IMG/VR virus record: IMGVR_UViG_3300017991_000007
Location: 32,001-96,000 of that record
Strand: one strand, 5' to 3'
DNA length: 64,000 nucleotides
Source of the DNA: a virus
Below are positions 1 to 64,000 of this stretch, one piece after another; position 1 is the stretch's first letter, and each line of letters begins with the position of its first letter. A program made the translations under genes and the position numbers. The notes below the pieces were generated by a model. The model saw only the letters and a program-made list of their open reading frames with translations, had not been told where the DNA came from and did no database searches.

Positions 1-196
1 TCGGAGCGGACAGTTTGCCTTTGTTTTCGCATACTTGGGGCTAAATACTTTCCACATATGGAGTTAGTCAGGGCTTTGGTGCAAAAAATATATTTCGTGG
101 TCCACCAAATATATGTATCGTAAGTACCTGAAACAGTTAGGCTTTTTCGTTTCGAGCGTGTAAAGGGTCATCAAAAGGCTTTTTCGTGGTCCTCTT

Positions 197-754
197 TTGC
201 CTTATACTCTATCTATGAACAAACCAGCATTTCAGCCGTCCCTACAACTCGCACAGGCAAGGGGCATGATCCAAGACACTCAGGGGCGGTTGTTTACCCG
301 GATTGTCTGCCATAGCTCCAAAGCATGTAGCGGCTGTTGCCGGGAGAGTGCAAACGTGGTCCTCACCCCCGACGAACTCCCCGTCATCATGGACCTTGCC
401 AGAATCCGAAATATTCCCACCCCGCTTGTAGAAACCAATGACGAACAGGGCTTGATTGTTATGGCCCCGCAGCATGGCCGGTGCGTTTTCTTTTCACCGA
501 GCAAGAATACCTGTGTGATTCATAAGGACAAGCCCTTATTCTGCCAACTTTATCCGATATGGCTCACACCCAAAGGGCCAATCATCGACGTGTCCTGTCC
601 CATAGGTGATTTCTTTCGCAATCTTCTAAGGTCAAGAGACAAGGAAATGCTCACACTACTCCAAGCCGCCCAAGACCTACTGACACTCTACCCCACGCTT
701 GCGAGCGTCCAAACTAATGCAATCGCTTGCACTGATTCTGTTAATTCAGATTAA
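197..754 (+). CDS. YkgJ/FliB-like cysteine-cluster (CxxCxxCC-type) protein
   Basis: CSGCC...CVFF...CVIHKDKPLFCQLYP pattern; start codon uncertain. Confidence 0.75.
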   Translation: MPYTLSMNKPAFQPSLQLAQARGMIQDTQGRLFTRIVCHSSKACSGCCRESANVVLTPDELPVIMDLARIRNIPTPLVETNDEQGLIVMAPQHGRCVFFSPSKNTCVIHKDKPLFCQLYPIWLTPKGPIIDVSCPIGDFFRNLLRSRDKEMLTLLQAAQDLLTLYPTLASVQTNAIACTDSVNSD

Positions 755-785
755 TCTTGACAAGCCCTTATAGTATTGTTATATT
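718..785 (+). promoter_or_regulatory. TGCA-N6-TGCA site plus sigma70 promoter
   Basis: TGCAATCGCTTGCA 718-731; TTGACA 757-762, 17 bp spacer, TATATT 780-785 with extended TG. Confidence 0.75.
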
Positions 786-808
786 GTGCATTGAAAGGGG
801 GTAGCTAA

Positions 809-1204
809 ATGAAATTTGTATTCCATGATTCTTGTTATTACTGCGGGGATGAGGTAGAGGCTGAGTTTCACCAATATGAAGTAACCCGAATGCAAGTTGG
901 TACGGCTCTTATGTCAAAGGGGTGGGAACAATGTATTAATGCGTCCGGGTGGGACGTATGGAAATGCCCAAAGTGCCAAAAAGCGGAAAGTGAGGCAACG
1001 GTGAAATTACTTGTAGAGTGGCAACCATATGATGAGGCACCTCAGAAAAGTCAAATTAAGGTCAAGGATAAAAACAATACCGCTGAGGTAAAGAAAGCTT
1101 TGTATGCGGATTACATGGAGTCCGGCGGGTTGTCTGAGGATGATATGGATGGATTTACCCCGGATACTTTCGTAACCATTCTGGAAATGTGGGAATTAAA
1201 GTGA
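809..1204 (+). CDS. hypothetical Zn-finger protein
   Basis: GGGGGTAGC RBS; two CxxC motifs. Confidence 0.7.
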   Translation: MKFVFHDSCYYCGDEVEAEFHQYEVTRMQVGTALMSKGWEQCINASGWDVWKCPKCQKAESEATVKLLVEWQPYDEAPQKSQIKVKDKNNTAEVKKALYADYMESGGLSEDDMDGFTPDTFVTILEMWELK

Positions 1205-1461
1205 CGGTCAAAATCCACAACCATGAATCTTGCCCCAAGTGCGGGTATGATTTTCAGAAATTGGCAGACCCCGTGTACGTCAAAGATATGTGTCCTTTCT
1301 GCGGTTGGCCGAATAAACCGAAAGCGATAGGGGAATTTGGTAAGACGGTTTTCATGGACGGGGGTAGAGCTTTTCCTGCGGATATCCTTGAGGGTATGGC
1401 TGAGAAATACGATAAGATGGTCAATAATCCACCAATGGCTAAAGCTAAAACGATTTGTTGA
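1201..1461 (+). CDS. hypothetical Zn-ribbon protein
   Basis: CPKC/CPFC; GTGA overlap with upstream stop suggests start at 1201 (ORF track starts at 1189). Confidence 0.6.
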   Translation: MTVKIHNHESCPKCGYDFQKLADPVYVKDMCPFCGWPNKPKAIGEFGKTVFMDGGRAFPADILEGMAEKYDKMVNNPPMAKAKTIC

Positions 1462-1471
1462 GAGGTCTTGA

Positions 1472-1765
1472 GTGTACCTGAAATTCACCGGCAAAGATAA
1501 AGGCTCTTGGAAAATTGGATCATCGGTTTTCTGCTACAAGAACGGTGACGCTTTTCCTATGGGTAAGGTCATTGCTATCCATGAAAAAGAGGTATCAGTG
1601 GGTATCCGCTTTGTGTTTACCGCTGAGATAGAGCTTGCCTATTGGGGGGAAGCTTTGAAAATGGCAGATGGTTGTGAAAAGCTTTTTGAAAACGCCGGTC
1701 AAAAAATTTGGGTGGATATTGATCCTGAATGCCCGGAAATCGCTGAGGTACGGAGCATATGCTGA
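1472..1765 (+). CDS. hypothetical protein
   Basis: GAGG RBS, tight operon packing. Confidence 0.6.
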   Translation: MYLKFTGKDKGSWKIGSSVFCYKNGDAFPMGKVIAIHEKEVSVGIRFVFTAEIELAYWGEALKMADGCEKLFENAGQKIWVDIDPECPEIAEVRSIC

Positions 1766-2157
1766 CTCACAAACAGCTTATGAAAGTTGCCGGTATTCGG
1801 ACTAGGACTGAGGCGGTAGAGAAATTGGCTGAGGGTAAGATAGGGGTTGATATGGGTATCAAAAAGAGAATTCCTTGGCTGAAAATCGACACCAAGAAAT
1901 ACAAAATCCGGGCTTGGAGTGATCCTAAAACCGGAATCCCTACGAGATATAGATTCACGGTAATTGACAAGGAATTGGTTAAGGTCGTACCGGCCTCAAA
2001 GGTTTTTCTGAATAGTGTTTGTGTGCTTGATGCAATGAGCAATAGACCCGTAACCGGGGCAGATATGGAGTGGAATGCCTACTCCCCCAATAGCCCGGAC
2101 TTGGATGTAGAGATAGATTTTAGACCGCTGCTTGCTCAAGTCCGATTAATTTCTTGA
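1759..2157 (+). CDS. hypothetical protein
   Basis: GGAG RBS, overlaps upstream gene end. Confidence 0.65.
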   Translation: MLTHKQLMKVAGIRTRTEAVEKLAEGKIGVDMGIKKRIPWLKIDTKKYKIRAWSDPKTGIPTRYRFTVIDKELVKVVPASKVFLNSVCVLDAMSNRPVTGADMEWNAYSPNSPDLDVEIDFRPLLAQVRLIS

Positions 2158-2182
2158 CACTCCCTAAAAGTGTTGTTATATT
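2154..2182 (+). promoter_or_regulatory. sigma70 promoter
   Basis: TTGACA-17-TATATT. Confidence 0.8.
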
Positions 2183-2192
2183 ATAGATAGTT

Positions 2193-2372
2193 GCCCGTGG
2201 TAGCCGATGACCGGAGAGAGGCGGGGCAAGGACCGGGGAAACTCGCTACTGCATTGATAAGACGCTTACCGATGATAGCGGTGGACGCGCTGCTTAGTGG
2301 TAAGAAATGCCCTATGTCACGGGGTAAGGTCGCAACCGGTATTATGCGACCTTCGTTTAAGCCCCCACGGGT
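2193..2372 (+). ncRNA. putative structured ncRNA (~180 nt)
   Basis: Begins just after promoter; ends pair (GCCCGTGG/CCACGGGT); internal stems GTAGC/GCTAC, CTTACC/GGTAAG, AAGGTCGCA/TGCGACCTT; overlapping ORF lacks an RBS. Confidence 0.6.
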
Positions 2373-2402
2373 ACCTTAAATTTTCATAATGGAGGTTTGA
2401 AA

Positions 2403-2795
2403 ATGGATGAGCTTAAAAAGGTGCGGGATAGGCTTGCTGAAATGCTCTATGCGTTGGATGAGTTGGTTACAAACCGAGCCGGGGTTAATTCTACAATAGA
2501 TAGGAAAAATATTTCCGTTGCCGGTGTTCCAATTTTTGAAAATGCGCTTAAAGAGCCGGGGGTGGGAGCCGTTTTTATGCTTACGGATAATGAAAGCCGT
2601 TTCACTCTTTCGGAAACCGGGGAAATGCAACTGTTTTCCGATAAAAAGAGCTATGCGACAAGATGGAATAGGTTTGAAATGGCTCATTATATCAGGGTTG
2701 GAATCAAGTCTTGCTTAGAGCGTATGTGCGAAGTTGCCGGATATCCGGTCAAAGAATTCACTTTTGCTAAATTTGTGGGGAATGTAGAGGATTGA
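2403..2795 (+). CDS. hypothetical protein
   Basis: GGAGG RBS before ATG. Confidence 0.7.
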   Translation: MDELKKVRDRLAEMLYALDELVTNRAGVNSTIDRKNISVAGVPIFENALKEPGVGAVFMLTDNESRFTLSETGEMQLFSDKKSYATRWNRFEMAHYIRVGIKSCLERMCEVAGYPVKEFTFAKFVGNVED

Positions 2796-2826
2796 TTTTG
2801 CGATTTAGCTGAGTTTTTAGGAGAGA

Positions 2827-3021
2827 ATGATGACGGTATGTGAAAAGAGCGATTGTCCTTATAATCTCCAAGGGGCTTGCCAAGCCGATTGGAAAGTTAT
2901 GGAAATCACCTCTGAGGGTGTTTTTTATTGTGCCACTGCAATGCAGCTTGACCGTAACGCAAACGTCAAAAGGTCACATAGCTTTGACACCCCAATTCTT
3001 GCTGAGATAGGAAAGAAATAA
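2827..3021 (+). CDS. small Cys-containing hypothetical protein
   Basis: AGGAG RBS; CxxxxCxxNxxxxC motif. Confidence 0.6.
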   Translation: MMTVCEKSDCPYNLQGACQADWKVMEITSEGVFYCATAMQLDRNANVKRSHSFDTPILAEIGKK

Positions 3022-3251
3022 TGAACTTTGATCCTTTGGCACTTTGGAAAGACGGTAACGGAGTCAGTACCTTAACACTGAAAAGCGGTTTGTCGGTTAT
3101 CGTTGAGCGTAAGCGTTCTCAGTGGTGGGTGTATTTGCGGAAAGGTCCGATGAAAAACGGTAGGATTTTGCTGCGGAAAGAACGTACTAAAACGGAAGCC
3201 AAAGACAAAACCTACGAATGGTTGCAAGAGGTGGGTTTGGTCTTTGGCTAG
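3021..3251 (+). CDS. hypothetical protein
   Basis: TAATG coupling; ends in TAG. Confidence 0.6.
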   Translation: MNFDPLALWKDGNGVSTLTLKSGLSVIVERKRSQWWVYLRKGPMKNGRILLRKERTKTEAKDKTYEWLQEVGLVFG

Positions 3252-3289
3252 GGAAGGGTAAAATTTAAGAAGATACTCAGGGGGTAGTT

Positions 3290-3718
3290 ATGGCTGAATT
3301 GAGTAAAAAAGTAAAAGCGGCGGTAGAGGAATATCAATGTTCTGGTTGCGTTGGCGGGTCGGATACGTCCTGCTATGAAGCGGCTCAATTTCATGCCGGG
3401 TGTGAGAGACACGTTGCGGGTACCATCTTTGCGCCTCATATTGGCAGCATTCTTTTAGGAATGCCTAAAGGCTTTAACCGGCTTGGACTTTTGGGAGCGA
3501 AACAACCTATCTGTATTTTCAAGACTTTTGCGGATTCATCCTACACTTTCGATAAGTACAACGTACCGGTTTGGAAAATGGTGCTTAACGGGCATACGTT
3601 TGTGCGGGGCATATCCCCCCGGATCAACATGCCTTTCATTCTGGTTTTTCTTGAGGATTGTGCGGATAAGATAGATTGCTTGGAAATTACTGAGAAAGAC
3701 CTTGAGGAAATGGATTAA
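3290..3718 (+). CDS. hypothetical phage protein
   Basis: GGGGGTAG RBS; CSGC motif. Confidence 0.7.
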   Translation: MAELSKKVKAAVEEYQCSGCVGGSDTSCYEAAQFHAGCERHVAGTIFAPHIGSILLGMPKGFNRLGLLGAKQPICIFKTFADSSYTFDKYNVPVWKMVLNGHTFVRGISPRINMPFILVFLEDCADKIDCLEITEKDLEEMD

Positions 3719-3731
3719 GGGGTAGAGTTAT

Positions 3732-3805
3732 GCGCTTATAGCTCAATGGTAGAGCAAGGGACTCTAAATCCCCGTGCATAGGTTCAAATCCTATTAAGCG
3801 CACCA
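3732..3805 (+). tRNA. tRNA with CUA anticodon (amber suppressor)
   Basis: Cloverleaf: GCGCTTA/TAAGCGC, D arm GCTC-AATGGTA-GAGC, anticodon arm AGGGA-CTCTAAA-TCCCC (one mismatch), T arm ATAGG-TTCAAAT-CCTAT, A73, encoded CCA. Confidence 0.92.
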
Positions 3806-3823
3806 AATAGAGAGGATTACTAG

Positions 3824-4285
3824 ATGAGTAAACCGACTTGTAATATCTGCGGGCAGTTCCTAGAGACAGTTGCCCAAAAATTTGCTGGATTCTGTGATAA
3901 ATGCTGCGATGATCTACTTGATTTGCGGGAAAAGGCCAAGAACTACAAGACCACCCCGCAGGATCAGGACCAACAGCTAAAGGCGGCTGAGAATTTCATG
4001 GAGAAAACCGACAAAATCCCTATTGCCAGCATGGACCCGCTGGTAGCTGAGGCCCGCCTTGCGATTCGCAACTTTCTGGAATTCTACAATGCGGCTGTTA
4101 CCTACCCGGATGTTGTCGAGGTGCTTGAGGATGTGATAAATCAGGCTTGCACCGTGGGGGATGAGCTTGATTCGAGTGCGCTATCTGCCTATGCGGGCGG
4201 GATGCGTCTGTTGGCGAAACTCGGACGGCTGGAAATTACAAAGGAGTACGGGCGGCGGGTTATCGGAAAGTGGGTGGCAGAATGA
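3824..4285 (+). CDS. hypothetical protein with N-terminal Zn finger
   Basis: GAGG RBS; CxxC...CxxC. Confidence 0.65.
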   Translation: MSKPTCNICGQFLETVAQKFAGFCDKCCDDLLDLREKAKNYKTTPQDQDQQLKAAENFMEKTDKIPIASMDPLVAEARLAIRNFLEFYNAAVTYPDVVEVLEDVINQACTVGDELDSSALSAYAGGMRLLAKLGRLEITKEYGRRVIGKWVAE

Positions 4286-4581
4286 GTAGAGGCAAACATG
4301 ATCCGAAACAAGATTTTCCTAAATCTGCTACTCCCTTGCCAAAACCTAAAGATGAGCAAGTGGATTGGGATGCCTTGGTTGATGAGGTTGCTGCCAAGAT
4401 GAGGGAGTTTGTTAATGCCGGTCTGCTAAAGCCTACCCCTATGATTGACTGCGGGGAGTATTGGATTATCCCCCACGAAAACGGGGAGTGGGTTGACTCT
4501 GAGGGTCGGTTATTGATTCGTTGGAAAAAGCCGGTAGAGTATATCACCATGACGGTTATGATAGGTGGGGATGGTGAATAG
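4282..4581 (+). CDS. hypothetical protein
   Basis: ATGA overlap with upstream stop. Confidence 0.6.
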   Translation: MSRGKHDPKQDFPKSATPLPKPKDEQVDWDALVDEVAAKMREFVNAGLLKPTPMIDCGEYWIIPHENGEWVDSEGRLLIRWKKPVEYITMTVMIGGDGE

Positions 4582-4741
4582 TCTCATAGCTGTATTGATC
4601 ATAATTGCCGGGTGGGTTTTAGGTGTTTGGGCATTCGTCATTATCCCCTTGCAGATTTACGCCGGGGTAGATTGGAAAACCAACCCCTTTAAGGCGATTG
4701 AAAAGCAGTGGGATGAGGATAGAAAGCGATACAAGGATTAG
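4571..4741 (+). CDS. small membrane protein (56 aa, not in ORF track)
   Basis: MVNSLIAVLIIIAGWVLGVWAFVIIPLQ... single hydrophobic helix; AGGTGG RBS. Confidence 0.55.
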   Translation: MVNSLIAVLIIIAGWVLGVWAFVIIPLQIYAGVDWKTNPFKAIEKQWDEDRKRYKD

Positions 4742-5196
4742 AAAAGTTCGTCACCTCTCCAATGGAAAATACCGTCAAGCAGATTATTGGAATTGAAGTC
4801 ACCCTCTGGTTGTACCTCAAGTTCATGCTCTTGGATTGGAGCGTCAAGGGATTCTCTGGTTAAGATAATGACCTTCATATCCTTGTGGGTAAAGGGTTTG
4901 TCATAGGGGTAATCCTTTGGCTCATTGGGGTACGCTTTATCATCATATTGCTCTCTAATGCGCCGGAAAAGCCTCAATATGTATTCCTCAGCGGTATCGA
5001 CTATAACCACGTCACCGCCCCGGAAATGGACCTCTAAGGCCAATTCTGCAAGCGCAAGGCGTTGCTCCGGGTAGGTCTGACTGAGGCTCCAAAAAGGCAT
5101 AAAGTTAGGCGGTTGTCCACCTAACTTGCCGGTAACGTATTCTTTGGCGTGATCCTTTTCTATCCAGTAGGTATTTGGAATATAGAACGTGATCAA
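4738..5196 (-). CDS. stand-alone DUF3696-like protein (C-terminal part of AAA_21-type ATPases)
   Basis: YPEQRLALAEL...VIVDTAEEYILRLFRRIRE...EGDF...DGIF...ELF resembles LHP..Q..L..L...ETHSE.L..RL.RRI...G....W..GFF pattern. Confidence 0.55.
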   Translation of the reverse strand: MITFYIPNTYWIEKDHAKEYVTGKLGGQPPNFMPFWSLSQTYPEQRLALAELALEVHFRGGDVVIVDTAEEYILRLFRRIREQYDDKAYPNEPKDYPYDKPFTHKDMKVIILTRESLDAPIQEHELEVQPEGDFNSNNLLDGIFHWRGDELF

Positions 5197-5348
5197 TCGG
5201 TATCCTCTCGTTTTTCTTTACCAAAGCAGTAAGGATCATCCTCAGCGCAATAGCAAACGCTCTTATTGCAGCAAGAGGTGTATCCATCATCGACTACCGG
5301 ATTTTCACGTCCGCAATTGCTACAATGCGGGGTGCCAAAATCTTTCAT
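5193..5348 (-). CDS. small Cys-rich protein (51 aa, not in ORF track)
   Basis: MKDFGTPHCSNCGRENPVVDDGYTSCCNKSVCYC...; 4-nt overlaps with both neighbours. Confidence 0.6.
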   Translation of the reverse strand: MKDFGTPHCSNCGRENPVVDDGYTSCCNKSVCYCAEDDPYCFGKEKREDTD

Positions 5349-5593
5349 ATGCCCACCTCAGCCATTAAAGCGGCGTTTGCAGCCTCATCAAAATCAGGGG
5401 GTACTTGTACCCGATAGGTCGCAAAATCCTCTACCGTTGCCGGACGTAAATTGGAAAAAGCTACATGCTGCGGACCCGGATGCAAAGCGAAAGGTGCGCC
5501 CCTCAAGACGCTTGCCCGCAGTACACCCATATTGACTGCATCAATCATATAGCCAAGAGTATGCTCATTTCGGACAACATAGCAGTTTAACAT
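5345..5593 (-). CDS. hypothetical protein
   Basis: GGAGAGG RBS, coupled operon. Confidence 0.65.
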   Translation of the reverse strand: MLNCYVVRNEHTLGYMIDAVNMGVLRASVLRGAPFALHPGPQHVAFSNLRPATVEDFATYRVQVPPDFDEAANAALMAEVGI

Positions 5594-5862
5594 TCGTCTG
5601 CCTCTCCATTAATGATTTGCAGAAAACCGGTCAACCCGGCCTCAAAGTCACCTATCAATTCAGCTTCCCCGCAACCGTTATAATCCGGGTCAACCTCAAG
5701 AAAGCAGACGTGCGGATTTTCGTGATCCGGGTCATAAACATGGTGCATTTCGCCAAGCACTAAGCCGTTGCTGGAATCAATTACAAAGTAGGTAGCAACC
5801 GAGCCGTTGCCGTCTGCGGATGCCTCAGTAAGCTCCGTATGAATGTCATTGCGATTCAACAT
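5587..5862 (-). CDS. small acidic hypothetical protein
   Basis: GAGGTGG RBS, TAATG coupling. Confidence 0.65.
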   Translation of the reverse strand: MLNRNDIHTELTEASADGNGSVATYFVIDSSNGLVLGEMHHVYDPDHENPHVCFLEVDPDYNGCGEAELIGDFEAGLTGFLQIINGEADEC

Positions 5863-6077
5863 TATACCACCTCATCAAAAACGTCATTGGCTATGTAGAA
5901 AACAATATCCGCTGCGGCTGCGTTGGCTATGCAGTCCAGACCCAAGGCGTTTGCGCCCGCAAGAGTGTTTTCCAAGTCGGTAGTTTCCGCAGTGAGTTCC
6001 TGCGGGGTCATGGAGTCGTAAAGGTCCAAGGCCAATTCGTCTGCTATTTCCAAGTTGTGTAAGGTTAAGTCAGTCAT
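5862..6077 (-). CDS. small acidic early protein
   Basis: AAGGGG RBS before MTDLTL; longer track start would overlap the promoter. Confidence 0.65.
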   Translation of the reverse strand: MTDLTLHNLEIADELALDLYDSMTPQELTAETTDLENTLAGANALGLDCIANAAAADIVFYIANDVFDEVV

Positions 6078-6131
6078 TGCATTTCCCCTTTCGGTGTTGG
6101 CTTGTTGTGTCGTTTGATTCATCATGCGTAA

Positions 6132-6189
6132 AGTATAACAAGTCCCTAGAGCGTTGTCAACAAAAAAGTGCAATTAATTGCACTTTTTT
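6132..6189 (-). promoter_or_regulatory. leftward sigma70 promoter with upstream palindrome
   Basis: TTGACA-17-TATACT on minus strand; perfect 28-bp palindrome AAAAAAGTGCAATTAATTGCACTTTTTT 6162-6189. Confidence 0.85.
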
Positions 6190-6215
6190 ATAAGATGTTG
6201 AAAATAAAGAGCATT

Positions 6216-6473
6216 TTATCCATTCATTAAGAGTAAAGAGCCTAAGCCTCTATTCATAGCCTCTTGCCAAATTACGTGAAACTGAATTTCCAAGGTATGT
6301 ACTACCCGGTCAACCGTCCTACCGCCGTGGGGGTGATCCTCACAAAGCAGATTGATATTCCGGCGCAAGTCACCGCTGAAACGTACCAAGCTGAAATCAT
6401 CCATAGACATAGCGGTTATTCGGGTTGAAACGGCCAAATCCCTATCAAAATTTTCCTGATTAAAATTCGGCAT
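6216..6473 (-). CDS. hypothetical early protein
   Basis: AAGGAG RBS before MPNFNQ. Confidence 0.65.
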   Translation of the reverse strand: MPNFNQENFDRDLAVSTRITAMSMDDFSLVRFSGDLRRNINLLCEDHPHGGRTVDRVVHTLEIQFHVIWQEAMNRGLGSLLLMNG

Positions 6474-6521
6474 TTCGTTTCTCCTTTCTTGGCTTATGTC
6501 ATTATTGGTTTCCATGCCCTA

Positions 6522-6624
6522 ACTCTATCAAGGCTTAAAAGCCGTGTCAAGTAAAAAATGCAAGCGATTGCACTTTTTTATTTTTCAGAAATTACTTGAC
6601 AAGTCTTTTCAGGTGTGTTAGTAT
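6522..6624. promoter_or_regulatory. divergent sigma70 promoters flanking TGCAAGCGATTGCA
   Basis: Minus TTGACA-17-TAGAGT; site 6559-6572; plus TTGACA(6596)-17-TAGTAT. Confidence 0.8.
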
Positions 6625-6654
6625 TCCTTTATAATTTACGCACGGGGGTAGCGA

Positions 6655-7194
6655 ATGGCAAAGAAAAAGCCGGTCAAATGGGAGCCTTTCAAAGAGGCAT
6701 ATTACCCGGATGATTTTCCGCTTGATGACGATAAGGTTTACAAGAATAATCAGTATCAGGTAGCAGCCAAGCTTTATCCCTCTCAAGGGGGTTTTCCTCA
6801 GTATGTGGGGCTTTCCATTAAGAAGCTGAATAAACACCCCGTACATGATTGGCGGGATTTGCAGCGTATAAAAAATGAGTTGTGCGGGATCAATTGTCAA
6901 GCTATTGAGATTTACCCGCCTGAGTCTGAGTTGGTGGATACTGCCAACCAATATCATCTTTGGGTATTCCCGCCGGGTATCTGCTTACCTATCGGATTTA
7001 GTGAGCGGCGTGTTTCGTGTGATCCTGAATTCCAAGAGCAATTAGAGCAAGATTGTGCTGGTATCGGGATTGATCCAAAGCAGTTGAATAAATCCAAGCA
7101 AAGAGAATTCAAAGAGCATCATAAATGCCGGACCTTGCCGGAAATCGGTAGGGTATGGCAGGATGTTGGCTATGAGGGGGTAGAGGATGATTGA
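6655..7194 (+). CDS. conserved phage hypothetical protein
   Basis: HDWRDLQRIKNEL...EIYP.ESELVD.ANQYHLW motif; ACGGGGGTAGCGA RBS. Confidence 0.75.
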   Translation: MAKKKPVKWEPFKEAYYPDDFPLDDDKVYKNNQYQVAAKLYPSQGGFPQYVGLSIKKLNKHPVHDWRDLQRIKNELCGINCQAIEIYPPESELVDTANQYHLWVFPPGICLPIGFSERRVSCDPEFQEQLEQDCAGIGIDPKQLNKSKQREFKEHHKCRTLPEIGRVWQDVGYEGVEDD

Positions 7195-7414
7195 TATCAC
7201 TAAGCCCGTTACCACGGCAAAAGGGCAGCGTGTTATCGGATTGCAGCGGGTACCATGCAACTCTGAGGGTAGAAAAGTAACCTACCCTTTGAAGGGTAGC
7301 GTTGTGGTTTGTGAAAAGCCTTTCAGGACTGAGTACAATGTTTGGACTGATAGCGGCGTGTGGGATGTAGTCTGGAATAGGCACCCGGAACTTAACTTGA
7401 TTCAAGGGGGTTGA
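7187..7414 (+). CDS. hypothetical protein
   Basis: GGGGTAGAGG RBS, overlap. Confidence 0.65.
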   Translation: MIDITKPVTTAKGQRVIGLQRVPCNSEGRKVTYPLKGSVVVCEKPFRTEYNVWTDSGVWDVVWNRHPELNLIQGG

Positions 7415-7416
7415 AA

Positions 7417-7671
7417 ATGGCCTTAGTGAGTAGAGAGGAAAAGGACGGCGTTCATATTGACGTGGTTTGTGATCATTGCGGTGCGGTCAATGATGCGGAT
7501 GTAACGCATGATATTGCCGGAAATTATTGCAGCAAACCGGAGTGTCAAAAAGTTTGGTGGAAAAACCGAAAAAAAGGTAAGGCATTTATGGGTAAGCTTT
7601 TGAAAACCACTATGAATTTCATTGAGGGAATGGATGATCTTGCTAAAGAATTTGAGGAAAGTAAGAAATGA
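7417..7671 (+). CDS. hypothetical Zn-binding protein
   Basis: CDHC...CSKPEC; GGGGG RBS. Confidence 0.6.
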   Translation: MALVSREEKDGVHIDVVCDHCGAVNDADVTHDIAGNYCSKPECQKVWWKNRKKGKAFMGKLLKTTMNFIEGMDDLAKEFEESKK

Positions 7672-7904
7672 CGGCGTTTACTTTTGTGGGAGTGTTGGCG
7701 GTTGGTTTCATCCTTGGGGTGATTTTAGGGCTTTCAATGGGGAGTCAAAAAAGAAAGCTACTTGAGGAATTGCAGGAAACTTATGAGGAAACGGTTGCCA
7801 AGCAAAAAGAGGCAATCAAGCATCAAGATTCTGCTATCGAAACTCAGAAAGAAGCTATTGAAAAGCTTATGCTGAGGCTCAAGGTAGATTATCCTTTTGT
7901 GTGA
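7668..7904 (+). CDS. membrane-anchored coiled-coil protein
   Basis: N-terminal hydrophobic helix followed by heptad-like tail. Confidence 0.65.
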   Translation: MTAFTFVGVLAVGFILGVILGLSMGSQKRKLLEELQETYEETVAKQKEAIKHQDSAIETQKEAIEKLMLRLKVDYPFV

Positions 7905-7912
7905 GGTAATAA

Positions 7913-8206
7913 ATGAAATTCCGGCTTGAACCTATGGACCTTTTTCCTCTGAATAATATCAGCGGGAAAATCCCTATGGACCTTTTAATTAAAGTTCATT
8001 GGGGTGGTATGTCCAAGTCAAGCTTTTCGCTTGAGTCTTTTATCAGGCAGTACACGCCGGATAAGGTTATCTCATTTTCGGATGCAACGGGTGTGGGGGA
8101 ACCTCTTGTAATGAGGCATTCACAGCTTATGGAAAAGCTTGAGATTGAGGGTATCTTAAAAAAGTGGGAGCGCATTCAGGATGAGCGGGAAAACCGAAAG
8201 CGATAA
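7913..8206 (+). CDS. hypothetical protein
   Basis: GAGGT RBS. Confidence 0.6.
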   Translation: MKFRLEPMDLFPLNNISGKIPMDLLIKVHWGGMSKSSFSLESFIRQYTPDKVISFSDATGVGEPLVMRHSQLMEKLEIEGILKKWERIQDERENRKR

Positions 8207-8477
8207 AATTTTTGAGCAATGGCGCACTAAGGTCTATGACCCCAATGAGGGTGGGTTTGTAACCATTAAGCATAGGGATAGGAAGTTCATAGGTACCCTT
8301 TCTTGCGGACCCGGCGGGGTGGGTATCTTTGAGCCTTATGAGCCGTTGCACGTCAATTTTAAGTATGAAATCAATGTGTCTGAGTTGGACCCTGCGGTAG
8401 TTAAGTCGATAAAAGAATTCAGGGCGGGGTGGGGTGCAAAGAAAGTTGAAATAGCTTTAGATGATGATGAGGATTAA
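8181..8477 (+). CDS. hypothetical protein
   Basis: operon packing. Confidence 0.6.
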   Translation: MSGKTESDKIFEQWRTKVYDPNEGGFVTIKHRDRKFIGTLSCGPGGVGIFEPYEPLHVNFKYEINVSELDPAVVKSIKEFRAGWGAKKVEIALDDDED

Positions 8478-8947
8478 TGGAGGCTCCTAAGCACATAAAA
8501 AGTATGAGGGAACTTGTAGATATTTTTGGGGATTTTTATCCGCAAACTACTTTGGAATTGCGTCACTCTGAAATGTTTTCCCCGGTTGGCAGACTCAAAA
8601 TGGGTAGTTGGTCTATTCCGGCTTATGATCCGGTTTCCAAGTACAATAGGACTGAGTACGTTGTGGTATTTACGGACTTTGGCGTTCAATACCGTGGGGA
8701 GCTTGACGTTGAAACTGGAATCATAACTATAGATAGTCATATCACGGGTGACGTGAAAAAGATTGTAACAATGGAGGTCGTAACCTGCGGGTATGCGCCC
8801 GGTGTGGACCCTGATAGACTCGAATACTTTGAGGAAAGGCGGTTGGCGAATTTACCCATTGGGGTACCGTCGCAGTCTTTCAATACACAACACAATGCTT
8901 GGTTTAGGATTCATAGTTTTAGAGAATTGAGGGATAGACCCCCTTAA
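8477..8947 (+). CDS. hypothetical protein
   Basis: TAATG coupling, GAGGA RBS. Confidence 0.65.
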   Translation: MEAPKHIKSMRELVDIFGDFYPQTTLELRHSEMFSPVGRLKMGSWSIPAYDPVSKYNRTEYVVVFTDFGVQYRGELDVETGIITIDSHITGDVKKIVTMEVVTCGYAPGVDPDRLEYFEERRLANLPIGVPSQSFNTQHNAWFRIHSFRELRDRPP

Positions 8948-8954
8948 AAAATAC

Positions 8955-8982
8955 TTGACAATCCAAATAAGCGGTGTATATT
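8955..8982 (+). promoter_or_regulatory. sigma70 promoter
   Basis: TTGACA-16-TATATT. Confidence 0.7.
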
Positions 8983-8989
8983 AACCAAC

Positions 8990-9483
8990 CATTACGGCGG
9001 CAAACCGTGACTCTGGATAGCGATTTGTTAGCTGTATTTGCTCAATTTTATTAGGAAAGGGGTGATTAAACGTGTCAAGATTTTGAAGTTCATTTTGATG
9101 AAAGTCTGCTTTTGGACGTAACTCACTGCGAAGTGGGGTACCCCTTGGTAGGGCAGCTTTTTGAATCTCTGGTTTTGTCTTGGCCCTTTATCCGTGATTT
9201 TGATTCACGGGGCAAGTCAGGGGAAAATCAGGCTAAAGAGTCTCTAAGCTTGTGATCTGCGGGGGAACGCTCCGGTAACTATACGGGAAAGAGCCTGAAC
9301 GAGCGAACAGGTCATTTCCTTAAACACCGTGCCGGGGTTTCAACGGAGTTGGCTGCAATCCTATCCAATGTGATCATAGGGCTGCGGTGTTTGGAGGCGG
9401 GTGACTTAGAACATGAAAGGATAGAACTTTGAATAGTTTTACGAGGTAGAGGCCGTTTCCATTGGGAGCGGCCTTTGCTTTTT
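8990..9483 (+). ncRNA. putative large structured ncRNA (~490 nt)
   Basis: Own promoter and terminator, no convincing ORF; long-range pairings (TTTGAAGTTC/GAACTTTGAA, AAGTC/GACTT, AAACACCGT/GCGGTGTTT); CTCACT-GCGA-AGTGGG GNRA hairpin. Confidence 0.65.
9449..9483 (+). terminator. intrinsic terminator
   Basis: GAGGCCGTTTCC-ATT-GGGAGCGGCCTT followed by T-rich tail. Confidence 0.75.
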
Positions 9484-9530
9484 GTGCTATGATGTAAAAA
9501 TGTTTCACATGAAACAATTGGAGCTACCCA

Positions 9531-10418
9531 ATGAGCAAAGGCGAAAACCAAACCAATATTACCATCCAAGGCAAGAGCTTCCAACACTACCTATTTTTTC
9601 CACTGTTAATCATAGCTTGCGCTGCTATCGCTATCGGAGTGTACCAATACTATGCCCACCAAAAAGACCTTGATGCGGCCTCAGTTGACGCAAAGAGCCT
9701 GAAAGACCTTGTGAAAAACCTCAAGAAAGCGAATGCGGGGTATGAGCAAGAGATAGATGCCCTTGCAAAACTGGCAACCGACCTCAGAGACAAGCTGGAA
9801 AACGCTGAGTCAGAGGTGCGGGTAGAGGTGCGGACTCGTACAATCCGAATTCCGGGGCAACCAACCGACCCCGTGCAACCGATTGCACTACCACCGTCTT
9901 GTGAGGACTGTCTGCCTCAAATCGAAATGCCCTATCACTTTGAAAATACTTATGTGACGCTGGATGACCTACTCAAATGGTCTGAGGATGACAAAACCTT
10001 TGTTTCGGATGAGGATTACCGCAAGTTCAAACTGAAACCGGAGTTTGATGCGCTGCTTTTGACCCAAGGCACTGAGAATATTGTGGAACAGGATGAGAAA
10101 ATTCTGAGGGCAAGGTGGATCATTGGTGTTGACGGGGGTATCCGTACTCTGAATGATGAGGATAAGCCCGGTGAATTGGGGGCTACTGAGGTTGGCATTA
10201 ATTCCGGGGTTGAATTCCTGAATTTTAAGAAGCTGATAAAGGCACCCTTGGGCATGGCAGCAACAGCCTCAGTCACGCCCGCCGATTGGGAGCAATCGCA
10301 CCTCTCTTTGGGGATGACCTACCGGCCTTTCAGGAATGTTGCCGTGTCTGTTGGCTATGGTCGGTCCATGCAATCCGATATGGCTCTTGTGGGGCTTGGT
10401 GTTTTTCCTATGAAGTAA
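9531..10418 (+). CDS. membrane-anchored coiled-coil protein with C-terminal beta-rich domain (spanin-like?)
   Basis: TM helix about aa 20-39, coiled coil, Pro-rich linker with CEDC, amphipathic beta strands at the C-terminus. Confidence 0.6.
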   Translation: MSKGENQTNITIQGKSFQHYLFFPLLIIACAAIAIGVYQYYAHQKDLDAASVDAKSLKDLVKNLKKANAGYEQEIDALAKLATDLRDKLENAESEVRVEVRTRTIRIPGQPTDPVQPIALPPSCEDCLPQIEMPYHFENTYVTLDDLLKWSEDDKTFVSDEDYRKFKLKPEFDALLLTQGTENIVEQDEKILRARWIIGVDGGIRTLNDEDKPGELGATEVGINSGVEFLNFKKLIKAPLGMAATASVTPADWEQSHLSLGMTYRPFRNVAVSVGYGRSMQSDMALVGLGVFPMK

Positions 10419-10444
10419 ATGAAAAGGTGTGTTATGATTTAGGT

Positions 10445-10530
10445 GGTACATTTTGGTTGCCGTTTTGCTATCTTTCCTTTCTGAAAGGCCGGTGTTGTCG
10501 CTACCCCCGTTGACACCGGCCTTTCCCTTT
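10445..10530 (+). ncRNA. putative anti-Shine-Dalgarno small RNA
   Basis: Extended -10 TG-T-TATGAT 10430-10438; stem AAAGGCCGGTGT/ACACCGGCCTTT; loop TCGCTACCCCCGT is the reverse complement of the phage RBS ACGGGGGTAGCGA. Confidence 0.55.
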
Positions 10531-10613
10531 GAAAATTGTTTGCCAGCTAAAATAGTTCCTGCTATCATTATGTAGGTTATAACCGTTAATTTCTTTGCAA
10601 AGGAGTGAGGTAA

Positions 10614-11114
10614 ATGGCTTACGATGTAGAACTGATTAGGTCGGACGGTGAGGGAAGTCTAAACTTTAACGAGCTTGAGGCGAAAATCAAAGATTTCGTT
10701 GACGCTCTTTCGGTACCGGTGAAAGTGTCGGTTGGAGAGGGTGAGGATGGTCTGTTCGCCGTGATCGAATACGGTACCGACCTTGCCGGTGCGGGTCTTG
10801 TTGGTCCGGCGGGTCCGGCGGGTCCGGCGGGTGATCCAACCGTTCTTTACCCGGTGGAATTTGTCGGGTCCAACGGTGCGGGTCCATGCACCCCGGCCTC
10901 AAAATCGGATGAGGCAATCAACGTGGGTGACAAGCTGGTTCATATCGTTGGATATGTGACGGCTGCGGGTACCTTCGTTGCTACCCCCACATTGGCTGAG
11001 GCTATTGGTTCGGCTGATTTCGATTCGCTGATTACGGCGGGTCCGGTTGTTACGCAGAATAATGTAGCGAATTGGTCCACCAATACCTACATTGCGTTGG
11101 TTGCTCGTACCTAA
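10614..11114 (+). CDS. hypothetical protein with short collagen-like repeat (possible virion decoration)
   Basis: GPAGPAGPAG; strong RBS; downstream terminator. Confidence 0.65.
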   Translation: MAYDVELIRSDGEGSLNFNELEAKIKDFVDALSVPVKVSVGEGEDGLFAVIEYGTDLAGAGLVGPAGPAGPAGDPTVLYPVEFVGSNGAGPCTPASKSDEAINVGDKLVHIVGYVTAAGTFVATPTLAEAIGSADFDSLITAGPVVTQNNVANWSTNTYIALVART

Positions 11115-11135
11115 GTAACCGAGCATTTACAGTGG

Positions 11136-11165
11136 AAAGCCCCGGCGTAAAAACCGGGGCTTTTT
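11136..11165. terminator. bidirectional terminator
   Basis: AAAGCCCCGG-CGTAAAAA-CCGGGGCTTTTT between convergent units. Confidence 0.8.
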
Positions 11166-11167
11166 AT

Positions 11168-11340
11168 TAAGAGGGGGATAGGCATTTCAGCCTACCGTTT
11201 CCGCTTACTTGTATGAACGGCAATTCTCCAAAAGGTACCCGCCGGTACATCTTGGCCTCAGCGGTGTTTTTCAATAACCCGGTCCTAAAGTCGGTTGCCG
11301 CCAACCATTACCCCCGAATCACCTCAAACTACCCCTCTTA
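11168..11340 (-). ncRNA. putative structured ncRNA with T-loop-like arm and pseudoknot
   Basis: Terminal stem UAAGAGGGG/CCCCUCUUA; 3' arm UAGGC-UGAAAU-GCCUA; hairpin GUUGG-CGGCAA-CCGAC able to pair with downstream UUGCCG. Confidence 0.55.
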
Positions 11341-11350
11341 GCAAATCAAA

Positions 11351-11475
11351 GAAATAACGGCTTGCTCCCCGTGCCTACCGCCTGAATCAGCCCCAAAAAT
11401 CCTTTGCTGAAACTTCCCTATCGGGTACCTCTAGTTAAGCGGGTAAAAACCCCGAAACGCCCCTAGTCGTATTTC
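11351..11475 (-). ncRNA. possible structured ncRNA
   Basis: Ends pair (GAAAUACG/CGUUAUUUC); non-coding; lies between two other RNA-like units. Confidence 0.35.
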
Positions 11476-11483
11476 AAAAGTAA

Positions 11484-11580
11484 GGCGGGATGAGCCGGGG
11501 ATTCAAACCCCGTCGCCATTGTAGCGGCTTTACCATTCGTGATCATATCCGTTTGCAACCGGATACTCCCACCTCATCCC
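11484..11580 (-). ncRNA. tRNA-like RNA (non-canonical)
   Basis: 8-bp GGGAUGAG/CUCAUCCC plus GCC end; T arm CGGGG-UUUGAAU-CCCCG; hairpin UAUCCG-GUUGCAAA-CGGAUA; no normal D arm. Confidence 0.55.
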
Positions 11581-11744
11581 TACTCTCTTGAGAGGTCTTT
11601 TTTCATTTCCCTCTTGAATACCCTGCGGGTCTTACGGCGCAAGGCTTTCCGTTCTTTTCCGGGTGGGGGTCCGCAGCATGAACAATTCATCCCGCCGGGT
11701 CCAACCCATTTCCAAGAGGTTTTCTTGAATTCATCTATTGTCAT
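11580..11744 (-). CDS. small basic Cys-containing protein (54 aa, not in ORF track)
   Basis: MTIDEFKKTSWKWVGPGGMNCSCCGPPPGKERKALRRKTRR...; ATGA overlap; TAG stop. Confidence 0.6.
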   Translation of the reverse strand: MTIDEFKKTSWKWVGPGGMNCSCCGPPPGKERKALRRKTRRVFKREMKKDLSRE

Positions 11745-11973
11745 TTTCGCTCATTCCTTTCCCAAAAAAGATCATCCCACATTTCAACCGCCTCAGCTTT
11801 GGTGCGTCCTAACGGTCCCTCAGAGTCACAACTTATGCAAGCTACTCTGAAACCTACTATCATCGGAGCGCAACCGGCGGGTGGGCTTTCCTCCATTTCA
11901 GCCCAAAGCATACCGGAGCCGCCTAAGCACTCAAAGCACAACTCCTTTGGTTTTGGCTCATTTCGTACCCCAT
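11741..11973 (-). pseudogene. Lar-like (restriction alleviation) Zn-finger gene with out-of-frame start
   Basis: CFEC...VACISCDSEGP.GRTKAEAVEMW resembles Lar family; the ATG with AAGGAG RBS at 11973 is in a different frame. Confidence 0.45.
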
Positions 11974-12014
11974 TTTGAGGCTCCTTTCATGCAAACTGAT
12001 TATCAACTGACTGC

Positions 12015-12112
12015 ATCATAACAACGCTCTTTTGGTGTGTCAAGTAAAAAGTGCAATTGCTTGCATTTTTTCTTAAAAAATACTTGACACGGCTATTTAG
12101 GTGTGTTAGGGT
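12015..12112. promoter_or_regulatory. divergent sigma70 promoters flanking TGCAATTGCTTGCA
   Basis: Minus TTGACA-17-TATGAT; site 12052-12065; plus TTGACA(12084)-17-TAGGGT. Confidence 0.8.
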
Positions 12113-12155
12113 TAAGATAGGTTGAAAACTTGGCAACTGAAAAGGGGTAGCAAAA

Positions 12156-12500
12156 ATGTTAAACGAACACTTTTTAGTGATTGCGGGCAACGGGGGTCAA
12201 CATGACGCTGAGGTTACTGAATTAACCTCTCAGGGTGTGGACCTTTGCCGTGTGCAACGTATTCAACACGGGCGGGGGCGGCGTACTGCGGAATTGGTAA
12301 GGACTATTTACGGATGGTCCGTCCGTCACGGTAGCGGCCTCAATAATTTCGGGATCATGCGTCATTCGTGTCCTTTTGAGGATGCCGTTCAATTCGGTAT
12401 CAATTGGGCAAACCGTGATCCTGATAATCGGGAATTTTTTGTCCGGCGGTCTGCATTCAGCAATATGACTGAGGATGACCGGCGGTTAATTGGTGCGTAA
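12156..12500 (+). CDS. hypothetical early protein
   Basis: GGGGTAGC RBS. Confidence 0.7.
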   Translation: MLNEHFLVIAGNGGQHDAEVTELTSQGVDLCRVQRIQHGRGRRTAELVRTIYGWSVRHGSGLNNFGIMRHSCPFEDAVQFGINWANRDPDNREFFVRRSAFSNMTEDDRRLIGA

Positions 12501-12517
12501 GAAACGGGGGTAGCAAA

Positions 12518-12763
12518 ATGGAAACGACACGAATTGAACGTACACGAATTGAGCCAACCGACTCAATGACACCGCAAGAGCTACTTGAGGCTGCGAATGT
12601 CATTATGAATCGGGTTGCAGCGGACCCTGAGAGGTTGCCTTTCGCTGAGGCAGTGCGTATCAACACGCTCTTGCTTGAGGCTGAAAGGACCGGACGGGAT
12701 TACGATTGGGAAGTGCTTGAGGTTGCAATCCTGCAATTCCAAGAGGCGCACGGGGATGCCTAA
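12518..12763 (+). CDS. small acidic hypothetical protein
   Basis: GGGGGTAGC RBS. Confidence 0.7.
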   Translation: METTRIERTRIEPTDSMTPQELLEAANVIMNRVAADPERLPFAEAVRINTLLLEAERTGRDYDWEVLEVAILQFQEAHGDA

Positions 12764-13187
12764 AGGTGACTGCTTTCAGGCAGCTTTTAACCTACTCCAT
12801 GATATGAGGGATGCCTACTTAGTTCATGCGGTCTGCATAGGCAGGGGCGGGGCTATTACGGGCATTCCTTTTATCCATGCGTGGGTAGAGAAAGATCATA
12901 CCGTATTCGATTATTCCAATGATACTGAGGATGAGATTTTTGCGGACTTGTACTATGGGATAGGTAACGTCCGTTGGATACGAAAATATGATTTTGATGC
13001 GGCGTGTCATAGAGCCGTGGCAACGGAAATCTATGGACCTTGGGATATTGACGTGGACTCTGATACCGGGGATATCTTTGACTGCTTTCCGGGTAAGGGT
13101 GATCCTATAAAAAATGCCTTTGATCCTTGGACCTATTGTAGAGGTCTTTGGGGGATCAAGGATATCTTGGGAGTTAGAGTTGGATAA
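12756..13187 (+). CDS. hypothetical protein, transglutaminase/papain-like Cys-His-Asp motif
   Basis: GDCF...HAWVE...VFD; start MPKGDC. Confidence 0.55.
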   Translation: MPKGDCFQAAFNLLHDMRDAYLVHAVCIGRGGAITGIPFIHAWVEKDHTVFDYSNDTEDEIFADLYYGIGNVRWIRKYDFDAACHRAVATEIYGPWDIDVDSDTGDIFDCFPGKGDPIKNAFDPWTYCRGLWGIKDILGVRVG

Positions 13188-14040
13188 GACGTGTAAGACT
13201 TGTAAGCACCGTTTTATAGACTATGGTACGCAAAATTGCTGGCATACACGCCGGGAAATACCTCTTGAGGGAACGTGTGAAAAGTGGGAGTCAAAGATGA
13301 CTGAAACAATAACGATACCGTCTGAGAGTAAAATGTGCGGCTTGTGCAAGCATTTCAATTGGGATGAGTTGTACGATAGGGGCTTGGAAAAGCCTTTTCC
13401 GGCCAACGTCAAATCCTCTTGTCTTGAGAGTGTGGGTACGCTCGTAAAAGCAAATGGTTTGGGAATACCGGGCATAAATAAGTGCGACTTTTTTGAGGCT
13501 GCGGGTACTGCCCCTACTCCGAAAGGTAGAAAAAGACCGGTATCGGGTGGGGATTTTAAGAAAAAGGCTGAGGCTTTTTTAGAGATTCTAAGAGAGTTGA
13601 ATCCGGGTATGCCGGTAGAGGCAATCAAAGACTTGACTGAGTTTTCGCTAAAGGCTGCGGATAGAGGTCATGCTTTGGGGGTGATCATGGATGATGATAA
13701 GACCGGTACTGAGGTCAATTTTAGCGTTCCTAAGAATGCTGGTAGTGTAGAGAGGGATGAATTTAGTCTGAGTTGGGCGGTTACGCCGGGGTATGAGTAC
13801 AACGGCGTAAAAGTAGTTGTGGGGTGGGGAGCGGGAGATTTTACTGAAACCACAACGGTAGCGCACTTGCTCCAAGTTTTAGAGACACACCATGACGATA
13901 CTGCTTTTATTGATATGGAGCATTTCAGGCTTGGTACGCCGGGATGCAAGCTTGTTATAACCAAGGGGGAGCTACTTTCTGCCCTTGAGGAATCCGGGGC
14001 ATTGGCAGCTTACGATAGGGTAAGGGAGAGTGAGGAATGA
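13180..14040 (+). CDS. hypothetical protein with N-terminal Cys clusters
   Basis: CKTCKH, CGLCKH; TTG start overlapping upstream stop. Confidence 0.65.
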   Translation: MDKTCKTCKHRFIDYGTQNCWHTRREIPLEGTCEKWESKMTETITIPSESKMCGLCKHFNWDELYDRGLEKPFPANVKSSCLESVGTLVKANGLGIPGINKCDFFEAAGTAPTPKGRKRPVSGGDFKKKAEAFLEILRELNPGMPVEAIKDLTEFSLKAADRGHALGVIMDDDKTGTEVNFSVPKNAGSVERDEFSLSWAVTPGYEYNGVKVVVGWGAGDFTETTTVAHLLQVLETHHDDTAFIDMEHFRLGTPGCKLVITKGELLSALEESGALAAYDRVRESEE

Positions 14041-14441
14041 AACGGTTGATTCGATATGGATTGCATAATGTGGATACTTGGGGTCCAAAGAGGGTCCGTA
14101 TTCGCTTGAATAAGCTAATGCCTATTGAAACGCATTTTGATGGTGTGAATTGGTTTGCAACGGCTTGCGGCGGGGTCATTAAAGGTGATACGGAAATCTT
14201 TGACGATAAGACTGAGGCACGGGCAATTTGGGATTTGCGGCAAGAGATTGGTGGGCTTGTGGGTAGGGATCATTTTATGTACGCAAGAAATGATTTTACG
14301 GAAAAAGGGATGCGGTCTTTTGAGCGGGAACGGGATGCCCTTATGCCTTTCTTACCTGAGAATAAATGGCCTTTTGCTGCGGTGATTGAGGAAAAGTACG
14401 GATATAAATCTAAAAGACTTGACAACCCGAAAACGGGGTAG
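14037..14441 (+). CDS. hypothetical protein
   Basis: ATGA overlap. Confidence 0.65.
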   Translation: MKRLIRYGLHNVDTWGPKRVRIRLNKLMPIETHFDGVNWFATACGGVIKGDTEIFDDKTEARAIWDLRQEIGGLVGRDHFMYARNDFTEKGMRSFERERDALMPFLPENKWPFAAVIEEKYGYKSKRLDNPKTG

Positions 14442-14447
14442 TAGAGT
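14419..14447 (+). promoter_or_regulatory. sigma70 promoter
   Basis: TTGACA-17-TAGAGT. Confidence 0.6.
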
Positions 14448-14479
14448 AAATCGTTAGTAACAATTAAGGGGTAGAATCC

Positions 14480-14713
14480 TTGTCTTTGATCCAGAAAGAT
14501 ATGAAAGGTGATTTGGGGGGAGTAGCCTGTATTCGTGATACACGCATTGCCGTGTGGGAAGTTGTCAGGCTATGGCGAATGAACCTTTTGGACAAGGATG
14601 TTTTCAAGCAATATCCAGAACTAACAAAAGAGGATTTAGAGGCTGCTTGGCAATACTATCTCAAGCATTCCTCTGAGATTCTAGGGGAAATTCAGAAACG
14701 GAAAGAGGGGTAG
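14480..14713 (+). CDS. DUF433 family protein (antitoxin-type HTH)
   Basis: GG.ACIRDTRIAVWEVV...YPELTKEDLEAA..Y signature. Confidence 0.85.
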   Translation: MSLIQKDMKGDLGGVACIRDTRIAVWEVVRLWRMNLLDKDVFKQYPELTKEDLEAAWQYYLKHSSEILGEIQKRKEG

Positions 14714-14716
14714 AAA

Positions 14717-15214
14717 ATGGTTAAGGCAACCAAACCGCCGAGTGTGTCCGATTCAATTTTTGAGGGCAAACAGTACGTCCAAAAAGGGATGAAAAACGGG
14801 GGCGTGAAATGCCCTTGCTGCGGTAAAAAGGCAAAGATTTGGACACGGGGAATCACCTCATCAATGGCAAAATCGCTGATTAACTTGGTGCGCCGTTACC
14901 TGAAAGAGAGAAAGGCGTATCATATCAGTCAGTTTTATGCCAAAACATCCGGCTCTTGGGGTGGTGATTTCGCTCTTATGCGTCATTGGGGATTGATTGA
15001 GGGTGTATATGATCCCAAGACCGGAAAACGCATTCAAGCAATGTGGACACCCACAGACAAGGGGATTGATTTTGTTTTGGGCAAGATCAGGGTAATCCGG
15101 TCTGCGGATACCTACAATGGAAAAATCCTTGCATGGTCTGAGGATAAGGTGGATATCAGGGATGCCCTTGGTAACAAATTCGATTATGATAAGCTGGTAG
15201 CGGGGCTGCTTTAA
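14717..15214 (+). CDS. conserved phage protein, Zn knuckle plus winged-helix-like
   Basis: CPCCG...LMRHWGLIE...W.PTDKGIDF. Confidence 0.65.
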   Translation: MVKATKPPSVSDSIFEGKQYVQKGMKNGGVKCPCCGKKAKIWTRGITSSMAKSLINLVRRYLKERKAYHISQFYAKTSGSWGGDFALMRHWGLIEGVYDPKTGKRIQAMWTPTDKGIDFVLGKIRVIRSADTYNGKILAWSEDKVDIRDALGNKFDYDKLVAGLL

Positions 15215-15831
15215 TGCAAGTGGCAAAAGAGGTCCAAGTAAAAGCTTACACTCTAGCGGACGGTAATATTGATATGGAGGCTCTTTTTTGGGCTATGTTC
15301 CCGTCCGTTTTTATTCCAGACCGGTCCACTCTTACGGTTTATCTTGAGTCCTTTGGAAAAGTCTTTGATCCTGCGGCGGCAAAAGCAGCCTGTATTAATG
15401 CAGCGGCCTTATTCGATAAGCCCCCAAACATGGCAGGGAGCGGGGAGGAATTCGGTAAGTCTCAGGCTTTGGCAGATATGATCAGAGGTCCGAGCGGGTA
15501 TATGGTTACGGATGCTTTGCAGGATACTTTCAAGACGTGGGCTGAGGGGTTGATTGCGGGTGCTGAAATTCGTATGAGTAATAAGATAACCGACCTCAAA
15601 GCCGTGCTTGATACCAAAGACAATAAAGGCAGACAAGCGATTGAACTCAAGGCGGGCAGTACCCATATTCTCGTACATGCAGACGGATTCTATTTCAACG
15701 GTGAAAAGCGGGATGATCCTTTTGGAGTCTATGACGCTTTTGTAAGTTTTCTTGAGGAATCGGGGCATATTGACCCGGAAAAGGTCTTTGCGGATGCCAC
15801 GAAAACTGAGGATGATGAGGATGAGGAATAG
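15214..15831 (+). CDS. hypothetical protein
   Basis: TAATG coupling. Confidence 0.65.
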   Translation: MQVAKEVQVKAYTLADGNIDMEALFWAMFPSVFIPDRSTLTVYLESFGKVFDPAAAKAACINAAALFDKPPNMAGSGEEFGKSQALADMIRGPSGYMVTDALQDTFKTWAEGLIAGAEIRMSNKITDLKAVLDTKDNKGRQAIELKAGSTHILVHADGFYFNGEKRDDPFGVYDAFVSFLEESGHIDPEKVFADATKTEDDEDEE

Positions 15832-15920
15832 TGTGGTATGCTTTATCTTTTTTCGCAGGGCTGTCCGTGGGAATATTCATAATGGCGATTGCAAATATGC
15901 TGAGGGATGATGAATGGTAA
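15831..15920 (+). CDS. tiny membrane peptide (29 aa)
   Basis: MWYALSFFAGLSVGIFIMAIANMLRDDEW; GAGG RBS; fills the gap. Confidence 0.45.
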   Translation: MWYALSFFAGLSVGIFIMAIANMLRDDEW

Positions 15921-16213
15921 GTCAAGGTAACGGTGAAAGCCGGAAATTGAAAATTGTGCGGACGGGGTTGCTTGCCGTCATGTTGCAGATTGTTGTTGGT
16001 CTTTTCGCAGTTGGGTATTTCCCGGTTGAAAAGGCTGCGGTAGTCGGACAAATACTGGCAGCATCCCTTACCGTAACGGGAATCATTTGTGGGGGCTATG
16101 TTGGAATTCAGGGTTGGGCAGATGGACGTGCTGTTACCGGGCATTATCATGCTCAAGCCAACCCGAATATAGCCGCAACTAATTCAATAGGAGAGGATGA
16201 GCAAGCAGTATGA
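15914..16213 (+). CDS. two-TM membrane protein, holin-like
   Basis: SRKL, two TM helices, YVGIQGWAD. Confidence 0.5.
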   Translation: MVSQGNGESRKLKIVRTGLLAVMLQIVVGLFAVGYFPVEKAAVVGQILAASLTVTGIICGGYVGIQGWADGRAVTGHYHAQANPNIAATNSIGEDEQAV

Positions 16214-16518
16214 GCCAAAGAAGTAATAACAAGCACCGACTGAGGCAGGGACAGGTTTGCCGAATACTTAATTTTTCATCCCCACGTCTGAGTGTTCTGC
16301 GGAATGAGGGGCGGCTTAGGGAAACGGGGATAGATAAGCAAGGTCGGTATTGGAGTCCGCAAACTATTATGACTTATGTTGAATTTCAAGAAAGGGCCGG
16401 ACGTTTGGAGGATGCAGCCACGTATCGAAAAATGGTTCAACAGAGATTGCGAGAGGAAATGTACGGATTAGAACATCATGCAGCGGCGGGCAGACCCGCA
16501 AAAGGAGATAGCAAATGA
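16210..16518 (+). CDS. MerR/excisionase-like HTH DNA-binding protein
   Basis: LRQGQVCRILNFSSPRLSVLRNEGRL...GRYWS. Confidence 0.6.
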   Translation: MSQRSNNKHRLRQGQVCRILNFSSPRLSVLRNEGRLRETGIDKQGRYWSPQTIMTYVEFQERAGRLEDAATYRKMVQQRLREEMYGLEHHAAAGRPAKGDSK

Positions 16519-17156
16519 TATTGACAGGCAGCGAGATTGAGAAAGAAGTGAAAGCCGGGAAAATCATTATTGACCCGTTTGACCCGGAATGCTTGGGACC
16601 GAATTCCTATGATATCGCTTTGGGACCAAACATTAAACTTTATGAGTTGGCTCCCCCGGATTCACTCATTCGGCAACGTACCATTATGAGTACGGATGGA
16701 AAACCAATACAAGCAGTGGTACCGTCCGTAATTGACCCCTCAGACCCGAATCATCCTATCTTTGATGTTGTCATGCCTGAGAGTGGGTTGATCCTTTGGC
16801 CGGATAAGCTTTACCTTGCACATACGGTAGAGGCGTTTGGCAGTGATCATTTCGTACCCCGAATTACCGGGCGGTCAAGTTTTGGCCGGTACGGTGTAAA
16901 TGTGCATTGCACTGCGGGCTTTGGTGATCTTGGTTATAAGTCTCAGTGGACCTTGGAAATTACGGTCATGCAGCCTATCCTTTTAAGACCGGGTATGCGT
17001 ATCGCACAAGCGTATTTCTATGAGGTCAAAGGAGAGAAAACCAAGCTTTACCGGGGCAAGTATCTGAATGCCAAAGGTGTGATTGAAAGCCGTGCTTATG
17101 AGGAAATCAAGAAACCGGCTCCCCCGCAGCAACCGGGTAGTCAGCAAAAACATTAA
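16515..17156 (+). CDS. dcd: dCTP deaminase
   Basis: MIL..I.IDPF...PNSYD.L; GRSSFGR.G; TAGFGD.GY..QWTLEI; GMRIAQ; Y.GKY. Confidence 0.92.
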   Translation: MILTGSEIEKEVKAGKIIIDPFDPECLGPNSYDIALGPNIKLYELAPPDSLIRQRTIMSTDGKPIQAVVPSVIDPSDPNHPIFDVVMPESGLILWPDKLYLAHTVEAFGSDHFVPRITGRSSFGRYGVNVHCTAGFGDLGYKSQWTLEITVMQPILLRPGMRIAQAYFYEVKGEKTKLYRGKYLNAKGVIESRAYEEIKKPAPPQQPGSQQKH

Positions 17157-17160
17157 AAAG

Positions 17161-17211
17161 TGCAAGCGAGTGCATTTTTTACTTGACAAGGCTCTTTTGC
17201 ATTGTTATGGT
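17161..17211 (+). promoter_or_regulatory. TGCA-N6-TGCA site plus sigma70 promoter
   Basis: TGCAAGCGAGTGCA 17161-17174; TTGACA(17183)-17-TATGGT. Confidence 0.8.
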
Positions 17212-17254
17212 TAGGCAAGTTGATTGAAACGCAAACTTGCAAAGGGGTATGCAA

Positions 17255-17863
17255 ATGGCGAAAGCTAAGGCAACTAAGAAAAAAGAGGTCACTGAGATTC
17301 CTTTCACTGAGGATATTCAGACTCTTTTTACTGCGACAATGGCTACCGCTGAGGAATTGAAGGGTGGTACGGTTAAACCGAATACTGAGGATGCTCTTTT
17401 CATCCATGCCGGTTACAAGGGCATTGAAAAGGCTGCAAAGGCCGGTATTGATGCAGTACGTCCGATTCTCCAAAAGGCGGCTGAGGATACTGAGGGTGGT
17501 ACTTTTGAGGGTGCCAACGGGAAAGCTACCTATACATGGATTCAGGGTGACGATACCGTGAATTTCACTGAGGCAACTACCGAATTGCTTGAGCAAAAAG
17601 GTGTCTTGGATGATAGCGTGGTTATCCATGCGACTCTCAAACCGGGCGTTGAAGTGGAAAAGATAACCGAAAAAGAGCTTGAGGTTATTCAAAAATACTT
17701 CGATGTAGAGTACACTCTTTCCCATGAAAAAATTGCGGCTCAAGTCACTCTTGAAAAACTCACTCAAGAGGAATTGGACGCAACGGTAGAGCGTGTTCCT
17801 GCAAAGGGTTACGGTAGGCTGAATGTCACACCGGCAAAAGAGGTTAAGAAGTCTTTTTCCTAA
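17255..17863 (+). CDS. hypothetical protein (monocistronic)
   Basis: Own promoter, GGGGT RBS, terminator. Confidence 0.75.
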   Translation: MAKAKATKKKEVTEIPFTEDIQTLFTATMATAEELKGGTVKPNTEDALFIHAGYKGIEKAAKAGIDAVRPILQKAAEDTEGGTFEGANGKATYTWIQGDDTVNFTEATTELLEQKGVLDDSVVIHATLKPGVEVEKITEKELEVIQKYFDVEYTLSHEKIAAQVTLEKLTQEELDATVERVPAKGYGRLNVTPAKEVKKSFS

Positions 17864-17898
17864 GCCTCTAAGACACACCGGATTGATAAACTCTTTAT

Positions 17899-17933
17899 AA
17901 GACGTAAGGGTGTAATGCCCTTGCGTCTTTTTT
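17899..17933 (+). terminator. intrinsic terminator
   Basis: AAGACGTAAGGG-TGTAATG-CCCTTGCGTCTT plus T run. Confidence 0.75.
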
Positions 17934-17952
17934 GCTTTGAGGGATAGGTGCT

Positions 17953-19932
17953 ATGGATAATGTGTTTCGATTGACTGAGGGATTCCTTGATAAGTACAAA
18001 GGCCGTCAACCAAATTGGGGGTACGGCGTTGTGGGGTGGGTGACGTACAAGCGCACCTATGCCCGGTTAAAACCGGACGGCAATTTAGAGGATTGGTGGG
18101 AAACGGTAAAGCGGGTAGTAGAGGGTTGCTACAATGTTCAAAAGCTTCATTGTGAGGCACACCGCTTACCGTGGAATGGTAACAAGGGGCAGCTATCAGC
18201 CCAAAAGATGTATGACTTGATCTTTAATATGAAATTTCTACCGCCGGGTAGAGGGCTTTGGGCAATGGGTACTGAGTATGTTTCGGAGCGTGGCAGTGCG
18301 GCTTTGAATAATTGTGGATTTGTCAGTACCAAGGATATCAAGAGGGACTTTGCCCGTCCTTTCTGTTTTCTTATGGATATGAGTATGCTTGGAGTGGGGG
18401 TGGGAGCGGATACCAAAGGGGCCGGTACTTTCACCTTGACGCAACCGGATTACGATGATGAGCCTTATATCATTCCAGACTCAAGAGAGGGTTGGGTTGA
18501 TTCGCTCAAGGCTATTTTGGATGCGTTTTCCGGGCGTGGTAGGTTGCCCGCCAAATTCGATTACTCCCAAATCAGACCGCAGGGCGCAACTCTCAGGGGG
18601 TTTGGGGGTAAAGCCTCTGGACCCGGACCTTTGAAGCTACTCCATAAAGACGTGATCCGAATGCTGCATAAGCAAGTGTATGAAAAGAATGGAGAGGTAA
18701 CGTCAACTGTTATCGTAGATATTTTCAACATGGCAGGGCGTTGTGTTGTAGCGGGTGGTATTCGTAGGTCCGCTGAAATCATGCTTGGGGATTCTGAGGA
18801 TGCTGATTTTCTGGACTTGAAAAACCCTGCTAAGTGGAAAAAGGAGTTGAATTCGCATAGGTGGGCATCCAATAACTCAGTGTTCGCTGAGGTTGGCATG
18901 GACTATGAGCCTTTTGTGGATCAAATCATGGAAAACGGGGAGCCGGGTTTCGTTTGGTTGGATAATGCCCGGAATTATGGACGGATGATTGATGGATTCA
19001 ATGAGGATGCGGACCCGTTTGTAATGGGATGTAACCCGTGCGGCGAACAGTCGCTTGAATCTTATGAGCTTTGCAATCTGGTAGAGACTTTTCCGGCATT
19101 CCACGAATCTTATGAGGAATTTCAGTTTACACTGAAATATGCGTACCTATACGCAAAGACCGTATCCCTGATTCCCACGCATGATCCCAACGCAAATGCG
19201 ATTATCGGACGTAACCGGCGCATTGGCACGTCCGTATCCGGTATCACTCAGGCAATTCAGAGGTTTGGTTTTCGGAGTTTTATTCAAATGCTTGATAAGG
19301 GCTACCAATATCTGCGGCAACTGGACAATATTTATGCCCGCTGGTTATGTGTGCCAAACTCAATCAAACTAACATCCGTGAAACCATCCGGTACCATTTC
19401 CCTCTTGACGGGTGCGACCCCCGGTATCCATTTCCCCGAATCTGAATACTACATAAGAAACATCCGGTTTGATCCCGGCTCCCCGCTTTTGGAGCGGCTT
19501 GAGGCTGCGGGCTACCCGGTAGAACCATCCATTCAGAAAGATAATACATTAGTAGTGAGCTTTCCCGTCCGGCAAGAGCTTTTCAGCAAATCTAAGTATG
19601 ACGTGACGGTTTGGGAACAATTTGAGCTTGCCAGCCAGATACAGAAGCATTGGAGCGATAATCAGGTATCGGTCACTATCACGGTGCAAGAGGGAGAGGC
19701 GCAAGATGTTCCACGCTGCCTTTCGATGTACGAGAGTAGGCTGAAATCGGTATCAATGCTGCCTTTAGGGGAGCATGGTTATAAGCAAGCCCCGTATATT
19801 CCAATTACCAAGGCTGAGTATGATAAGATGATGAGAAAGTTAAAACCTTTGGACTTCAATGTGTCCGAGAAAGAGTGCCATGACCAAGAAGATAAATTCT
19901 GCGATTCAGAAAGCTGCGAAATCAAAACCTAA
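17953..19932 (+). CDS. nrdJ: class II adenosylcobalamin-dependent ribonucleoside-triphosphate reductase (monomeric type)
   Basis: PPGRGLW, ALNNC, RRSAE, NPCGEQ.LE..ELCNL.E, VKPSGT, C-terminal CDSESC. Confidence 0.93.
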   Translation: MDNVFRLTEGFLDKYKGRQPNWGYGVVGWVTYKRTYARLKPDGNLEDWWETVKRVVEGCYNVQKLHCEAHRLPWNGNKGQLSAQKMYDLIFNMKFLPPGRGLWAMGTEYVSERGSAALNNCGFVSTKDIKRDFARPFCFLMDMSMLGVGVGADTKGAGTFTLTQPDYDDEPYIIPDSREGWVDSLKAILDAFSGRGRLPAKFDYSQIRPQGATLRGFGGKASGPGPLKLLHKDVIRMLHKQVYEKNGEVTSTVIVDIFNMAGRCVVAGGIRRSAEIMLGDSEDADFLDLKNPAKWKKELNSHRWASNNSVFAEVGMDYEPFVDQIMENGEPGFVWLDNARNYGRMIDGFNEDADPFVMGCNPCGEQSLESYELCNLVETFPAFHESYEEFQFTLKYAYLYAKTVSLIPTHDPNANAIIGRNRRIGTSVSGITQAIQRFGFRSFIQMLDKGYQYLRQLDNIYARWLCVPNSIKLTSVKPSGTISLLTGATPGIHFPESEYYIRNIRFDPGSPLLERLEAAGYPVEPSIQKDNTLVVSFPVRQELFSKSKYDVTVWEQFELASQIQKHWSDNQVSVTITVQEGEAQDVPRCLSMYESRLKSVSMLPLGEHGYKQAPYIPITKAEYDKMMRKLKPLDFNVSEKECHDQEDKFCDSESCEIKT

Positions 19933-20104
19933 GTTCGTACCAAGGGAACGGTTGCGTTCCTGTAGGAAGTGTGGGAGCATATTTCGTAGTGATGACCATT
20001 ATTTGTGTCGTAATTGTCGGGGTAAAGAGGCGAAAAAGCATACCCCGAAAAAGAAGTTTGATAATGAGAGTATGATTGTCCGTCTGCAAGGGGGTCCGAA
20101 ATGA
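19880..20104 (+). CDS. small basic Zn-finger protein
   Basis: CRKC...CRNC; ATGA overlap with portal. Confidence 0.55.
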   Translation: MTKKINSAIQKAAKSKPKFVPRERLRSCRKCGSIFRSDDHYLCRNCRGKEAKKHTPKKKFDNESMIVRLQGGPK

Positions 20105-21942
20105 GTAAGGGTAAGAAGTCCACAAAGAAAAAAGGTGTGGAAGGGCAGCGTACCAGACCGCCGGTAGAGGAATACATTATGGAGAAAGTAGTTGACTCTC
20201 AAGAGGTCGTAGTCAAGGTCTTTGGCGGCGGCGGTATTGACGGTCATTCTCAAATTGGAAAGATGGAAAGATTTGGAGCAAGGTCTAAGCAGCTTCCCCC
20301 GGATCATTTTGAGCAAGATATCCGAGCCGGAAATGTTATTGCTCCCCTTTATGATCCTGCGGTTTGGGCTTTCCTCTTAGAGCAAAATACAAGGCTAAAT
20401 AAGCTTGTCAACTCAATGGCGTGTAACACCGTTGGTTTGGGTTGGAAAATCGTACCGGTTAAAGAGGATGAGACTTATATTGAACAAAACAAGAAAGAGA
20501 TTGAGGCAGAAAAGGAACTGTTGATCCCCCTTTTCCAGCATCCTAATCCAGAGGTTCCCTTTACCGAGCTTATGAAAATGGTCAAGGTTGATGAGGAAAG
20601 CACGGGGCAGGGTTGGATGGAGGTTATCAGAAATCTCAAGGGTGACAAGGTTGCAAATATGAATCATTTGCCGTCCTACACCATGCGGGTTGCTAAAGGT
20701 GGGGATAGGTTTGTTCAAATGCGTCCCTCTGATACTTCCAAGAAAGTGTATTTCAAGCCTTTCGGAGTAGAGAGGAAATTGGATTCTTTAACCGGAGAGT
20801 GGGAGAAACCGGGTCAACCGATACCGGCTGATAGAGAGGCTAATGAAGTTCTTTACTGGAAAATTTACAACCCACGCTCATCTTTTTATGGTGCGCCAAG
20901 AGTTGTATCCGCAGCACCGGCTGTTGCTGGTACACGCCTTGCCCACAAACGAAACGTGGCATTCTTTGAAAACGATGCGACCCCACGCCTTGCGATTATC
21001 GTAAATGGAGGGCAGCTTTCGGATGAATCAATGAAAATGATTGAGGATTTTGTTGATGCCCGTGGAAAAGGACCGGGTAATGCTGGTAGATTGATGGTTT
21101 TGCAAGCACGGGGAGCCGATTCAATGCTTGCGGATGCGAGTCAACTCAATATTAACCTTATGCCGCTTACCGTGGGAGTCCAAGATGATGCCAGCTTTAG
21201 CCGGTACCTCACTCAGAATAATGAGGAAGTACGAGAGGCATTTGGTATTGGACAAATTTTCATTGGTACCTCAGACGATGTAAACCGAGCGGTTGCTTTG
21301 GCGATGAAACAATTGACTGTAGAGCAAGTTTTTGAGCCTGAATCACGGCGTTATGAGTATCGAATCAATGAAACAATCGTAAAGACTTTCAATGTCAAAC
21401 ACGTCCGGCTCAAATTTATCAGACCCCGGACTACCGATATGCAAGCTGAGTCTCAAGCATACTCTATGCTTGCTGCGGTTGGCGGCGTAACTCCCAATGA
21501 CGTGCGTGATTTCCTTGAGAAACCGAGATTTGAGGGCAAGTGGGCAAATACTCCGCTTTCGGTCCTGCGTTCTGGAATGATGGAAATTCAGGATAACCCG
21601 GATGCTACTATGTGGACTGAGTATGGTGACAAAATTCCTCAGCAAGAGTTGGTTGATGCTCAAGCCGATAAAGTCCGCATGGAGGTTGGTATGGCAGGGG
21701 CGCAAGCTACGACCCCACAAAAGATGCCAACTGAGGGTGCTACGATAACCCCGCCGGGTATTATGGACCGTGATAAGATCAAAGAAGCGGTTAGAGCAAC
21801 CCCGGAAAACCGGGAAGCGGCCAAAGAAGCATTGAAAGAGTTTCCCGCTGAGAGTATCCAAGAATCTATAGATGAAATGCAAGCGATTGCACAAGGTCTT
21901 AGGGATATGGGATTCAATGTGGAAGTCACTTTACCTGAGTAA
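20101..21942 (+). CDS. portal protein (PBSX/P2-like)
   Basis: EVIRN..G, HLPSYTMR, FYGAP, FFENDATP, GGVTPNDVR; position upstream of head genes. Confidence 0.9.
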   Translation: MSKGKKSTKKKGVEGQRTRPPVEEYIMEKVVDSQEVVVKVFGGGGIDGHSQIGKMERFGARSKQLPPDHFEQDIRAGNVIAPLYDPAVWAFLLEQNTRLNKLVNSMACNTVGLGWKIVPVKEDETYIEQNKKEIEAEKELLIPLFQHPNPEVPFTELMKMVKVDEESTGQGWMEVIRNLKGDKVANMNHLPSYTMRVAKGGDRFVQMRPSDTSKKVYFKPFGVERKLDSLTGEWEKPGQPIPADREANEVLYWKIYNPRSSFYGAPRVVSAAPAVAGTRLAHKRNVAFFENDATPRLAIIVNGGQLSDESMKMIEDFVDARGKGPGNAGRLMVLQARGADSMLADASQLNINLMPLTVGVQDDASFSRYLTQNNEEVREAFGIGQIFIGTSDDVNRAVALAMKQLTVEQVFEPESRRYEYRINETIVKTFNVKHVRLKFIRPRTTDMQAESQAYSMLAAVGGVTPNDVRDFLEKPRFEGKWANTPLSVLRSGMMEIQDNPDATMWTEYGDKIPQQELVDAQADKVRMEVGMAGAQATTPQKMPTEGATITPPGIMDRDKIKEAVRATPENREAAKEALKEFPAESIQESIDEMQAIAQGLRDMGFNVEVTLPE

Positions 21943-21993
21943 AGACGTGAAAAAAGCCTTACACACCATTTTAGGAAACGCAAAGATATAGGG

Positions 21994-22022
21994 TTGACAA
22001 AAATTTTTTGCATAAGTACACT
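21994..22022 (+). promoter_or_regulatory. sigma70 promoter for head genes
   Basis: TTGACA-17-TACACT; TGCAAGCGATTGCA at 21878-21891. Confidence 0.65.
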
Positions 22023-22074
22023 GATTTCTGTATGATACTTGGTATAGAAACCTAAAGTTTCAAGGAGAACGACA

Positions 22075-22293
22075 ATGCCGATGCCTAAGTACAAATCCCC
22101 CAACAAAAATGCGAGAGTTGCAGACGTGTCTTTGGTTGGTACCCGTGCTAACGTGGTTCGTCACGGCGCACCCCGTATGGCTGACCAAACCGCAGCCGGG
22201 AATGTCAATACTGCATCAAGCCGGAATACTTCAAACTATTCCGACCTGAATCAGAAACGGAACAAGGGTGCTGGTAAGGACATGATTAGCTAA
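22075..22293 (+). CDS. small basic hypothetical (possible virion) protein
   Basis: AAGGAG RBS. Confidence 0.65.
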   Translation: MPMPKYKSPNKNARVADVSLVGTRANVVRHGAPRMADQTAAGNVNTASSRNTSNYSDLNQKRNKGAGKDMIS

Positions 22294-22329
22294 ATCCAGC
22301 GTTTCGGTTCTAAAGCAGTAGGAGTAGGG

Positions 22330-24762
22330 ATGAAAGACCGTTTTGAATTCGATCTGTTCGTTCAAAAAGCGGAGGAACGGGAGGGCCGTCCTTTCTTGAC
22401 GATCTATGCCACCGATACGGCTGAGGATCAACACAAGGAAAGATGTTCCCGTACTTGTCTTGAACGGATGCAGGATCAAATCAAACGTCATTCCGTTGAC
22501 CTATTGAATTCCCACCATGACGCAGTAGGTATGGGGAAAGCGGTTGATTCCTTCATTGTTGATGCCGGACAATTCGATTCGGAGCTTAACGGGGAAACGG
22601 CTCTACTGGTTGATGTAGAGCTTGATCCCCGTTTTCCGCAAGCGGTTGCGCTGCATGAATCAGCAATGAAGGGGGAGCATAAACATAAATTCTCCATAGG
22701 CGGGCGGCTTAACAGGCAGAATCCAAAACCTTTCTATTATGAGCGTGGTAAGAAAGTGCTTGATGACGTGGAATTAGACCATATCACTGCTTGCCGTGCG
22801 CCCAAAGCGTCAAATCAAAGGACTCACATTGCAGAGGCCGTATTCAAGACTTTGGATATGACTGAGGATGATGAGGTTTTGATTCTTGGGGATACCGAGG
22901 ATGACGGGTTGGAGTTTGATAAGAAAGGTATGGGAGGTCTGTTGCCGATTGGCGATAGAGCAAGACCTTGGGATGCGTCCGGGGCAGTTCGGCGTGTGCG
23001 AGATTGGGCAAACGCCAATGAAAAGCCGAATGCCAAGTATGGACGTGCCTTTCTCTGGCATGACAAGACCAACCCGGATGTATTCGGAGCTTATAAGCTG
23101 CCCTATGCTGATATTGTGAATGGTCAATTGACTGCAATGCCAAGAGGTCTTTTTGCAGCGGCGGCTGCGGTCCAAGGCGCAAGAGGCGGCGTGGACATTC
23201 CTGCGGCTGATAGAGGAATGGTGCAACGAAAGCTTGCCTCTTATTATAGTAAGATGCGGACTCAGTTTGACGATGCCAATATTCAGGTGCCTTGGGCGCA
23301 TGAAATGGCTATTGAGAAAGTCTTTGGGTCTGATTTCTTTACTGTACTCAAATCTTTGGACTCAGCGTACTTTGAGGGTGAAACCGCACCCGCTGGTAAA
23401 GGTCCAAGGGAGCATACCCATAAATTCACCGGACGGTTGAATGGGGAGAGTGGTACGTTAATCGGTATGACTACAAGTTGGTCTGCGGGGGAACGTCACG
23501 CTCATATGGTTGATCTTGTTGGTAAGGATGAGGCGGTAACGGCCCCGGCAAGCAGGGGATTTAATCATACTCACAACTTAGAAATGCCGAGCGTTTCATC
23601 CATTACCGAGAAACAGTTTGACAAGGTTCTAATGGAAGCAGCCAAGGAACTACCGATTATGTTCTTTGGGAATGATAAATTGAAAAAACTTGCAGAAAAG
23701 GCCGTTTCAAGACAAGAGCCGGAAAGCGAGCATGAAATGGATAAGGACAAGATCGAAAACGTAGAGGCGGGCGCACCGGTAGAGGAAACCCCTGATACCG
23801 AGACTATTGATACGCCTGAAAACGCAGAAAGCGAGCAAGCCGCTGAGAGCGTTACCGAGCCGGTTGAAACCGAGACACCCTCTGAGGATGATCCTATGGA
23901 GCTTACCAAAGAGGATACCGGGATTCTGCGTAAGATTGTCAATGCTTTTCGGAGTGATCCGAAAGAGGATAACCGTCCTTTGCAGGATAGGATTATCGAC
24001 GCTGCGGACCATATCACTGAAAACTCAGTTTCGCAGGACAACTTTGATGAGGTTGCGGGCGCAAGCCTTTACCTGTTGAAGCGTCTTACCGGACTTGAGT
24101 TGGACCGTGATGAGCTTGCCGTTAAGTCTGCAAGGCTCTTGAGTCAGCTTGAAATGATTGCGGATAAGGATGCCCCGGTTGCCCTTGAGGTGGAAACGCC
24201 TGAAAGTGTCGATACGGGGGAGCCGTCTGATGACGTGTCCAAAACCACTGAGGACGGGGATACCCCGGAGGACACAGAAACTACTCCAATGGAGGTTGAG
24301 GAAATGAATGCTGAGGAATTAAAAGCCTTTGGCAAGGAGTTGGCAACCGGTTTGGTGGAAGGTCTTACCCCGGCAATTACGCAGGGAGTAGTTGACACAT
24401 TCCGCAAAGAGGGTTTGCTGCCCGCCGCAAAGGAAATCGAAACTGAAACCCCGGCTGAGGCTCCGAAAGAGGCCGCACCGGAAACCACTGAGGCTCCGAA
24501 AGAGGAAACTCCTAAAGAGACTCAGACCCCCGAAACACCGGAAACTGAAACCGAGACACCCGCTGAAACCCCGAATGAGGTTGCCAAGACTAAAGACGTT
24601 TTGGATGAAATTCTGAAAACCGTCCAAGGTCTTGATACCCGCATTACGGAGATTGAGGGACGGCCCGGACCATCCCGCAGCATTGCCGGTCAAGACCCCG
24701 CTCCTGCATTGCCGCAAAAGAAAAACAACGGCATTTTCGCAGGTGCATTGTTTCGGAAATAA
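22330..24762 (+). CDS. prohead protease-scaffold fusion
   Basis: HK97-type protease motifs (LLNSH, FSIGG, LDHI); middle YKLP..GARGG domain; acidic E/T/P-rich scaffold tail. Confidence 0.85.
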   Translation: MKDRFEFDLFVQKAEEREGRPFLTIYATDTAEDQHKERCSRTCLERMQDQIKRHSVDLLNSHHDAVGMGKAVDSFIVDAGQFDSELNGETALLVDVELDPRFPQAVALHESAMKGEHKHKFSIGGRLNRQNPKPFYYERGKKVLDDVELDHITACRAPKASNQRTHIAEAVFKTLDMTEDDEVLILGDTEDDGLEFDKKGMGGLLPIGDRARPWDASGAVRRVRDWANANEKPNAKYGRAFLWHDKTNPDVFGAYKLPYADIVNGQLTAMPRGLFAAAAAVQGARGGVDIPAADRGMVQRKLASYYSKMRTQFDDANIQVPWAHEMAIEKVFGSDFFTVLKSLDSAYFEGETAPAGKGPREHTHKFTGRLNGESGTLIGMTTSWSAGERHAHMVDLVGKDEAVTAPASRGFNHTHNLEMPSVSSITEKQFDKVLMEAAKELPIMFFGNDKLKKLAEKAVSRQEPESEHEMDKDKIENVEAGAPVEETPDTETIDTPENAESEQAAESVTEPVETETPSEDDPMELTKEDTGILRKIVNAFRSDPKEDNRPLQDRIIDAADHITENSVSQDNFDEVAGASLYLLKRLTGLELDRDELAVKSARLLSQLEMIADKDAPVALEVETPESVDTGEPSDDVSKTTEDGDTPEDTETTPMEVEEMNAEELKAFGKELATGLVEGLTPAITQGVVDTFRKEGLLPAAKEIETETPAEAPKEAAPETTEAPKEETPKETQTPETPETETETPAETPNEVAKTKDVLDEILKTVQGLDTRITEIEGRPGPSRSIAGQDPAPALPQKKNNGIFAGALFRK

Positions 24763-24832
24763 GCTAGGGTAAAACTTGGCTTAAAAGAGACTAAGGTATT
24801 GATCTGTAAACACATTTCTATAGGAGGCTGCA

Positions 24833-26146
24833 ATGCCTAACGAGAATGAACAAATTGTAGAGAAAACAATCTCTACCGATATGATGCTTACGGGTGGTCG
24901 CCTGAATCCGGTCCAGCAGGATGCGTTTGTCCAGTTGGTGAAAGACAACTCCGTAATGCTGGCAATGGTCCGCTACGAGCAAATGGCCGTTTCCAGAAAG
25001 CAGATTGACAAGCTCTACATTGGTGAGCCTGTTACCGCCGGTATCGCTGAAAACATCTGCACCAACAACGATTCCCGCACCGTCTTTGATCAGGTCAACC
25101 TGAATGCGGATAAGCTGAAATCCGATTGGTCCATTACCACGGAAACCTTGCAGGAAAACATCGAAGGTGAAAACTTCGAGGATACCGTGATGGATATGAT
25201 GACCAAGCGTATCGCTACCGATATTGAACTGCTTGGAATTCAGGGTGATACCAACATTACGCCGGGTACCCCGCTTACCAACTTGCTTTCCGTTGCGGAC
25301 GGTTGGGATAAGCTGACTGATTCCTCTCATCTGCTTGACGCTGCGGGTGCTACCATTGAGAAAGAAATCTTTGCGGGCGCAATCCGCAAGATGCCGGAAC
25401 AGTACCTCCAAGACCCGGATTTGCGCTGGTTCATGCCCCGCTCGGTTGCTACCGATTGGGCTGAGTACCTTGCATCCCGTGAAACCGTTGGTGGTGACGC
25501 TGCCCTGAGTGGAAATTCCATGCGTCCGTTTGGCTATCCCGTCACAATCGTTCCCAATATGCCTCAGCGTAAGCCGCTTGCGGCGGGTGCTGCTACCCCG
25601 GCTCTTGTTACCGGCGGTGAATTCGCACCTTATGAGGTCATTGCGGGCGTGAATGATGCAGTCACAATCAACGTGGACGGCGGCGGCAATGTTGCAGTCA
25701 CCATTCCGGCGGGCGTTTATACGGTAGTCGAGTTCATCCCGGTCCTGCGGGCTGCGATGATTGCTACCGGCGCAACCGGTATCGCTGCGAGTGCTGCCCT
25801 GAATATGTATGATGATGGAGAGGGCCGGGTTGTATTCCAGACCGTTGCAACCGGAGCCGCATCAAGCATTCAGTTCGTGGCTGTTGCCAACGATATGTAC
25901 GATGAGCTTGGAGTGACCGCTGCAACCACAACCGGAGCCGATTCCGGCGGTGATACCAACGATGGTACAATCATGTGGTTGGCGAATCCCCGCAACTTCA
26001 TTTACGGTATGGTTGATGACACCCGTATCTACACCGAATTCAACAAAGATTGTGACCGTCACGAATTCGTGATCTACAATCAGGTCGCATACAACATTGA
26101 GAATACGGACGCTATCGTTAAGGTGATCAACCTGAAACGTGGTTAA
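24833..26146 (+). CDS. major capsid protein (P2-family HK97 fold) with inserted domain
   Basis: GGRLNP.Q...F, LQENIEG..FEDT.M..M.KR...DIELL.IQGD; follows scaffold; downstream terminator. Confidence 0.9.
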   Translation: MPNENEQIVEKTISTDMMLTGGRLNPVQQDAFVQLVKDNSVMLAMVRYEQMAVSRKQIDKLYIGEPVTAGIAENICTNNDSRTVFDQVNLNADKLKSDWSITTETLQENIEGENFEDTVMDMMTKRIATDIELLGIQGDTNITPGTPLTNLLSVADGWDKLTDSSHLLDAAGATIEKEIFAGAIRKMPEQYLQDPDLRWFMPRSVATDWAEYLASRETVGGDAALSGNSMRPFGYPVTIVPNMPQRKPLAAGAATPALVTGGEFAPYEVIAGVNDAVTINVDGGGNVAVTIPAGVYTVVEFIPVLRAAMIATGATGIAASAALNMYDDGEGRVVFQTVATGAASSIQFVAVANDMYDELGVTAATTTGADSGGDTNDGTIMWLANPRNFIYGMVDDTRIYTEFNKDCDRHEFVIYNQVAYNIENTDAIVKVINLKRG

Positions 26147-26160
26147 TCTCTGATTCCCTG

Positions 26161-26195
26161 AAAGGTGGGGGCTGAAATATGCCCCCGGCCTTTTT
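26161..26195 (+). terminator. intrinsic terminator
   Basis: GGGGGC-TGAAATAT-GCCCCC extended stem plus T run. Confidence 0.7.
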
Positions 26196-26217
26196 AACCA
26201 GTTTTAGGGAGTAAACA

Positions 26218-26715
26218 ATGGCTGAAAAGCACTACTACCGACCCGAAAGCAAGAAACTCAGCATTCACTTGCCGAGTGGAAAATTCTGCCTGTTCTATCA
26301 CAAAAACCCTCAGAGGAATGTGATTACGGATGAGCGGGATATTGCTTACTTGGGTAAAATCGACAATATCCATGAAGTAGTACAACTTCCAGACGGACGT
26401 TGGGTACGCAAGCCGGACGGCGGTGTGAATCCCGCAAGAGGCGTTGTGATCGAATCCCAAGAGCCTGAGAGTGTGCCAAGTGGGGCAGAACACCCCTTAG
26501 CCAAGCAGCTTGAGGATGAGCCGCCTTTGCCTGAGACTGAGGATGATGAGTCCGATAGTGACGATGATGACGGCTATTCCAAAGAGGATTTAGAGGCTTT
26601 TACCAAAGATGAACTACTTGAGCTTGCGGATGAGGATTTTTCCGACCTTGAGCTTAAATCGTCAATGAAAAAAGCCGATATGGTTGACGCAATCTTAAAG
26701 GCACAAGACAAGTAA
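26218..26715 (+). CDS. protein with C-terminal Rho-N/HeH-like domain
   Basis: LEAFTKDELLELA...SSMKKADMVDAIL. Confidence 0.7.
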   Translation: MAEKHYYRPESKKLSIHLPSGKFCLFYHKNPQRNVITDERDIAYLGKIDNIHEVVQLPDGRWVRKPDGGVNPARGVVIESQEPESVPSGAEHPLAKQLEDEPPLPETEDDESDSDDDDGYSKEDLEAFTKDELLELADEDFSDLELKSSMKKADMVDAILKAQDK

Positions 26716-26738
26716 CATTTTGAAAAGGGATAATCAGT

Positions 26739-27839
26739 GTGCTTCCGGTATTCAGATATGCTACCATTCAGCAAATTAAGGATAGGATCAACCCTGAGTT
26801 ATTAGTTGATCCAGGTCCACCCCCGGAAACCATCATTTCTGATTCCCAAATTCTTGAGCGCATACAAGCTGCGTCCATGATGATCAATAAATGGACTAAG
26901 CAGTATTTCCAGCCTGTTCCACAAATCTACCGAGTTAGCGCAAGAGGTGATCGGCTTTTGACCGGACCTCAAATGCTACCTTTTATTGTTCTCAAGCAAA
27001 TCGGAATGATTGATGATAGAACAACCGGGCAGTTTGAGGGTGCTAATCGGGTGATTCCTGATTCTATTGCCCCTGAAAGAGTGTACCAGTGGCGAACAGG
27101 CGGGCGTTGTGCGTGTACCATTCCCCTTTATTATGACCGTGGCTCTATCAGGTGGGGAGAGGTTGCTTGGGAGCTTGGAAGTCGTACTATTGAAATGATT
27201 GTACGTCAACACGGCTTTACCCGTGGGTATCGTAACGTGGAAATGACGGGTTGGTGGGCTTGGTTGGAAAACTACAAGGTAGTTGAAACCGAGCTTACTC
27301 AAGCTATTCCGGGCGGGTCTGGAAATGTAACTCAAATCAGGATCAAAGATGCCGTTGATGCAAATAGCGGTGACTTTATTGAGGTGGGTGACACCCTTGT
27401 TTTGGACGTAAAGCCCGTGTCAGGTTCGTTGATCCCCACTCATATTGAACCTGTAATAGTGCAAGAGATTGCAGAGGGTACCGGGGAGTACCAAGTTAAT
27501 ATTGATCCGCTGCGGACCTATCCTTTTGAGATTCCCGTTGGTGCGCCGGTTTATTGTTATGGACGTACACCGTCTGCCCTTGCGGACGTGACTCAGTTTT
27601 TGGCGGTCAAGCTGATAGAGGGGCTTTCCGCTGAGATAACCGGTGATCCAGTAACCTCAGCATCCTCTCAAGGCATGTTGATTTCGGAAAGGACTGACAA
27701 CTATAACTACACTCTTGCGGACGTAAGCGGTAGCTCTAAATCGAATTTTGGGAGCCTTGGTAAGTACACTGGTTCCCCACGCATGGATTTGGTGCTTAGG
27801 GAGTTTGCACAACCCACGGTAGCAGTGAGTTTGATATAA
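26739..27839 (+). CDS. head-tail adaptor (neck) protein
   Basis: YATIQQIK...AS.MINKWT..YF; SERTDNYNY; synteny. Confidence 0.65.
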   Translation: MLPVFRYATIQQIKDRINPELLVDPGPPPETIISDSQILERIQAASMMINKWTKQYFQPVPQIYRVSARGDRLLTGPQMLPFIVLKQIGMIDDRTTGQFEGANRVIPDSIAPERVYQWRTGGRCACTIPLYYDRGSIRWGEVAWELGSRTIEMIVRQHGFTRGYRNVEMTGWWAWLENYKVVETELTQAIPGGSGNVTQIRIKDAVDANSGDFIEVGDTLVLDVKPVSGSLIPTHIEPVIVQEIAEGTGEYQVNIDPLRTYPFEIPVGAPVYCYGRTPSALADVTQFLAVKLIEGLSAEITGDPVTSASSQGMLISERTDNYNYTLADVSGSSKSNFGSLGKYTGSPRMDLVLREFAQPTVAVSLI

Positions 27840-28249
27840 TGGCTATTCCGCATCGTTATAATCCGGTCAACTGCCAATACAAGAGATTCTTGCCGGGTAG
27901 TACCCGTGTTGATGATGATTGGGGAGAGCCGAAAGTGGGGGCTGAGAAACAATATTCAGACCCTATTGATATTGTCGCTCAAATTGCATGGACAAATAAA
28001 GAGCGACGGGAAAGAGCCGTTACCGGTGATCCCTCCAATTCGGATGGTCACTTGTGCCTAAAGAGGGCTGTAGTATTGTCAAATGGGTGGGTATTCGCTA
28101 AAGGCGATATCATTACAAGTATTGCCGATTTTCCAGTGAATCTCACTATCATAGAAGTGCGTCCGTCCGGTCATTTGAGAGGTAAGGCAAATCTGCTTAT
28201 GCTATACTTTAAGGAAAATGAGGAAACCAACCCGGTTTTAAGGAGATAA
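27839..28249 (+). CDS. head closure (stopper) protein
   Basis: DD.GEP motif, size and synteny. Confidence 0.6.
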   Translation: MAIPHRYNPVNCQYKRFLPGSTRVDDDWGEPKVGAEKQYSDPIDIVAQIAWTNKERRERAVTGDPSNSDGHLCLKRAVVLSNGWVFAKGDIITSIADFPVNLTIIEVRPSGHLRGKANLLMLYFKENEETNPVLRR

Positions 28250-28251
28250 AG

Positions 28252-28605
28252 ATGCCAGCTAATATTATGAAATTTACGCATTCCGTTCCCGCAGGGCAGC
28301 AACTTGATGGTACGCCGGGTAAGGGTGAATTCGTTGAATTGGACGCTCAAGAAACCGGTTGCATCGTTTCTCAGATTGCGGTTGCGGTAGGGACCGGAGC
28401 GGCTACAACCGTGAATATCTATCTCAGACAATACGGCGTAACGCCTGATATTCCTATTGTAAAACAAGCTCTTTTATCCACTGAGGAAGCTTATTTCCTT
28501 TCGGATGTAAAACTTATGATAGGTCCAAAAGACCGAATCGTTATTGAAACCACTGGCTGCATAAACCGAGTCTATGCGACGATTTATGTAAATTCCAAGG
28601 CATAA
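28252..28605 (+). CDS. virion structural protein
   Basis: beta-rich, synteny. Confidence 0.5.
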   Translation: MPANIMKFTHSVPAGQQLDGTPGKGEFVELDAQETGCIVSQIAVAVGTGAATTVNIYLRQYGVTPDIPIVKQALLSTEEAYFLSDVKLMIGPKDRIVIETTGCINRVYATIYVNSKA

Positions 28606-28618
28606 TAGGGGGAAAGCC

Positions 28619-31600
28619 ATGCAACAATCAGGTTCCGGGTTCATTCAGTATCCCCCTATTGAGGTTAATGCCGTTCAAATTCAAGGCATTCCCGTTGCTC
28701 CACCCCCGCCAACAGACGGTGATATCATGGTCTATGATGGTGGGACGGGCATATGGGATTATACTAACTATCAGTCCGGGTTGACCTATCGGGGCGGGTG
28801 GGATGCCAATACCAACACTCCAAACATTATCACCATTGGAAAAAGTGCGAATGACTATTGGATTGTTACCGTTGCAGGGTCCACTGATTTAGGCGGCGGG
28901 CCGGGTACGGATTCTTGGGCAATTGGTGATTGGGCAGTATGGAATGGTACCCAATTCGATAAGGTGGATAACTCTGCAAATGTCACCTCAGTAAATACGC
29001 AAACCGGGGCAGTTGTACTTGATACGGATGATATCTCTGAGGGTGCTACCAATAAGTATTACTCGGATGCTCTTGTAGCTCTTGCCCCTGCGGTAGTTGC
29101 GAATACGGCCAAAGTGTCTGCGGACGGCTCGGTAACTACTCATTCAGACGTGACAAGTGCGGGGTCCGGCCAAATCATTACCACGGGTGAAAGAAACAAG
29201 CTGATAGGTATTGAGGCCGGGGCGCAAGTCAACACTGTAGATTCAGTCAACACGAAAACCGGGGCAGTTGTACTCAATGCTGCGGACGTGGGAGCGGATG
29301 CTGCGGGTACTGCGGCGGCTGCTATTTCGACACACGAAAGTACCTATGACCATACCAAGATTGCTCATACAAACCGGGCGGTCTTGGACGGTATTTCCGG
29401 TGTAGGTAGTGGGTCTATTATCACCGTTGCTGAAAGATCAAAGCTTACTAATATTGAGGCCGGGGCTGAGGTCAATAAGGCTTACCCGGTTATCAGCGTC
29501 AATACTACAACCCCGCCGGGTGGTACTCCGTCTGCGGGAAATCGTTATATTGTAGGTCCGGGTGCTACCGGCGCATGGTTAGGGCATGACAATGAGCTTG
29601 CCATTGCGGATGGTGCGGGTGGTTGGACTTTCAGGATAGAGCCAAATGGTGTGCGGGTTTATAGCACGTCACAAGCCCGTTTCTACTTTTATGATAATGT
29701 TACCGGTACTTGGATTTTAGAGGATTCTATAATCCAGCATAATAGTTTGAACACTTCTACTGGTATTCAGGGCGGCTCTGCTACTGAGAGGTATCACCTT
29801 GCCCTCACTGAATATACTACTTTGAGGGGTGGGAGTGCGGATGCCTCAAGTCTGCATAATCATGCCTCTCTTTATGCCCCAATTGGACACGTTGGAGCGG
29901 GCGGGGCCGCACACGCTCTTGTGACTATAACAGTTGCCGGTTTTATGAGTGCGGCTGATAAAGTCAAACTGAATGGGATCACTGCGGGGGCAGAACCTAA
30001 TGCAGTTGATTCAGTTAATACTCAGACCGGGGCAGTCGTTTTAGATTACACGGATGTTGGAGCGGACCCTGCGGGTGCGGGAGCGGCGGCTGTTGCAACC
30101 CATGAATCAACCTATGACCATACTTTACTCCATGATCCCGTCACTCTCGGAACTGCCAACGGTTTAGGTTTGAGTGGGGTTGGCGGTCAAGTGCTATCGC
30201 TTGCACTCGCAACGCCCTCTACTGCGGGGGCAATGAGCGCAACCGACAAAACGAACCTGAATACTTTGACCGGCGGCGGGGAAACTTCTCTGCATGAACA
30301 CCCCACAAGTGCTATCAACATGCCGGTTATCGGTACGCCAACGTATGACACGCTCAAAGACCTTATTGATACGCTGCAATCTGCGGCTGCAATCTCAGGT
30401 GGGGTCATTTCGGATGCCGGGTCCGGGCAGATCAATGTGACTGCGGGTACCGGAGTTATCAAGACAACGGATTCAGACGTTGGAGAAAACCGATTCTTTG
30501 ATTGGTCCGCTGCAACGGGTGTAGCTCTTACGGACAACTCAATAAATTGGGTGTACGTGGATTACAATGCGGGAAGCCCTCAAATAGCGGTGACTGCCTC
30601 ATTTTCCGGGTTGAATCTACACACTCATGTAGTGCTTGGAAGGGTGTACCGGGAAGGTACCGCCCTGCATTTTGTGAATGTGGGGATGTATTTTGCGGAC
30701 TATATGCGTAAGGACTGCTTGAAATCCTTTGAGGTCAACGGCGTTCAAAGAGCGTCCGGTATTATTGTCTCAGAAACGGGTACCAGAAACATTGCGATTA
30801 CGGCGGGTGTCCTTTGGTGCGGTCCTAATAGGCTGACTTTCCCCGCTTTTGATTCGTCCGGTGCGGATACTTTCGACTACTGGTACCGAAATTCACCGTC
30901 CGGGTGGCTCAAACAAACGGCTCAAAGTCAAATCAGTAACACACAGTATGATGACGGGTCTGGTACGCTTCAAAACCTCACCGTCAATAGGTATGGTGTT
31001 GCGTGGGTTTATGCTGCTTTGGACGGGCATGTTGATGTGCTTTATGGGCAGGGAAACTATGCTACTCTTGCGGCGGCTGAAAACGCTACCCCTCCAAGCT
31101 CGGTACCGGGTATAGTTGAAAACTTTGGGATTCTTGCTGCTAAGATCATTATTCAGCAAGGCGCAAGTGTATTTACCGTTTTGGAAAGTGCCTTTGACAC
31201 TGAGTTTGGTGGTACGCAGATACCGGATCATAATCAATTGGGCGGCTTGCAGGGCGGGTCTGCCACTGAGAGATATCACCTTACCCTTGCACAATTAAAT
31301 GGTCTGAGTGCGCTTGGCGATATTCATACTGCATCCGATGAAACTGAAAGTTCTACAACGGCAACAAGCGCACAAAACAAGCTCACCACACCTTTCACCC
31401 CGGCTTATACTGGCAATTATAAGGTGGAATGGTCGTTTGAGGTTGCTTGTAGCGATAAGGATAAGCCCACTGCCTCTACTGTTACCTTTAATGATGGTGG
31501 GGGTGGGGGTGATGTGGAAGTAGAAAAAGCCGTTTCAAACGTGTCGCAAGATAATCAAAAATATGTAAATGGGGGGTGGTTTCCGATTTCAGGCTTTAAG

Positions 31601-31711
31601 GTGGTTGCTCTAACCGCCTCACAAGCTACGTCCACTAAGGTAAATTGGTGGCAAACCAGTGATAAAACTTCCTATATTCGCCGTGTAAGGGTAGTAATTA
31701 CAAAACTTTAA
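28619..31711 (+). CDS. neck/collar fibre protein with DUF2793-like domain
   Basis: 3x V.SVNT.TGAVVL, 2x THESTYDHT, 2x G.QGGSATERYHL; TPP..P..G.RYIV...ATGAW.G motif. Confidence 0.7.
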   Translation: MQQSGSGFIQYPPIEVNAVQIQGIPVAPPPPTDGDIMVYDGGTGIWDYTNYQSGLTYRGGWDANTNTPNIITIGKSANDYWIVTVAGSTDLGGGPGTDSWAIGDWAVWNGTQFDKVDNSANVTSVNTQTGAVVLDTDDISEGATNKYYSDALVALAPAVVANTAKVSADGSVTTHSDVTSAGSGQIITTGERNKLIGIEAGAQVNTVDSVNTKTGAVVLNAADVGADAAGTAAAAISTHESTYDHTKIAHTNRAVLDGISGVGSGSIITVAERSKLTNIEAGAEVNKAYPVISVNTTTPPGGTPSAGNRYIVGPGATGAWLGHDNELAIADGAGGWTFRIEPNGVRVYSTSQARFYFYDNVTGTWILEDSIIQHNSLNTSTGIQGGSATERYHLALTEYTTLRGGSADASSLHNHASLYAPIGHVGAGGAAHALVTITVAGFMSAADKVKLNGITAGAEPNAVDSVNTQTGAVVLDYTDVGADPAGAGAAAVATHESTYDHTLLHDPVTLGTANGLGLSGVGGQVLSLALATPSTAGAMSATDKTNLNTLTGGGETSLHEHPTSAINMPVIGTPTYDTLKDLIDTLQSAAAISGGVISDAGSGQINVTAGTGVIKTTDSDVGENRFFDWSAATGVALTDNSINWVYVDYNAGSPQIAVTASFSGLNLHTHVVLGRVYREGTALHFVNVGMYFADYMRKDCLKSFEVNGVQRASGIIVSETGTRNIAITAGVLWCGPNRLTFPAFDSSGADTFDYWYRNSPSGWLKQTAQSQISNTQYDDGSGTLQNLTVNRYGVAWVYAALDGHVDVLYGQGNYATLAAAENATPPSSVPGIVENFGILAAKIIIQQGASVFTVLESAFDTEFGGTQIPDHNQLGGLQGGSATERYHLTLAQLNGLSALGDIHTASDETESSTTATSAQNKLTTPFTPAYTGNYKVEWSFEVACSDKDKPTASTVTFNDGGGGGDVEVEKAVSNVSQDNQKYVNGGWFPISGFKVVALTASQATSTKVNWWQTSDKTSYIRRVRVVITKL

Positions 31712-31721
31712 GGGGTAGGGC

Positions 31722-31925
31722 ATGGAATACGATTATGAAAATATAACCGAATCCCCGGATTTGGATGCTATCACTTTGGCAATATCGGTTTCTGCCATGA
31801 CGGACAAGAATTTGGATTATCTCAGGTGGGATGAGAGTATTGCCACTCTGCATGTAGCTTGGCAGGATGAGCTTTCAGCCGGGGATAAGGCAATCTTGGA
31901 TCAAATTGTAGCGGACAACACATAA
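31722..31925 (+). CDS. small structural/fibre-associated protein
   Basis: GGGGTAG RBS, synteny. Confidence 0.55.
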   Translation: MEYDYENITESPDLDAITLAISVSAMTDKNLDYLRWDESIATLHVAWQDELSAGDKAILDQIVADNT

Positions 31926-31934
31926 GGGGTTGAA

Positions 31935-32123
31935 ATGGCTGATAAATACACGCTTGTAAAAACTTGTGATGGTGATCATGCAGACCATACCCCGCCGGGT
32001 GTGTGGGCAGTGAGTGAGCAAACCGTTGATTCTGAGGGTGAGCTTAATATGGACTATGCTTGTCCAGAACATCCCGGCTCTAATTTAGGGCTACCTATCA
32101 TTGTTCAAAAGGAACCTGCGTAA
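31935..32123 (+). CDS. small hypothetical protein
   Basis: GGGGT RBS. Confidence 0.55.
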   Translation: MADKYTLVKTCDGDHADHTPPGVWAVSEQTVDSEGELNMDYACPEHPGSNLGLPIIVQKEPA

Positions 32124-32896
32124 TGGCAGCAATAAATGTGACCCTTATAGCTGGAACAGGTATCCCACCTCTTGATTTTGTTGTGGGAGATACCGTTGGT
32201 CTTGGTTCCGTAAGTGCGGGAGATACCTATGCTTGGGAATTTCTGGATAAGCCGGACGGTAGTGCGGCGGTGATCCTGAATGACGATCAACAAAATGCAA
32301 CTTTCGTAGTCGATATTCCAGGTACTTATTACATTCAATTGGTTCGCAATGCGAATGATGTAGGACGTGCGCTTGCTGCGGCTCCTTTTATTGTACCGGA
32401 CCCAATAGGGACTCTCAGACCCCCCGCATCCGGGGAAATGTTTGAGGGTGATCTACTCAAGGGTTGGTCAAGGGAAGTTCAAAAACTTTTCACCCTGCAA
32501 GCCGGGGCGGTAGGCAGTCCGGCGTTGGTTGCCCGGAAAGAGGTGGATTTAACTGTAGTTGGTCAAACTCCAATCTTTACGCTGCCCTCTGGAAAGATAT
32601 TCGTAGCTTTCAAAGCCCTTTTGCTGGCAAAGCAGTCAGCCGGGGCTTTGGGTGGGGCAACCTTGAGTGTGGGGCAGTCACCCGGTTACATAGACCTTGT
32701 GCCAAGCACCGTCCTTACTGGTTTCGATATTGCCGGGGAAGTCTGGTATTGGGATTTGAATCCGGCGGGCGGTCTTTTGGTTGCAAATACGAGCTATTGG
32801 GGAGCGAGTGCGGCTTTTGATTTGGACGTGACGGTAGCGGACCCCGGCGCAAGTACGTTGCTTTGTGATTTTCTACTTTATGGAGTGCTTTTGTAA
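32123..32896 (+). CDS. virion protein with PKD/Ig-like domain
   Basis: YAWEFLDKPDGSAA...ATFVVDIPGTYYIQL. Confidence 0.65.
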   Translation: MAAINVTLIAGTGIPPLDFVVGDTVGLGSVSAGDTYAWEFLDKPDGSAAVILNDDQQNATFVVDIPGTYYIQLVRNANDVGRALAAAPFIVPDPIGTLRPPASGEMFEGDLLKGWSREVQKLFTLQAGAVGSPALVARKEVDLTVVGQTPIFTLPSGKIFVAFKALLLAKQSAGALGGATLSVGQSPGYIDLVPSTVLTGFDIAGEVWYWDLNPAGGLLVANTSYWGASAAFDLDVTVADPGASTLLCDFLLYGVLL

Positions 32897-33376
32897 ATGC
32901 CCGCAATTGTTGCTAAACCTACTGATACCGGCCAATGGAAAAAGGCCGTCATGGTTACGAGTCCTAGATTTTGGGAACGTACCCTGAAACTCGTTTGGCC
33001 TAGAATGGCTAAGAGAATTGGGGAGCAATATATTGAGAACGTCAAGAAAGAGATTTTGCAGGGACAGGTTGGCGGGCCTCCATTGTCTGCGGCTTGGGTT
33101 GCTCAAAAAGGGAATGACATTCCTTGGCTTGATGAGGGTGACTTACTGAAATCTCTTGCGGTGTGGTATCAGGGAGCGGGTATTTGGGCTGCGGGTGTTA
33201 CACCGGGGGCAACGAATAGGCGGGGCGTTTCGATTGAAATGATAGCAACGTCTTTGGAGAATGGCACTATTTTCATTCCAGCACGTCCGGTATTTGCTCC
33301 GGTAGCTCAAAAAATGGCAAGTCAAGCCTCTATGGTTGGCAGATTGGCAAATAACTTTTTCAAACGGTATATTTAA
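32897..33376 (+). CDS. neck/tail completion protein (HK97 gp10 / virion morphogenesis-like)
   Basis: PLS..W...KG..PW.D.G.L; ENGT..IPARPVFAP. Confidence 0.75.
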   Translation: MPAIVAKPTDTGQWKKAVMVTSPRFWERTLKLVWPRMAKRIGEQYIENVKKEILQGQVGGPPLSAAWVAQKGNDIPWLDEGDLLKSLAVWYQGAGIWAAGVTPGATNRRGVSIEMIATSLENGTIFIPARPVFAPVAQKMASQASMVGRLANNFFKRYI

Positions 33377-34629
33377 TGCCTTATTTTTTCATGCGTACCT
33401 CAGACCCGCTAACTCAGTGGGATGATCTTGAAGCTTGGAGGCTGCAACCGGGCGGTATCGGTATGCGTGTGGATTATGGAGGCACCTCTGAGATTGCCGT
33501 AAACGAGACTGTAGTTACGATGCGGCCTTGGGCGGCTGAGGCTTTTACTGAGTTTTGGGCAATCCAACCAATTGTTGCGAATCTACCTGATATTGAGGAT
33601 TTGTATTCAGCGACTTTGCAGGAAAAGGGTGCAATTGATTGCACTATATCCGTTGATGAGGGTACCACTTGGCTTTATTGGGATGGTGCGGCATGGTCCA
33701 TTGCCGGGGCCGGGGATTGGACTTCATTTGATGATTTGAATTTGAATCTCGCTGCTATCCCATTTCAGGCTTATCGGTTGATGATGAGAGTGCGGCTCCA
33801 AAAAGGAACGCATGAAACTGAGGGGCCGGTACTTAAAGCTATCAGGCTTGGGTATGATCTTTTGCCGGATCACGCTCAAGAGGATTGTCACCGGACCATG
33901 AAACGCTTTTTCTCGGATAACCTCTCAGTCCGCTTTAGGGACTCGTTTGCGTCCGGGGGAACCGCTACCCTTGCCGTGGACAATTACTTAGATATCAAGG
34001 GTGTCTATGCGGCTTTTGACCTTACAAATGATCCTACCCGGCAAACCAATATTTACGCAGGGAGCTTTACCGCTGATACCATTGACTTAACCGTTTCACC
34101 CGCAGCCGGGAACACTATTGAGGTGGAATGGGATGGTGCTGTAGATACGATTCTCTTTAAGCGTGATCCTGATTTTTGGGATGAGTTAGACAAGCACGTT
34201 CCTTTATTAATAGTGCAAATTACAACCGCTACTGAGTCGGATGAGGCAAGTGTGAGTAGGGCAAAAGGCCCGATAGCTATTAATTTCCCTGAGAGAAAGT
34301 ATTGGAGGGAAAGACCGCCTTATCCGGTTGACTATCGGCTTATGATGCGGGCTATTGCGGATTCTGAAAGTCTTGCAACCCGTATTTGCTCGGCGGCGTA
34401 TGAGTTGTTAAGGAGAAAATCAGAGGATTCATTCTTGCCTCTGGCTTTATCCGGCACTTTTTTGGAGATATTGAATTTTACGCCACCTTTTCAAGATTTG
34501 AGTGAGGTGAAAGAGGGCTTGTCAGTGAAATCCTTTTCCGCTATACTGTGCGTAAGAGAATGGTGCGCCGGAATAGAAACGGGTGTACTGGCAGAAGAAT
34601 ACACTATTCTTTATGAGGACATAGAATGA
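33376..34629 (+). CDS. tail terminator-like protein with N-terminal extension
   Basis: PYPVDY motif; synteny before sheath. Confidence 0.5.
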   Translation: MPYFFMRTSDPLTQWDDLEAWRLQPGGIGMRVDYGGTSEIAVNETVVTMRPWAAEAFTEFWAIQPIVANLPDIEDLYSATLQEKGAIDCTISVDEGTTWLYWDGAAWSIAGAGDWTSFDDLNLNLAAIPFQAYRLMMRVRLQKGTHETEGPVLKAIRLGYDLLPDHAQEDCHRTMKRFFSDNLSVRFRDSFASGGTATLAVDNYLDIKGVYAAFDLTNDPTRQTNIYAGSFTADTIDLTVSPAAGNTIEVEWDGAVDTILFKRDPDFWDELDKHVPLLIVQITTATESDEASVSRAKGPIAINFPERKYWRERPPYPVDYRLMMRAIADSESLATRICSAAYELLRRKSEDSFLPLALSGTFLEILNFTPPFQDLSEVKEGLSVKSFSAILCVREWCAGIETGVLAEEYTILYEDIE

Positions 34630-35006
34630 ATTACAAACTTAAAAACGGCGGTCTGTACGGTAAGCAAGAGATTTCCGTCAATGTTTTGGATGGCGGTTTG
34701 AAAGTAGTCCGTACCATCAATCTTGCTCCGTATGGTTCTGAGTTGATTTCTGAGTCTGAGGCAGAATCCCACGAAATTGCCAAGCTTGTTAGGGCAGGAC
34801 GGCTGCAACTGAAAAAGGATGTACCCGTTAAAGGTCTTTCCGGCTCTATCGGCAAGTTCAAAGCCTCTAAGAAAAAGGCGGCTCCGAAAGAATCGGCTGC
34901 GGTCAAGGCTCCGAAAAAGACGGTCACTAAGAAAATCGTGAAACCCGCAAAAGAGGCGAAACAAGGCGAAACCAAGCAGCCTGATTCCCCTAAAGATAAA
35001 GAGTAA
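34626..35006 (+). CDS. hypothetical protein with Lys-rich tail
   Basis: ATGA overlap. Confidence 0.6.
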   Translation: MNYKLKNGGLYGKQEISVNVLDGGLKVVRTINLAPYGSELISESEAESHEIAKLVRAGRLQLKKDVPVKGLSGSIGKFKASKKKAAPKESAAVKAPKKTVTKKIVKPAKEAKQGETKQPDSPKDKE

Positions 35007-35017
35007 GGAGATAAGGA

Positions 35018-37789
35018 ATGGAAGCATTTGCACCCGGCGTTGAAGTCCTCGAAAAAGAGGCGTTGGCTGTAATTGAGGCTGCGGGAACGTCTTTTTCTGG
35101 TATGGTTTGCCAAGCAGAGAGAGGCCCGGATAACGTAGTCACATTCTTGTCCAACTTTGATCAATACAAGCGGCGTTACGGCGGCTATGGAGGTTTTCTT
35201 GGCTACCCAATGGCTGAGGATTACTTTGACCAAGAGGGTGCCGGGTTGTATTTCATCCGTGCTGTTGGTGAGGGAGCCGCACAAGCCAATTTCAATTCCT
35301 TTATCTCTGCAAGGTCTTTGGAATATAGTGAATCAATTAGCGGTATGACCCTTGTATCAGGGGAGCCGGTTGTGATCCAGTTTTCCAGTGACATTCCAGA
35401 CGGTATTCTGAAAGACGGGGATCAAGTTTGGTTGCAGGATATTTCCGGCGGTGACTCTGAGGATTTGAATGACAACTATTGGACCGTTACCCGTGATCCT
35501 GACAATGACGATACCATTTCTTTGGATGGTACCGATAGTGACGATTACACCGGTTACACAAGCGGCGGTGACGGTTTCTTTGGCATTCCCGCTGGTAACT
35601 TCCTTGCCTCAAGTGTGGGGCAGTGGGGTAACAACACTCTCATTACTACAAATAAATGGGTTGCGAATCCCGCTACCGGTTGGAAAAACATTGTACCTTT
35701 GGCAATCAAGGATATTGACATTTCCGGCGGGGCTGGAAATCCGGTTATTCTGGAATTCAATGACGATCTTGAGATTCCTCAGTCCTTTGAGAAAGTCAAT
35801 ATGTGGTTGACGGGGCAGGGCGCATTGACAGGTACGCCGGACCTCAGAGGTAAGTGGGAAGCTAAGTTGATTCCGGGTGAGCCTACTAAGGTGGAATTGG
35901 ACGGAACGGATGCCGGTAATTATGCGGGCGGTCCTTACGTTGCTGATAGCGAATCAGCTACCCACCCCACTAGCACACTTTCGTTTGATGGACTTCCCCC
36001 GCAGCTTGAGCTTGGGGATGGTTTCTATCTCTTTCAGAATGCTACCGCTACACGCACAGGCTTTGGTTTTATCCTTGATATCGACGTTGCCACTCAGAAA
36101 GCTACCATCTTTGGTGATTGGGAGTCTTGGGATGACGTTTCCGCTATTGATATCTCAGCCGGTGCGGGCAATGAGGTAGAGGTCACTTTTTCAGGGGATC
36201 ACGACCTAAGAACGGGTGACTATATCTATCTCTCAGGCAGTGCGGGCATTGTAGATTCGGGGCCGGGAACTACTGATTTGGCCGGTAAGTATCAGGTTGG
36301 ACGTGTGAGTGACACCATTGTAGTGCTTGCTGATACGGATCAAGGCGATTGGACCGGGGCTTATACCGGCGGTGACGTTGCGTTTAATCCTTACTTCGAT
36401 GACACCTCTAGTATTTATTGCAATACCACTCACAAGTCCAAGACTGTAACCACTGAATTCTACAATGGTGGGACTACTTTGAAAGTCGCTTCCAATGCCG
36501 GAATCAGTAAGGGTGCGCTTCTTTTCTTTTGGGATCAACTTACCGGTGCTATCGGTCAGGTAAAAGTCAACTCTATTAATGGGAGCATTCTGAATGTCAC
36601 GTTGAATTTCTCTAACGACATTTTTGATGCGCTTGGAGTTCCGGCTGACACCAATATTGTCTCCATGAATTTCAACGTCTTGCATAATGTTGACGGGGAA
36701 ACGACAATCTTTGAGTTCTTGAATCTTGAATCTGATTGTCCGGCTGATTATATCGTAGATAGGTTGGCTGAGAGTGAATTCCTGCGATTTGACCCGAATG
36801 ATGCTTTCGCTATACCGCCGGGTATCCCCACAAGCTTATTCTTTCCGGGTGCCTACGATATCGAACAGAACATGATTCGTGGGTTGGACGGCTCGGCTGC
36901 AACGAATCAGGATTATTTGGGTACCAACACCTCGAAACTCTACACCCACGGAATGCAGCTTTTTGATTCGGTTGGTGTGCTTCCCCAATTCGCTATTCCG
37001 GGGCAGGGTGTGACCGTTCAAAAGGGAGCGGATACTTATGCTAAGAGTAGAGAGGATACCGTGTTTATCGGTGACGTGCCTTTGGCTGAGGATACCCTTG
37101 AGGAAGTCCTGAATTATCGCAACGTGACGCTGAATATACAGTCCAGTTATTCCACCTTGACTTTCCCTTGGTTGAAAAAGCAAGACCCGGATACCGCTGA
37201 GGCTGAGATTATCACTCCCCCGTCTGCAAAGGCTTTGGGCGTAATGTCCTACACCTCTCAGACACGGGGTACGCAGAAACCGCCCGCAAATGAGCAAATC
37301 AACAATATCATTGACGTGAATACCGTTGTTACCAAGCAGGAACACGGATTTATGAATGCTGCGGGCATCAACGTCATTACCAATGAGCCGGGGCGTGGTA
37401 TTCGTCTTATGGGAGCTAGGACGCTTTGGGGCGTTGCAGACCGTAAGCAGTACCTTAATGTGCGTCGGATTCTGAATGCGGTGAAAATCGGTCTGAAAGA
37501 GTTTGGGGAAACCATCGTCTTTGAGGCCAATGATGACTTGCTTTGGAAAGATATTCAGGCGCAAGGAACCAAGTACCTTGAGACTCTTTGGAAACTCGGT
37601 TGGTTCTATCCCCGCCTTGATCCGACCCAAGCATTTTTCTTTAGGTGCGATTCAACCACGAACAGAGAAGATTTGCGGTTAGCTGGAAAGGTCCGTTCCG
37701 TTGTCGGTATCAATCCGGTGCTACCCGGCGAACTTATCATTTTTGAGGTTACGCTTTGGGACGGCGGCGCAATCGTAACCGAAATATAA
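35018..37789 (+). CDS. tail sheath protein with inserted repeat domains
   Basis: APGVEV.E, AERGP, KPPANE, GIRLMGARTL, YLNVRR, VFEAND. Confidence 0.92.
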   Translation: MEAFAPGVEVLEKEALAVIEAAGTSFSGMVCQAERGPDNVVTFLSNFDQYKRRYGGYGGFLGYPMAEDYFDQEGAGLYFIRAVGEGAAQANFNSFISARSLEYSESISGMTLVSGEPVVIQFSSDIPDGILKDGDQVWLQDISGGDSEDLNDNYWTVTRDPDNDDTISLDGTDSDDYTGYTSGGDGFFGIPAGNFLASSVGQWGNNTLITTNKWVANPATGWKNIVPLAIKDIDISGGAGNPVILEFNDDLEIPQSFEKVNMWLTGQGALTGTPDLRGKWEAKLIPGEPTKVELDGTDAGNYAGGPYVADSESATHPTSTLSFDGLPPQLELGDGFYLFQNATATRTGFGFILDIDVATQKATIFGDWESWDDVSAIDISAGAGNEVEVTFSGDHDLRTGDYIYLSGSAGIVDSGPGTTDLAGKYQVGRVSDTIVVLADTDQGDWTGAYTGGDVAFNPYFDDTSSIYCNTTHKSKTVTTEFYNGGTTLKVASNAGISKGALLFFWDQLTGAIGQVKVNSINGSILNVTLNFSNDIFDALGVPADTNIVSMNFNVLHNVDGETTIFEFLNLESDCPADYIVDRLAESEFLRFDPNDAFAIPPGIPTSLFFPGAYDIEQNMIRGLDGSAATNQDYLGTNTSKLYTHGMQLFDSVGVLPQFAIPGQGVTVQKGADTYAKSREDTVFIGDVPLAEDTLEEVLNYRNVTLNIQSSYSTLTFPWLKKQDPDTAEAEIITPPSAKALGVMSYTSQTRGTQKPPANEQINNIIDVNTVVTKQEHGFMNAAGINVITNEPGRGIRLMGARTLWGVADRKQYLNVRRILNAVKIGLKEFGETIVFEANDDLLWKDIQAQGTKYLETLWKLGWFYPRLDPTQAFFFRCDSTTNREDLRLAGKVRSVVGINPVLPGELIIFEVTLWDGGAIVTEI

Positions 37790-37800
37790 GGAGTTAAGCA

Positions 37801-38277
37801 ATGGCAGACGGGCAAAGGCTTGATCCATACCGTGCTTACAATTTCCGGGTACTTGTTGGCTCCAAGGTGAGTGCGGAAATTGCTTTTTCCAAAGTTACGG
37901 GTCTTGAGGCTGAGGTTGACCAAACGGAATACCGAGAGGGAACCGACACCGCAACTCTCCGTAAGCTCCCCGGACTCGTAAAGTACCCGAATATCGTACT
38001 TGAGCGTGGTATTACCGATTCCCCGGAATTGGTGCAATGGTTTCAGGAAATCGTCAAACTCACTGAGGAAGCTGCCCTACCAAGGGATGATGCTTTCAGG
38101 ACTGATATGACAATCCAGTTGCTTAACCGCAACCTTGAGATTGTTCGTGAATGGGTTGCAACCGCCGCTTGGCCTTGCAAAATGTCCGTTGGTGACTTCG
38201 ATGCTGGAAGCAGTGACGTTGTAATCGAACAGATGGAGATTTGCCACGAAGGGCTATCTCTTGTCAGTTTCGCATAA
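37801..38277 (+). CDS. tail tube protein (T4 gp19/Afp1-like)
   Basis: DPYRAYNFRV, F.KVTGL, EYREG, KLPG..KY.NI.LERG, AWP.K. Confidence 0.92.
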   Translation: MADGQRLDPYRAYNFRVLVGSKVSAEIAFSKVTGLEAEVDQTEYREGTDTATLRKLPGLVKYPNIVLERGITDSPELVQWFQEIVKLTEEAALPRDDAFRTDMTIQLLNRNLEIVREWVATAAWPCKMSVGDFDAGSSDVVIEQMEICHEGLSLVSFA

Positions 38278-38369
38278 CTGAATACGATTCTTTGGACTAA
38301 CCATTCCCGCCTAGTGTGAGTGCAATTGCTTGCATTAGGCGGGGAAACAAAGTTTGAAAGGATAGCAAA

Positions 38370-39290
38370 ATGACGACACCCAAAGACCCTCCAAACACTC
38401 CCCCGGAAAATGAAGTAGCTGAGGTTACTGAGGCTCCAAAGCAAGAGCTTGTAAAGCCCAAGGTTCTAAAACCTATCCGCAGTACACTCAAAACTGTAGA
38501 TATCGAATTGGGCTGCGGACTTGTGCATGAAAATAAAGTGCATCGTATTATCACCGTGCAATCTGCAACCGTTGGTGATAGGAAAGCTTTTGGTGCCAAG
38601 CAGAATAGGTCCAACGGCTCCAAGATGATCACTGAGTTACTTCAATCCAAGTCGATTGATGCGCCGGGTGCCTCATTCAACCTTTCCGGGCGTTGGTTTC
38701 AACATGAAATGCTCGGTTTTGACCGGGATCAACTCTGCTATGAAATTCGCAAGGCAACCGTGGGAGAAAAGCCTTTTGATGAGGAAGTCAATTGCGCTCA
38801 TTGCGGTATTCCGAATCATGCCCTTGTGAAAGTTGCAGAGATTGAGGAAACTTTCAGACCTATGCCGGATGAGGTACGCCTTAATATTGAAAGAGGCAAG
38901 TGTGTTCACAAGGTAGAGCTACCTGAGTATGGCTTTACCGGTGTTTTCGCTTATTCGGATGGTAGGAGCCAAGAGCAACTTGCCGAAAAAGTGAGTGAGG
39001 ATGGAAATCCGTTTGAAACGGAGTTAGAGGTTATATCCGATATGTGCCTTGATTTTAATGGGGATGGTCCTATTACAGTCGAGGAATTGACGGAATTGGA
39101 TATTGAGTTTTTGAATGACCTCCAAGCTGAAATTCAGACACATGATTACGGTTACGATTTTTCACCCCCCGTCTATTGCTGGAAATGCAAAAAACCTACG
39201 ATTGTGAGGGTGAATGTTCTGGATTTTTTGTTCGAGGGTACGAAAGCTCTTATAACCTCTGTGAAGCGGCCCAAGACGTTGAAAGGGTAA
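38370..39290 (+). CDS. tail assembly chaperone
   Basis: Between tube and tape measure; DRDQL...IR..T.G; CxxC pairs. Confidence 0.75.
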   Translation: MTTPKDPPNTPPENEVAEVTEAPKQELVKPKVLKPIRSTLKTVDIELGCGLVHENKVHRIITVQSATVGDRKAFGAKQNRSNGSKMITELLQSKSIDAPGASFNLSGRWFQHEMLGFDRDQLCYEIRKATVGEKPFDEEVNCAHCGIPNHALVKVAEIEETFRPMPDEVRLNIERGKCVHKVELPEYGFTGVFAYSDGRSQEQLAEKVSEDGNPFETELEVISDMCLDFNGDGPITVEELTELDIEFLNDLQAEIQTHDYGYDFSPPVYCWKCKKPTIVRVNVLDFLFEGTKALITSVKRPKTLKG

Positions 39291-39412
39291 TGTTCAATCT
39301 GGCATACGGGCTAAATTGGTCGTACCATGATATGATGGACATGCCCGTTGAGGATTTGCTCCTATTCCACGCATTGCTTGAGGAACAGTGGGATAGAGAG
39401 AAAAGGAGATAA
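39221..39412 (+). CDS. -1 frameshift extension of the chaperone (gpGT-like)
   Basis: G GAT TTT TTG slippery site; -1 frame reads LAYGLNWSYHDMMDMP. Confidence 0.75.
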   Translation, partial: GFFVRGYESSYNLCEAAQDVERVMFNLAYGLNWSYHDMMDMPVEDLLLFHALLEEQWDREKRR

Positions 39413-39417
39413 GCCAG

Positions 39418-42291
39418 ATGAGCGTTATCCCTCTTGGACTCCAACTCTCAGCCGAAGTTCGCAATATGAGCAAGCTTCAATTGGCTAATAGGGAGTTGGA
39501 ACGCACCATTCACAATCAAGAAATGCTGAATAAGCAAGCCAAGCTTAATTCTCGTTATATGGATGAGAATACCCGCCGGTTAGAACAAGCCCGCCTCCAA
39601 CGTATGAATAACAATTACCAAATGAGGGCTGCGGCTCAAGACCAAGCTGAGGTAACTGCCCGTATGCAAGCTGCGGGTCGTACAATGACGGCTGTAGGGG
39701 CTGGTATGACCGCTGCGGGGGCTGCGGGTGCATTCTTTATGAAACGGGCAGTGGGGGAGTCCGTAAAGCTTGAGGGTGCTATGAACGGTATCCGCATTGT
39801 GTCTGGAATGTCGGATGAGTCTCTTGGGAAGCTGAATAAGAACTTTAAGGAAATGTCCATTCGGTTGCCGGGTACGGCGGTTGATATGGCTAGGGCTGCG
39901 GACGTTGCGGCTCGTATGGGTGTCCGGGGTGTAGAGGAATTATCGGGTGTGACTGAGAATGCCGTTGGACTCGCTGTAGCGTCCGGTATGCAGACGAAAA
40001 CGGCGGCTGAGGGGTTGGGGTCGGTATTCATGGCTTTCCGGCGTGGGAAGTCGTTTATTGATCCTACAACCGGTGCAATGATGAGCATGAAGGATGCTAC
40101 GGCAAGTATTTCCTCAGCGTTGATGGAAATGACCTTTAGTACGCCGGGTACGGCTCAAGAGTTGATCAATGTGACCAAACGTAGTGCGGCTGCGGCGGGG
40201 CAATTCGGAGTCACGGCTGCGGAATCTCTTGCTCTTGCGGGCGCACTTGCCGATTTGAAGCTACCCCCTGAAATGGCCGGGTCTGCCATGCTGAAATTTT
40301 ATCAGAACATGGCGAACAAAGGCCCGGAAATGATGAAAATTGCCGGTATCAATGAGGCGGCTTGGAAAAAGATGACTCCGATAGAACGTATTAAGGGCGT
40401 TTTGAAAGGAGTCAATGAGTTGGGGGCGGCTGAGAAAGCCGGTACTGCTAAGACCGGTACCCTACAAAAAGCTATCAGTATGATGGGTATGAAGGGTATC
40501 CGTACCTCAGTGGTTATGAGTGCTTTGCAAGCTGCAATGGGAAAAGCTCTTGATCCTAAGTTAGCTGCAAAAGGTGTGACACGTCTTGATGCGTTGCTTG
40601 GAAAAGCCACAAAAGCGGCTCAAGAGGCTACTAAAGCAAAAGAGACAATGGAGAAAAGGCTGAAATCGGTTGGTCAACAAATGGCACAGCTTAGTGCTAT
40701 GGTCAACATGGTTATGATTTCCCTTGGTGACGCTCTTTTGCCGGTGATTACGGCGGTAGTGGGAGTTTTGCGTAAGCTCGTAAACTGGTTCAATAGCCTC
40801 TCTGAAAGAACAAAGAACATCATAGGTCTGGTTATCGCTTTGGGGTCTGCCTTTTTACTCTTATTAGGTGGTCTGCTTTTGGTCGGTGGCGCAATAACAA
40901 TGATGTTGCCGGGTATCATGGTGTTTATAGAGTCAGCATTCATGGCTACCATTGCGGCTGAGGGGTGGGCGGGTGCTTTAGGTGTGCTTTATGCTGAGGC
41001 ACTTGCTCCAATTCTGGCAATCTTGGCTCCTATTGGTATTGCTATTCTTGCCGTTGCCGCTGCGGTTGGTACGCTCTATGCTCTTTTCAGGCTTGGAGTT
41101 TTTGATAATTTCTTAAACAAATTGGGAGAATGGAAAAAGACACTTGGGGCGGTCAAACAAGCAACGGCTGATGCTACCAAAATGACGCAGGAACAGTTCG
41201 ATCTTATGGACAAGTGGGATATGTGGGATGTTGCTGCGGGTATGGAGGCGGCTCAAAAAACTAGCACGGCTTTTTGGGATTCATTCGGTAGAGGTTGGCA
41301 AGAGGGTTTGGAGGGTGGTACCTCTTTTAAGATTCTGGTTGAAACTATCGGTATGTATTTATCCGAAACTTTTGAGCCTATTTGGGCTGCTATTGCTGAT
41401 TTATTAAATGAGATTTTTGGTGAAATGGATAGCGGGATGAATAAAGCGATTGAGGATGGTTATGCTTTTGGCTACATACTCTCTCAAATTAAGTACGTTC
41501 TTTTGGCTTTGATTCCGGTAATCAAGATAGTCTTAGGTCCGATTGCTTCCATGATTAAAACCGCAATTAATGCTGTAAGATTGTTCGTGATAGCCATTAA
41601 AAGCATTGCTACTTTTGTAGAGGGTGTGGGTAAAACGATTGCCGGTCTTTTGGTTGGTATGTTGTATGGAGATTGGGGCGGCTTTTTTGATGGTTTGAAA
41701 CAAATGGCATATAGTTTTTTCATGTTTTTTGATGCCATTATAGACTCTATTGCAGTTGCGGTATCCGATGGTGTTAGGGGTATGTTAGAGTTGGTGGATG
41801 CTGTATTACCAACGAGTTTGACGGCGATTTTTGATAAAATCATTGATAGGATTGCTGGTTGGTGGAATACCCTTAGAAATAAGATAAAAGAGTGGGCCGG
41901 TATCGACGTTGGTACTGAGGCAACTGTTGGAGCCGGGGCGCAAACCGGAGCCGGTGCTACAAAGAGGGCTGAGGCTGCGGGTGGATTAGTAGCCAAACAA
42001 AATGCAAAAGAGGCTGAGAAAGCAAGGAAAAGCACTAAGGCTAAAAAGGATGTTGCCACGAAAAAGCCCCCAAGACGAACTACCCCACCAACCCCGGCTG
42101 AAAGAGAGGGTGCGGGGATGATGACCGCAGCCGAGCTTGCCGCTACCTTGACCGGAGCATTCCCGAAAAAACTTGAGTCTCAAACGAATGTAAAGTTGGT
42201 TATGGGTGAATTACAGTTTGGTGAAGCGGTTGCGAAAGTGAGTAAGAATTTGAATAGTCGATTGGGGCAAGGAACTGCCCCAAGTTCTTGA
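39418..42291 (+). CDS. tape measure protein
   Basis: TP901-like core, Ala/Gly-rich, hydrophobic middle. Confidence 0.9.
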   Translation: MSVIPLGLQLSAEVRNMSKLQLANRELERTIHNQEMLNKQAKLNSRYMDENTRRLEQARLQRMNNNYQMRAAAQDQAEVTARMQAAGRTMTAVGAGMTAAGAAGAFFMKRAVGESVKLEGAMNGIRIVSGMSDESLGKLNKNFKEMSIRLPGTAVDMARAADVAARMGVRGVEELSGVTENAVGLAVASGMQTKTAAEGLGSVFMAFRRGKSFIDPTTGAMMSMKDATASISSALMEMTFSTPGTAQELINVTKRSAAAAGQFGVTAAESLALAGALADLKLPPEMAGSAMLKFYQNMANKGPEMMKIAGINEAAWKKMTPIERIKGVLKGVNELGAAEKAGTAKTGTLQKAISMMGMKGIRTSVVMSALQAAMGKALDPKLAAKGVTRLDALLGKATKAAQEATKAKETMEKRLKSVGQQMAQLSAMVNMVMISLGDALLPVITAVVGVLRKLVNWFNSLSERTKNIIGLVIALGSAFLLLLGGLLLVGGAITMMLPGIMVFIESAFMATIAAEGWAGALGVLYAEALAPILAILAPIGIAILAVAAAVGTLYALFRLGVFDNFLNKLGEWKKTLGAVKQATADATKMTQEQFDLMDKWDMWDVAAGMEAAQKTSTAFWDSFGRGWQEGLEGGTSFKILVETIGMYLSETFEPIWAAIADLLNEIFGEMDSGMNKAIEDGYAFGYILSQIKYVLLALIPVIKIVLGPIASMIKTAINAVRLFVIAIKSIATFVEGVGKTIAGLLVGMLYGDWGGFFDGLKQMAYSFFMFFDAIIDSIAVAVSDGVRGMLELVDAVLPTSLTAIFDKIIDRIAGWWNTLRNKIKEWAGIDVGTEATVGAGAQTGAGATKRAEAAGGLVAKQNAKEAEKARKSTKAKKDVATKKPPRRTTPPTPAEREGAGMMTAAELAATLTGAFPKKLESQTNVKLVMGELQFGEAVAKVSKNLNSRLGQGTAPSS

Positions 42292-42303
42292 TAGGAGTCT
42301 GAT

Positions 42304-42843
42304 ATGCCTGAATTAAGACCAGAGGCGCAAATAGGGCCGGGGAAGCTTAAAGCTGCCTCTAAAGGGTTTTTGGCAAATTATTATGATCCTAATGACCGGT
42401 TGGTTTTCCAATACAATCCACCAATGATTGATGAGGAAAAGAGTGTGGGTTGGACTGAAATTACTATTCCGGGGTCGGATGATAATCTCTATCAGTTTGG
42501 AGGCGGTAACAATCTGACATTAACGGTTTCTCTGTTTTTCAATCAATTGGGAGAGGCGGTTGATACCAACTATGTAGAGGATTCAATCAAATGGTTGCAC
42601 TCCTTTACTGAGACAAGGCGTGGGGTGCCAATGCAAGGGCTTGCACCCGGATTGCTGCTTTTCGGCTTTGGATCATCGGTTTTCGGAGCGGGAAGTGGGT
42701 ACGGATATTCCTCTACCCCGGCTCTTTTGGTGCATATTGAGAGTATGCGGGCAAGCCGGATGTTTTTTGAGAAAACGACACTGATTACCAGACGGGCGCA
42801 AGTCGAATTGAACTTGGTTCGTCATTTGCTTTATCCGAGGTAA
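42304..42843 (+). CDS. tube-initiator / CIS tube-like protein
   Basis: FQYNP...W.E..IPG....QF.GG...L...LFF. Confidence 0.75.
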   Translation: MPELRPEAQIGPGKLKAASKGFLANYYDPNDRLVFQYNPPMIDEEKSVGWTEITIPGSDDNLYQFGGGNNLTLTVSLFFNQLGEAVDTNYVEDSIKWLHSFTETRRGVPMQGLAPGLLLFGFGSSVFGAGSGYGYSSTPALLVHIESMRASRMFFEKTTLITRRAQVELNLVRHLLYPR

Positions 42844-42846
42844 GCT

Positions 42847-43164
42847 ATGCCTGTATATACCGATTCCAGATATTCCGGCGGGCGGCAAATATGGATACGC
42901 ACTGAGAGGGGTGCTGAGGAAAAGACGCTCCCTTTCATCTATGCCTACAAAGACGTGACGGTGAATATGACAACTGCGTTGGTTCATACCACTCAGTTTG
43001 GGGATAGGATTGATGAGCTTGCCCGGAAATATGGAGGCAAGAGTACCCTTTGGTGGGTAATTGCTGATTTCAACGGCATGTTTCGATTGCCTTTGTACTT
43101 ACCGCCGGGATTGAAGCTGAATATACCGACAAGGGATGATTTCAGACGGGTAGGGGGAACTTAA
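42847..43164 (+). CDS. LysM / P2 gpX-like baseplate protein
   Basis: GDRIDELARKYGG...WWVIADFN...PG..L.IP. Confidence 0.85.
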   Translation: MPVYTDSRYSGGRQIWIRTERGAEEKTLPFIYAYKDVTVNMTTALVHTTQFGDRIDELARKYGGKSTLWWVIADFNGMFRLPLYLPPGLKLNIPTRDDFRRVGGT

Positions 43165-44624
43165 TGCCAACCGAGCCTACCTATAAATATTCTTGGCAAG
43201 TTGATGCTTGTGGGGGTGCGACGGATGCGGGAGAGGATAATCCGATTCCTCAGCCCCCACCCACTAATGCCACGCCCGCAGATCAACTTGTAGAGCCTGT
43301 AGCTGCCCCGCCGGGTCTTGTTGCGGGTCGGTTTGGGGCGGTAGAGCGTCATGCGGTCCAGCATATCGTTTGGGCATACCCTTACGCAGACCGTGACGAT
43401 GACCGGGTAGAGGTGACGGGTATTGTAGAGTCTATTCAGATAGATATGGAAATCAATAAGGATACGGACGTTAAGATAAGTCTTGTGGACCATGCTTTCC
43501 AGCTTACCGACCTTGTGTACTTTTCGGTTGGACACCGGCTTGGGATTGAGCTTTTTGATGGTGTGAAATGGAGAGATTTTGGCAGCTTCGTTATCGTAAA
43601 CCCTCAGCGTGATTATTCGGATACCGCAAAAATCAACTTGGATTTGCGGACTAAAAAAGTGGTAATGCAGCGGAATTCCAATGCTCAAAGGTGGGAGAAA
43701 ACCAAGCGTTCTAAAGCTGTAGAAGATATAGCCAAGGCATACGGATTTGACGTTGAAATGGATGAAACGGATTTGGAGGTTGGTGAAATCACAATGGCTA
43801 ATGAGCCGCCAACGGCTTTTATCCAGAGAATTGCCAAGCTTGAGGGTTTTTGGTGGGATGTAGTCGGTAACAAGATTCGTTTTAAGAAAAGGACGCTAAA
43901 AGACACGGGTGTAATCCTTCGCTACCGCCCGGATTGGCCCGAAGTTGGTAATATAATTTCGGTTAGCTCTGAGACAGATGGTTCATCCGGCAAAGGCTCT
44001 AAGGCGATACCAGATGCAGTGAGCATTGATTTTCAGTCCGGGGAGCTTGACCCAAATTATCTCCAAGTGGTAGCTCAATTGGGACTTTTCAATACTCAGG
44101 GTAACGTAGTTGCGAGTATTGCTGATAAAGCCGGATACCAAGCACCAAACTCCAATGATTTTAGTCTCTTGGCAAGTTTGCAGCAATTCAATACGAATAC
44201 TGAGGAACCAGAGGATAAGGGCAGTGTCCTAGATGAGCCTGTATCTTATAATCCACCCTCTATGATGCTCCAAGATGCCCGGACTGCTAATGCTATGAAA
44301 AAGATGAAAGACATTCTCTATGAGTCTAACGCTCTTGGAAAATACAAATTATCAGTCAGCACTTATGCGAACAATGACATTGAAATTGAGGGAATGGTGA
44401 CGGTCAATGGAAAATTAAGTGTAGAGGATCAAGGGCTTTGGATGGTAGAGACTTTGAGCGTTGGTTTCGGAAACGGCGGGTATATGATGGAATTGGGTTG
44501 CAAGAGAGGTTCCCGCCCGGAAATTGCTAAAGGAACGGTAAGGGGCAGTGATTCAGCCAATGGGGAAGCTGCCCAAGATAGAGCGTTTGAGGAAAATGAT
44601 CCTGATAATCCTTGGGATGCGTAA
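43164..44624 (+). CDS. baseplate hub (gpD/gp27-like)
   Basis: IAKAYGF...NE...FIQRIAKLEGF; synteny. Confidence 0.75.
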   Translation: MPTEPTYKYSWQVDACGGATDAGEDNPIPQPPPTNATPADQLVEPVAAPPGLVAGRFGAVERHAVQHIVWAYPYADRDDDRVEVTGIVESIQIDMEINKDTDVKISLVDHAFQLTDLVYFSVGHRLGIELFDGVKWRDFGSFVIVNPQRDYSDTAKINLDLRTKKVVMQRNSNAQRWEKTKRSKAVEDIAKAYGFDVEMDETDLEVGEITMANEPPTAFIQRIAKLEGFWWDVVGNKIRFKKRTLKDTGVILRYRPDWPEVGNIISVSSETDGSSGKGSKAIPDAVSIDFQSGELDPNYLQVVAQLGLFNTQGNVVASIADKAGYQAPNSNDFSLLASLQQFNTNTEEPEDKGSVLDEPVSYNPPSMMLQDARTANAMKKMKDILYESNALGKYKLSVSTYANNDIEIEGMVTVNGKLSVEDQGLWMVETLSVGFGNGGYMMELGCKRGSRPEIAKGTVRGSDSANGEAAQDRAFEENDPDNPWDA

Positions 44625-46009
44625 TGAAAATAGTCAAAGAGGGAATCACATATTACTTGGGAAAATGGCCCGGACGTTGCGTTGCCATTGATGATCCAAA
44701 TCAAGGGGGTCGTATCCGGGCAATGGTGCCGGATGTTTATGGTACCGTAAGTTCCCCGTGGGCTACTCCCTGCTTTCCCGGCGGTGATTTTAAGGTTCCC
44801 TCTTTAGGGGATCAAGTCTGGTTTGAATTCCAAAGTGGTGATCCAGAGCAACCGATATTCGTAGGCTATGCTCCCTCAGCCGCAGGGGGCGCACAGGCGG
44901 CTCCGGGTACTGCTAGAGGGGATGATGACGATACCACGTTGCTCTTAGGCGGTAAGGGCGGCGGGGCTATGGATATTGCCGATGATGAGGATGGTACCCG
45001 GCAAGTTTTAGAACCAGCTACCACCTCTCAGCCTCAGTATGGACACGTCAAATCTCTGCGGGTCGGTATGACCTTCATGGAGGTTGATGGTACGGCTGAT
45101 AATCAGAGAATCCAAATGTACCATGATTCAGGTGCTTTCATGGAAATTGGTAAAGGCGGCGGTTTCAAGAAAGTAATGAAGGGGCAAGAGCATGATTGGG
45201 TGAAAGGCACTCGTACCCGTGTTACCACTTCACAGCTAACGGAAACGGTTGGTGCCAATGCTCAATATGATTACTCAGCCTCAGTCAAATACACCTTTGG
45301 CGGTGATCGAAATATCACTCAGAAAGGCGATACTTTTCTTGAATCTGAGGGGTCGCTGAGTGAAACTCTTGGAGGGGGAAAGGTAGTTGATGTAAGCGGG
45401 CAGTATTCTATCTCAGCCGCATCCGTAAAGGACGTGTGTGCCGGGGATAGGAGCGTTGCCACTCTCGGTAAGTTGGATGAGGTAGTCACCGGTTCTGTAA
45501 ACGTGCTTATCGCAAATGGCAGCTTTGATGAGGGTTGGACAATTGGGTACAACCTTGGGGTTGCTCTAGGGGATATGCTCTTTACTACATTGGCAGGAAA
45601 CGTATTCGTGACAACCGCACCGGGGCCGGGAACTATAAATCTGACAACGGTAAACGGTGCTATGAATCTTACTACCGGGGCCGGGGTTATGAATCTGACA
45701 ACCGGAGCGGGTGTGATGAATTTGAGTACCGGTACAGGCGTGTTGAATGTCACGTCCGGGGCTGCTTTGAATTTGACCGGGGCTGCGGTAGTGACGGTGA
45801 ATGGTACTCAGATATTACTCGGATTGGGTGCGGCTGAGAATGTGATAGGGGGTTTGAAGTTTCAAGCCCTTTGGAATTTGATGGTGACTTGGTTGAATAC
45901 GCATGTTCATAAGGCCAATGCTGAGTTTGCCCCCGTTGATCCACCCACAATTCCTTTGACTAGCGATATAACACCCGCATTGTCTCAGCTTGTGAAAGTG
46001 GGGCTGTAA
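44624..46009 (+). CDS. baseplate central spike (gpV/gp5 OB-fold plus beta-helix)
   Basis: DDP..GRIRA.VP; VP..GD.VW.EF..GD...P; repeated NLTTGAG; C-terminal HVH. Confidence 0.88.
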   Translation: MKIVKEGITYYLGKWPGRCVAIDDPNQGGRIRAMVPDVYGTVSSPWATPCFPGGDFKVPSLGDQVWFEFQSGDPEQPIFVGYAPSAAGGAQAAPGTARGDDDDTTLLLGGKGGGAMDIADDEDGTRQVLEPATTSQPQYGHVKSLRVGMTFMEVDGTADNQRIQMYHDSGAFMEIGKGGGFKKVMKGQEHDWVKGTRTRVTTSQLTETVGANAQYDYSASVKYTFGGDRNITQKGDTFLESEGSLSETLGGGKVVDVSGQYSISAASVKDVCAGDRSVATLGKLDEVVTGSVNVLIANGSFDEGWTIGYNLGVALGDMLFTTLAGNVFVTTAPGPGTINLTTVNGAMNLTTGAGVMNLTTGAGVMNLSTGTGVLNVTSGAALNLTGAAVVTVNGTQILLGLGAAENVIGGLKFQALWNLMVTWLNTHVHKANAEFAPVDPPTIPLTSDITPALSQLVKVGL

Positions 46010-46309
46010 ATGCTTGATTATAAAGACTTACACGTTGACGATGGTAGTGAGGCATTCCTGCCCAAAAGAGTGCAATCGGTTGCACCTCAGAATGTGAAAC
46101 CGGCCAAATGGGTACCGTTGTCTGAAACGGCTTTGATGGATAGGGTTGATGAGATTGCGAAAAAGGCGCAAGAGGTTGAAAAGAAATTTCAGGAAAAGGC
46201 TCTAAAGCAGATTCAAGGCTTAATGACCCTACTGAAAATGGCTTATGCACAAGAAAACCAGACCGGGGCTTTACCGGCAACGCAGGGATGGATTCACTTA
46301 GATGAGTAG
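46010..46309 (+). CDS. hypothetical protein
   Basis: operon packing; TAG stop. Confidence 0.55.
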   Translation: MLDYKDLHVDDGSEAFLPKRVQSVAPQNVKPAKWVPLSETALMDRVDEIAKKAQEVEKKFQEKALKQIQGLMTLLKMAYAQENQTGALPATQGWIHLDE

Positions 46310-47534
46310 TGTAGCGGAATGGCAAATTATTGAGCTTGAGGTACCGCCTGAGATTCAGCAAGTCTTGGACCTTATTGCGGACGCTCTTGATGCTATCGCT
46401 GCGTTTCTTGAGCTTGTCGCTGCTTTCTTGGAGTTGGTAGCGACCCTCATACAACTCGCTCTTGACCTTTATGTAGCACTTGTAAATGCTTTCATTGATG
46501 CGCTCCAAAATCTGCTTAACGACTTACGCTATGCGGGCATATACGTCTTTTTGGACTATCCGAATACCCTAAGCCTTGCTGACTTTAATCCCGCCGCAGA
46601 ATCGACTTTGGCCGGTACGATATTTGACCCGGATTTTTTGGACGGGGTAGAGGATCAAGAGGAATTGCTTGCGATTGCGGCCAAGCGTAAGTCTTGGGCA
46701 AGGCAGCAAAAATCGTTCCTGTCTTTCGATACTGCGATTGCCAGAATCAATGCGTCTTTCGTGGATCAACTTGACCATTTGAAACCCCCGTACTCTGAGA
46801 CTGCCAATACTTATGGTGTTGTGATCATGGGGTATTCAGAGGAAGTGGTTTTATATCTCAAGATTGTTAGGCAGTTCTACAACCTCTTTGCTCTAAACGA
46901 CTTGGGGCAAGTGCTTGCACCCGGATTTGATCAATGGTTGGAGGATTTCGAGGGCGGTATTGAGGATTTAACAAGTGTGGATTGGTGTGATTTCAATTTC
47001 GTTGTGCCTTTCACTTTCAGGAATGCCGGTACTTTCCCGAATTGGATAGGCAGATACACGTTGCAGGATTTAATACCCCCTCTTGGAGAACTCTTGAGGG
47101 CTTTGAGTAACCTTTTGGAGCTTTTGCGTCCGAATGGAGCTATCACTGATTTTATTCAGGCTCTAATAGATGCTTTATTGAAAAAAGTTGAAAGGTTACG
47201 ACAACTTGCGGAAACTTTAGCTGAGTTGGCAGACGCTTTGAGGAATGCGTTTTCCGGTACGAAACTCTCAGTTGTCACCGTGGAATCCTCTACCGGCAAC
47301 AACGGCTTTATCAACGGTCTGCGGTCTGCTACCGGGCATCCCGGATTTGATGAGGCGTTGGTTGTGAGTTTGGTTCTTTATGCGGGCGGTCCAAATATTG
47401 AGCCTCTAAAGCTCCTGTTCGGTGTTCAAGGGGAGAAAATGGTTGACGATTACGTTGATGCTACTGAGGGTGCGGTAGAGGATTATGAGGACGGGGAGCC
47501 TACAACCCCAACTACTCCGATTGTGACACCGTAA
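46302..47534 (+). CDS. hypothetical helical baseplate-region protein
   Basis: Long amphipathic helices; synteny. Confidence 0.6.
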   Translation: MSSVAEWQIIELEVPPEIQQVLDLIADALDAIAAFLELVAAFLELVATLIQLALDLYVALVNAFIDALQNLLNDLRYAGIYVFLDYPNTLSLADFNPAAESTLAGTIFDPDFLDGVEDQEELLAIAAKRKSWARQQKSFLSFDTAIARINASFVDQLDHLKPPYSETANTYGVVIMGYSEEVVLYLKIVRQFYNLFALNDLGQVLAPGFDQWLEDFEGGIEDLTSVDWCDFNFVVPFTFRNAGTFPNWIGRYTLQDLIPPLGELLRALSNLLELLRPNGAITDFIQALIDALLKKVERLRQLAETLAELADALRNAFSGTKLSVVTVESSTGNNGFINGLRSATGHPGFDEALVVSLVLYAGGPNIEPLKLLFGVQGEKMVDDYVDATEGAVEDYEDGEPTTPTTPIVTP

Positions 47535-47917
47535 TGGATAAGACAAGTTTAGAAATGGACCTCATAAATCGGGTATTCATTGATGCTCAAAGCGAGTTTT
47601 CGCAGGATGAGTTTGATAAGAATGAGCAACGCTTACGGGATTTGCGGTGTGAGCTTAGAAAGAAAGAGCTAAAGACAAAACAACTTCAAGAGGCGTTAGA
47701 GGATGCGGAAAGTGCTGCAAAAATGGTATCCTGTAATTACCCTGAGTTGGCTCTTGTTTTTCAGGTTTATGCAAACCGTCTGAGGGATAAGCTGAAAGCC
47801 CAAAGTCCTGAGTCTTTCAGGCATAAAATCAGGGAGCTTGAAAAGGAGCAAGGTTTGAGCAAACGGATTGCTAAGACACTTTCTAAGCCATTGGAGAAAG
47901 TACATGGCACAAGGTAG
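47534..47917 (+). CDS. coiled-coil hypothetical protein
   Basis: TAATG coupling; TAG stop. Confidence 0.6.
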   Translation: MDKTSLEMDLINRVFIDAQSEFSQDEFDKNEQRLRDLRCELRKKELKTKQLQEALEDAESAAKMVSCNYPELALVFQVYANRLRDKLKAQSPESFRHKIRELEKEQGLSKRIAKTLSKPLEKVHGTR

Positions 47918-48443
47918 AAATGACCCGGTAGGTGTTGGGATTAAATCGCCTCTATCTTTCGAGGGGGGCGGTCTAAACTATACTGCCAGTACCTACGTTG
48001 ATGTTTCCGGGGATGCGGGCATAGGTCCGAATATGGGTTTTGGAGGTCCGGCCCGCTTGCTTGACCCGAATGCGAGTAGTTTTTATAGCACTGGTAAGAT
48101 GCTGGTTGCGACCTTAAATGAGCAAAAACAAGTCATTTTTCAGTCCATTTCTCGTATCATTAAGACACCCGTTGGCAGTCGGTTTATGAATGGTGAGTTT
48201 GGCAGTTACGTTGATGATATCGTTTTCGACTTGAATGAGCCGGTGATTCATAGCTTGGCAGCTTCTTATGCCAGCGTTGCCGTTCAACAGTGGGAACCAA
48301 GAGTAGAGATAAATCGAATTTCGGTTGATTATCATCCGAGCAAGGATTATGCGATGGTAGGGGTTTTGGACTATACGATTGTAGGTACTGCCCTTGTTAC
48401 CGGGAATGTGACTTTTGAGGTAGAGGGAGAAACCAATGAGTAA
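47904..48443 (+). CDS. baseplate wedge gp25/GPW (sheath initiator)
   Basis: QSI..II.TP.GSR.M..EFGS...FD.N...WEPR. Confidence 0.88.
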   Translation: MAQGRNDPVGVGIKSPLSFEGGGLNYTASTYVDVSGDAGIGPNMGFGGPARLLDPNASSFYSTGKMLVATLNEQKQVIFQSISRIIKTPVGSRFMNGEFGSYVDDIVFDLNEPVIHSLAASYASVAVQQWEPRVEINRISVDYHPSKDYAMVGVLDYTIVGTALVTGNVTFEVEGETNE

Positions 48444-50229
48444 CCTTTTCAAAGTACCCTCTTTGGACTATACAAGCCGGGATTATCAGTCAATCATTAA
48501 TGACACAATTGCCCGGATTAATTTCTATGTAGAGGAATGGACGGATCACAATCCCACGGACCCCGGCATAGTAATCCTGCAACTGTTTGCCGGTATGCAC
48601 GACGTTTTGCATTGGTACATTGACCGTGGGATGAAAGAGAATTTCATTACGGATGTTCTCGGACGGCGTTCAATTATTGCTCTTGCCGCACTTGTCGGGC
48701 AAAACTTGAAAGGGAAAGCCCCTGCGGTTGCCCTTTTGGACGTGACACTGCAAGCCGCACAACTCAACCCTACTCCGATACCAACGGGTACTCAGTTTGG
48801 TACGGCGGGCGTTGATCCAAGCAAAACTTTTGAGTCCACTCAGGCAGTTACTATTCCGGCGGGCGCATTGACGGTTAGTGGCGTTCCCGTCATTGAAGGG
48901 GTTAAGAAATCAGGTACTTTAGGAACCTCAGACGGCAACCCTTATCAGTCTTTTGAAATCAAGACCAATGAAAACGTGTTGGATGAGGGGATTGTTGTAA
49001 AGGTAAACTCAATCGCATGGACCTATATAAAGAGTCTGGTACTTGCGGGGCCGGATGATGAGGTTTGGTCCTATGCACGGGATGAAACGGGGCGTGTATT
49101 TATCGTTTTCGGTAATGGTACTGCAAATGGAGGGACGGGAAAAATACCGCCTCTATCGGATGTAGTGACCGCTGAATGGAGAGAGGGCGGCGGGCGTGAT
49201 ACCAACGTGCCAAAGAATACTATCCGCACCGTAATTTCCACACTGTATTCAGGGGGTACGCCGGTTTCAGCTTCATGCACAAACCCGGCAACCGCTGAGG
49301 GTGGGGATGAGCAAGAATCCGTATTACTGGCAAGACGGCGTATTCCCCGTGCGTATCGAAGCAATGACCGGGCGGTTATCGCACAAGACCTTGAGGCTAT
49401 CGCTGAGGGCGTTCCCGGCGTTGTGCAAGCACTTGCACTGGTTACAAGTTTGGGGCATTGGACGGTCTATATCTGCCCGCAGCCGCAAGTGGGGTATGGT
49501 ACCGGCGTTGATCCTTATGGGTATGCTGTTCTTTCCACCTTGGAGCTTTCGCAGACCGCTCTTGCAAACGTAGTCACTGAGGCATTGGCTGAAAAGTTGT
49601 GTGGGACCGACTCAGCTACCGCACAGATCGTTAGTTTCCGTCCTATCGACACTACCCTAACCCTGACTCTGAAAGAGGGCGCAAACCGGGCAGACGTTGA
49701 AAATGATTTTGTGCAATTCGTAGCCAACTATTTTAATGTGCAAACCAATTTTATTGGCCGTCCGAATCGGCTGATAGGGGATGCTCAATATAGCGATTGG
49801 GTAGGGGGAATAGATGACCTTGATGGTGTGGATTATGTCGAGGTACCACGCTTTCAGTTGCGTCCGATGGTAGAGACACTTGCAGCGATTGGCACACCGG
49901 TATTTAGCACAATTACCTATACAATCGCTACTTTGGATGCTTATTGGGAAATCATGTTCATATCCCCCACGGCGTATGCGGTTTACCGGCAAGATATCCT
50001 CAGTGACGAAAGGATTTTGCAGGACACCATAGGAGCGATTGGCACAACTTACGTTGCTGCAAACAACGAAATTCAGTTTCTTGTTTCGGTGCCGTCCGGC
50101 GGTGTAGAACCAAAGGCCGGGGATAGATTTAGATTCAGGGCATCCCCAATAGCGGGGTCTGTTCGTATCTTGACCGGGGAAATGATGGCACAAGGAAACA
50201 TAAATTATAACATCGTAGGGGGCGTGTAA
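48436..50229 (+). CDS. baseplate J/gp6-like wedge protein
   Basis: DYTSRDY, WTDHNPTDPGI, FGNG..G..P, GGDEQES, RAV...D. Confidence 0.9.
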   Translation: MSNLFKVPSLDYTSRDYQSIINDTIARINFYVEEWTDHNPTDPGIVILQLFAGMHDVLHWYIDRGMKENFITDVLGRRSIIALAALVGQNLKGKAPAVALLDVTLQAAQLNPTPIPTGTQFGTAGVDPSKTFESTQAVTIPAGALTVSGVPVIEGVKKSGTLGTSDGNPYQSFEIKTNENVLDEGIVVKVNSIAWTYIKSLVLAGPDDEVWSYARDETGRVFIVFGNGTANGGTGKIPPLSDVVTAEWREGGGRDTNVPKNTIRTVISTLYSGGTPVSASCTNPATAEGGDEQESVLLARRRIPRAYRSNDRAVIAQDLEAIAEGVPGVVQALALVTSLGHWTVYICPQPQVGYGTGVDPYGYAVLSTLELSQTALANVVTEALAEKLCGTDSATAQIVSFRPIDTTLTLTLKEGANRADVENDFVQFVANYFNVQTNFIGRPNRLIGDAQYSDWVGGIDDLDGVDYVEVPRFQLRPMVETLAAIGTPVFSTITYTIATLDAYWEIMFISPTAYAVYRQDILSDERILQDTIGAIGTTYVAANNEIQFLVSVPSGGVEPKAGDRFRFRASPIAGSVRILTGEMMAQGNINYNIVGGV

Positions 50230-52892
50230 TGGGTATCCCCCGCTTTGTAGTTTGGGCAACCCCGCCGGAAGCTGCGGCAATGACTGAGGTTCAAATTCGG
50301 GTGCTATCATCCGAATCTTTGGTAGCCCGTCCGCAAGTCAGAATTGATGGTGTATTTCCAGCTAAGTTTGAGGGGAATGATCCTGACAACCCTAATAACT
50401 ATATTTATAAATACATCATGCGCCCGGACAATTACGGCTTTATCGTCGTATCTGCGACCTCATTGACAGGTGACTATGGTAGCGCACTTATCAGTGACGC
50501 TTTTATTTCCGGGGGTCCGGGTGGAAGCTTTGCCTTTGGGGAAGTACAACACGGTCTGACTCCTTTTGGAGCCGGTGTGATCTATCCGGCAACTCTACCT
50601 GATTCCGAGCCTCTTGACGCTTTGGACTTTGGGATGCGGCGTGGTTTCGAGGGTCCGCAGATTGTGTGTTTTTGGACGGTTGACCTTGACGTTCTTACCG
50701 AGACATTCACTTTCCGTTTGAGGCGAAAAGAGCTTGATTATCCAGAGGATGAAACGGACGGTGACTTGGTTTATAGTGGTACGGGGAGTTACTATTCAGA
50801 CGTTCATCTAGTTGATGGAAAGGTTTATTATTACAAGCTTTTCATTCAATATGACGGTACTTGGTTTGAGGGCGGTTACGGGCATATGCTTGCAATTGAC
50901 AACCAAGGCAATCCCGCTTTTGCCGCTATTGATCCGGTTATCGCTATTGAATCAACACCCCCCGGCTCCCCGGCATTGGGAGATAGATATCTTATTGGAG
51001 ATTCAGCAACGGGTGTGTGGGCTGGTAACGAGGATTCTATTGCTGAATGGGATGATACTCAGTGGGTTTTTTCAGGTCCAGTTGACCGTTGGTTGGTCAA
51101 AGATTTGGATACCGAGATTTGGCTTACATATAGGAGAGAGGCGTGGATAGCGTCACCTCTGAAAGACCGTTTGAACCTCTATGACTTCATGGATGTTTAT
51201 GACCTTGACCAAGATAAGAAGTCTACTACCAAGAGATTCTTACCCGCTGAGAGTGAGGTTTTGCAGGGTGAGAGCTTTAACTTTGATGAGAGTACGAATA
51301 TCGACAAGTTTACCGAGCAACGGTTTCTCAAGATTTTCACGCTGCTTATGGGAGTAGCCCAAGGCTTGATCGACTACTATGATGAGGCGTATCAACTCGC
51401 AACTGTAGATAAAGATATGTTGGTCCGGGCCGGGGCGTTGGTGGGCTATGATGACTTTCCTACTTTGGATACGTCCTTACGCAGATTCCTCATTTCTCAA
51501 ATCAATGCCGTGTATCCGGTTATGGGACTTTTTGAGCGTGTCAGCCATGCTATTGAAATGTGGTTAGGCACGGGCGTTACCTACGACCTCAAGAAATACG
51601 CTGCAAATGACTTTGAGGTAAATGAGAGTGAGCTTGCGGTTGTTACCCCTACCCCTGAGAAAACGGGAACCTATGACGATGCTGGATACTTCATTTCGAG
51701 TCTTGATCCTGAAAGCGTAATTAATTTCAAAGGCTTGGGAATTTTCCTTGACCGGGCAGTAGAGCCTTTTGAGTATTTGGTTGCCGGTGATTCCATGCTC
51801 CCTTATGTGTTAAGTGCTACTACGTCTGCCCCGCCTCCTGCAACAGATGGTGATTTTTATCTTGTACCGGTTGGAGCGTCGGGTGGGTGGACCGGGTGGG
51901 ATGGTTTGATTGCACTTTACACCTCTGGTTTAGGGTGGATACCATTGGTGCCAAGACATAGGGACGGCGTGATTGCCCAAGATACCGGTGATACTTGGGT
52001 ATTTAATGCTACTAACCCTCTCAATGGTTTTTGGATGGTTGCCTTATCGGATGAGCTAAAGCTTGTCTTGGAATGGTGGTTAAAGAATTACGTTTTGCCG
52101 GATACAACTATCAGGGGTCTTTTTGAAATCAAAAACGAGCGATATTCAGGTGTGGAAAGCTTTGAGGGCTTTTCCGTTGGACCTTTGGTGCCTGTGTCCG
52201 GCAATTATTATCGGGGTCGTAGTGCCATGTGGACTGACTTCTTAGTAGGGTCGCCGCCTCCTACTTGGGTTGGCTCTTATATTGTTGTGACGGGGGGTAC
52301 TCCAAAGACGGGGTTGAAAGAGTTAAAGACTGACTTGACCGGCGGTATCCCGGTTGCCGGTAGTCCTCAGTTCCTTTCCGGGGCTGCTTTCGTGGGCTTT
52401 CCGGGCGCATTTCGGAATGAGGAATTTTACTTTGAGACTTACCTGAGATTTCCCGTTACTTGGCCGGGTCCGTCACTCTTTGGGATAACGGGTTTTCAGT
52501 GGGCTTTGGTGCCTTTTAGTTTATCTATGCTTACAACCGGGTCTTTCAATCCAAGGGTTATCCTAGAGGCCGGTTGGAATGTGGGAAGCGGTATAAAGCT
52601 TCAATTTTCGGTTGAGGATTTGCCTACCGGTACTACAACTTTTAGTCCACAAATTCCTATGTCCTATTTGGCTGATAACCAGTGGCACAAGCTCAAAATA
52701 AGTTTGACAACAAGCGGTTTTTTGAAAATAGATTTAGATGACGGGTACGTTTTAATTCAGCAAGCCTTTGCAATTCCAGAGGTTTTACAGTTCCTTTCCG
52801 GCGGGGTTTATACCGCAGGGTATTCCGCAGTTGGACCCGTACTTGATGTACCGGATCACTTTATGGATGATATGACACTTGGTAGAGTCTAA
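50229..52892 (+). CDS. baseplate wedge gpI-like multidomain protein (2x DUF2793-like, Fn3-like, lectin-like C-terminus)
   Basis: Follows J; two PP....GD.YL....A.G.W.G motifs; DNQWHKLKI. Confidence 0.6.
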   Translation: MGIPRFVVWATPPEAAAMTEVQIRVLSSESLVARPQVRIDGVFPAKFEGNDPDNPNNYIYKYIMRPDNYGFIVVSATSLTGDYGSALISDAFISGGPGGSFAFGEVQHGLTPFGAGVIYPATLPDSEPLDALDFGMRRGFEGPQIVCFWTVDLDVLTETFTFRLRRKELDYPEDETDGDLVYSGTGSYYSDVHLVDGKVYYYKLFIQYDGTWFEGGYGHMLAIDNQGNPAFAAIDPVIAIESTPPGSPALGDRYLIGDSATGVWAGNEDSIAEWDDTQWVFSGPVDRWLVKDLDTEIWLTYRREAWIASPLKDRLNLYDFMDVYDLDQDKKSTTKRFLPAESEVLQGESFNFDESTNIDKFTEQRFLKIFTLLMGVAQGLIDYYDEAYQLATVDKDMLVRAGALVGYDDFPTLDTSLRRFLISQINAVYPVMGLFERVSHAIEMWLGTGVTYDLKKYAANDFEVNESELAVVTPTPEKTGTYDDAGYFISSLDPESVINFKGLGIFLDRAVEPFEYLVAGDSMLPYVLSATTSAPPPATDGDFYLVPVGASGGWTGWDGLIALYTSGLGWIPLVPRHRDGVIAQDTGDTWVFNATNPLNGFWMVALSDELKLVLEWWLKNYVLPDTTIRGLFEIKNERYSGVESFEGFSVGPLVPVSGNYYRGRSAMWTDFLVGSPPPTWVGSYIVVTGGTPKTGLKELKTDLTGGIPVAGSPQFLSGAAFVGFPGAFRNEEFYFETYLRFPVTWPGPSLFGITGFQWALVPFSLSMLTTGSFNPRVILEAGWNVGSGIKLQFSVEDLPTGTTTFSPQIPMSYLADNQWHKLKISLTTSGFLKIDLDDGYVLIQQAFAIPEVLQFLSGGVYTAGYSAVGPVLDVPDHFMDDMTLGRV

Positions 52893-52927
52893 ATGTTGTG
52901 GTAGATTCTATCTAAAGGGAGTTGATA

Positions 52928-55900
52928 ATGAGCAAGATTCTGCAAATGCCGTTTACCGGGGATTATTCCCGTGACATTTTCTCCGAGCGTAAAAAGTACA
53001 TAGGTGCGCTGCTACAGCAGGGTAAGAAGCTGATTGATGCGGATATGAATGATGAGATTCAGGAACGCATTATAAGGCTGCAACGCATCGTTTCGTCTGC
53101 GTTTCCGGCTCAAGCTTATGGTGACTCCTTTAAGCTTGTCCAGAGAGTGAGTCCGGGGGATAGGTCCAATGATTTCCTTATCTTGGCCCGCACCGAATTA
53201 GGAAGTCCGGCGGCTGCTACGAATCCTGAATCCTATGCCAGAATGTATCTTGGGGGTTTGGGAGCTATTCTTTCCAACGCTGACTCTAATGAGGGTGTGC
53301 CTTTCGGTTACGTTGGCGGGGGTACTGGTATTGAGTACCTTTTTGGGGAAATTCATCATCGGAGTACGGACCTTACCGCAACCGTTCTGACTGATACCAA
53401 CGCTCGTTTCGTTCCTAATGAGCTTATCGGGATGTACGTCATTCCAAATACGGTTGATGGTACCGAGTTTCAGATTGCCAGCAATACCGAGACAACGATA
53501 ACAATTGTTTCCGGTAGTATGTTGACCGTGGGAGCGGGCGGTGACTTCTATAGGGTGCGTCCTGTGGCTCCGGGTATCGTTCCCCTTTATGCAATTACGG
53601 CTTTTGCGGATGCGGGCGGGGGCTTAGTCACCGTTACCGCAGCCGGTCATGGTTTTGTTGATGGTGACACGGTTACTATCACGGGTACCACAAATTACAA
53701 CGGTGATTTTGTTGTATCCAATGTAGTTGCGGGTGCTACCTTCGATATTGAGGCAACGTGGGCAGGGGATGACGCAACGGGTAACGTGATTTTGGCATAT
53801 CCGGGGCGGCGTGATCTTGTCTTTTTGGATATCTATATTGGAGAAATGACCGGGGATGAGGATACGGACCTCTTGCATCCTCTAGGAGCCGGTTATGAGT
53901 CCGCACGGCGCATGGTTGTCCGGCAACAAATTATGGTCCGGCAAAACGATACATTAGGTGGTTTGCTCAATCCGAATTACACGTCACCCGGTTTGCCGTG
54001 GGTTGCGGACCCGACTGCCCTTGAGGGTTACTATCAGGACAATAACGGACAAATGCACTACCTTGTCAAACTTGCTGAAATTGCAAGGCAGTCCGGCGTT
54101 TCTGATATTACAGATTCCATTACGGTTGGTGTCCAGACCATAGAGGGTATCGTAGATTTGCGTGATCCTTGGTTTGGTTCAAGCCGGGAAGTGGTTGCCG
54201 CAAGGCGTGGTTTCGATTCTCTTGAGGAAAGCATTGAGGATGCCATTGATCAAGGGGATAGGTATAGTGCGGCTCCTACCCAAGCTACAAAGGCTTTTTC
54301 TGGAAATAATACCGTAAATTTGACCGGAAATGTTTATGTGGGAGAAAGCCCCTCAGACAATATTGCCTACTCTGCAAAGATTTATGATGCGAATGGGGAG
54401 AATCCGGTAAGAGCGGATGCGGCCTCAGTGATTTCTACCTTGAGTTCGTATTTTCTAAGCAGTGACGATTTGGACATATCTGTAAATGGCGGTCCTATCG
54501 TTTCCCTCACTGGTTTAACTGCGACGGGTTTGACCAATCTCGTCAATTACTTCAATACCACTATTTTTCCAGGGGAGCCGGATTTGGCTGGAAAGGTGCA
54601 AGCGGTTGCACTCCAAGGCCGGTATTTTGCTCTTAAATCTCTGGTTTCCGGGTACACCTCTGAAATACATCTTTATGCCGGGTCAAGTGCGTTGCCTAAA
54701 CTTTTTGGTACCTCTCAGTATTTCAATCCGGGGGATCAATTTAATGACGGCGCAAACGGGCTTGTGACCAACGGGCAGCGAGAGCCGAAGGTTAAGGAAA
54801 TTGGCTCCGATAACGTGACGTGGGGTAGCAACAGTGTCATCGGTGCGCCCACTCAAGACCCAACCCGTTTCTATCCGAATCCGTGGTTTGCTTTCGATGC
54901 CATTATTCCGGCGGGCAGTTACATTGTCCGGTACGGAGTAAGAACGGCCTTTGTTGATGAGCCGTCCAATAGATTCCTGCGACGGGATATGTATCCCGGT
55001 CTGACTCAGTATGACCGCAGACTTGAGGTAGAGCATTACTACGATGGTCAACATAGAGATATTTTCCTGAAAGAGCGGATGATTGACCTTGGTATTTTGG
55101 CCGGTCAAGTCAACGCCGAGACTTTCAGGCTTGAGGCTGATATCACCTCTTTTAATGGGGTAGCCCTTTACACCGTTGGTTTTGCAGACGTAACCACTAT
55201 TGAGGGAATGCTTGCGCTCTTGGTACCCAAAGGCGGCGGCGTAATGACCGGCATTCTTAGAATGGGTGACGTTATTGATATGCAGGGTAACTATATCAAT
55301 GACGTTGCAGACCCCGTGCTAGATACGGATGCTGCCAATAAGGGATACGTTGATTCCGTTGCTGAGGGTTTGAATATTAAAGATGCTTGTCGGTGTGCGA
55401 CAACCGGACCTGTAATTATCGCATCCGAGCTTGAGGCCGGTGACATTATCGACGGGTACACCTTAGTTGCCGGGGATAGGATTCTTGTAAAAGACCAAGC
55501 AAATCCAGATCAAAAAGAAAACGGTATTTGGGTAGCTCAAGCGTCCGGTGCGGCTCAAAGACCCTCAGATTGGGATTCCTCTACCCCGAATACGTCCGGC
55601 TCTTTTGTTTATATTGAGGATGGTACGACAAACGGCAATACCGGGTGGGTTATGAATACCCCCGGTGATCCTATCGTAGATTCTGCGGCTACAACGTGGG
55701 TACAGTTTGCCGGTGCGGGTACTTATACCGCCGGGGCAGGGCTTGACTTAACTGGTACGGTATTCAGTGTTAAACTGCCCGCTCTTTCAGGCTTGTCAGC
55801 TTCAATACCTTCTGGTTTGTCAGTTCAAATAGGGGCCGTTGGAGGTCCAGCGGCGGGCCTTTTTATTGATGCCGGGGGTCTGCATATTCCCTCATCTTTT

Positions 55901-57769
55901 GCCGGACAAGGTTTGGTTGGCGGTAGCGGTTTTGCTTTTGCTCTTGATCTTGACGGGGCCGGGGGAGCGACTAACAATTATGGTTTACAGATTGTTTCCA
56001 ATCAACTCCGAGTCCGAGCCGGGAATAATATCTACTTTGACCCTACTGACAATTATGCGATTGCGGTAAGCAATGCAATTTCAGACGCAACCTCTACCGG
56101 TACGGTGACTACAAACCATACACGGGGAGTCTTTTGCTCCTTTGACGGGGAAGCATCCCAAGTTCGTAGTGCGGTTATCGCTTGTGAGGAAATGGCGTTG
56201 CCGGACGGCGGGGTAGGGGAGCAAAATAATGCTTGTATGGCCTCAGAGGGGAACGGCGGGGCATACGCAGTAAAAGATAGCGCACTTATAGCAACCGCCG
56301 GGGCTTGCTCCATTGTCGGTTTCACCTTGCCGCCTCTCTTTATCCCAACCGATATCAGGGCAAGGCACTGTACCGTCATTGGCTGCCTGAGTTCATCAAT
56401 TATTGCTGGTACTGCGACTGCAAACCTTGAGATTAACCGTGGGTCCATTATCGCAAGTGATACTTGCCAAATGGCGGGAACAGTTGCCGGGATTGAGGAC
56501 TCTCTTATTGCGGCCTCCAACACCTCAGATATGACCCCTGCGGTTGCGGATGCTCTGATTTTCACCTCAGCCATTATTGCTACTGCTAGTTGTACTATGG
56601 CACCTGAAACTGAGACTGTGCCTCTTAGACGTTCCGTTATTATTGCCTCACAACTTTGTGAGACAAAACGTGGGGATGAGCTTTTTACCGCAGCCGGTTT
56701 TGAGTCGGATTTTGGGGATGTATCCGGGGGTACGCCTCAGCATTGCGCTATGGTTGCGGTTAATAATTGTACCGTGAATATTGATGAATCTACCGTTCTG
56801 CAATCAGCCATTATAGGTAGTATAAACTGTGATATTGGTAATGCCGGTGTCAGCGGCGGTCAAATTGCGGATTGTGCTATCGTAGCTTGTCGGAATGATG
56901 CAAATATTTACACGCCAACCGTGAATACGGCTAGAGCGTCCGGGATGTTCGCTTGCGACGGCGGGGCTATCGTAACGGCTGGTAGTACGGCTACAGGAAC
57001 TTCTATAATCAGTTCTGAAAGTTGCGTAAATAGTGCTGATTATTGCTGCTTGGTAGCCTCATCTTTCTATGTTCCGGTCAACGCTCCCCTTCAAGGCAAT
57101 CCCAATTTCACCTTGCAGGGTGGTAGCGGCGGTGTTGGTAGGTGGTTATGCTCATCCCGTGATGGAATTATGTACACCAATACAACTCCGGGCTTTATTT
57201 CAGGCGGTATTGACTATGCTGAAATGTTTGAGAGTGCCGATGGAAACCCGATAGCTGTTGGTTTCTTAACCACGTTTGATGAAACTGATACTGAGAAAAT
57301 CAGGAAAGCGACGGCTGCGGATGACTTCTTGCTTGGACCTGTTTCCTCAAGTCCGGGTTTCCTTTGTGGGGATGAGTCTTTTGAGTGGCATGGCAAGTAT
57401 AAGCGGGATGATTTCGGGCGTATTCTTACTGAGGTCGTACCTAATGATCAATGGACACCTGACATTGAGGCGGGTGAGACTGAGGATGACCGTCCGAACA
57501 TAACAGTTGGGCAGATTGCGGATGCTTATGATCCTGAAATGGAATATCAACCCCGTACTTTGCGGTCTGAATGGAATATGATTGGTCTTGTCGGTCAAGT
57601 CCGGGTCCGGTGTGACGCTACGTTGGCAGCGGGTAATTGGATTAAGTCGGATGATTCGGGTTATGCTACTCCCTCAGTTGACAGGGGCATGGGTTGGCGT
57701 TGCATGAAAATAGAGGTTCCTTTTGATGCTGAAACCGGATATGGTATTGCAACTATTCTGATTCGATAA
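52928..57769 (+). CDS. long tail fibre/receptor-binding protein (DUF6519-like N-terminus, peptidase G2 IMC C-terminus)
   Basis: GDYSR..F...K.Y...L.QQG....DAD.N; DYAEMFES.DG; W.GKY.RDDFG; EW..IGLVGQVRVR.D. Confidence 0.82.
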   Translation: MSKILQMPFTGDYSRDIFSERKKYIGALLQQGKKLIDADMNDEIQERIIRLQRIVSSAFPAQAYGDSFKLVQRVSPGDRSNDFLILARTELGSPAAATNPESYARMYLGGLGAILSNADSNEGVPFGYVGGGTGIEYLFGEIHHRSTDLTATVLTDTNARFVPNELIGMYVIPNTVDGTEFQIASNTETTITIVSGSMLTVGAGGDFYRVRPVAPGIVPLYAITAFADAGGGLVTVTAAGHGFVDGDTVTITGTTNYNGDFVVSNVVAGATFDIEATWAGDDATGNVILAYPGRRDLVFLDIYIGEMTGDEDTDLLHPLGAGYESARRMVVRQQIMVRQNDTLGGLLNPNYTSPGLPWVADPTALEGYYQDNNGQMHYLVKLAEIARQSGVSDITDSITVGVQTIEGIVDLRDPWFGSSREVVAARRGFDSLEESIEDAIDQGDRYSAAPTQATKAFSGNNTVNLTGNVYVGESPSDNIAYSAKIYDANGENPVRADAASVISTLSSYFLSSDDLDISVNGGPIVSLTGLTATGLTNLVNYFNTTIFPGEPDLAGKVQAVALQGRYFALKSLVSGYTSEIHLYAGSSALPKLFGTSQYFNPGDQFNDGANGLVTNGQREPKVKEIGSDNVTWGSNSVIGAPTQDPTRFYPNPWFAFDAIIPAGSYIVRYGVRTAFVDEPSNRFLRRDMYPGLTQYDRRLEVEHYYDGQHRDIFLKERMIDLGILAGQVNAETFRLEADITSFNGVALYTVGFADVTTIEGMLALLVPKGGGVMTGILRMGDVIDMQGNYINDVADPVLDTDAANKGYVDSVAEGLNIKDACRCATTGPVIIASELEAGDIIDGYTLVAGDRILVKDQANPDQKENGIWVAQASGAAQRPSDWDSSTPNTSGSFVYIEDGTTNGNTGWVMNTPGDPIVDSAATTWVQFAGAGTYTAGAGLDLTGTVFSVKLPALSGLSASIPSGLSVQIGAVGGPAAGLFIDAGGLHIPSSFAGQGLVGGSGFAFALDLDGAGGATNNYGLQIVSNQLRVRAGNNIYFDPTDNYAIAVSNAISDATSTGTVTTNHTRGVFCSFDGEASQVRSAVIACEEMALPDGGVGEQNNACMASEGNGGAYAVKDSALIATAGACSIVGFTLPPLFIPTDIRARHCTVIGCLSSSIIAGTATANLEINRGSIIASDTCQMAGTVAGIEDSLIAASNTSDMTPAVADALIFTSAIIATASCTMAPETETVPLRRSVIIASQLCETKRGDELFTAAGFESDFGDVSGGTPQHCAMVAVNNCTVNIDESTVLQSAIIGSINCDIGNAGVSGGQIADCAIVACRNDANIYTPTVNTARASGMFACDGGAIVTAGSTATGTSIISSESCVNSADYCCLVASSFYVPVNAPLQGNPNFTLQGGSGGVGRWLCSSRDGIMYTNTTPGFISGGIDYAEMFESADGNPIAVGFLTTFDETDTEKIRKATAADDFLLGPVSSSPGFLCGDESFEWHGKYKRDDFGRILTEVVPNDQWTPDIEAGETEDDRPNITVGQIADAYDPEMEYQPRTLRSEWNMIGLVGQVRVRCDATLAAGNWIKSDDSGYATPSVDRGMGWRCMKIEVPFDAETGYGIATILIR

Positions 57770-57782
57770 GGAAAGGCGCACT

Positions 57783-58100
57783 ATGCTTGACAAGTTCGTA
57801 GAGTATGCCATTTCTGAGGGACCGTGGGCAGTTGTCTGCATAGTTCTTACTTGGTTATGGCTGCGTACTCGAAAAGAGGCAAAAGCAACGGTTGATGCTC
57901 TAGTTGACGAAAAGAAAAGTCTTGCAAAAGATTTGCTTGCCGAAAAAGACGCAAGGCGGGTAGAGGCGTTGGAGCTATCACAAAAGGGGCATGAAACCGT
58001 TGCCGAATTGGTCAAGCTAATGGACAAACTGGAAAGCACTCTTAACCGTGTAGAGGCAGCTATGGTTGGTTGTCTCAGGTCGCAAGGGGGTAAAACATGA
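57783..58100 (+). CDS. holin (BhlA/UviB-like)
   Basis: EGPWAVVCIVLTWLWL single TM plus charged coiled coil. Confidence 0.6.
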   Translation: MLDKFVEYAISEGPWAVVCIVLTWLWLRTRKEAKATVDALVDEKKSLAKDLLAEKDARRVEALELSQKGHETVAELVKLMDKLESTLNRVEAAMVGCLRSQGGKT

Positions 58101-58291
58101 AACTTTTTCTACTGCGTTGGACGGGGGTTATTCCAAAGGATATCAAAACCGTTGATGACTTGAAAGAGGATATCCCAAAATGCAAACCCCCACAACCTAA
58201 CGGGGTGGAATATGATGCTCTAAAAAAGCGGATTTCTGGAATGCTGGCAACGGTTACACTATTTTTAGACCGGGTAAATTTGACTCCTTAA
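58097..58291 (+). CDS. hypothetical protein
   Basis: ATGA overlap, GGGGGT RBS. Confidence 0.55.
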   Translation: MKLFLLRWTGVIPKDIKTVDDLKEDIPKCKPPQPNGVEYDALKKRISGMLATVTLFLDRVNLTP

Positions 58292-58339
58292 CCTTTTATA
58301 TTCCACACGCACACGCAAGGATGCCTTAATAAAAAAAAG

Positions 58340-58390
58340 TGCATCCGCTTGCATTTTTTCCTTGACAAGTCTTTTTTGCATTGTTATGGT
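58340..58390 (+). promoter_or_regulatory. TGCA-N6-TGCA site plus sigma70 promoter
   Basis: TGCATCCGCTTGCA 58340-58353; TTGACA(58362)-17-TATGGT. Confidence 0.8.
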
Positions 58391-58444
58391 TTTGGGCGTG
58401 GAACGGAATTGAAAACTTAAACGGCAAACCAAAGGGGTAGCGTT

Positions 58445-59779
58445 ATGCCAGAAAAATCATGGGTTAAAGGACGTGGTACTGAGTCCGTTGAAAAGTCGGT
58501 ACCTAAGTCAGTTCGTAGGCTTGTCACGGCTGAGGAAAAACGTGCGGCTGCGGCAAAGGTGGGTACGGGAATGCCGGGGGTTGCCCCGTCCGTATCGGTA
58601 GAACCGGAAAGTCTGCTTGCTGATAAGCTGGTAAAGTTCGTCGCTGAATCTATCAAAGATTCAGACGGTGATTTCATCCTATCCATTAAGGATATCACTT
58701 CAAAAACCGGGTTATCTTCAACGTATGCCCGTTTCTCTCTCAAAGACTCCAAGATAATCGAAAGAATCAATGAAAAGGTACCGGCTGAAAGCCATGTTGA
58801 AATGAACTTTGACGGTAATGAGCTTGCCGTACTTTTTGATGATGTAGTGGAAACTGAGGCTGAGGAAGTTGTTGAAATTACTGAGGAAACTGAGGAAACT
58901 GAGGATAAGGTGAAAAAGGTTGTTGCGACAAAAACCAAACCGAAAGATTATTTCTATATTGATCCGACTCGCAAGAAAAAGCTTACGGCTGCTATCAATG
59001 CTTGCCTCAATGTGTGGGCTGCGGGTCCGACCGGTACCGGAAAATCTGAAACTTACGAAAGACTCTGCGAAATTCTCAAGAGAGAATCAATCAAGATGTC
59101 ATTCAATGGAGAATCAAGTGCGGATGACCTTTTGGGGCATTACACTTTGCAGGGTACGGAAACGGTTTGGGTTGATGGTGCGCTACCCCGCGCAATGAAA
59201 GCGGGAGCGGTGTTGATTTGTGAGGAAATTGATGCCGCTCCCGCTGAGTGCAATCTTGCATTGCAGCGGGTTTTAGAGAATAGAAGGGATGGAAAGCCAA
59301 GGTCTTTCTACAATCCCCGTAACGGTGAAACCGTGGAAGCAAAACCGGAATTCGTGGTACTGGCAACTGCCAATACAACGGGTGGGGGTGACTACACCGG
59401 ACTCTATGCGGGTGTGCAAGTTCAAAATGCTGCGTTTCGGGATAGGTTCGTTTTTGAATACTTTGATTACCTTACCCCGGCAATGGAAAAGAAAGTCTTG
59501 ACAATGCGTTTCCCAAATATGCCCGCTGATATGGCTGATAAAGCGGTCAAGTTTGCCGGATACGCTCGGAATGCGGTTAATGACGGTACCATTTTCACGC
59601 CGGTATCAACTCGTACCTTGCTGGCATTCGCACAACTCTACTGCGTATTCAGAGAGGCGAAAATGGGTACCAAAAAGGCTCTAAGTGAGGCTTTGGATTC
59701 GTCAATATTTTACAAGTCCGCAAGTCCCTCAGACGCTACTGCCTTAAAGGAAATGGCACAAAGGGTCTTTGGTGACTAA
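58445..59779 (+). CDS. CobS/MoxR-like AAA+ ATPase
   Basis: GPTGTGKS, LICEEID, LQRVLE, ATANT.G, NAAFRDRF, STRTL. Confidence 0.88.
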   Translation: MPEKSWVKGRGTESVEKSVPKSVRRLVTAEEKRAAAAKVGTGMPGVAPSVSVEPESLLADKLVKFVAESIKDSDGDFILSIKDITSKTGLSSTYARFSLKDSKIIERINEKVPAESHVEMNFDGNELAVLFDDVVETEAEEVVEITEETEETEDKVKKVVATKTKPKDYFYIDPTRKKKLTAAINACLNVWAAGPTGTGKSETYERLCEILKRESIKMSFNGESSADDLLGHYTLQGTETVWVDGALPRAMKAGAVLICEEIDAAPAECNLALQRVLENRRDGKPRSFYNPRNGETVEAKPEFVVLATANTTGGGDYTGLYAGVQVQNAAFRDRFVFEYFDYLTPAMEKKVLTMRFPNMPADMADKAVKFAGYARNAVNDGTIFTPVSTRTLLAFAQLYCVFREAKMGTKKALSEALDSSIFYKSASPSDATALKEMAQRVFGD

Positions 59780-59786
59780 AAAAGAC

Positions 59787-59815
59787 TTGACAAGCACAAA
59801 AAGCCGTGTTAGGGT
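59787..59815 (+). promoter_or_regulatory. sigma70 promoter
   Basis: TTGACA-17-TAGGGT. Confidence 0.6.
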
Positions 59816-59853
59816 CAAACCTAGCACGGTAACTTTTTTAACGGGGTAGCAAA

Positions 59854-61992
59854 ATGGTAAACAACCGACTCAATCAAACACTCGAAAGCGCAAGTGAGAA
59901 ACTTGCCCGTATGGTTACGGCAAGCGGTATCAACGTGGGCTTTTCTGACAAGGTGAAAATCCCAAGTGCGGACGTTGTAGGCAATCGAATTATGATGCCC
60001 GCCTTGCCGGAAAACATGACTCCCAAAGAGATTGCAAAATTGCGGGGTCTTATGGATCACGAAATGGCGCATTGCCTCTTTACCAAGGATAAGACCGGCA
60101 AGCCAATAGAACGTCCGGGCAACGGTATGGACGGTATCATTGCCAATGCTCTTGAGGATGGTCGTATCAACCGGAAAATGGGTGATAAGTTTTTCGGCTC
60201 CAAAGAAAATCTGAATGAGCTTTATCGGATTTATAAGGCTGAGATTGATACTCAGGGGGATGAAATACCGCCGGGTGTTGATCCCGAACAACACAAGGAT
60301 ATGCAGGAAAGATTTACTGCGTTGCTAAGAGCGTCAATGGAGCATGTTATGAAAGCCCCAAAGGATACTCTTAGCGAACCAAACCAATACACTGAGGCTC
60401 TAAGCCCGGAATTGGTCAATGAGTTAAGAAAAATCGAAACCCTTGAGGATGTTTTTGAGGCGGTCCCAAAGGTCAAGAAATGGATTCTGAAAGACTATAA
60501 GGAACCACCTAAGCAGGATCAAGAGGGTGACGGTGACGGGGATAGCTCGGATGGTCAAGAGGGTGAAAGTAGCCAAAGTCAATCCGGGTCCGGTCAAGGC
60601 AGTTCTCAGGGTAAGTCTAAAATGAGTAGCTTGGATGATTCGGGTGATTCTGACTCAAGCGATTCGGATAACCAAAGTGATTCAGGCGATTCAGGGGATT
60701 CTGATAAGCCTGAAAACTCGGACGGTGACTCTGAGGGGGGAAAAGGCGATTCTGAGGGTGACGATTCAGACGAAAACGACTCTGAGGATTCGCAGGGCGG
60801 CTCTGAGGGGGATTCTGAGGATTCAGACGATGATTCAGACTCGGAAAGCGGTCAAGGCGATTCTGAGGGCAATGAGGGGGATTCTGAGGAAACCGGTCAA
60901 GGCGATTCGGACAAGGAAAAAGCCAATGCTGGTAATGATCCTAAAATGGAAAAGGGTCATGGTACCCCGGCTGAGACTGAGGGCGGGATGGATTCTGATT
61001 TCATAGACTCCTTTGCTGATTTCTGCAACAAAGTAGAGGAATCAATCAAGAAAAAACAAGAGGTCAAATTCAGTCAAAAGGATATGAAAGCAAAATATCT
61101 TGTGGATACGTCCGGGGATACTGAAATTCATATCAAGGATATGCCCACTCTTTTCAAGCGCACCTACAATGATCCTTACGTTAAAGAACTTTTGGAGCAT
61201 GGTAAGAGTCTTTTCCAAGGGCTGAATGATAAGGTTGCCGCAATGCGTGGTAGGCTTATTCTTGACTTGCAATCCAAGGGTAGAATATGGACCAAAGACC
61301 TTGATACGGGTCGATTGGATACTCGCACCTTGCACCGGCCTTTCATTGGTGACAAGAGGATTTTCAAAAACAAGCTTAAGAAAGATAAGGTCAATACTGC
61401 GGTAACTCTGCTTGTCGATTGTAGCGGCTCTATGAGCGGTAGGAAATTTGATACTGCCATTCAGCTTGCGGCAATTATGTGTGACGCTCTTGAAATGGCA
61501 AACGTGCCTTGTGAGGTCTTGGGATTCACTACCGGCTCAATCTCTGGCACTCCCAATTTTGGGGTAAGGAGAGAGGGCGTTGTGCATATCATTTTCAAGA
61601 CCTTTGATGAAATGGCAAGTGCCTTTCGTGACAAGTGGTACGGGGCTGCGGGTGTACTGAGAAACAATGTTGATGGAGAGGCGGTTTTGTGGGCTGCAAA
61701 GAGGCTCATTAAGCGTACTGAGGAAAGGAAAGTCTTATTCGTACTTTCGGATGGTAGACCCGCCGGATACGTTGATGCGGATATGGGAAAGCACCTCAAA
61801 GACTCAGTTAAGAAAGTAGAGAAAACTGGTATTGAGGTTTTGGGGGTTGGTATTATGACGAATGCTCCCAAGAGGTACTACACTAACAACGTGGTTTACA
61901 ATGGCCTCAGTGAGCTTATGGCAGGATTCTACAAGCGCATTTCGGATATGCTGCGTTTTGAAATTCATCAAAACAAAGCTAAGGCCGTTTAG
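59854..61992 (+). CDS. CobT-like VWA protein with N-terminal HExxH domain and acidic linker
   Basis: HEMAH...NALEDGRI; D/S/G/E low-complexity linker; MIDAS DCSGSM; LSDG.P. Confidence 0.88.
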   Translation: MVNNRLNQTLESASEKLARMVTASGINVGFSDKVKIPSADVVGNRIMMPALPENMTPKEIAKLRGLMDHEMAHCLFTKDKTGKPIERPGNGMDGIIANALEDGRINRKMGDKFFGSKENLNELYRIYKAEIDTQGDEIPPGVDPEQHKDMQERFTALLRASMEHVMKAPKDTLSEPNQYTEALSPELVNELRKIETLEDVFEAVPKVKKWILKDYKEPPKQDQEGDGDGDSSDGQEGESSQSQSGSGQGSSQGKSKMSSLDDSGDSDSSDSDNQSDSGDSGDSDKPENSDGDSEGGKGDSEGDDSDENDSEDSQGGSEGDSEDSDDDSDSESGQGDSEGNEGDSEETGQGDSDKEKANAGNDPKMEKGHGTPAETEGGMDSDFIDSFADFCNKVEESIKKKQEVKFSQKDMKAKYLVDTSGDTEIHIKDMPTLFKRTYNDPYVKELLEHGKSLFQGLNDKVAAMRGRLILDLQSKGRIWTKDLDTGRLDTRTLHRPFIGDKRIFKNKLKKDKVNTAVTLLVDCSGSMSGRKFDTAIQLAAIMCDALEMANVPCEVLGFTTGSISGTPNFGVRREGVVHIIFKTFDEMASAFRDKWYGAAGVLRNNVDGEAVLWAAKRLIKRTEERKVLFVLSDGRPAGYVDADMGKHLKDSVKKVEKTGIEVLGVGIMTNAPKRYYTNNVVYNGLSELMAGFYKRISDMLRFEIHQNKAKAV

Positions 61993-62000
61993 ATAGATAC

Positions 62001-62035
62001 GGGGCCGGGTTTATCCCGGCCTCAGTCTTTTCTTT
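62001..62035 (+). terminator. probable intrinsic terminator
   Basis: GGGGCCGGG-TTTAT-CCCGGCCTC plus T-rich tail. Confidence 0.6.
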
Positions 62036-62047
62036 GGAATAATTGGA

Positions 62048-63127
62048 ATGAGAAAATACTTTGCTCTACCTTATGACGTTTTAAGATTACCACCAAAGTA
62101 TCTAAAGACCTATATGCAGCTTATAGCGGTGTCTGAGGGCAAACCTATATGCCTTACCCAAAAAGAGCTTGCGAAAGCTTTAGAAACCGGTCTGCGGACG
62201 CTCAAGAGGCATTTGTACTGGTTAGAGAGTGTCGGATTACTCAGGATCATGCGGTATGGGTATATCGAATTGGAAACGGTAAAGGGTGTCAATAATGGCA
62301 CACAATTTAAGCTAAGTTCTGATAACGAAAGCGAAAGTGGAAAAATGTGTGCCAATAATGGCACACTTCTTAATATAACTACTGATTATACTGATATTAC
62401 GAAAGAGAATAATATAAAAGATATTAAGGAGTGTGTCATAAATGGCACACAATCTGAGGTAAACTCAGGTAATGAAAAGGAAAGTCCAAAAAATAGGGTT
62501 GAAAGTGTGCCAATAATGGCACACAATTTGTCTTTTGAGGGTAGGCTTATGAGTGTAACCGATTGGAAAAGGGCATTCTCAAAGCGGGTTGCTGAGGTTG
62601 AAAATGATGCTGAGGTAAAGGCTAAAGCAAATCGCAGTAAAGAGGCTGCGAGAAAAGCCAAGCGTACCCGAATGAGAAAGGTTGTCCTATCGCTGAGTGA
62701 TAAGGAGCTTGCCAATTGGAGTGTAGGAAATTTCTTAGAGCATTTCCATGCTCGGTATTATGAGATTTACCCGCATGACAATCCGCTTACGGTGTCTGGA
62801 TTGACCAACGGCGGCAAGGGCAGCGGTCAAATGCGAACACTATTGCAGCGGTTGGTACCACCAAACGAAACTGTAGAAGTGGGAGAAACCAAAGCACGGG
62901 AACGTCTGAAAGCCTTGATTGATCACGCTTTTGATAACGTGGAAAGGATCATGCCCGCAGTAGGTTTGCGGGGAACGGCTTTGAGTATCGGTATCCTTGC
63001 CGGGTACTGGCAATCCTTTCTTAACGATATGGATGGTGTTGAAACCCTCAAAGATACGTCAAGAGCTTCATTGGACAAGGGGTTAGAGAAAGATGAGGAA
63101 TTCGATGACTCAGAAAGCCTCTGGTAA
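62048..63127 (+). CDS. replication initiator (lambda O-like, N-terminal HTH)
   Basis: TQKELAKALETGLRTLKRHL..LE..GL HTH; internal iterons; upstream of DnaC-like gene. Confidence 0.75.
   Translation: MRKYFALPYDVLRLPPKYLKTYMQLIAVSEGKPICLTQKELAKALETGLRTLKRHLYWLESVGLLRIMRYGYIELETVKGVNNGTQFKLSSDNESESGKMCANNGTLLNITTDYTDITKENNIKDIKECVINGTQSEVNSGNEKESPKNRVESVPIMAHNLSFEGRLMSVTDWKRAFSKRVAEVENDAEVKAKANRSKEAARKAKRTRMRKVVLSLSDKELANWSVGNFLEHFHARYYEIYPHDNPLTVSGLTNGGKGSGQMRTLLQRLVPPNETVEVGETKARERLKALIDHAFDNVERIMPAVGLRGTALSIGILAGYWQSFLNDMDGVETLKDTSRASLDKGLEKDEEFDDSESLW
62285..62524. repeat. four palindromic iterons (putative replication origin)
   Basis: GTGTGCCA-ATAA-TGGCACAC variants at 62285, 62347, 62431, 62505; AT-rich spacer 62367-62430. 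Confidence 0.8.
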
Positions 63128-63743
63128 TAGGTCATTTCGGCAAAAACCAATGGTATTGCAGGGTGATTACCATGCGGACCCGGTACTAGAGCTAAAAGCT
63201 GTAGATATGGAAATTATGCACTTGCCGGAAAGGTTGTGGACTCAGCGCATGGCTGATTTATTCAATGATCCCAAGCTTTATGGGGTTATCAAGAGGTTTG
63301 TTGAAGGGTTGCCGGGTACGATGCGTCCGGTCAATGACGAACAGCCGAGTATTTTTACTTTCTTTGGCTCCCTGAATAGCATGGCTGAGGCCGGGGCAGG
63401 GATCATGCTCAAAGCTGCCCGGTCACACCGATTCAAGACGCTGTACCTTGATGTTGCCCGGATATCTGATTATTGGCGTACCAAGACCTTGACTGCGGAT
63501 GAGGATCAAACTTTTGAGGAAAGGGCTTACGAGACTGATTTGCTTTTTTTGAGCGGGCTTGGCTCCGAAAGTCAGAAATCCTTTGTGCAAGACGTGATTT
63601 TTTCGCTACTAAAGCACCGGCAAATGGAGCGATTGGTAACGGTTGCCACTACGACACTCTCCCCGAAAGAGCTTACCAATTTCTACCGGGGCGGCGTTTT
63701 TGACCTTTTGAATTTGTCCGCAGTGATAGTCCGCTGCGAATAG
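63105..63743 (+). CDS. DnaC/IstB-like helicase loader with degenerate Walker motifs
   Basis: DLLFLSGLGSE...LLKHR....TVATTTL; Walker A position reads GSLNSMAE. Confidence 0.7.
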   Translation: MTQKASGNRSFRQKPMVLQGDYHADPVLELKAVDMEIMHLPERLWTQRMADLFNDPKLYGVIKRFVEGLPGTMRPVNDEQPSIFTFFGSLNSMAEAGAGIMLKAARSHRFKTLYLDVARISDYWRTKTLTADEDQTFEERAYETDLLFLSGLGSESQKSFVQDVIFSLLKHRQMERLVTVATTTLSPKELTNFYRGGVFDLLNLSAVIVRCE

Positions 63744-63745
63744 CC

Positions 63746-63807
63746 TTGACACGCCTAAAACAGCGTGTTATATTTATGAGCGATTTAGACGGGTGCAAGT
63801 GATTGCA
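63746..63807 (+). promoter_or_regulatory. sigma70 promoter with downstream TGCAAGTGATTGCA
   Basis: TTGACA-17-TATATT; site 63794-63807 abuts the RBS. Confidence 0.75.
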
Positions 63808-63820
63808 CGGGGGTAGCTAG

Positions 63821-64000
63821 ATGAGTTCTATTGACGTTGACATACTTTCACGCCTTTTGAGGCATCCCACTGAGATAACCGAACTACTGTACCACGGGAT
63901 AACTGAAAAACACCTAAGAGGCAAGATTTTCTCAGACGCTTTCAATTTCATTATGGATCATCGGTCCAAGCACAAAAAGATTCCTGACATTTCGACGGTA
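63821..64000 (+). CDS. probable replicative helicase N-terminus (truncated by window)
   Basis: GGGGGTAGC RBS; MSSIDVDILSRLL...AFNFIMDH...IPD; follows initiator and loader. Confidence 0.5.
   Translation, partial: MSSIDVDILSRLLRHPTEITELLYHGITEKHLRGKIFSDAFNFIMDHRSKHKKIPDISTV

Follow-up and report, generated by a model that had tools for sequence, protein, structure and literature searches.

The widest gap of the analysed window, 583 nt between two genes (8948-9530), is proposed to carry a moron-like cassette, orphan and early, whose product would be a non-coding RNA that probably works by base pairing; we favour this reading tentatively, at somewhat less than an even chance. The window (64 kb) runs from base 32001 to base 96000 of an IMG/VR virus record that is 106,648 bp long and carries direct terminal repeats. 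It comes from an uncultivated, contractile-tailed phage whose portal is no more than 29% identical to that of any cultured phage, and its genes are tightly packed and nearly all on the + strand (Table 1). Within the early/accessory part of the phage genome, the unit would form an autonomous transcription cassette in which the host sigma70 RNA polymerase starts at an unregulated near-consensus promoter (8955-8982) and stops at a strong intrinsic terminator (9451-9483). Its product would be an RNA of ~495 nt that yields no conserved protein and most plausibly acts in trans as a base-pairing regulator, the best candidate target being the late mRNA of the tail tube via an 18-nt duplex. The reading draws on the quality of the promoter and its membership in a set, a terminator with z = -7.2, the lack of an ORF under three genetic codes, a promoter-to-gene distance of 550 nt that contains this terminator, the downstream gene's own -10 and palindrome, the lack of a protein relative of the longest frame, the 18-nt antisense match and the precedent of phage transcripts of 236-800 nt. 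Weighing against it are the lack of homologues, folding at background level, an 18-nt segment that is mostly self-paired, an excess of exact repeats in the genome, and two candidate small ORFs (19 and 36 aa).

Table 1. Positions of the features discussed, in window coordinates.
Feature	Position	Strand	Details
tRNA, CUA anticodon	3732-3805	+	amber suppressor type; ARAGORN label Pyl
sigma70-type promoter	8943-8982	+	A-tract/UP-like element; -35 TTGACA 8955-8960; 16-nt spacer; -10 TATATT 8977-8982
Predicted primary transcript	~8990-9483	+	~495 nt; ends placed from promoter and terminator
5' domain of the MFE fold	9009-9242	+	multi-helix arm closed by helix 9009-9014/9237-9242; helix probabilities 0.8-1.0
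Candidate 19-codon ORF	9053-9121	+	SD AGGA 9053-9056; GTG 9062; stop TAA 9119-9121
6-bp hairpin, GCGA (GNRA-type) tetraloop	9122-9137	+	pair probability 0.98
Antisense segment	9142-9159	+	CCCUUGGUAGGGCAGCUU; 18/18 nt complementary to + strand 38069-38086
Candidate 36-aa ORF	9145-9255	+	TTG 9145; GGGGTAC 4 nt before
22-bp long interrupted hairpin	9169-9231	+	most robust internal element; pair probabilities 0.98-1.0
3' domain, long irregular hairpin	9309-9407	+	probabilities 0.5-0.8; z = -2.63; contains the 9322/9390 helix
Intrinsic terminator	9451-9483	+	stem 9451-9460/9464-9473: GGCCGUUUCC / AUU / GGGAGCGGCC; tail UUUGCUUUUU
Extended -10 TGcTATGAT	9485-9493	+	in the terminator tail, outside the RNA
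Palindrome AAATGTTTCA-CA-TGAAACAATT	9498-9507/9510-9519	+	unique in genome; over likely start site of gene 9531
Class II RNR gene	17953-19932
Portal gene	20101-21942
Sheath gene	35018-37789
Tail-tube gene	37801-38277	+	phrog_4542, E = 3e-26
Candidate target site	38069-38086	+	within the tail-tube ORF, codons 90-96
Tape measure gene	39418-42291

The promoter matches the sigma70 consensus at 11 of 12 positions. Sites of this level number 16 in the genome, against ~1.4 expected by chance (our estimate for a uniform base composition), and most of them have an A/T tract before and a gene after them; low-stringency promoter matches around the unit are no more frequent than chance, and the - strand holds no promoter-like site in 8000-10500. 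The 18 nt that cover the A-tract and the -35 (8943-8960) are an exact copy of 12072-12089 upstream of gene 12156, and because of this identity with the promoter module of that gene, the promoter of the unit belongs to the phage's own set. Its distance from the next gene sets it apart, since all other strong promoters lie 20-60 nt from a gene start, whereas this one lies ~550 nt away with a terminator in between. Several strong promoters also carry a TGCA-N6-TGCA box that ends 8 nt before the -35 (genome positions 669, 2952, 49183, 90362 and others); the promoter of the unit has no such box and therefore probably lies outside that regulon. We infer that the unit is transcribed and that transcription starts near 8989-8991.

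At the 3' end of the unit, the terminator folds with -27.8 kcal/mol (z = -7.2, pair probability 0.97) and its stem can be extended to 9443-9481; a simple terminator scanner overlooked it. The sequence-only reading had described a dedicated sigma70 promoter and terminator bracketing an ORF-poor stretch in an otherwise densely coding genome, and this description was confirmed by the 11/12 promoter, the terminator z-score, the lack of an ORF of at least 50 aa and the rank of 8948-9530 as the largest gap in the window. The predicted transcript has a GC skew of +0.2, as have the adjoining + strand genes. There is no terminator between gene 8477-8947 and the promoter, so that transcripts from upstream would likewise stop at 9483.

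The gene that follows (9531-10418) has promoter-like signals of its own. The extended -10 in the terminator tail and the palindrome behind it, which looks like a private operator, suggest that this gene has its own regulated promoter, and with these two elements a leader function of the unit is not required. The gene product is an orphan of 295 aa in which a transmembrane segment at the N terminus is combined with a coiled coil. It shows weak Rz-like i-spanin matches (E = 5e-4), and its C-terminal part of ~190 aa is of no recognised kind. The terminator 3' arm and U-tail (9471-9484) are complementary to the start region of gene 9531 (9529-9542), with 12 Watson-Crick pairs and one G-U pair in 14 positions; pairing of the arm with the gene start was rejected because the terminator stem, which is much more stable, keeps the arm occupied.

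An alternative built on this arrangement is a cis-acting leader after the lambda PR'-6S-tR' model, in which transcription would stop at 9483 and regulated antitermination would turn on gene 9531 and the genes beyond. The lambda PR'-tR' RNAs of the 6S/StxS type are 74-194 nt long. They resemble the predicted layout of the unit in combining a constitutive promoter, an untranslated RNA and an intrinsic terminator upstream of lysis-type genes, and the membrane/coiled-coil protein with its weak Rz-like matches would fit the last of these; moreover, a terminated PR' transcript can be a regulatory RNA, as StxS is in trans (PMC7547250). The lambda RNA depends on Q and qut, however, and no Q homologue was found here: searched at E <= 0.1, the complete genome contains neither of the Q-type antiterminator families PF06530 and PF03589. 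Nor did the predicted fold show a convincing antiterminator that could replace the 18-bp terminator stem, and the genes that come next are RNR and dCTP deaminase, the structural genes starting 10 kb further on. With the extended -10 and the operator-like palindrome of gene 9531 added to these, we consider a cis-acting leader improbable.

No + strand ORF of at least 50 aa is present in 8948-9530 under table 11 or with TAG read as Gln, and reading TGA as Trp gives no credible ORF in the same interval, as four recoded stops would be needed. The phage does encode a tRNA with a CUA anticodon; despite this tRNA, TAG is the terminal codon of 9 of 65 genes, i.e. a normal stop, and no late gene appears to be interrupted by TAG under table 11. 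A gene hidden by a recoded stop was rejected on these grounds. The longest + frame (9070-9429, frame 1) spans 120 codons with one TGA, and its translation has no credible relative among 1.84 billion protein representatives. Its lone match, a 1,527-aa protein with 13 FN3 repeats (E = 1.5e-6), was judged spurious because the score sums near-identical alignments of ~25 bits, the query has no Pfam match and no other FN3 protein scored; a pseudogene of a known protein was rejected with it. A six-frame scan of viral contigs found no relative either. In codon usage, the open frames score between true coding frames and the genes' off-frames, as for non-coding DNA, and the five open frames of ~60 codons on the two strands, against ~2.8 expected (our estimate), are at about chance level. 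Paralogy with the phage's ORFs, including an inverted tube-gene copy, was also rejected, the 18-mer described below being all that was found.

The open frame 1 with its single TGA could be taken as a sign that the stretch has no function of its own, being either a decayed moron that kept its promoter and terminator after losing its gene or a long 3' spacer before the terminator of the upstream operon (6655-8947). The ending of upstream transcripts at 9483 would agree with this, and the only syntenic relatives lack the region, whose folding is unexceptional. Such a reading is harder to reconcile with a promoter that is intact and near consensus, with a frame-1 translation that has no real homologue and with ~60-codon open frames that occur at about chance frequency on both strands; in addition, the rest of the genome is tightly packed and this gap is the largest in 64 kb. 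A functionless stretch is in our judgement unlikely, if still a reading to be reckoned with.

The two small ORFs lead to a further alternative, in which the unit would be an mRNA for one or more very small proteins (candidates are the 19-aa and the 36-aa ORF) whose translation is controlled by RNA structure. The SD of the 19-codon ORF is well spaced, AGGA standing 5 nt upstream of GTG 9062, and AGGAAAG is also used by gene 3021; in the predicted fold, this SD and the start pair with 9139-9146. Translationally silent toxin mRNAs likewise have their SD sequestered in a helix. The GGGGTAC before TTG 9145 resembles the ribosome-site tag of the phage, GGGGGTAGC, but genuine tags read GGGGTAG and then ATG, and GGGGTAC sites elsewhere are mostly non-starts. 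The 19-aa peptide has five basic residues along its length (+5) and is neither transmembrane nor amphipathic, its hydrophobic moment (muH 0.165) lying below the shuffle mean; the codon score of its ORF is indeterminate. The intermediate codon scores of the region, the lack of protein relatives and the lack of an antisense promoter on the - strand also speak against translation, and we regard a small-protein mRNA as an unlikely, though not negligible, explanation.

Toxin-antitoxin systems were considered as well. A type I system was rejected on the five basic residues and low hydrophobic moment of the 19-aa peptide and on the lack of a - strand promoter in 8000-10500. Type III systems are recognised by tandem direct repeats of ~36 nt upstream of a ToxN-type gene. 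The interval 8900-9600 contains no tandem repeats, its only two direct-repeat pairs being 487 and 520 nt apart and at chance level, and the downstream protein has no ToxN-like family match; a ToxI-like RNA was rejected accordingly.

The whole unit folds with -172 kcal/mol, and its z-score is -3.3 on the + strand versus -0.44 on the - strand, in agreement with the + strand preference that had been read from the sequence. Much of this signal is the terminator, without which (8988-9442) z is -1.8; 24 other 455-nt windows on the same strand have a mean of -0.97 (sd 1.45, minimum -4.0), and the folding stability of the unit lies within the genome background. The sub-domain 9005-9246, in which the centroid equals the MFE structure, reaches z = -3.59, below all 107 fixed-grid windows of 242 nt (mean -0.76, sd 1.17), but its boundaries were picked after folding: a boundary shift of 25 nt leaves z at only -0.5 to -2.0, and two of seven random loci under the same 13-offset scan reach z <= -4. 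The earlier claim of extensive nested structure above chance thus finds no support in thermodynamic controls, which place the region within the background of the genome.

Local elements fare better. The long interrupted hairpin (9166-9234) folds with -28.2 kcal/mol and z = -4.0, equalled by none of 200 shuffles, and the GCGA tetraloop hairpin, which had been pointed out before, recurs as a confident element of the ensemble (9118-9141, z = -2.95, equalled by 3 of 200 shuffles). Three long-range helices had also been put forward. The one at 9322-9330/9384-9392 is part of the MFE fold, whereas those at 9081-9090/9425-9434 (10 bp) and 9102-9106/9403-9407 (5 bp) are real complementarities with an ensemble probability of ~0.02. 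A fold in which both are enforced is 3.7 kcal/mol worse than the MFE, and with alternatives this near several global folds compete within 4 kcal/mol. The predicted RNA would carry a few stable local hairpins, not one large ornate fold.

No RNA family can be assigned to the unit at the gathering score or at E <= 10. At the gathering score, Rfam recognises only the tRNA in the whole window, and at E <= 10 it gives only noise, such as snoRNA and miRNA models, in 8800-9650. Searches for relatives were equally negative: blastn against 50,697 phage records found no homologue of the unit, neither flanking protein has relatives among 5.8 billion protein clusters or in IMG/VR, and blastn and nhmmer found nothing similar in 2.6 Mb of IMG/VR and JGI metagenome loci anchored on portal or RNR, where the nearest metagenome RNR anchor has 57% identity. 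Exact-word scans with five 16-22-mers through viral, metagenome and GTDB genome contigs gave two chance matches only. The sole syntenic relatives, G001 and G002 (RNR 64%, portal 56% and major virion protein 64% identity), have the late module in common with the phage, together with dCTP deaminase and a single small gene, and differ in the early region; the region of the unit is not present in them, and covariance models built from its two best hairpin domains match nothing there. As no homologue was found anywhere searched, no class can be defined and selection on the RNA cannot be demonstrated.

GOLLD (RF01998) and ROOL (RF03087) are large ORF-less RNAs of phages and prophages (PMC5737381; bioRxiv 10.1101/2024.12.08.627333), and the unit might be thought to found a class of its own, with RNAs similarly large and intricate in fold. 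Its size of ~495 nt, the difference in folding between the strands, the GNRA hairpin and the very stable 22-bp hairpin would suit such a class. The unit differs from GOLLD (about 800 nt) and ROOL, however, in having no match to their covariance models at E <= 10, no family from which covariation could be read and folding not above background, with competing global folds less than 4 kcal/mol apart. A tRNA-adjacent setting, which is frequent for these two RNAs, was not borne out either, the sole tRNA of the window being 5.2 kb upstream with many genes between, and the suggestion of a new class found no second member in any collection searched; we see very little chance of such a class.

The antisense segment of the unit is an exact complement of 18 nt within the tail-tube gene, with a BLAST E-value of 6.6e-4 and ~1e-3 under a uniform model. 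The 18-bp duplex (-36.6 kcal/mol) would outweigh the costs of opening the two sites (12.5 and 8.8 kcal/mol) by about 15 kcal/mol. Two cautions apply. One is that ~85% of the segment is paired within the RNA's own fold. The other is that distant exact repeats of 18-19 nt outside promoters number ~4 in the genome versus ~0.2 expected (our estimate, uniform model); given this excess, the empirical chance for one of them to fall in this region of 496 nt is a few percent and not 1e-3. Examples of such repeats are found at window positions 34871/65065 (19 nt), 14627/26581 (18 nt) and -14793/14770 (18 nt). The match may mark an antisense target, or it may be just another of these short exact repeats. 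It is quite doubtful that an early, unregulated RNA silences or times the tail-tube mRNA by the 18-bp duplex, or else is the first sampled member of a new family of large structured phage RNAs whose other members are still to be sequenced. Pairing of the tube mRNA to unmask the SD of the 19-aa ORF was rejected, since blocking the 18 nt leaves this SD paired in the ensemble.

Other roles for the locus were rejected on local features. A replication origin or primer RNA was dismissed as iterons are absent and the cumulative GC skew has no inflection; GC skew is negative (-0.2 to -0.33) at window positions 11200-12000 in an otherwise positive-skew genome, which fits leftward transcription there. 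Insertion of a mobile element that duplicated a 9-bp target (8913/9433) was dismissed because the repeat is at chance level (~0.9 such 9-bp repeat pairs expected, our estimate) and terminal inverted repeats are absent. Further downstream, a tandem 9-nt repeat, GGTCCGGCG, occupies 10803-10832 in the GC-rich part of gene 10614-11114, which suggests a Gly-Pro-Ala repeat segment in its product.

Among known systems, morons are promoter-gene-terminator cassettes inserted between phage genes (a concept of Hendrix and Juhala), and classically they are protein-coding. Like them, the unit has its own sigma70 promoter and terminator, is set between two unrelated genes where the genome is variable, and does not occur in relatives; the payload of a moron is a protein gene, whereas that of the unit has no ORF. 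Phage transcripts without ORFs are known from the jumbo phage PA5oct, whose ncRNA001-004 (236-619 nt) are orphan transcripts defined by RNA-seq (Lood et al. 2020, PMC7318152); they have no known promoters, and their similarity is confined to near-identical isolates. These RNAs share with the unit that they are phage-encoded, a few hundred nt long, without a plausible ORF and without outside similarity; they differ in being actively transcribed and defined by RNA-seq, while the unit is defined by sequence signals only, and no sequence relationship connects them. ICP1 makes an abundant non-coding transcript of ~800 nt adjoining its lysis cluster (PMC7567579). It likewise comes from an ORF-less gap of a myovirus of the ~100-kb class, beside a lysis-type gene and not beside tRNAs, but it is larger, its transcription is proven, and it has no homology to the unit, whose spanin neighbour is weakly assigned. 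The likeness of the unit to the PA5oct and ICP1 transcripts is a matter of functional analogy, not homology.

An orphan phage ncRNA cassette is thus a plausible, unproven identity for the unit. Its main present value is negative: the reading of an ornate structure does not hold up against controls matched to the genome, and a class is without support. Should the RNA be made and have a function, it would be one more orphan ORF-less phage transcript in a growing list, and the 18-nt tail-tube match gives it an unusually concrete, testable target hypothesis for an RNA of this kind. The antisense reading, if true, would make the unit a trans-encoded brake on one of the phage's own structural genes.

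Follow-up and report, generated by a model that had tools for sequence, protein, structure and literature searches.

A phage hairpin with a loop complementary to a tag at early-gene ribosome sites: a candidate trans-acting RNA

Between two genes of a phage (9531–10418 and 10614–11114) lies a hairpin, H1, whose loop is complementary to a motif that recurs at the phage's own ribosome sites. The question raised by this locus is whether the hairpin belongs to an RNA that acts in trans on the genes carrying the motif, or whether it is an ordinary hairpin between two transcription units. The window that was analysed comprises 64,000 nucleotides, corresponding to bases 32001–96000 of an IMG/VR virus record that is 106,648 bp long and carries direct terminal repeats, and coordinates refer to the plus strand of the window unless stated otherwise. 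The gene set of the phage is myovirus-like, with portal, sheath and tape measure, and also includes a class II RNR, a dCTP deaminase and a CobS/CobT pair; nearly all genes are carried on the plus strand. A near-identical DNA record was not found among GenBank phages, and rRNA was not found in the phage record. We consider H1 to be a plausible trans-acting anti-ribosome-site RNA, and assign this reading a probability of roughly 0.4.

The motif, GGGGTAG, is present 33 times in the window as compared to an expected 7.2 ± 2.8 copies, a number that none of 100 shuffles reached. Roughly 19 copies are positioned closely before start codons, with a spacing given as 4–10 nt overall and as 3–6 nt site by site; 12 of these copies are on the plus strand of the window (before the starts at 809, 3290, 6655, 7187, 12156, 12518, 14480, which is a TTG, 14717, 31722, 58445, 59854 and 63821) and 7 outside it. 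The existence and placement of the tag, both computed directly, bear out an earlier note on this DNA that had described a private extended ribosome site common to many early and middle genes. A survey of ribosome sites further agreed with its remark that most structural genes use ordinary AGGAG or GGAG sites. In 14 of the genome's GGGGTAG copies the motif extends to GGGGTAGC, as is observed at 12144–12151 before the ATG at 12156, at 58434–58441 before the ATG at 58445 (a CobS-like AAA ATPase) and at 59843–59850 before the ATG at 59854 (a CobT-like VWA protein). The latter two genes span 58445–61992, and each has a consensus promoter of its own in addition to its GGGGTAGC tag.

Judged from the conserved 16S 3' end, the universal ACCUCC of the 16S tail can pair with GGGGGU by way of one G-U pair and cannot pair with AGC. 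The 16S tail thus accounts for the tag in part only, that is for GGGGGU and not for AGC. The dinucleotide AG comes next in 17 of the 36 GGGGT occurrences at ribosome sites, versus 16 of 175 occurrences elsewhere. On account of this difference and of the missing 16S pairing, the AG extension is regarded as a real feature of the ribosome sites, and the idea that the 16S 3' end alone explains the tag, which the earlier note had itself raised against its proposal, does not hold. Recoding of TAG was also considered as a cause of the GGGGTAG excess and was rejected, since the ORFs are intact in the standard code and reading TAG as Q gives no sensible lengthening. The standard code reads the genome well and TAG is its rarest stop. 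The sole tRNA of the genome, at 3732–3805, has the anticodon CUA and would be an amber suppressor; it was called as tRNA-Pyl by ARAGORN, scored 72.6 bits with the Rfam tRNA model and has GGGGTAG directly 5' of it.

The early promoters of the phage belong to a family described by TTGACA-N14-TGTTATATT-like, with an extended -10 box and close to the sigma-70 consensus. There are 18 copies on the plus strand, including those at 757, 2154, 6596, 12084, 17183, 58362, 59787 and 63746 in the window, and several on the minus strand. The tag follows the -10 box at a distance of 13–44 nt in 10 of the 18 consensus early promoters, and consequently marks the first gene in over half of the early units. Such a distance is a frequent operator position and, taken together with an AGC extension that 16S pairing does not explain, is consistent with GGGGGTAGC being mainly the site of a phage protein, either a RegA-like RNA repressor or a DNA-binding regulator acting near promoters, the inverted copy in H1 then being an extra DNA site or irrelevant. 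This is unlikely, as the spacing between tag and start codon is tight (4–10 nt) while that between promoter and tag is variable, roughly half of the tagged genes lie within operons, the complement of the tag would not be bound by an RNA-binding protein, and no candidate regulator was identified.

H1 spans positions 10483–10525. Its arms, 10483–10495 and 10513–10525, are 100% complementary and form a perfect, G+C-rich stem of 13 bp with 8 G-C pairs, leaving 17 nt in between. In the predicted minimum-energy fold the 13 bp are extended by one U-G pair; above it, a 2x2 internal loop and then two C-G pairs lead up to an apical loop of 7 nt, CUACCCC (10501–10507), which is contained in the 13-nt anti-tag TCGCTACCCCCGT (10498–10510). 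Three contexts were folded, with H1 placed in the candidate RNA (90 nt), in the 3'-terminal part of the upstream mRNA or in read-through, and the computed probability of CUACCCC being unpaired was 0.94–1.0. The stem is therefore as the earlier note had it, a hairpin of 12–14 bp, but the 13-nt loop it described becomes 17 nt between the arms, of which 7 are apical. H1 is the strongest perfect hairpin of the 106.6-kb genome and occurs only once, in one orphan genome. Out of 37 intergenic hairpins it is the only one with an anti-tag loop. As the loops of the other intergenic hairpins with stems of at least 13 bp are 4–8 nt, the large loop of H1 resembles an addition to a plain hairpin.

Complementarity between the loop and the tags was evaluated against all 155 leaders of the phage. 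The anti-tag TCGCTACCCCCGT is the exact reverse complement of positions 6642–6654, immediately before the ATG at 6655, and has one mismatch to the sites before 12518 and 63821 and two to the site before 809, as had been proposed for the first three. The best predicted target is ACGGGGGTAGCGA (6642–6654), which lies 21 nt past an early promoter -10 box and directly before a gene for a DUF7694 protein, with a duplex of -27.9 kcal/mol. Predicted target tags are also found at 12504–12516 (before the ATG at 12518; -25.7 kcal/mol), at 63807–63819 (before the ATG at 63821; -24.2 kcal/mol) and at 795–807 (before the ATG at 809 and 13 nt past an early promoter -10 box). For the 17-nt loop, the top five duplexes, at -27.9, -25.7, -25.7, -24.2 and -22.4 kcal/mol, all fall on tags. 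Their sum, -125.9, compares to -90.6 ± 7.0 for composition-matched shuffles, 0 of 100 of which were as good; the comparison with shuffled controls that the earlier note had called for thus came out in favor of the loop.

The same comparison was not passed by the sequence 5' of H1. A weak stem-loop of 8 bp, including G-U pairs, is predicted for this part of the candidate RNA at 10441–10474 and contains TTTTGCTATC and TTGCCGTTT, which had been put forward as additional seeds. Both are present in the sequence, but the complementarity of the 37-nt 5' arm to leaders is not above chance, as 27 of 100 and 37 of 100 of its own shuffles were as good. The 5' arm adds nothing to the case for a trans-acting RNA. 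Antisense matches of 13 nt to some leader are moreover not rare in themselves, with roughly 4 expected per strand genome-wide and roughly 9 seen on the plus strand, and GCTACCCC has five further plus-strand copies, inside genes. Because antisense 13-mers and GCTACCCC recur elsewhere, the statistical case rests on the match lying in the loop of H1 and on its hitting the shared tag. By a rough, post hoc estimate the chance of a match within the 17 exposed bases of H1 that hits the shared tag is 1e-4 to 1e-3. No GGGGTAG is present on the plus strand between 7177 and 12144, so that the transcription unit of the loop offers it no partner, and this favors action in trans.

An RNA containing the loop could arise in two ways. 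Upstream of H1 lies an orphan gene of 295 aa (9531–10418), with a weak Rz-like match only (E 4.9e-4), which is preceded at 9485–9493 by an extended -10-like box, TGCTATGAT, with no good -35. The leader of this gene (9516–9533) reads GGAGCTACCCAATG and thus contains GCTACCC in the same sense as the H1 loop, beside the gene's own Shine-Dalgarno sequence; a further GCTACCCCC is located within the next gene, at 10979–10987. Closer to the hairpin, an extended -10 box, TGTTATGAT, is present at 10430–10438, as the earlier note had reported, and fits the early promoter family (TGTTATATT-like) in its -10 part and in the spacer next to it. The corresponding -35 position reads ATGAAG, a 3/6 match that shares bases with the upstream gene's stop codon, and this box was not listed in the consensus promoter scan. 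Transcription of the 9531 unit would suffice to place the loop in RNA, as would that of a short RNA starting at 10430. On the 3' side the stem is directly followed by a weak U tail, CCTTTGAAAA (10526–10535), whose T run is poorer than those at the hairpins 9443–9481, 11131–11168 and 17899–17929; H1 with CCTTTGAAAA was not listed as terminator-like in the terminator scan. With so weak a U tail, the point at which the candidate RNA would end is uncertain. The downstream limit of the element is set by the promoter of the next gene (10614–11114), TTGCCA-17-TATCAT with TG, at 10540–10568.

The position of H1 leads to the main competing explanation. The hairpin starts 65 nt past the TAA of the upstream gene (10416–10418) and its end is separated by 15 nt from the downstream promoter's -35, and it may be an ordinary hairpin of the terminator-like, processing or stabilising kind, placed between the units 9531–10418 and 10614–11114. 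The loop match would then be non-functional and could be due to chance or to an inverted leader fragment left between the arms. The next gene is likewise closed by a hairpin (11136–11163), a hairpin with very similar arms and a short unrelated loop occurs elsewhere in the genome, the same 3' arm is found in terminators of unrelated phages, and anti-tag 8-mers are encountered inside genes as well. On the other hand, the U tail of H1 is weaker than those at the phage's other terminators, the stretch between its arms is 17 nt as opposed to loops of 4–8 nt elsewhere, and the chance of a tag complement landing in this one loop is small. A terminator hairpin could also act in trans. We regard an ordinary hairpin with a meaningless loop as a real possibility, albeit a somewhat doubtful one. 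Should H1 merely be a terminator, a private tag on promoter-proximal early genes would still call for an explanation.

Two further readings of the immediate surroundings were evaluated. A hydrophobic peptide of 40 codons could be encoded at 10453–10575, to which the hairpin would be incidental; an open frame is indeed present, with a start 6 nt after a Shine-Dalgarno-like AGGTGG (10441–10446). That start is a TTG however, the frame crosses the 14-bp hairpin and the promoter of the next gene, and an open frame of 40 codons occurs by chance in roughly 15% of frames, which makes a peptide very improbable. Reading the locus from the minus strand, in which case the loop would carry the tag itself as a protein sponge, was rejected, as the sole nearby leftward promoter (12043–12015) is cut off by the hairpin 11136–11163 and a convergent gene.

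Two neighboring stretches are without a convincing ORF. The first, at 8955–9483, comprises roughly 490 nt with a fold z-score of -2.9 and no Rfam match, flanked by a consensus promoter (TTGACA-16-TATATT) on one side and by a terminator of 18 bp on the other, and is possibly a large non-coding RNA. At 11170–12043, on the minus strand, the leftward consensus promoter at 12043–12015 is directed into a stretch with reversed skew and a plus strand rich in C. This stretch contains a T-arm-like GGGGATTCAAACCCC at approximately 11498–11512, a weak match to the DUF805b RNA at 11577–11615 (E 0.024) and tag-like GGGGTAG/GGGGGTA in the minus sense.

The hairpin with similar arms is located at genome positions 19770–19810. 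It is the second of two hairpins that follow a consensus early promoter in the 5' leader of gene 19828 (genome 19694–19810, window -12306 to -12190) and is found 47 nt after that promoter. Its arms align to those of H1 with a score of 24, as compared to 6.0 ± 3.1 for shuffles, 0 of 1000 of which were as good, and its loop is short and unrelated to that of H1. Common descent of the two hairpins, judged from this alignment, is possible but unsure, because terminators of unrelated phages have the same 3' arm. If the two are related, the anti-tag stretch of H1 would be an insertion into a plain hairpin, favoring function. A second anti-leader RNA at genome 19730–19769 was considered and rejected, as its complementarity to leaders is not above that of shuffles (11 of 100 and 23 of 100 as good). 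Paralogy of the whole promoter-leader-hairpin unit was rejected as well, given that the likeness is confined to the hairpins.

The pair could also represent a cis-acting promoter-proximal element, such as an attenuator or a put-like antitermination site, in which case the loop of H1 would be no trans seed. Both hairpins are found 45–47 nt past a TGTTAT-type -10 box, after a weaker first hairpin, and both have weak U tails. Yet the two share no similarity in leader or promoter region, H1 is followed by another promoter and not directly by a gene, and no Rfam family was matched, so that a cis-acting element appears quite unlikely.

Relatives of the locus were searched for by protein and by DNA pattern, and none holding the H1 region was found in IMG/VR, in metagenomes or in a collection of 5.8 billion proteins. 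The 295-aa protein of gene 9531–10418 had no relative in IMG/VR and matched only itself among the 5.8 billion proteins. In IMG/VR the portal protein matched a fragment of 5.7 kb (59% identity) and one other sequence at 27%, and the same fragment was the sole match in metagenomes; it retains the RNR-portal order of the phage, and its few ribosome sites are without the tag. In the RNR search the best of the 80 loci listed had 64% identity, and none of these had GGGGTAG as a ribosome-site tag. A 15-nt word from the loop gave 27 matches in IMG/VR, 0 of them in a hairpin. The search with the 3' arm of H1 gave 91 matching stretches, and among the 80 of these that were listed, 2 were terminators in phages without tblastx similarity. 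No Rfam family reached its gathering score on the H1 element and nothing was matched on the plus strand; at E<=5 the only match to H1 was STnc390, on the opposite strand, at 18 bits against a cut-off of 50.

Taken as a trans-acting RNA, H1 would be a plus-strand stem-loop with one of two origins: it could close the early mRNA of gene 9531–10418 at its 3' end, or belong to an RNA of roughly 90 nt that starts at the extended -10 box at 10430, the RNA ending at the hairpin in both cases. The long G+C-rich stem would display the 7-nt CUACCCC within the 13-nt complementary stretch, and the loop would pair with the tag GGGG(G)UAG(C), in a kissing interaction or a more extended duplex. Its targets would be the roughly 19 non-structural genes that carry it, including the first gene behind 10 of the 18 consensus early promoters. 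Such a duplex would hide the Shine-Dalgarno sequence and block 30S binding, as a result of which the tagged class would be translated less. The production and ending of the RNA, its pairing in vivo, and the direction and timing of its effect are steps that we infer. What weighs against a trans-acting RNA, besides the 3/6 match at the -35, the weak U tail, the single occurrence of H1 and the recurrence of antisense matches elsewhere, is that a single RNA would have to titrate roughly 19 mRNA species.

With respect to timing, the earlier note had envisaged an early-to-late switch. The analysis lends this no support. Candidate and target promoters are alike of the host sigma-70 type, and on that account a switch is no more likely than a damper or a delayed feedback. 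In its widest form the proposal states that a lytic-type phage tags the first genes of its early units by a private Shine-Dalgarno extension and encodes one hairpin RNA that reads the tag, amounting to a class-wide brake on early protein synthesis; we hold this wider statement tentatively, and as rather less than an even chance. To our knowledge, the timing of early and late expression in phages is explained almost entirely via proteins, namely sigma factors, antiterminators, RegA/RegB-type factors and modification of RNA polymerase. If true, the proposal would represent class-wide post-transcriptional control without a protein, via a sequence tag common to early ribosome sites, and tag and loop would in that case make up a simple and portable pair for synthetic translation control.

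Known systems offer several points of comparison. As in intrinsic terminators, the stem of H1 is G+C-rich and is found shortly past a stop codon, at the end of a unit and before the next promoter. It differs from them in the 17 nt between its arms and in the poor U run of CCTTTGAAAA, the other long hairpins of the phage having loops of 4–8 nt and clear T runs. With anti-Shine-Dalgarno sRNAs H1 shares an unpaired C-rich loop and complementarity beyond chance to multiple Shine-Dalgarno regions, but homology to a described family model was not observed. In S. aureus, RsaE and RNAIII bind Shine-Dalgarno sequences through unpaired, C-rich motifs in their loops (PMC2790875), and the mycobacterial 6C sRNA binds through C-rich loops (PMC6486639). 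Like H1, these RNAs have a C-rich loop motif on a stable stem; they pair with the Shine-Dalgarno sequences of several mRNAs and block initiation without a long single-stranded seed. The loop of H1, in contrast, is not a generic UCCC but the complement of a longer private tag, GGGGGUAGC, of one phage gene class. H1 is also one hairpin and not several, is encoded by a lytic-type phage, and has no similarity to these RNAs in sequence or by covariance model.

The cuckoo RNAs, with CCUCCUCCC in their loops (PMC4615179), provide a second comparison. Cuckoo/CcsR (alpha-r14) sRNAs of Alphaproteobacteria resemble H1 in that a hairpin carries an anti-Shine-Dalgarno loop, the stems of the cuckoo RNAs being variable and the loop motif CCUCCUCCC fixed. 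They are chromosomal and consist of 2–4 tandem hairpins with identical loops, whereas H1 is single and has a different loop word, fitted to a phage-specific tag. A phage-encoded counterpart for comparison is the c4 RNA of P1/P7, which pairs around a ribosome site (reviewed in PMC12197685). This small RNA pairs by its loops with phage mRNA and blocks translation. It acts on one operon only, ant, which is made from the same transcript, and its role is in the immunity of a temperate phage; the roughly 19 tagged targets of H1 are dispersed, with none on its own transcript given the tag-free stretch between 7177 and 12144, and homology to c4 is absent. By its sequence, H1 is thus not a member of the RsaE, RNAIII, 6C, cuckoo or c4 families. 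By analogy, it would work like the C-rich loops of RsaE/RNAIII, 6C and the cuckoo RNAs, or like the c4 RNA.
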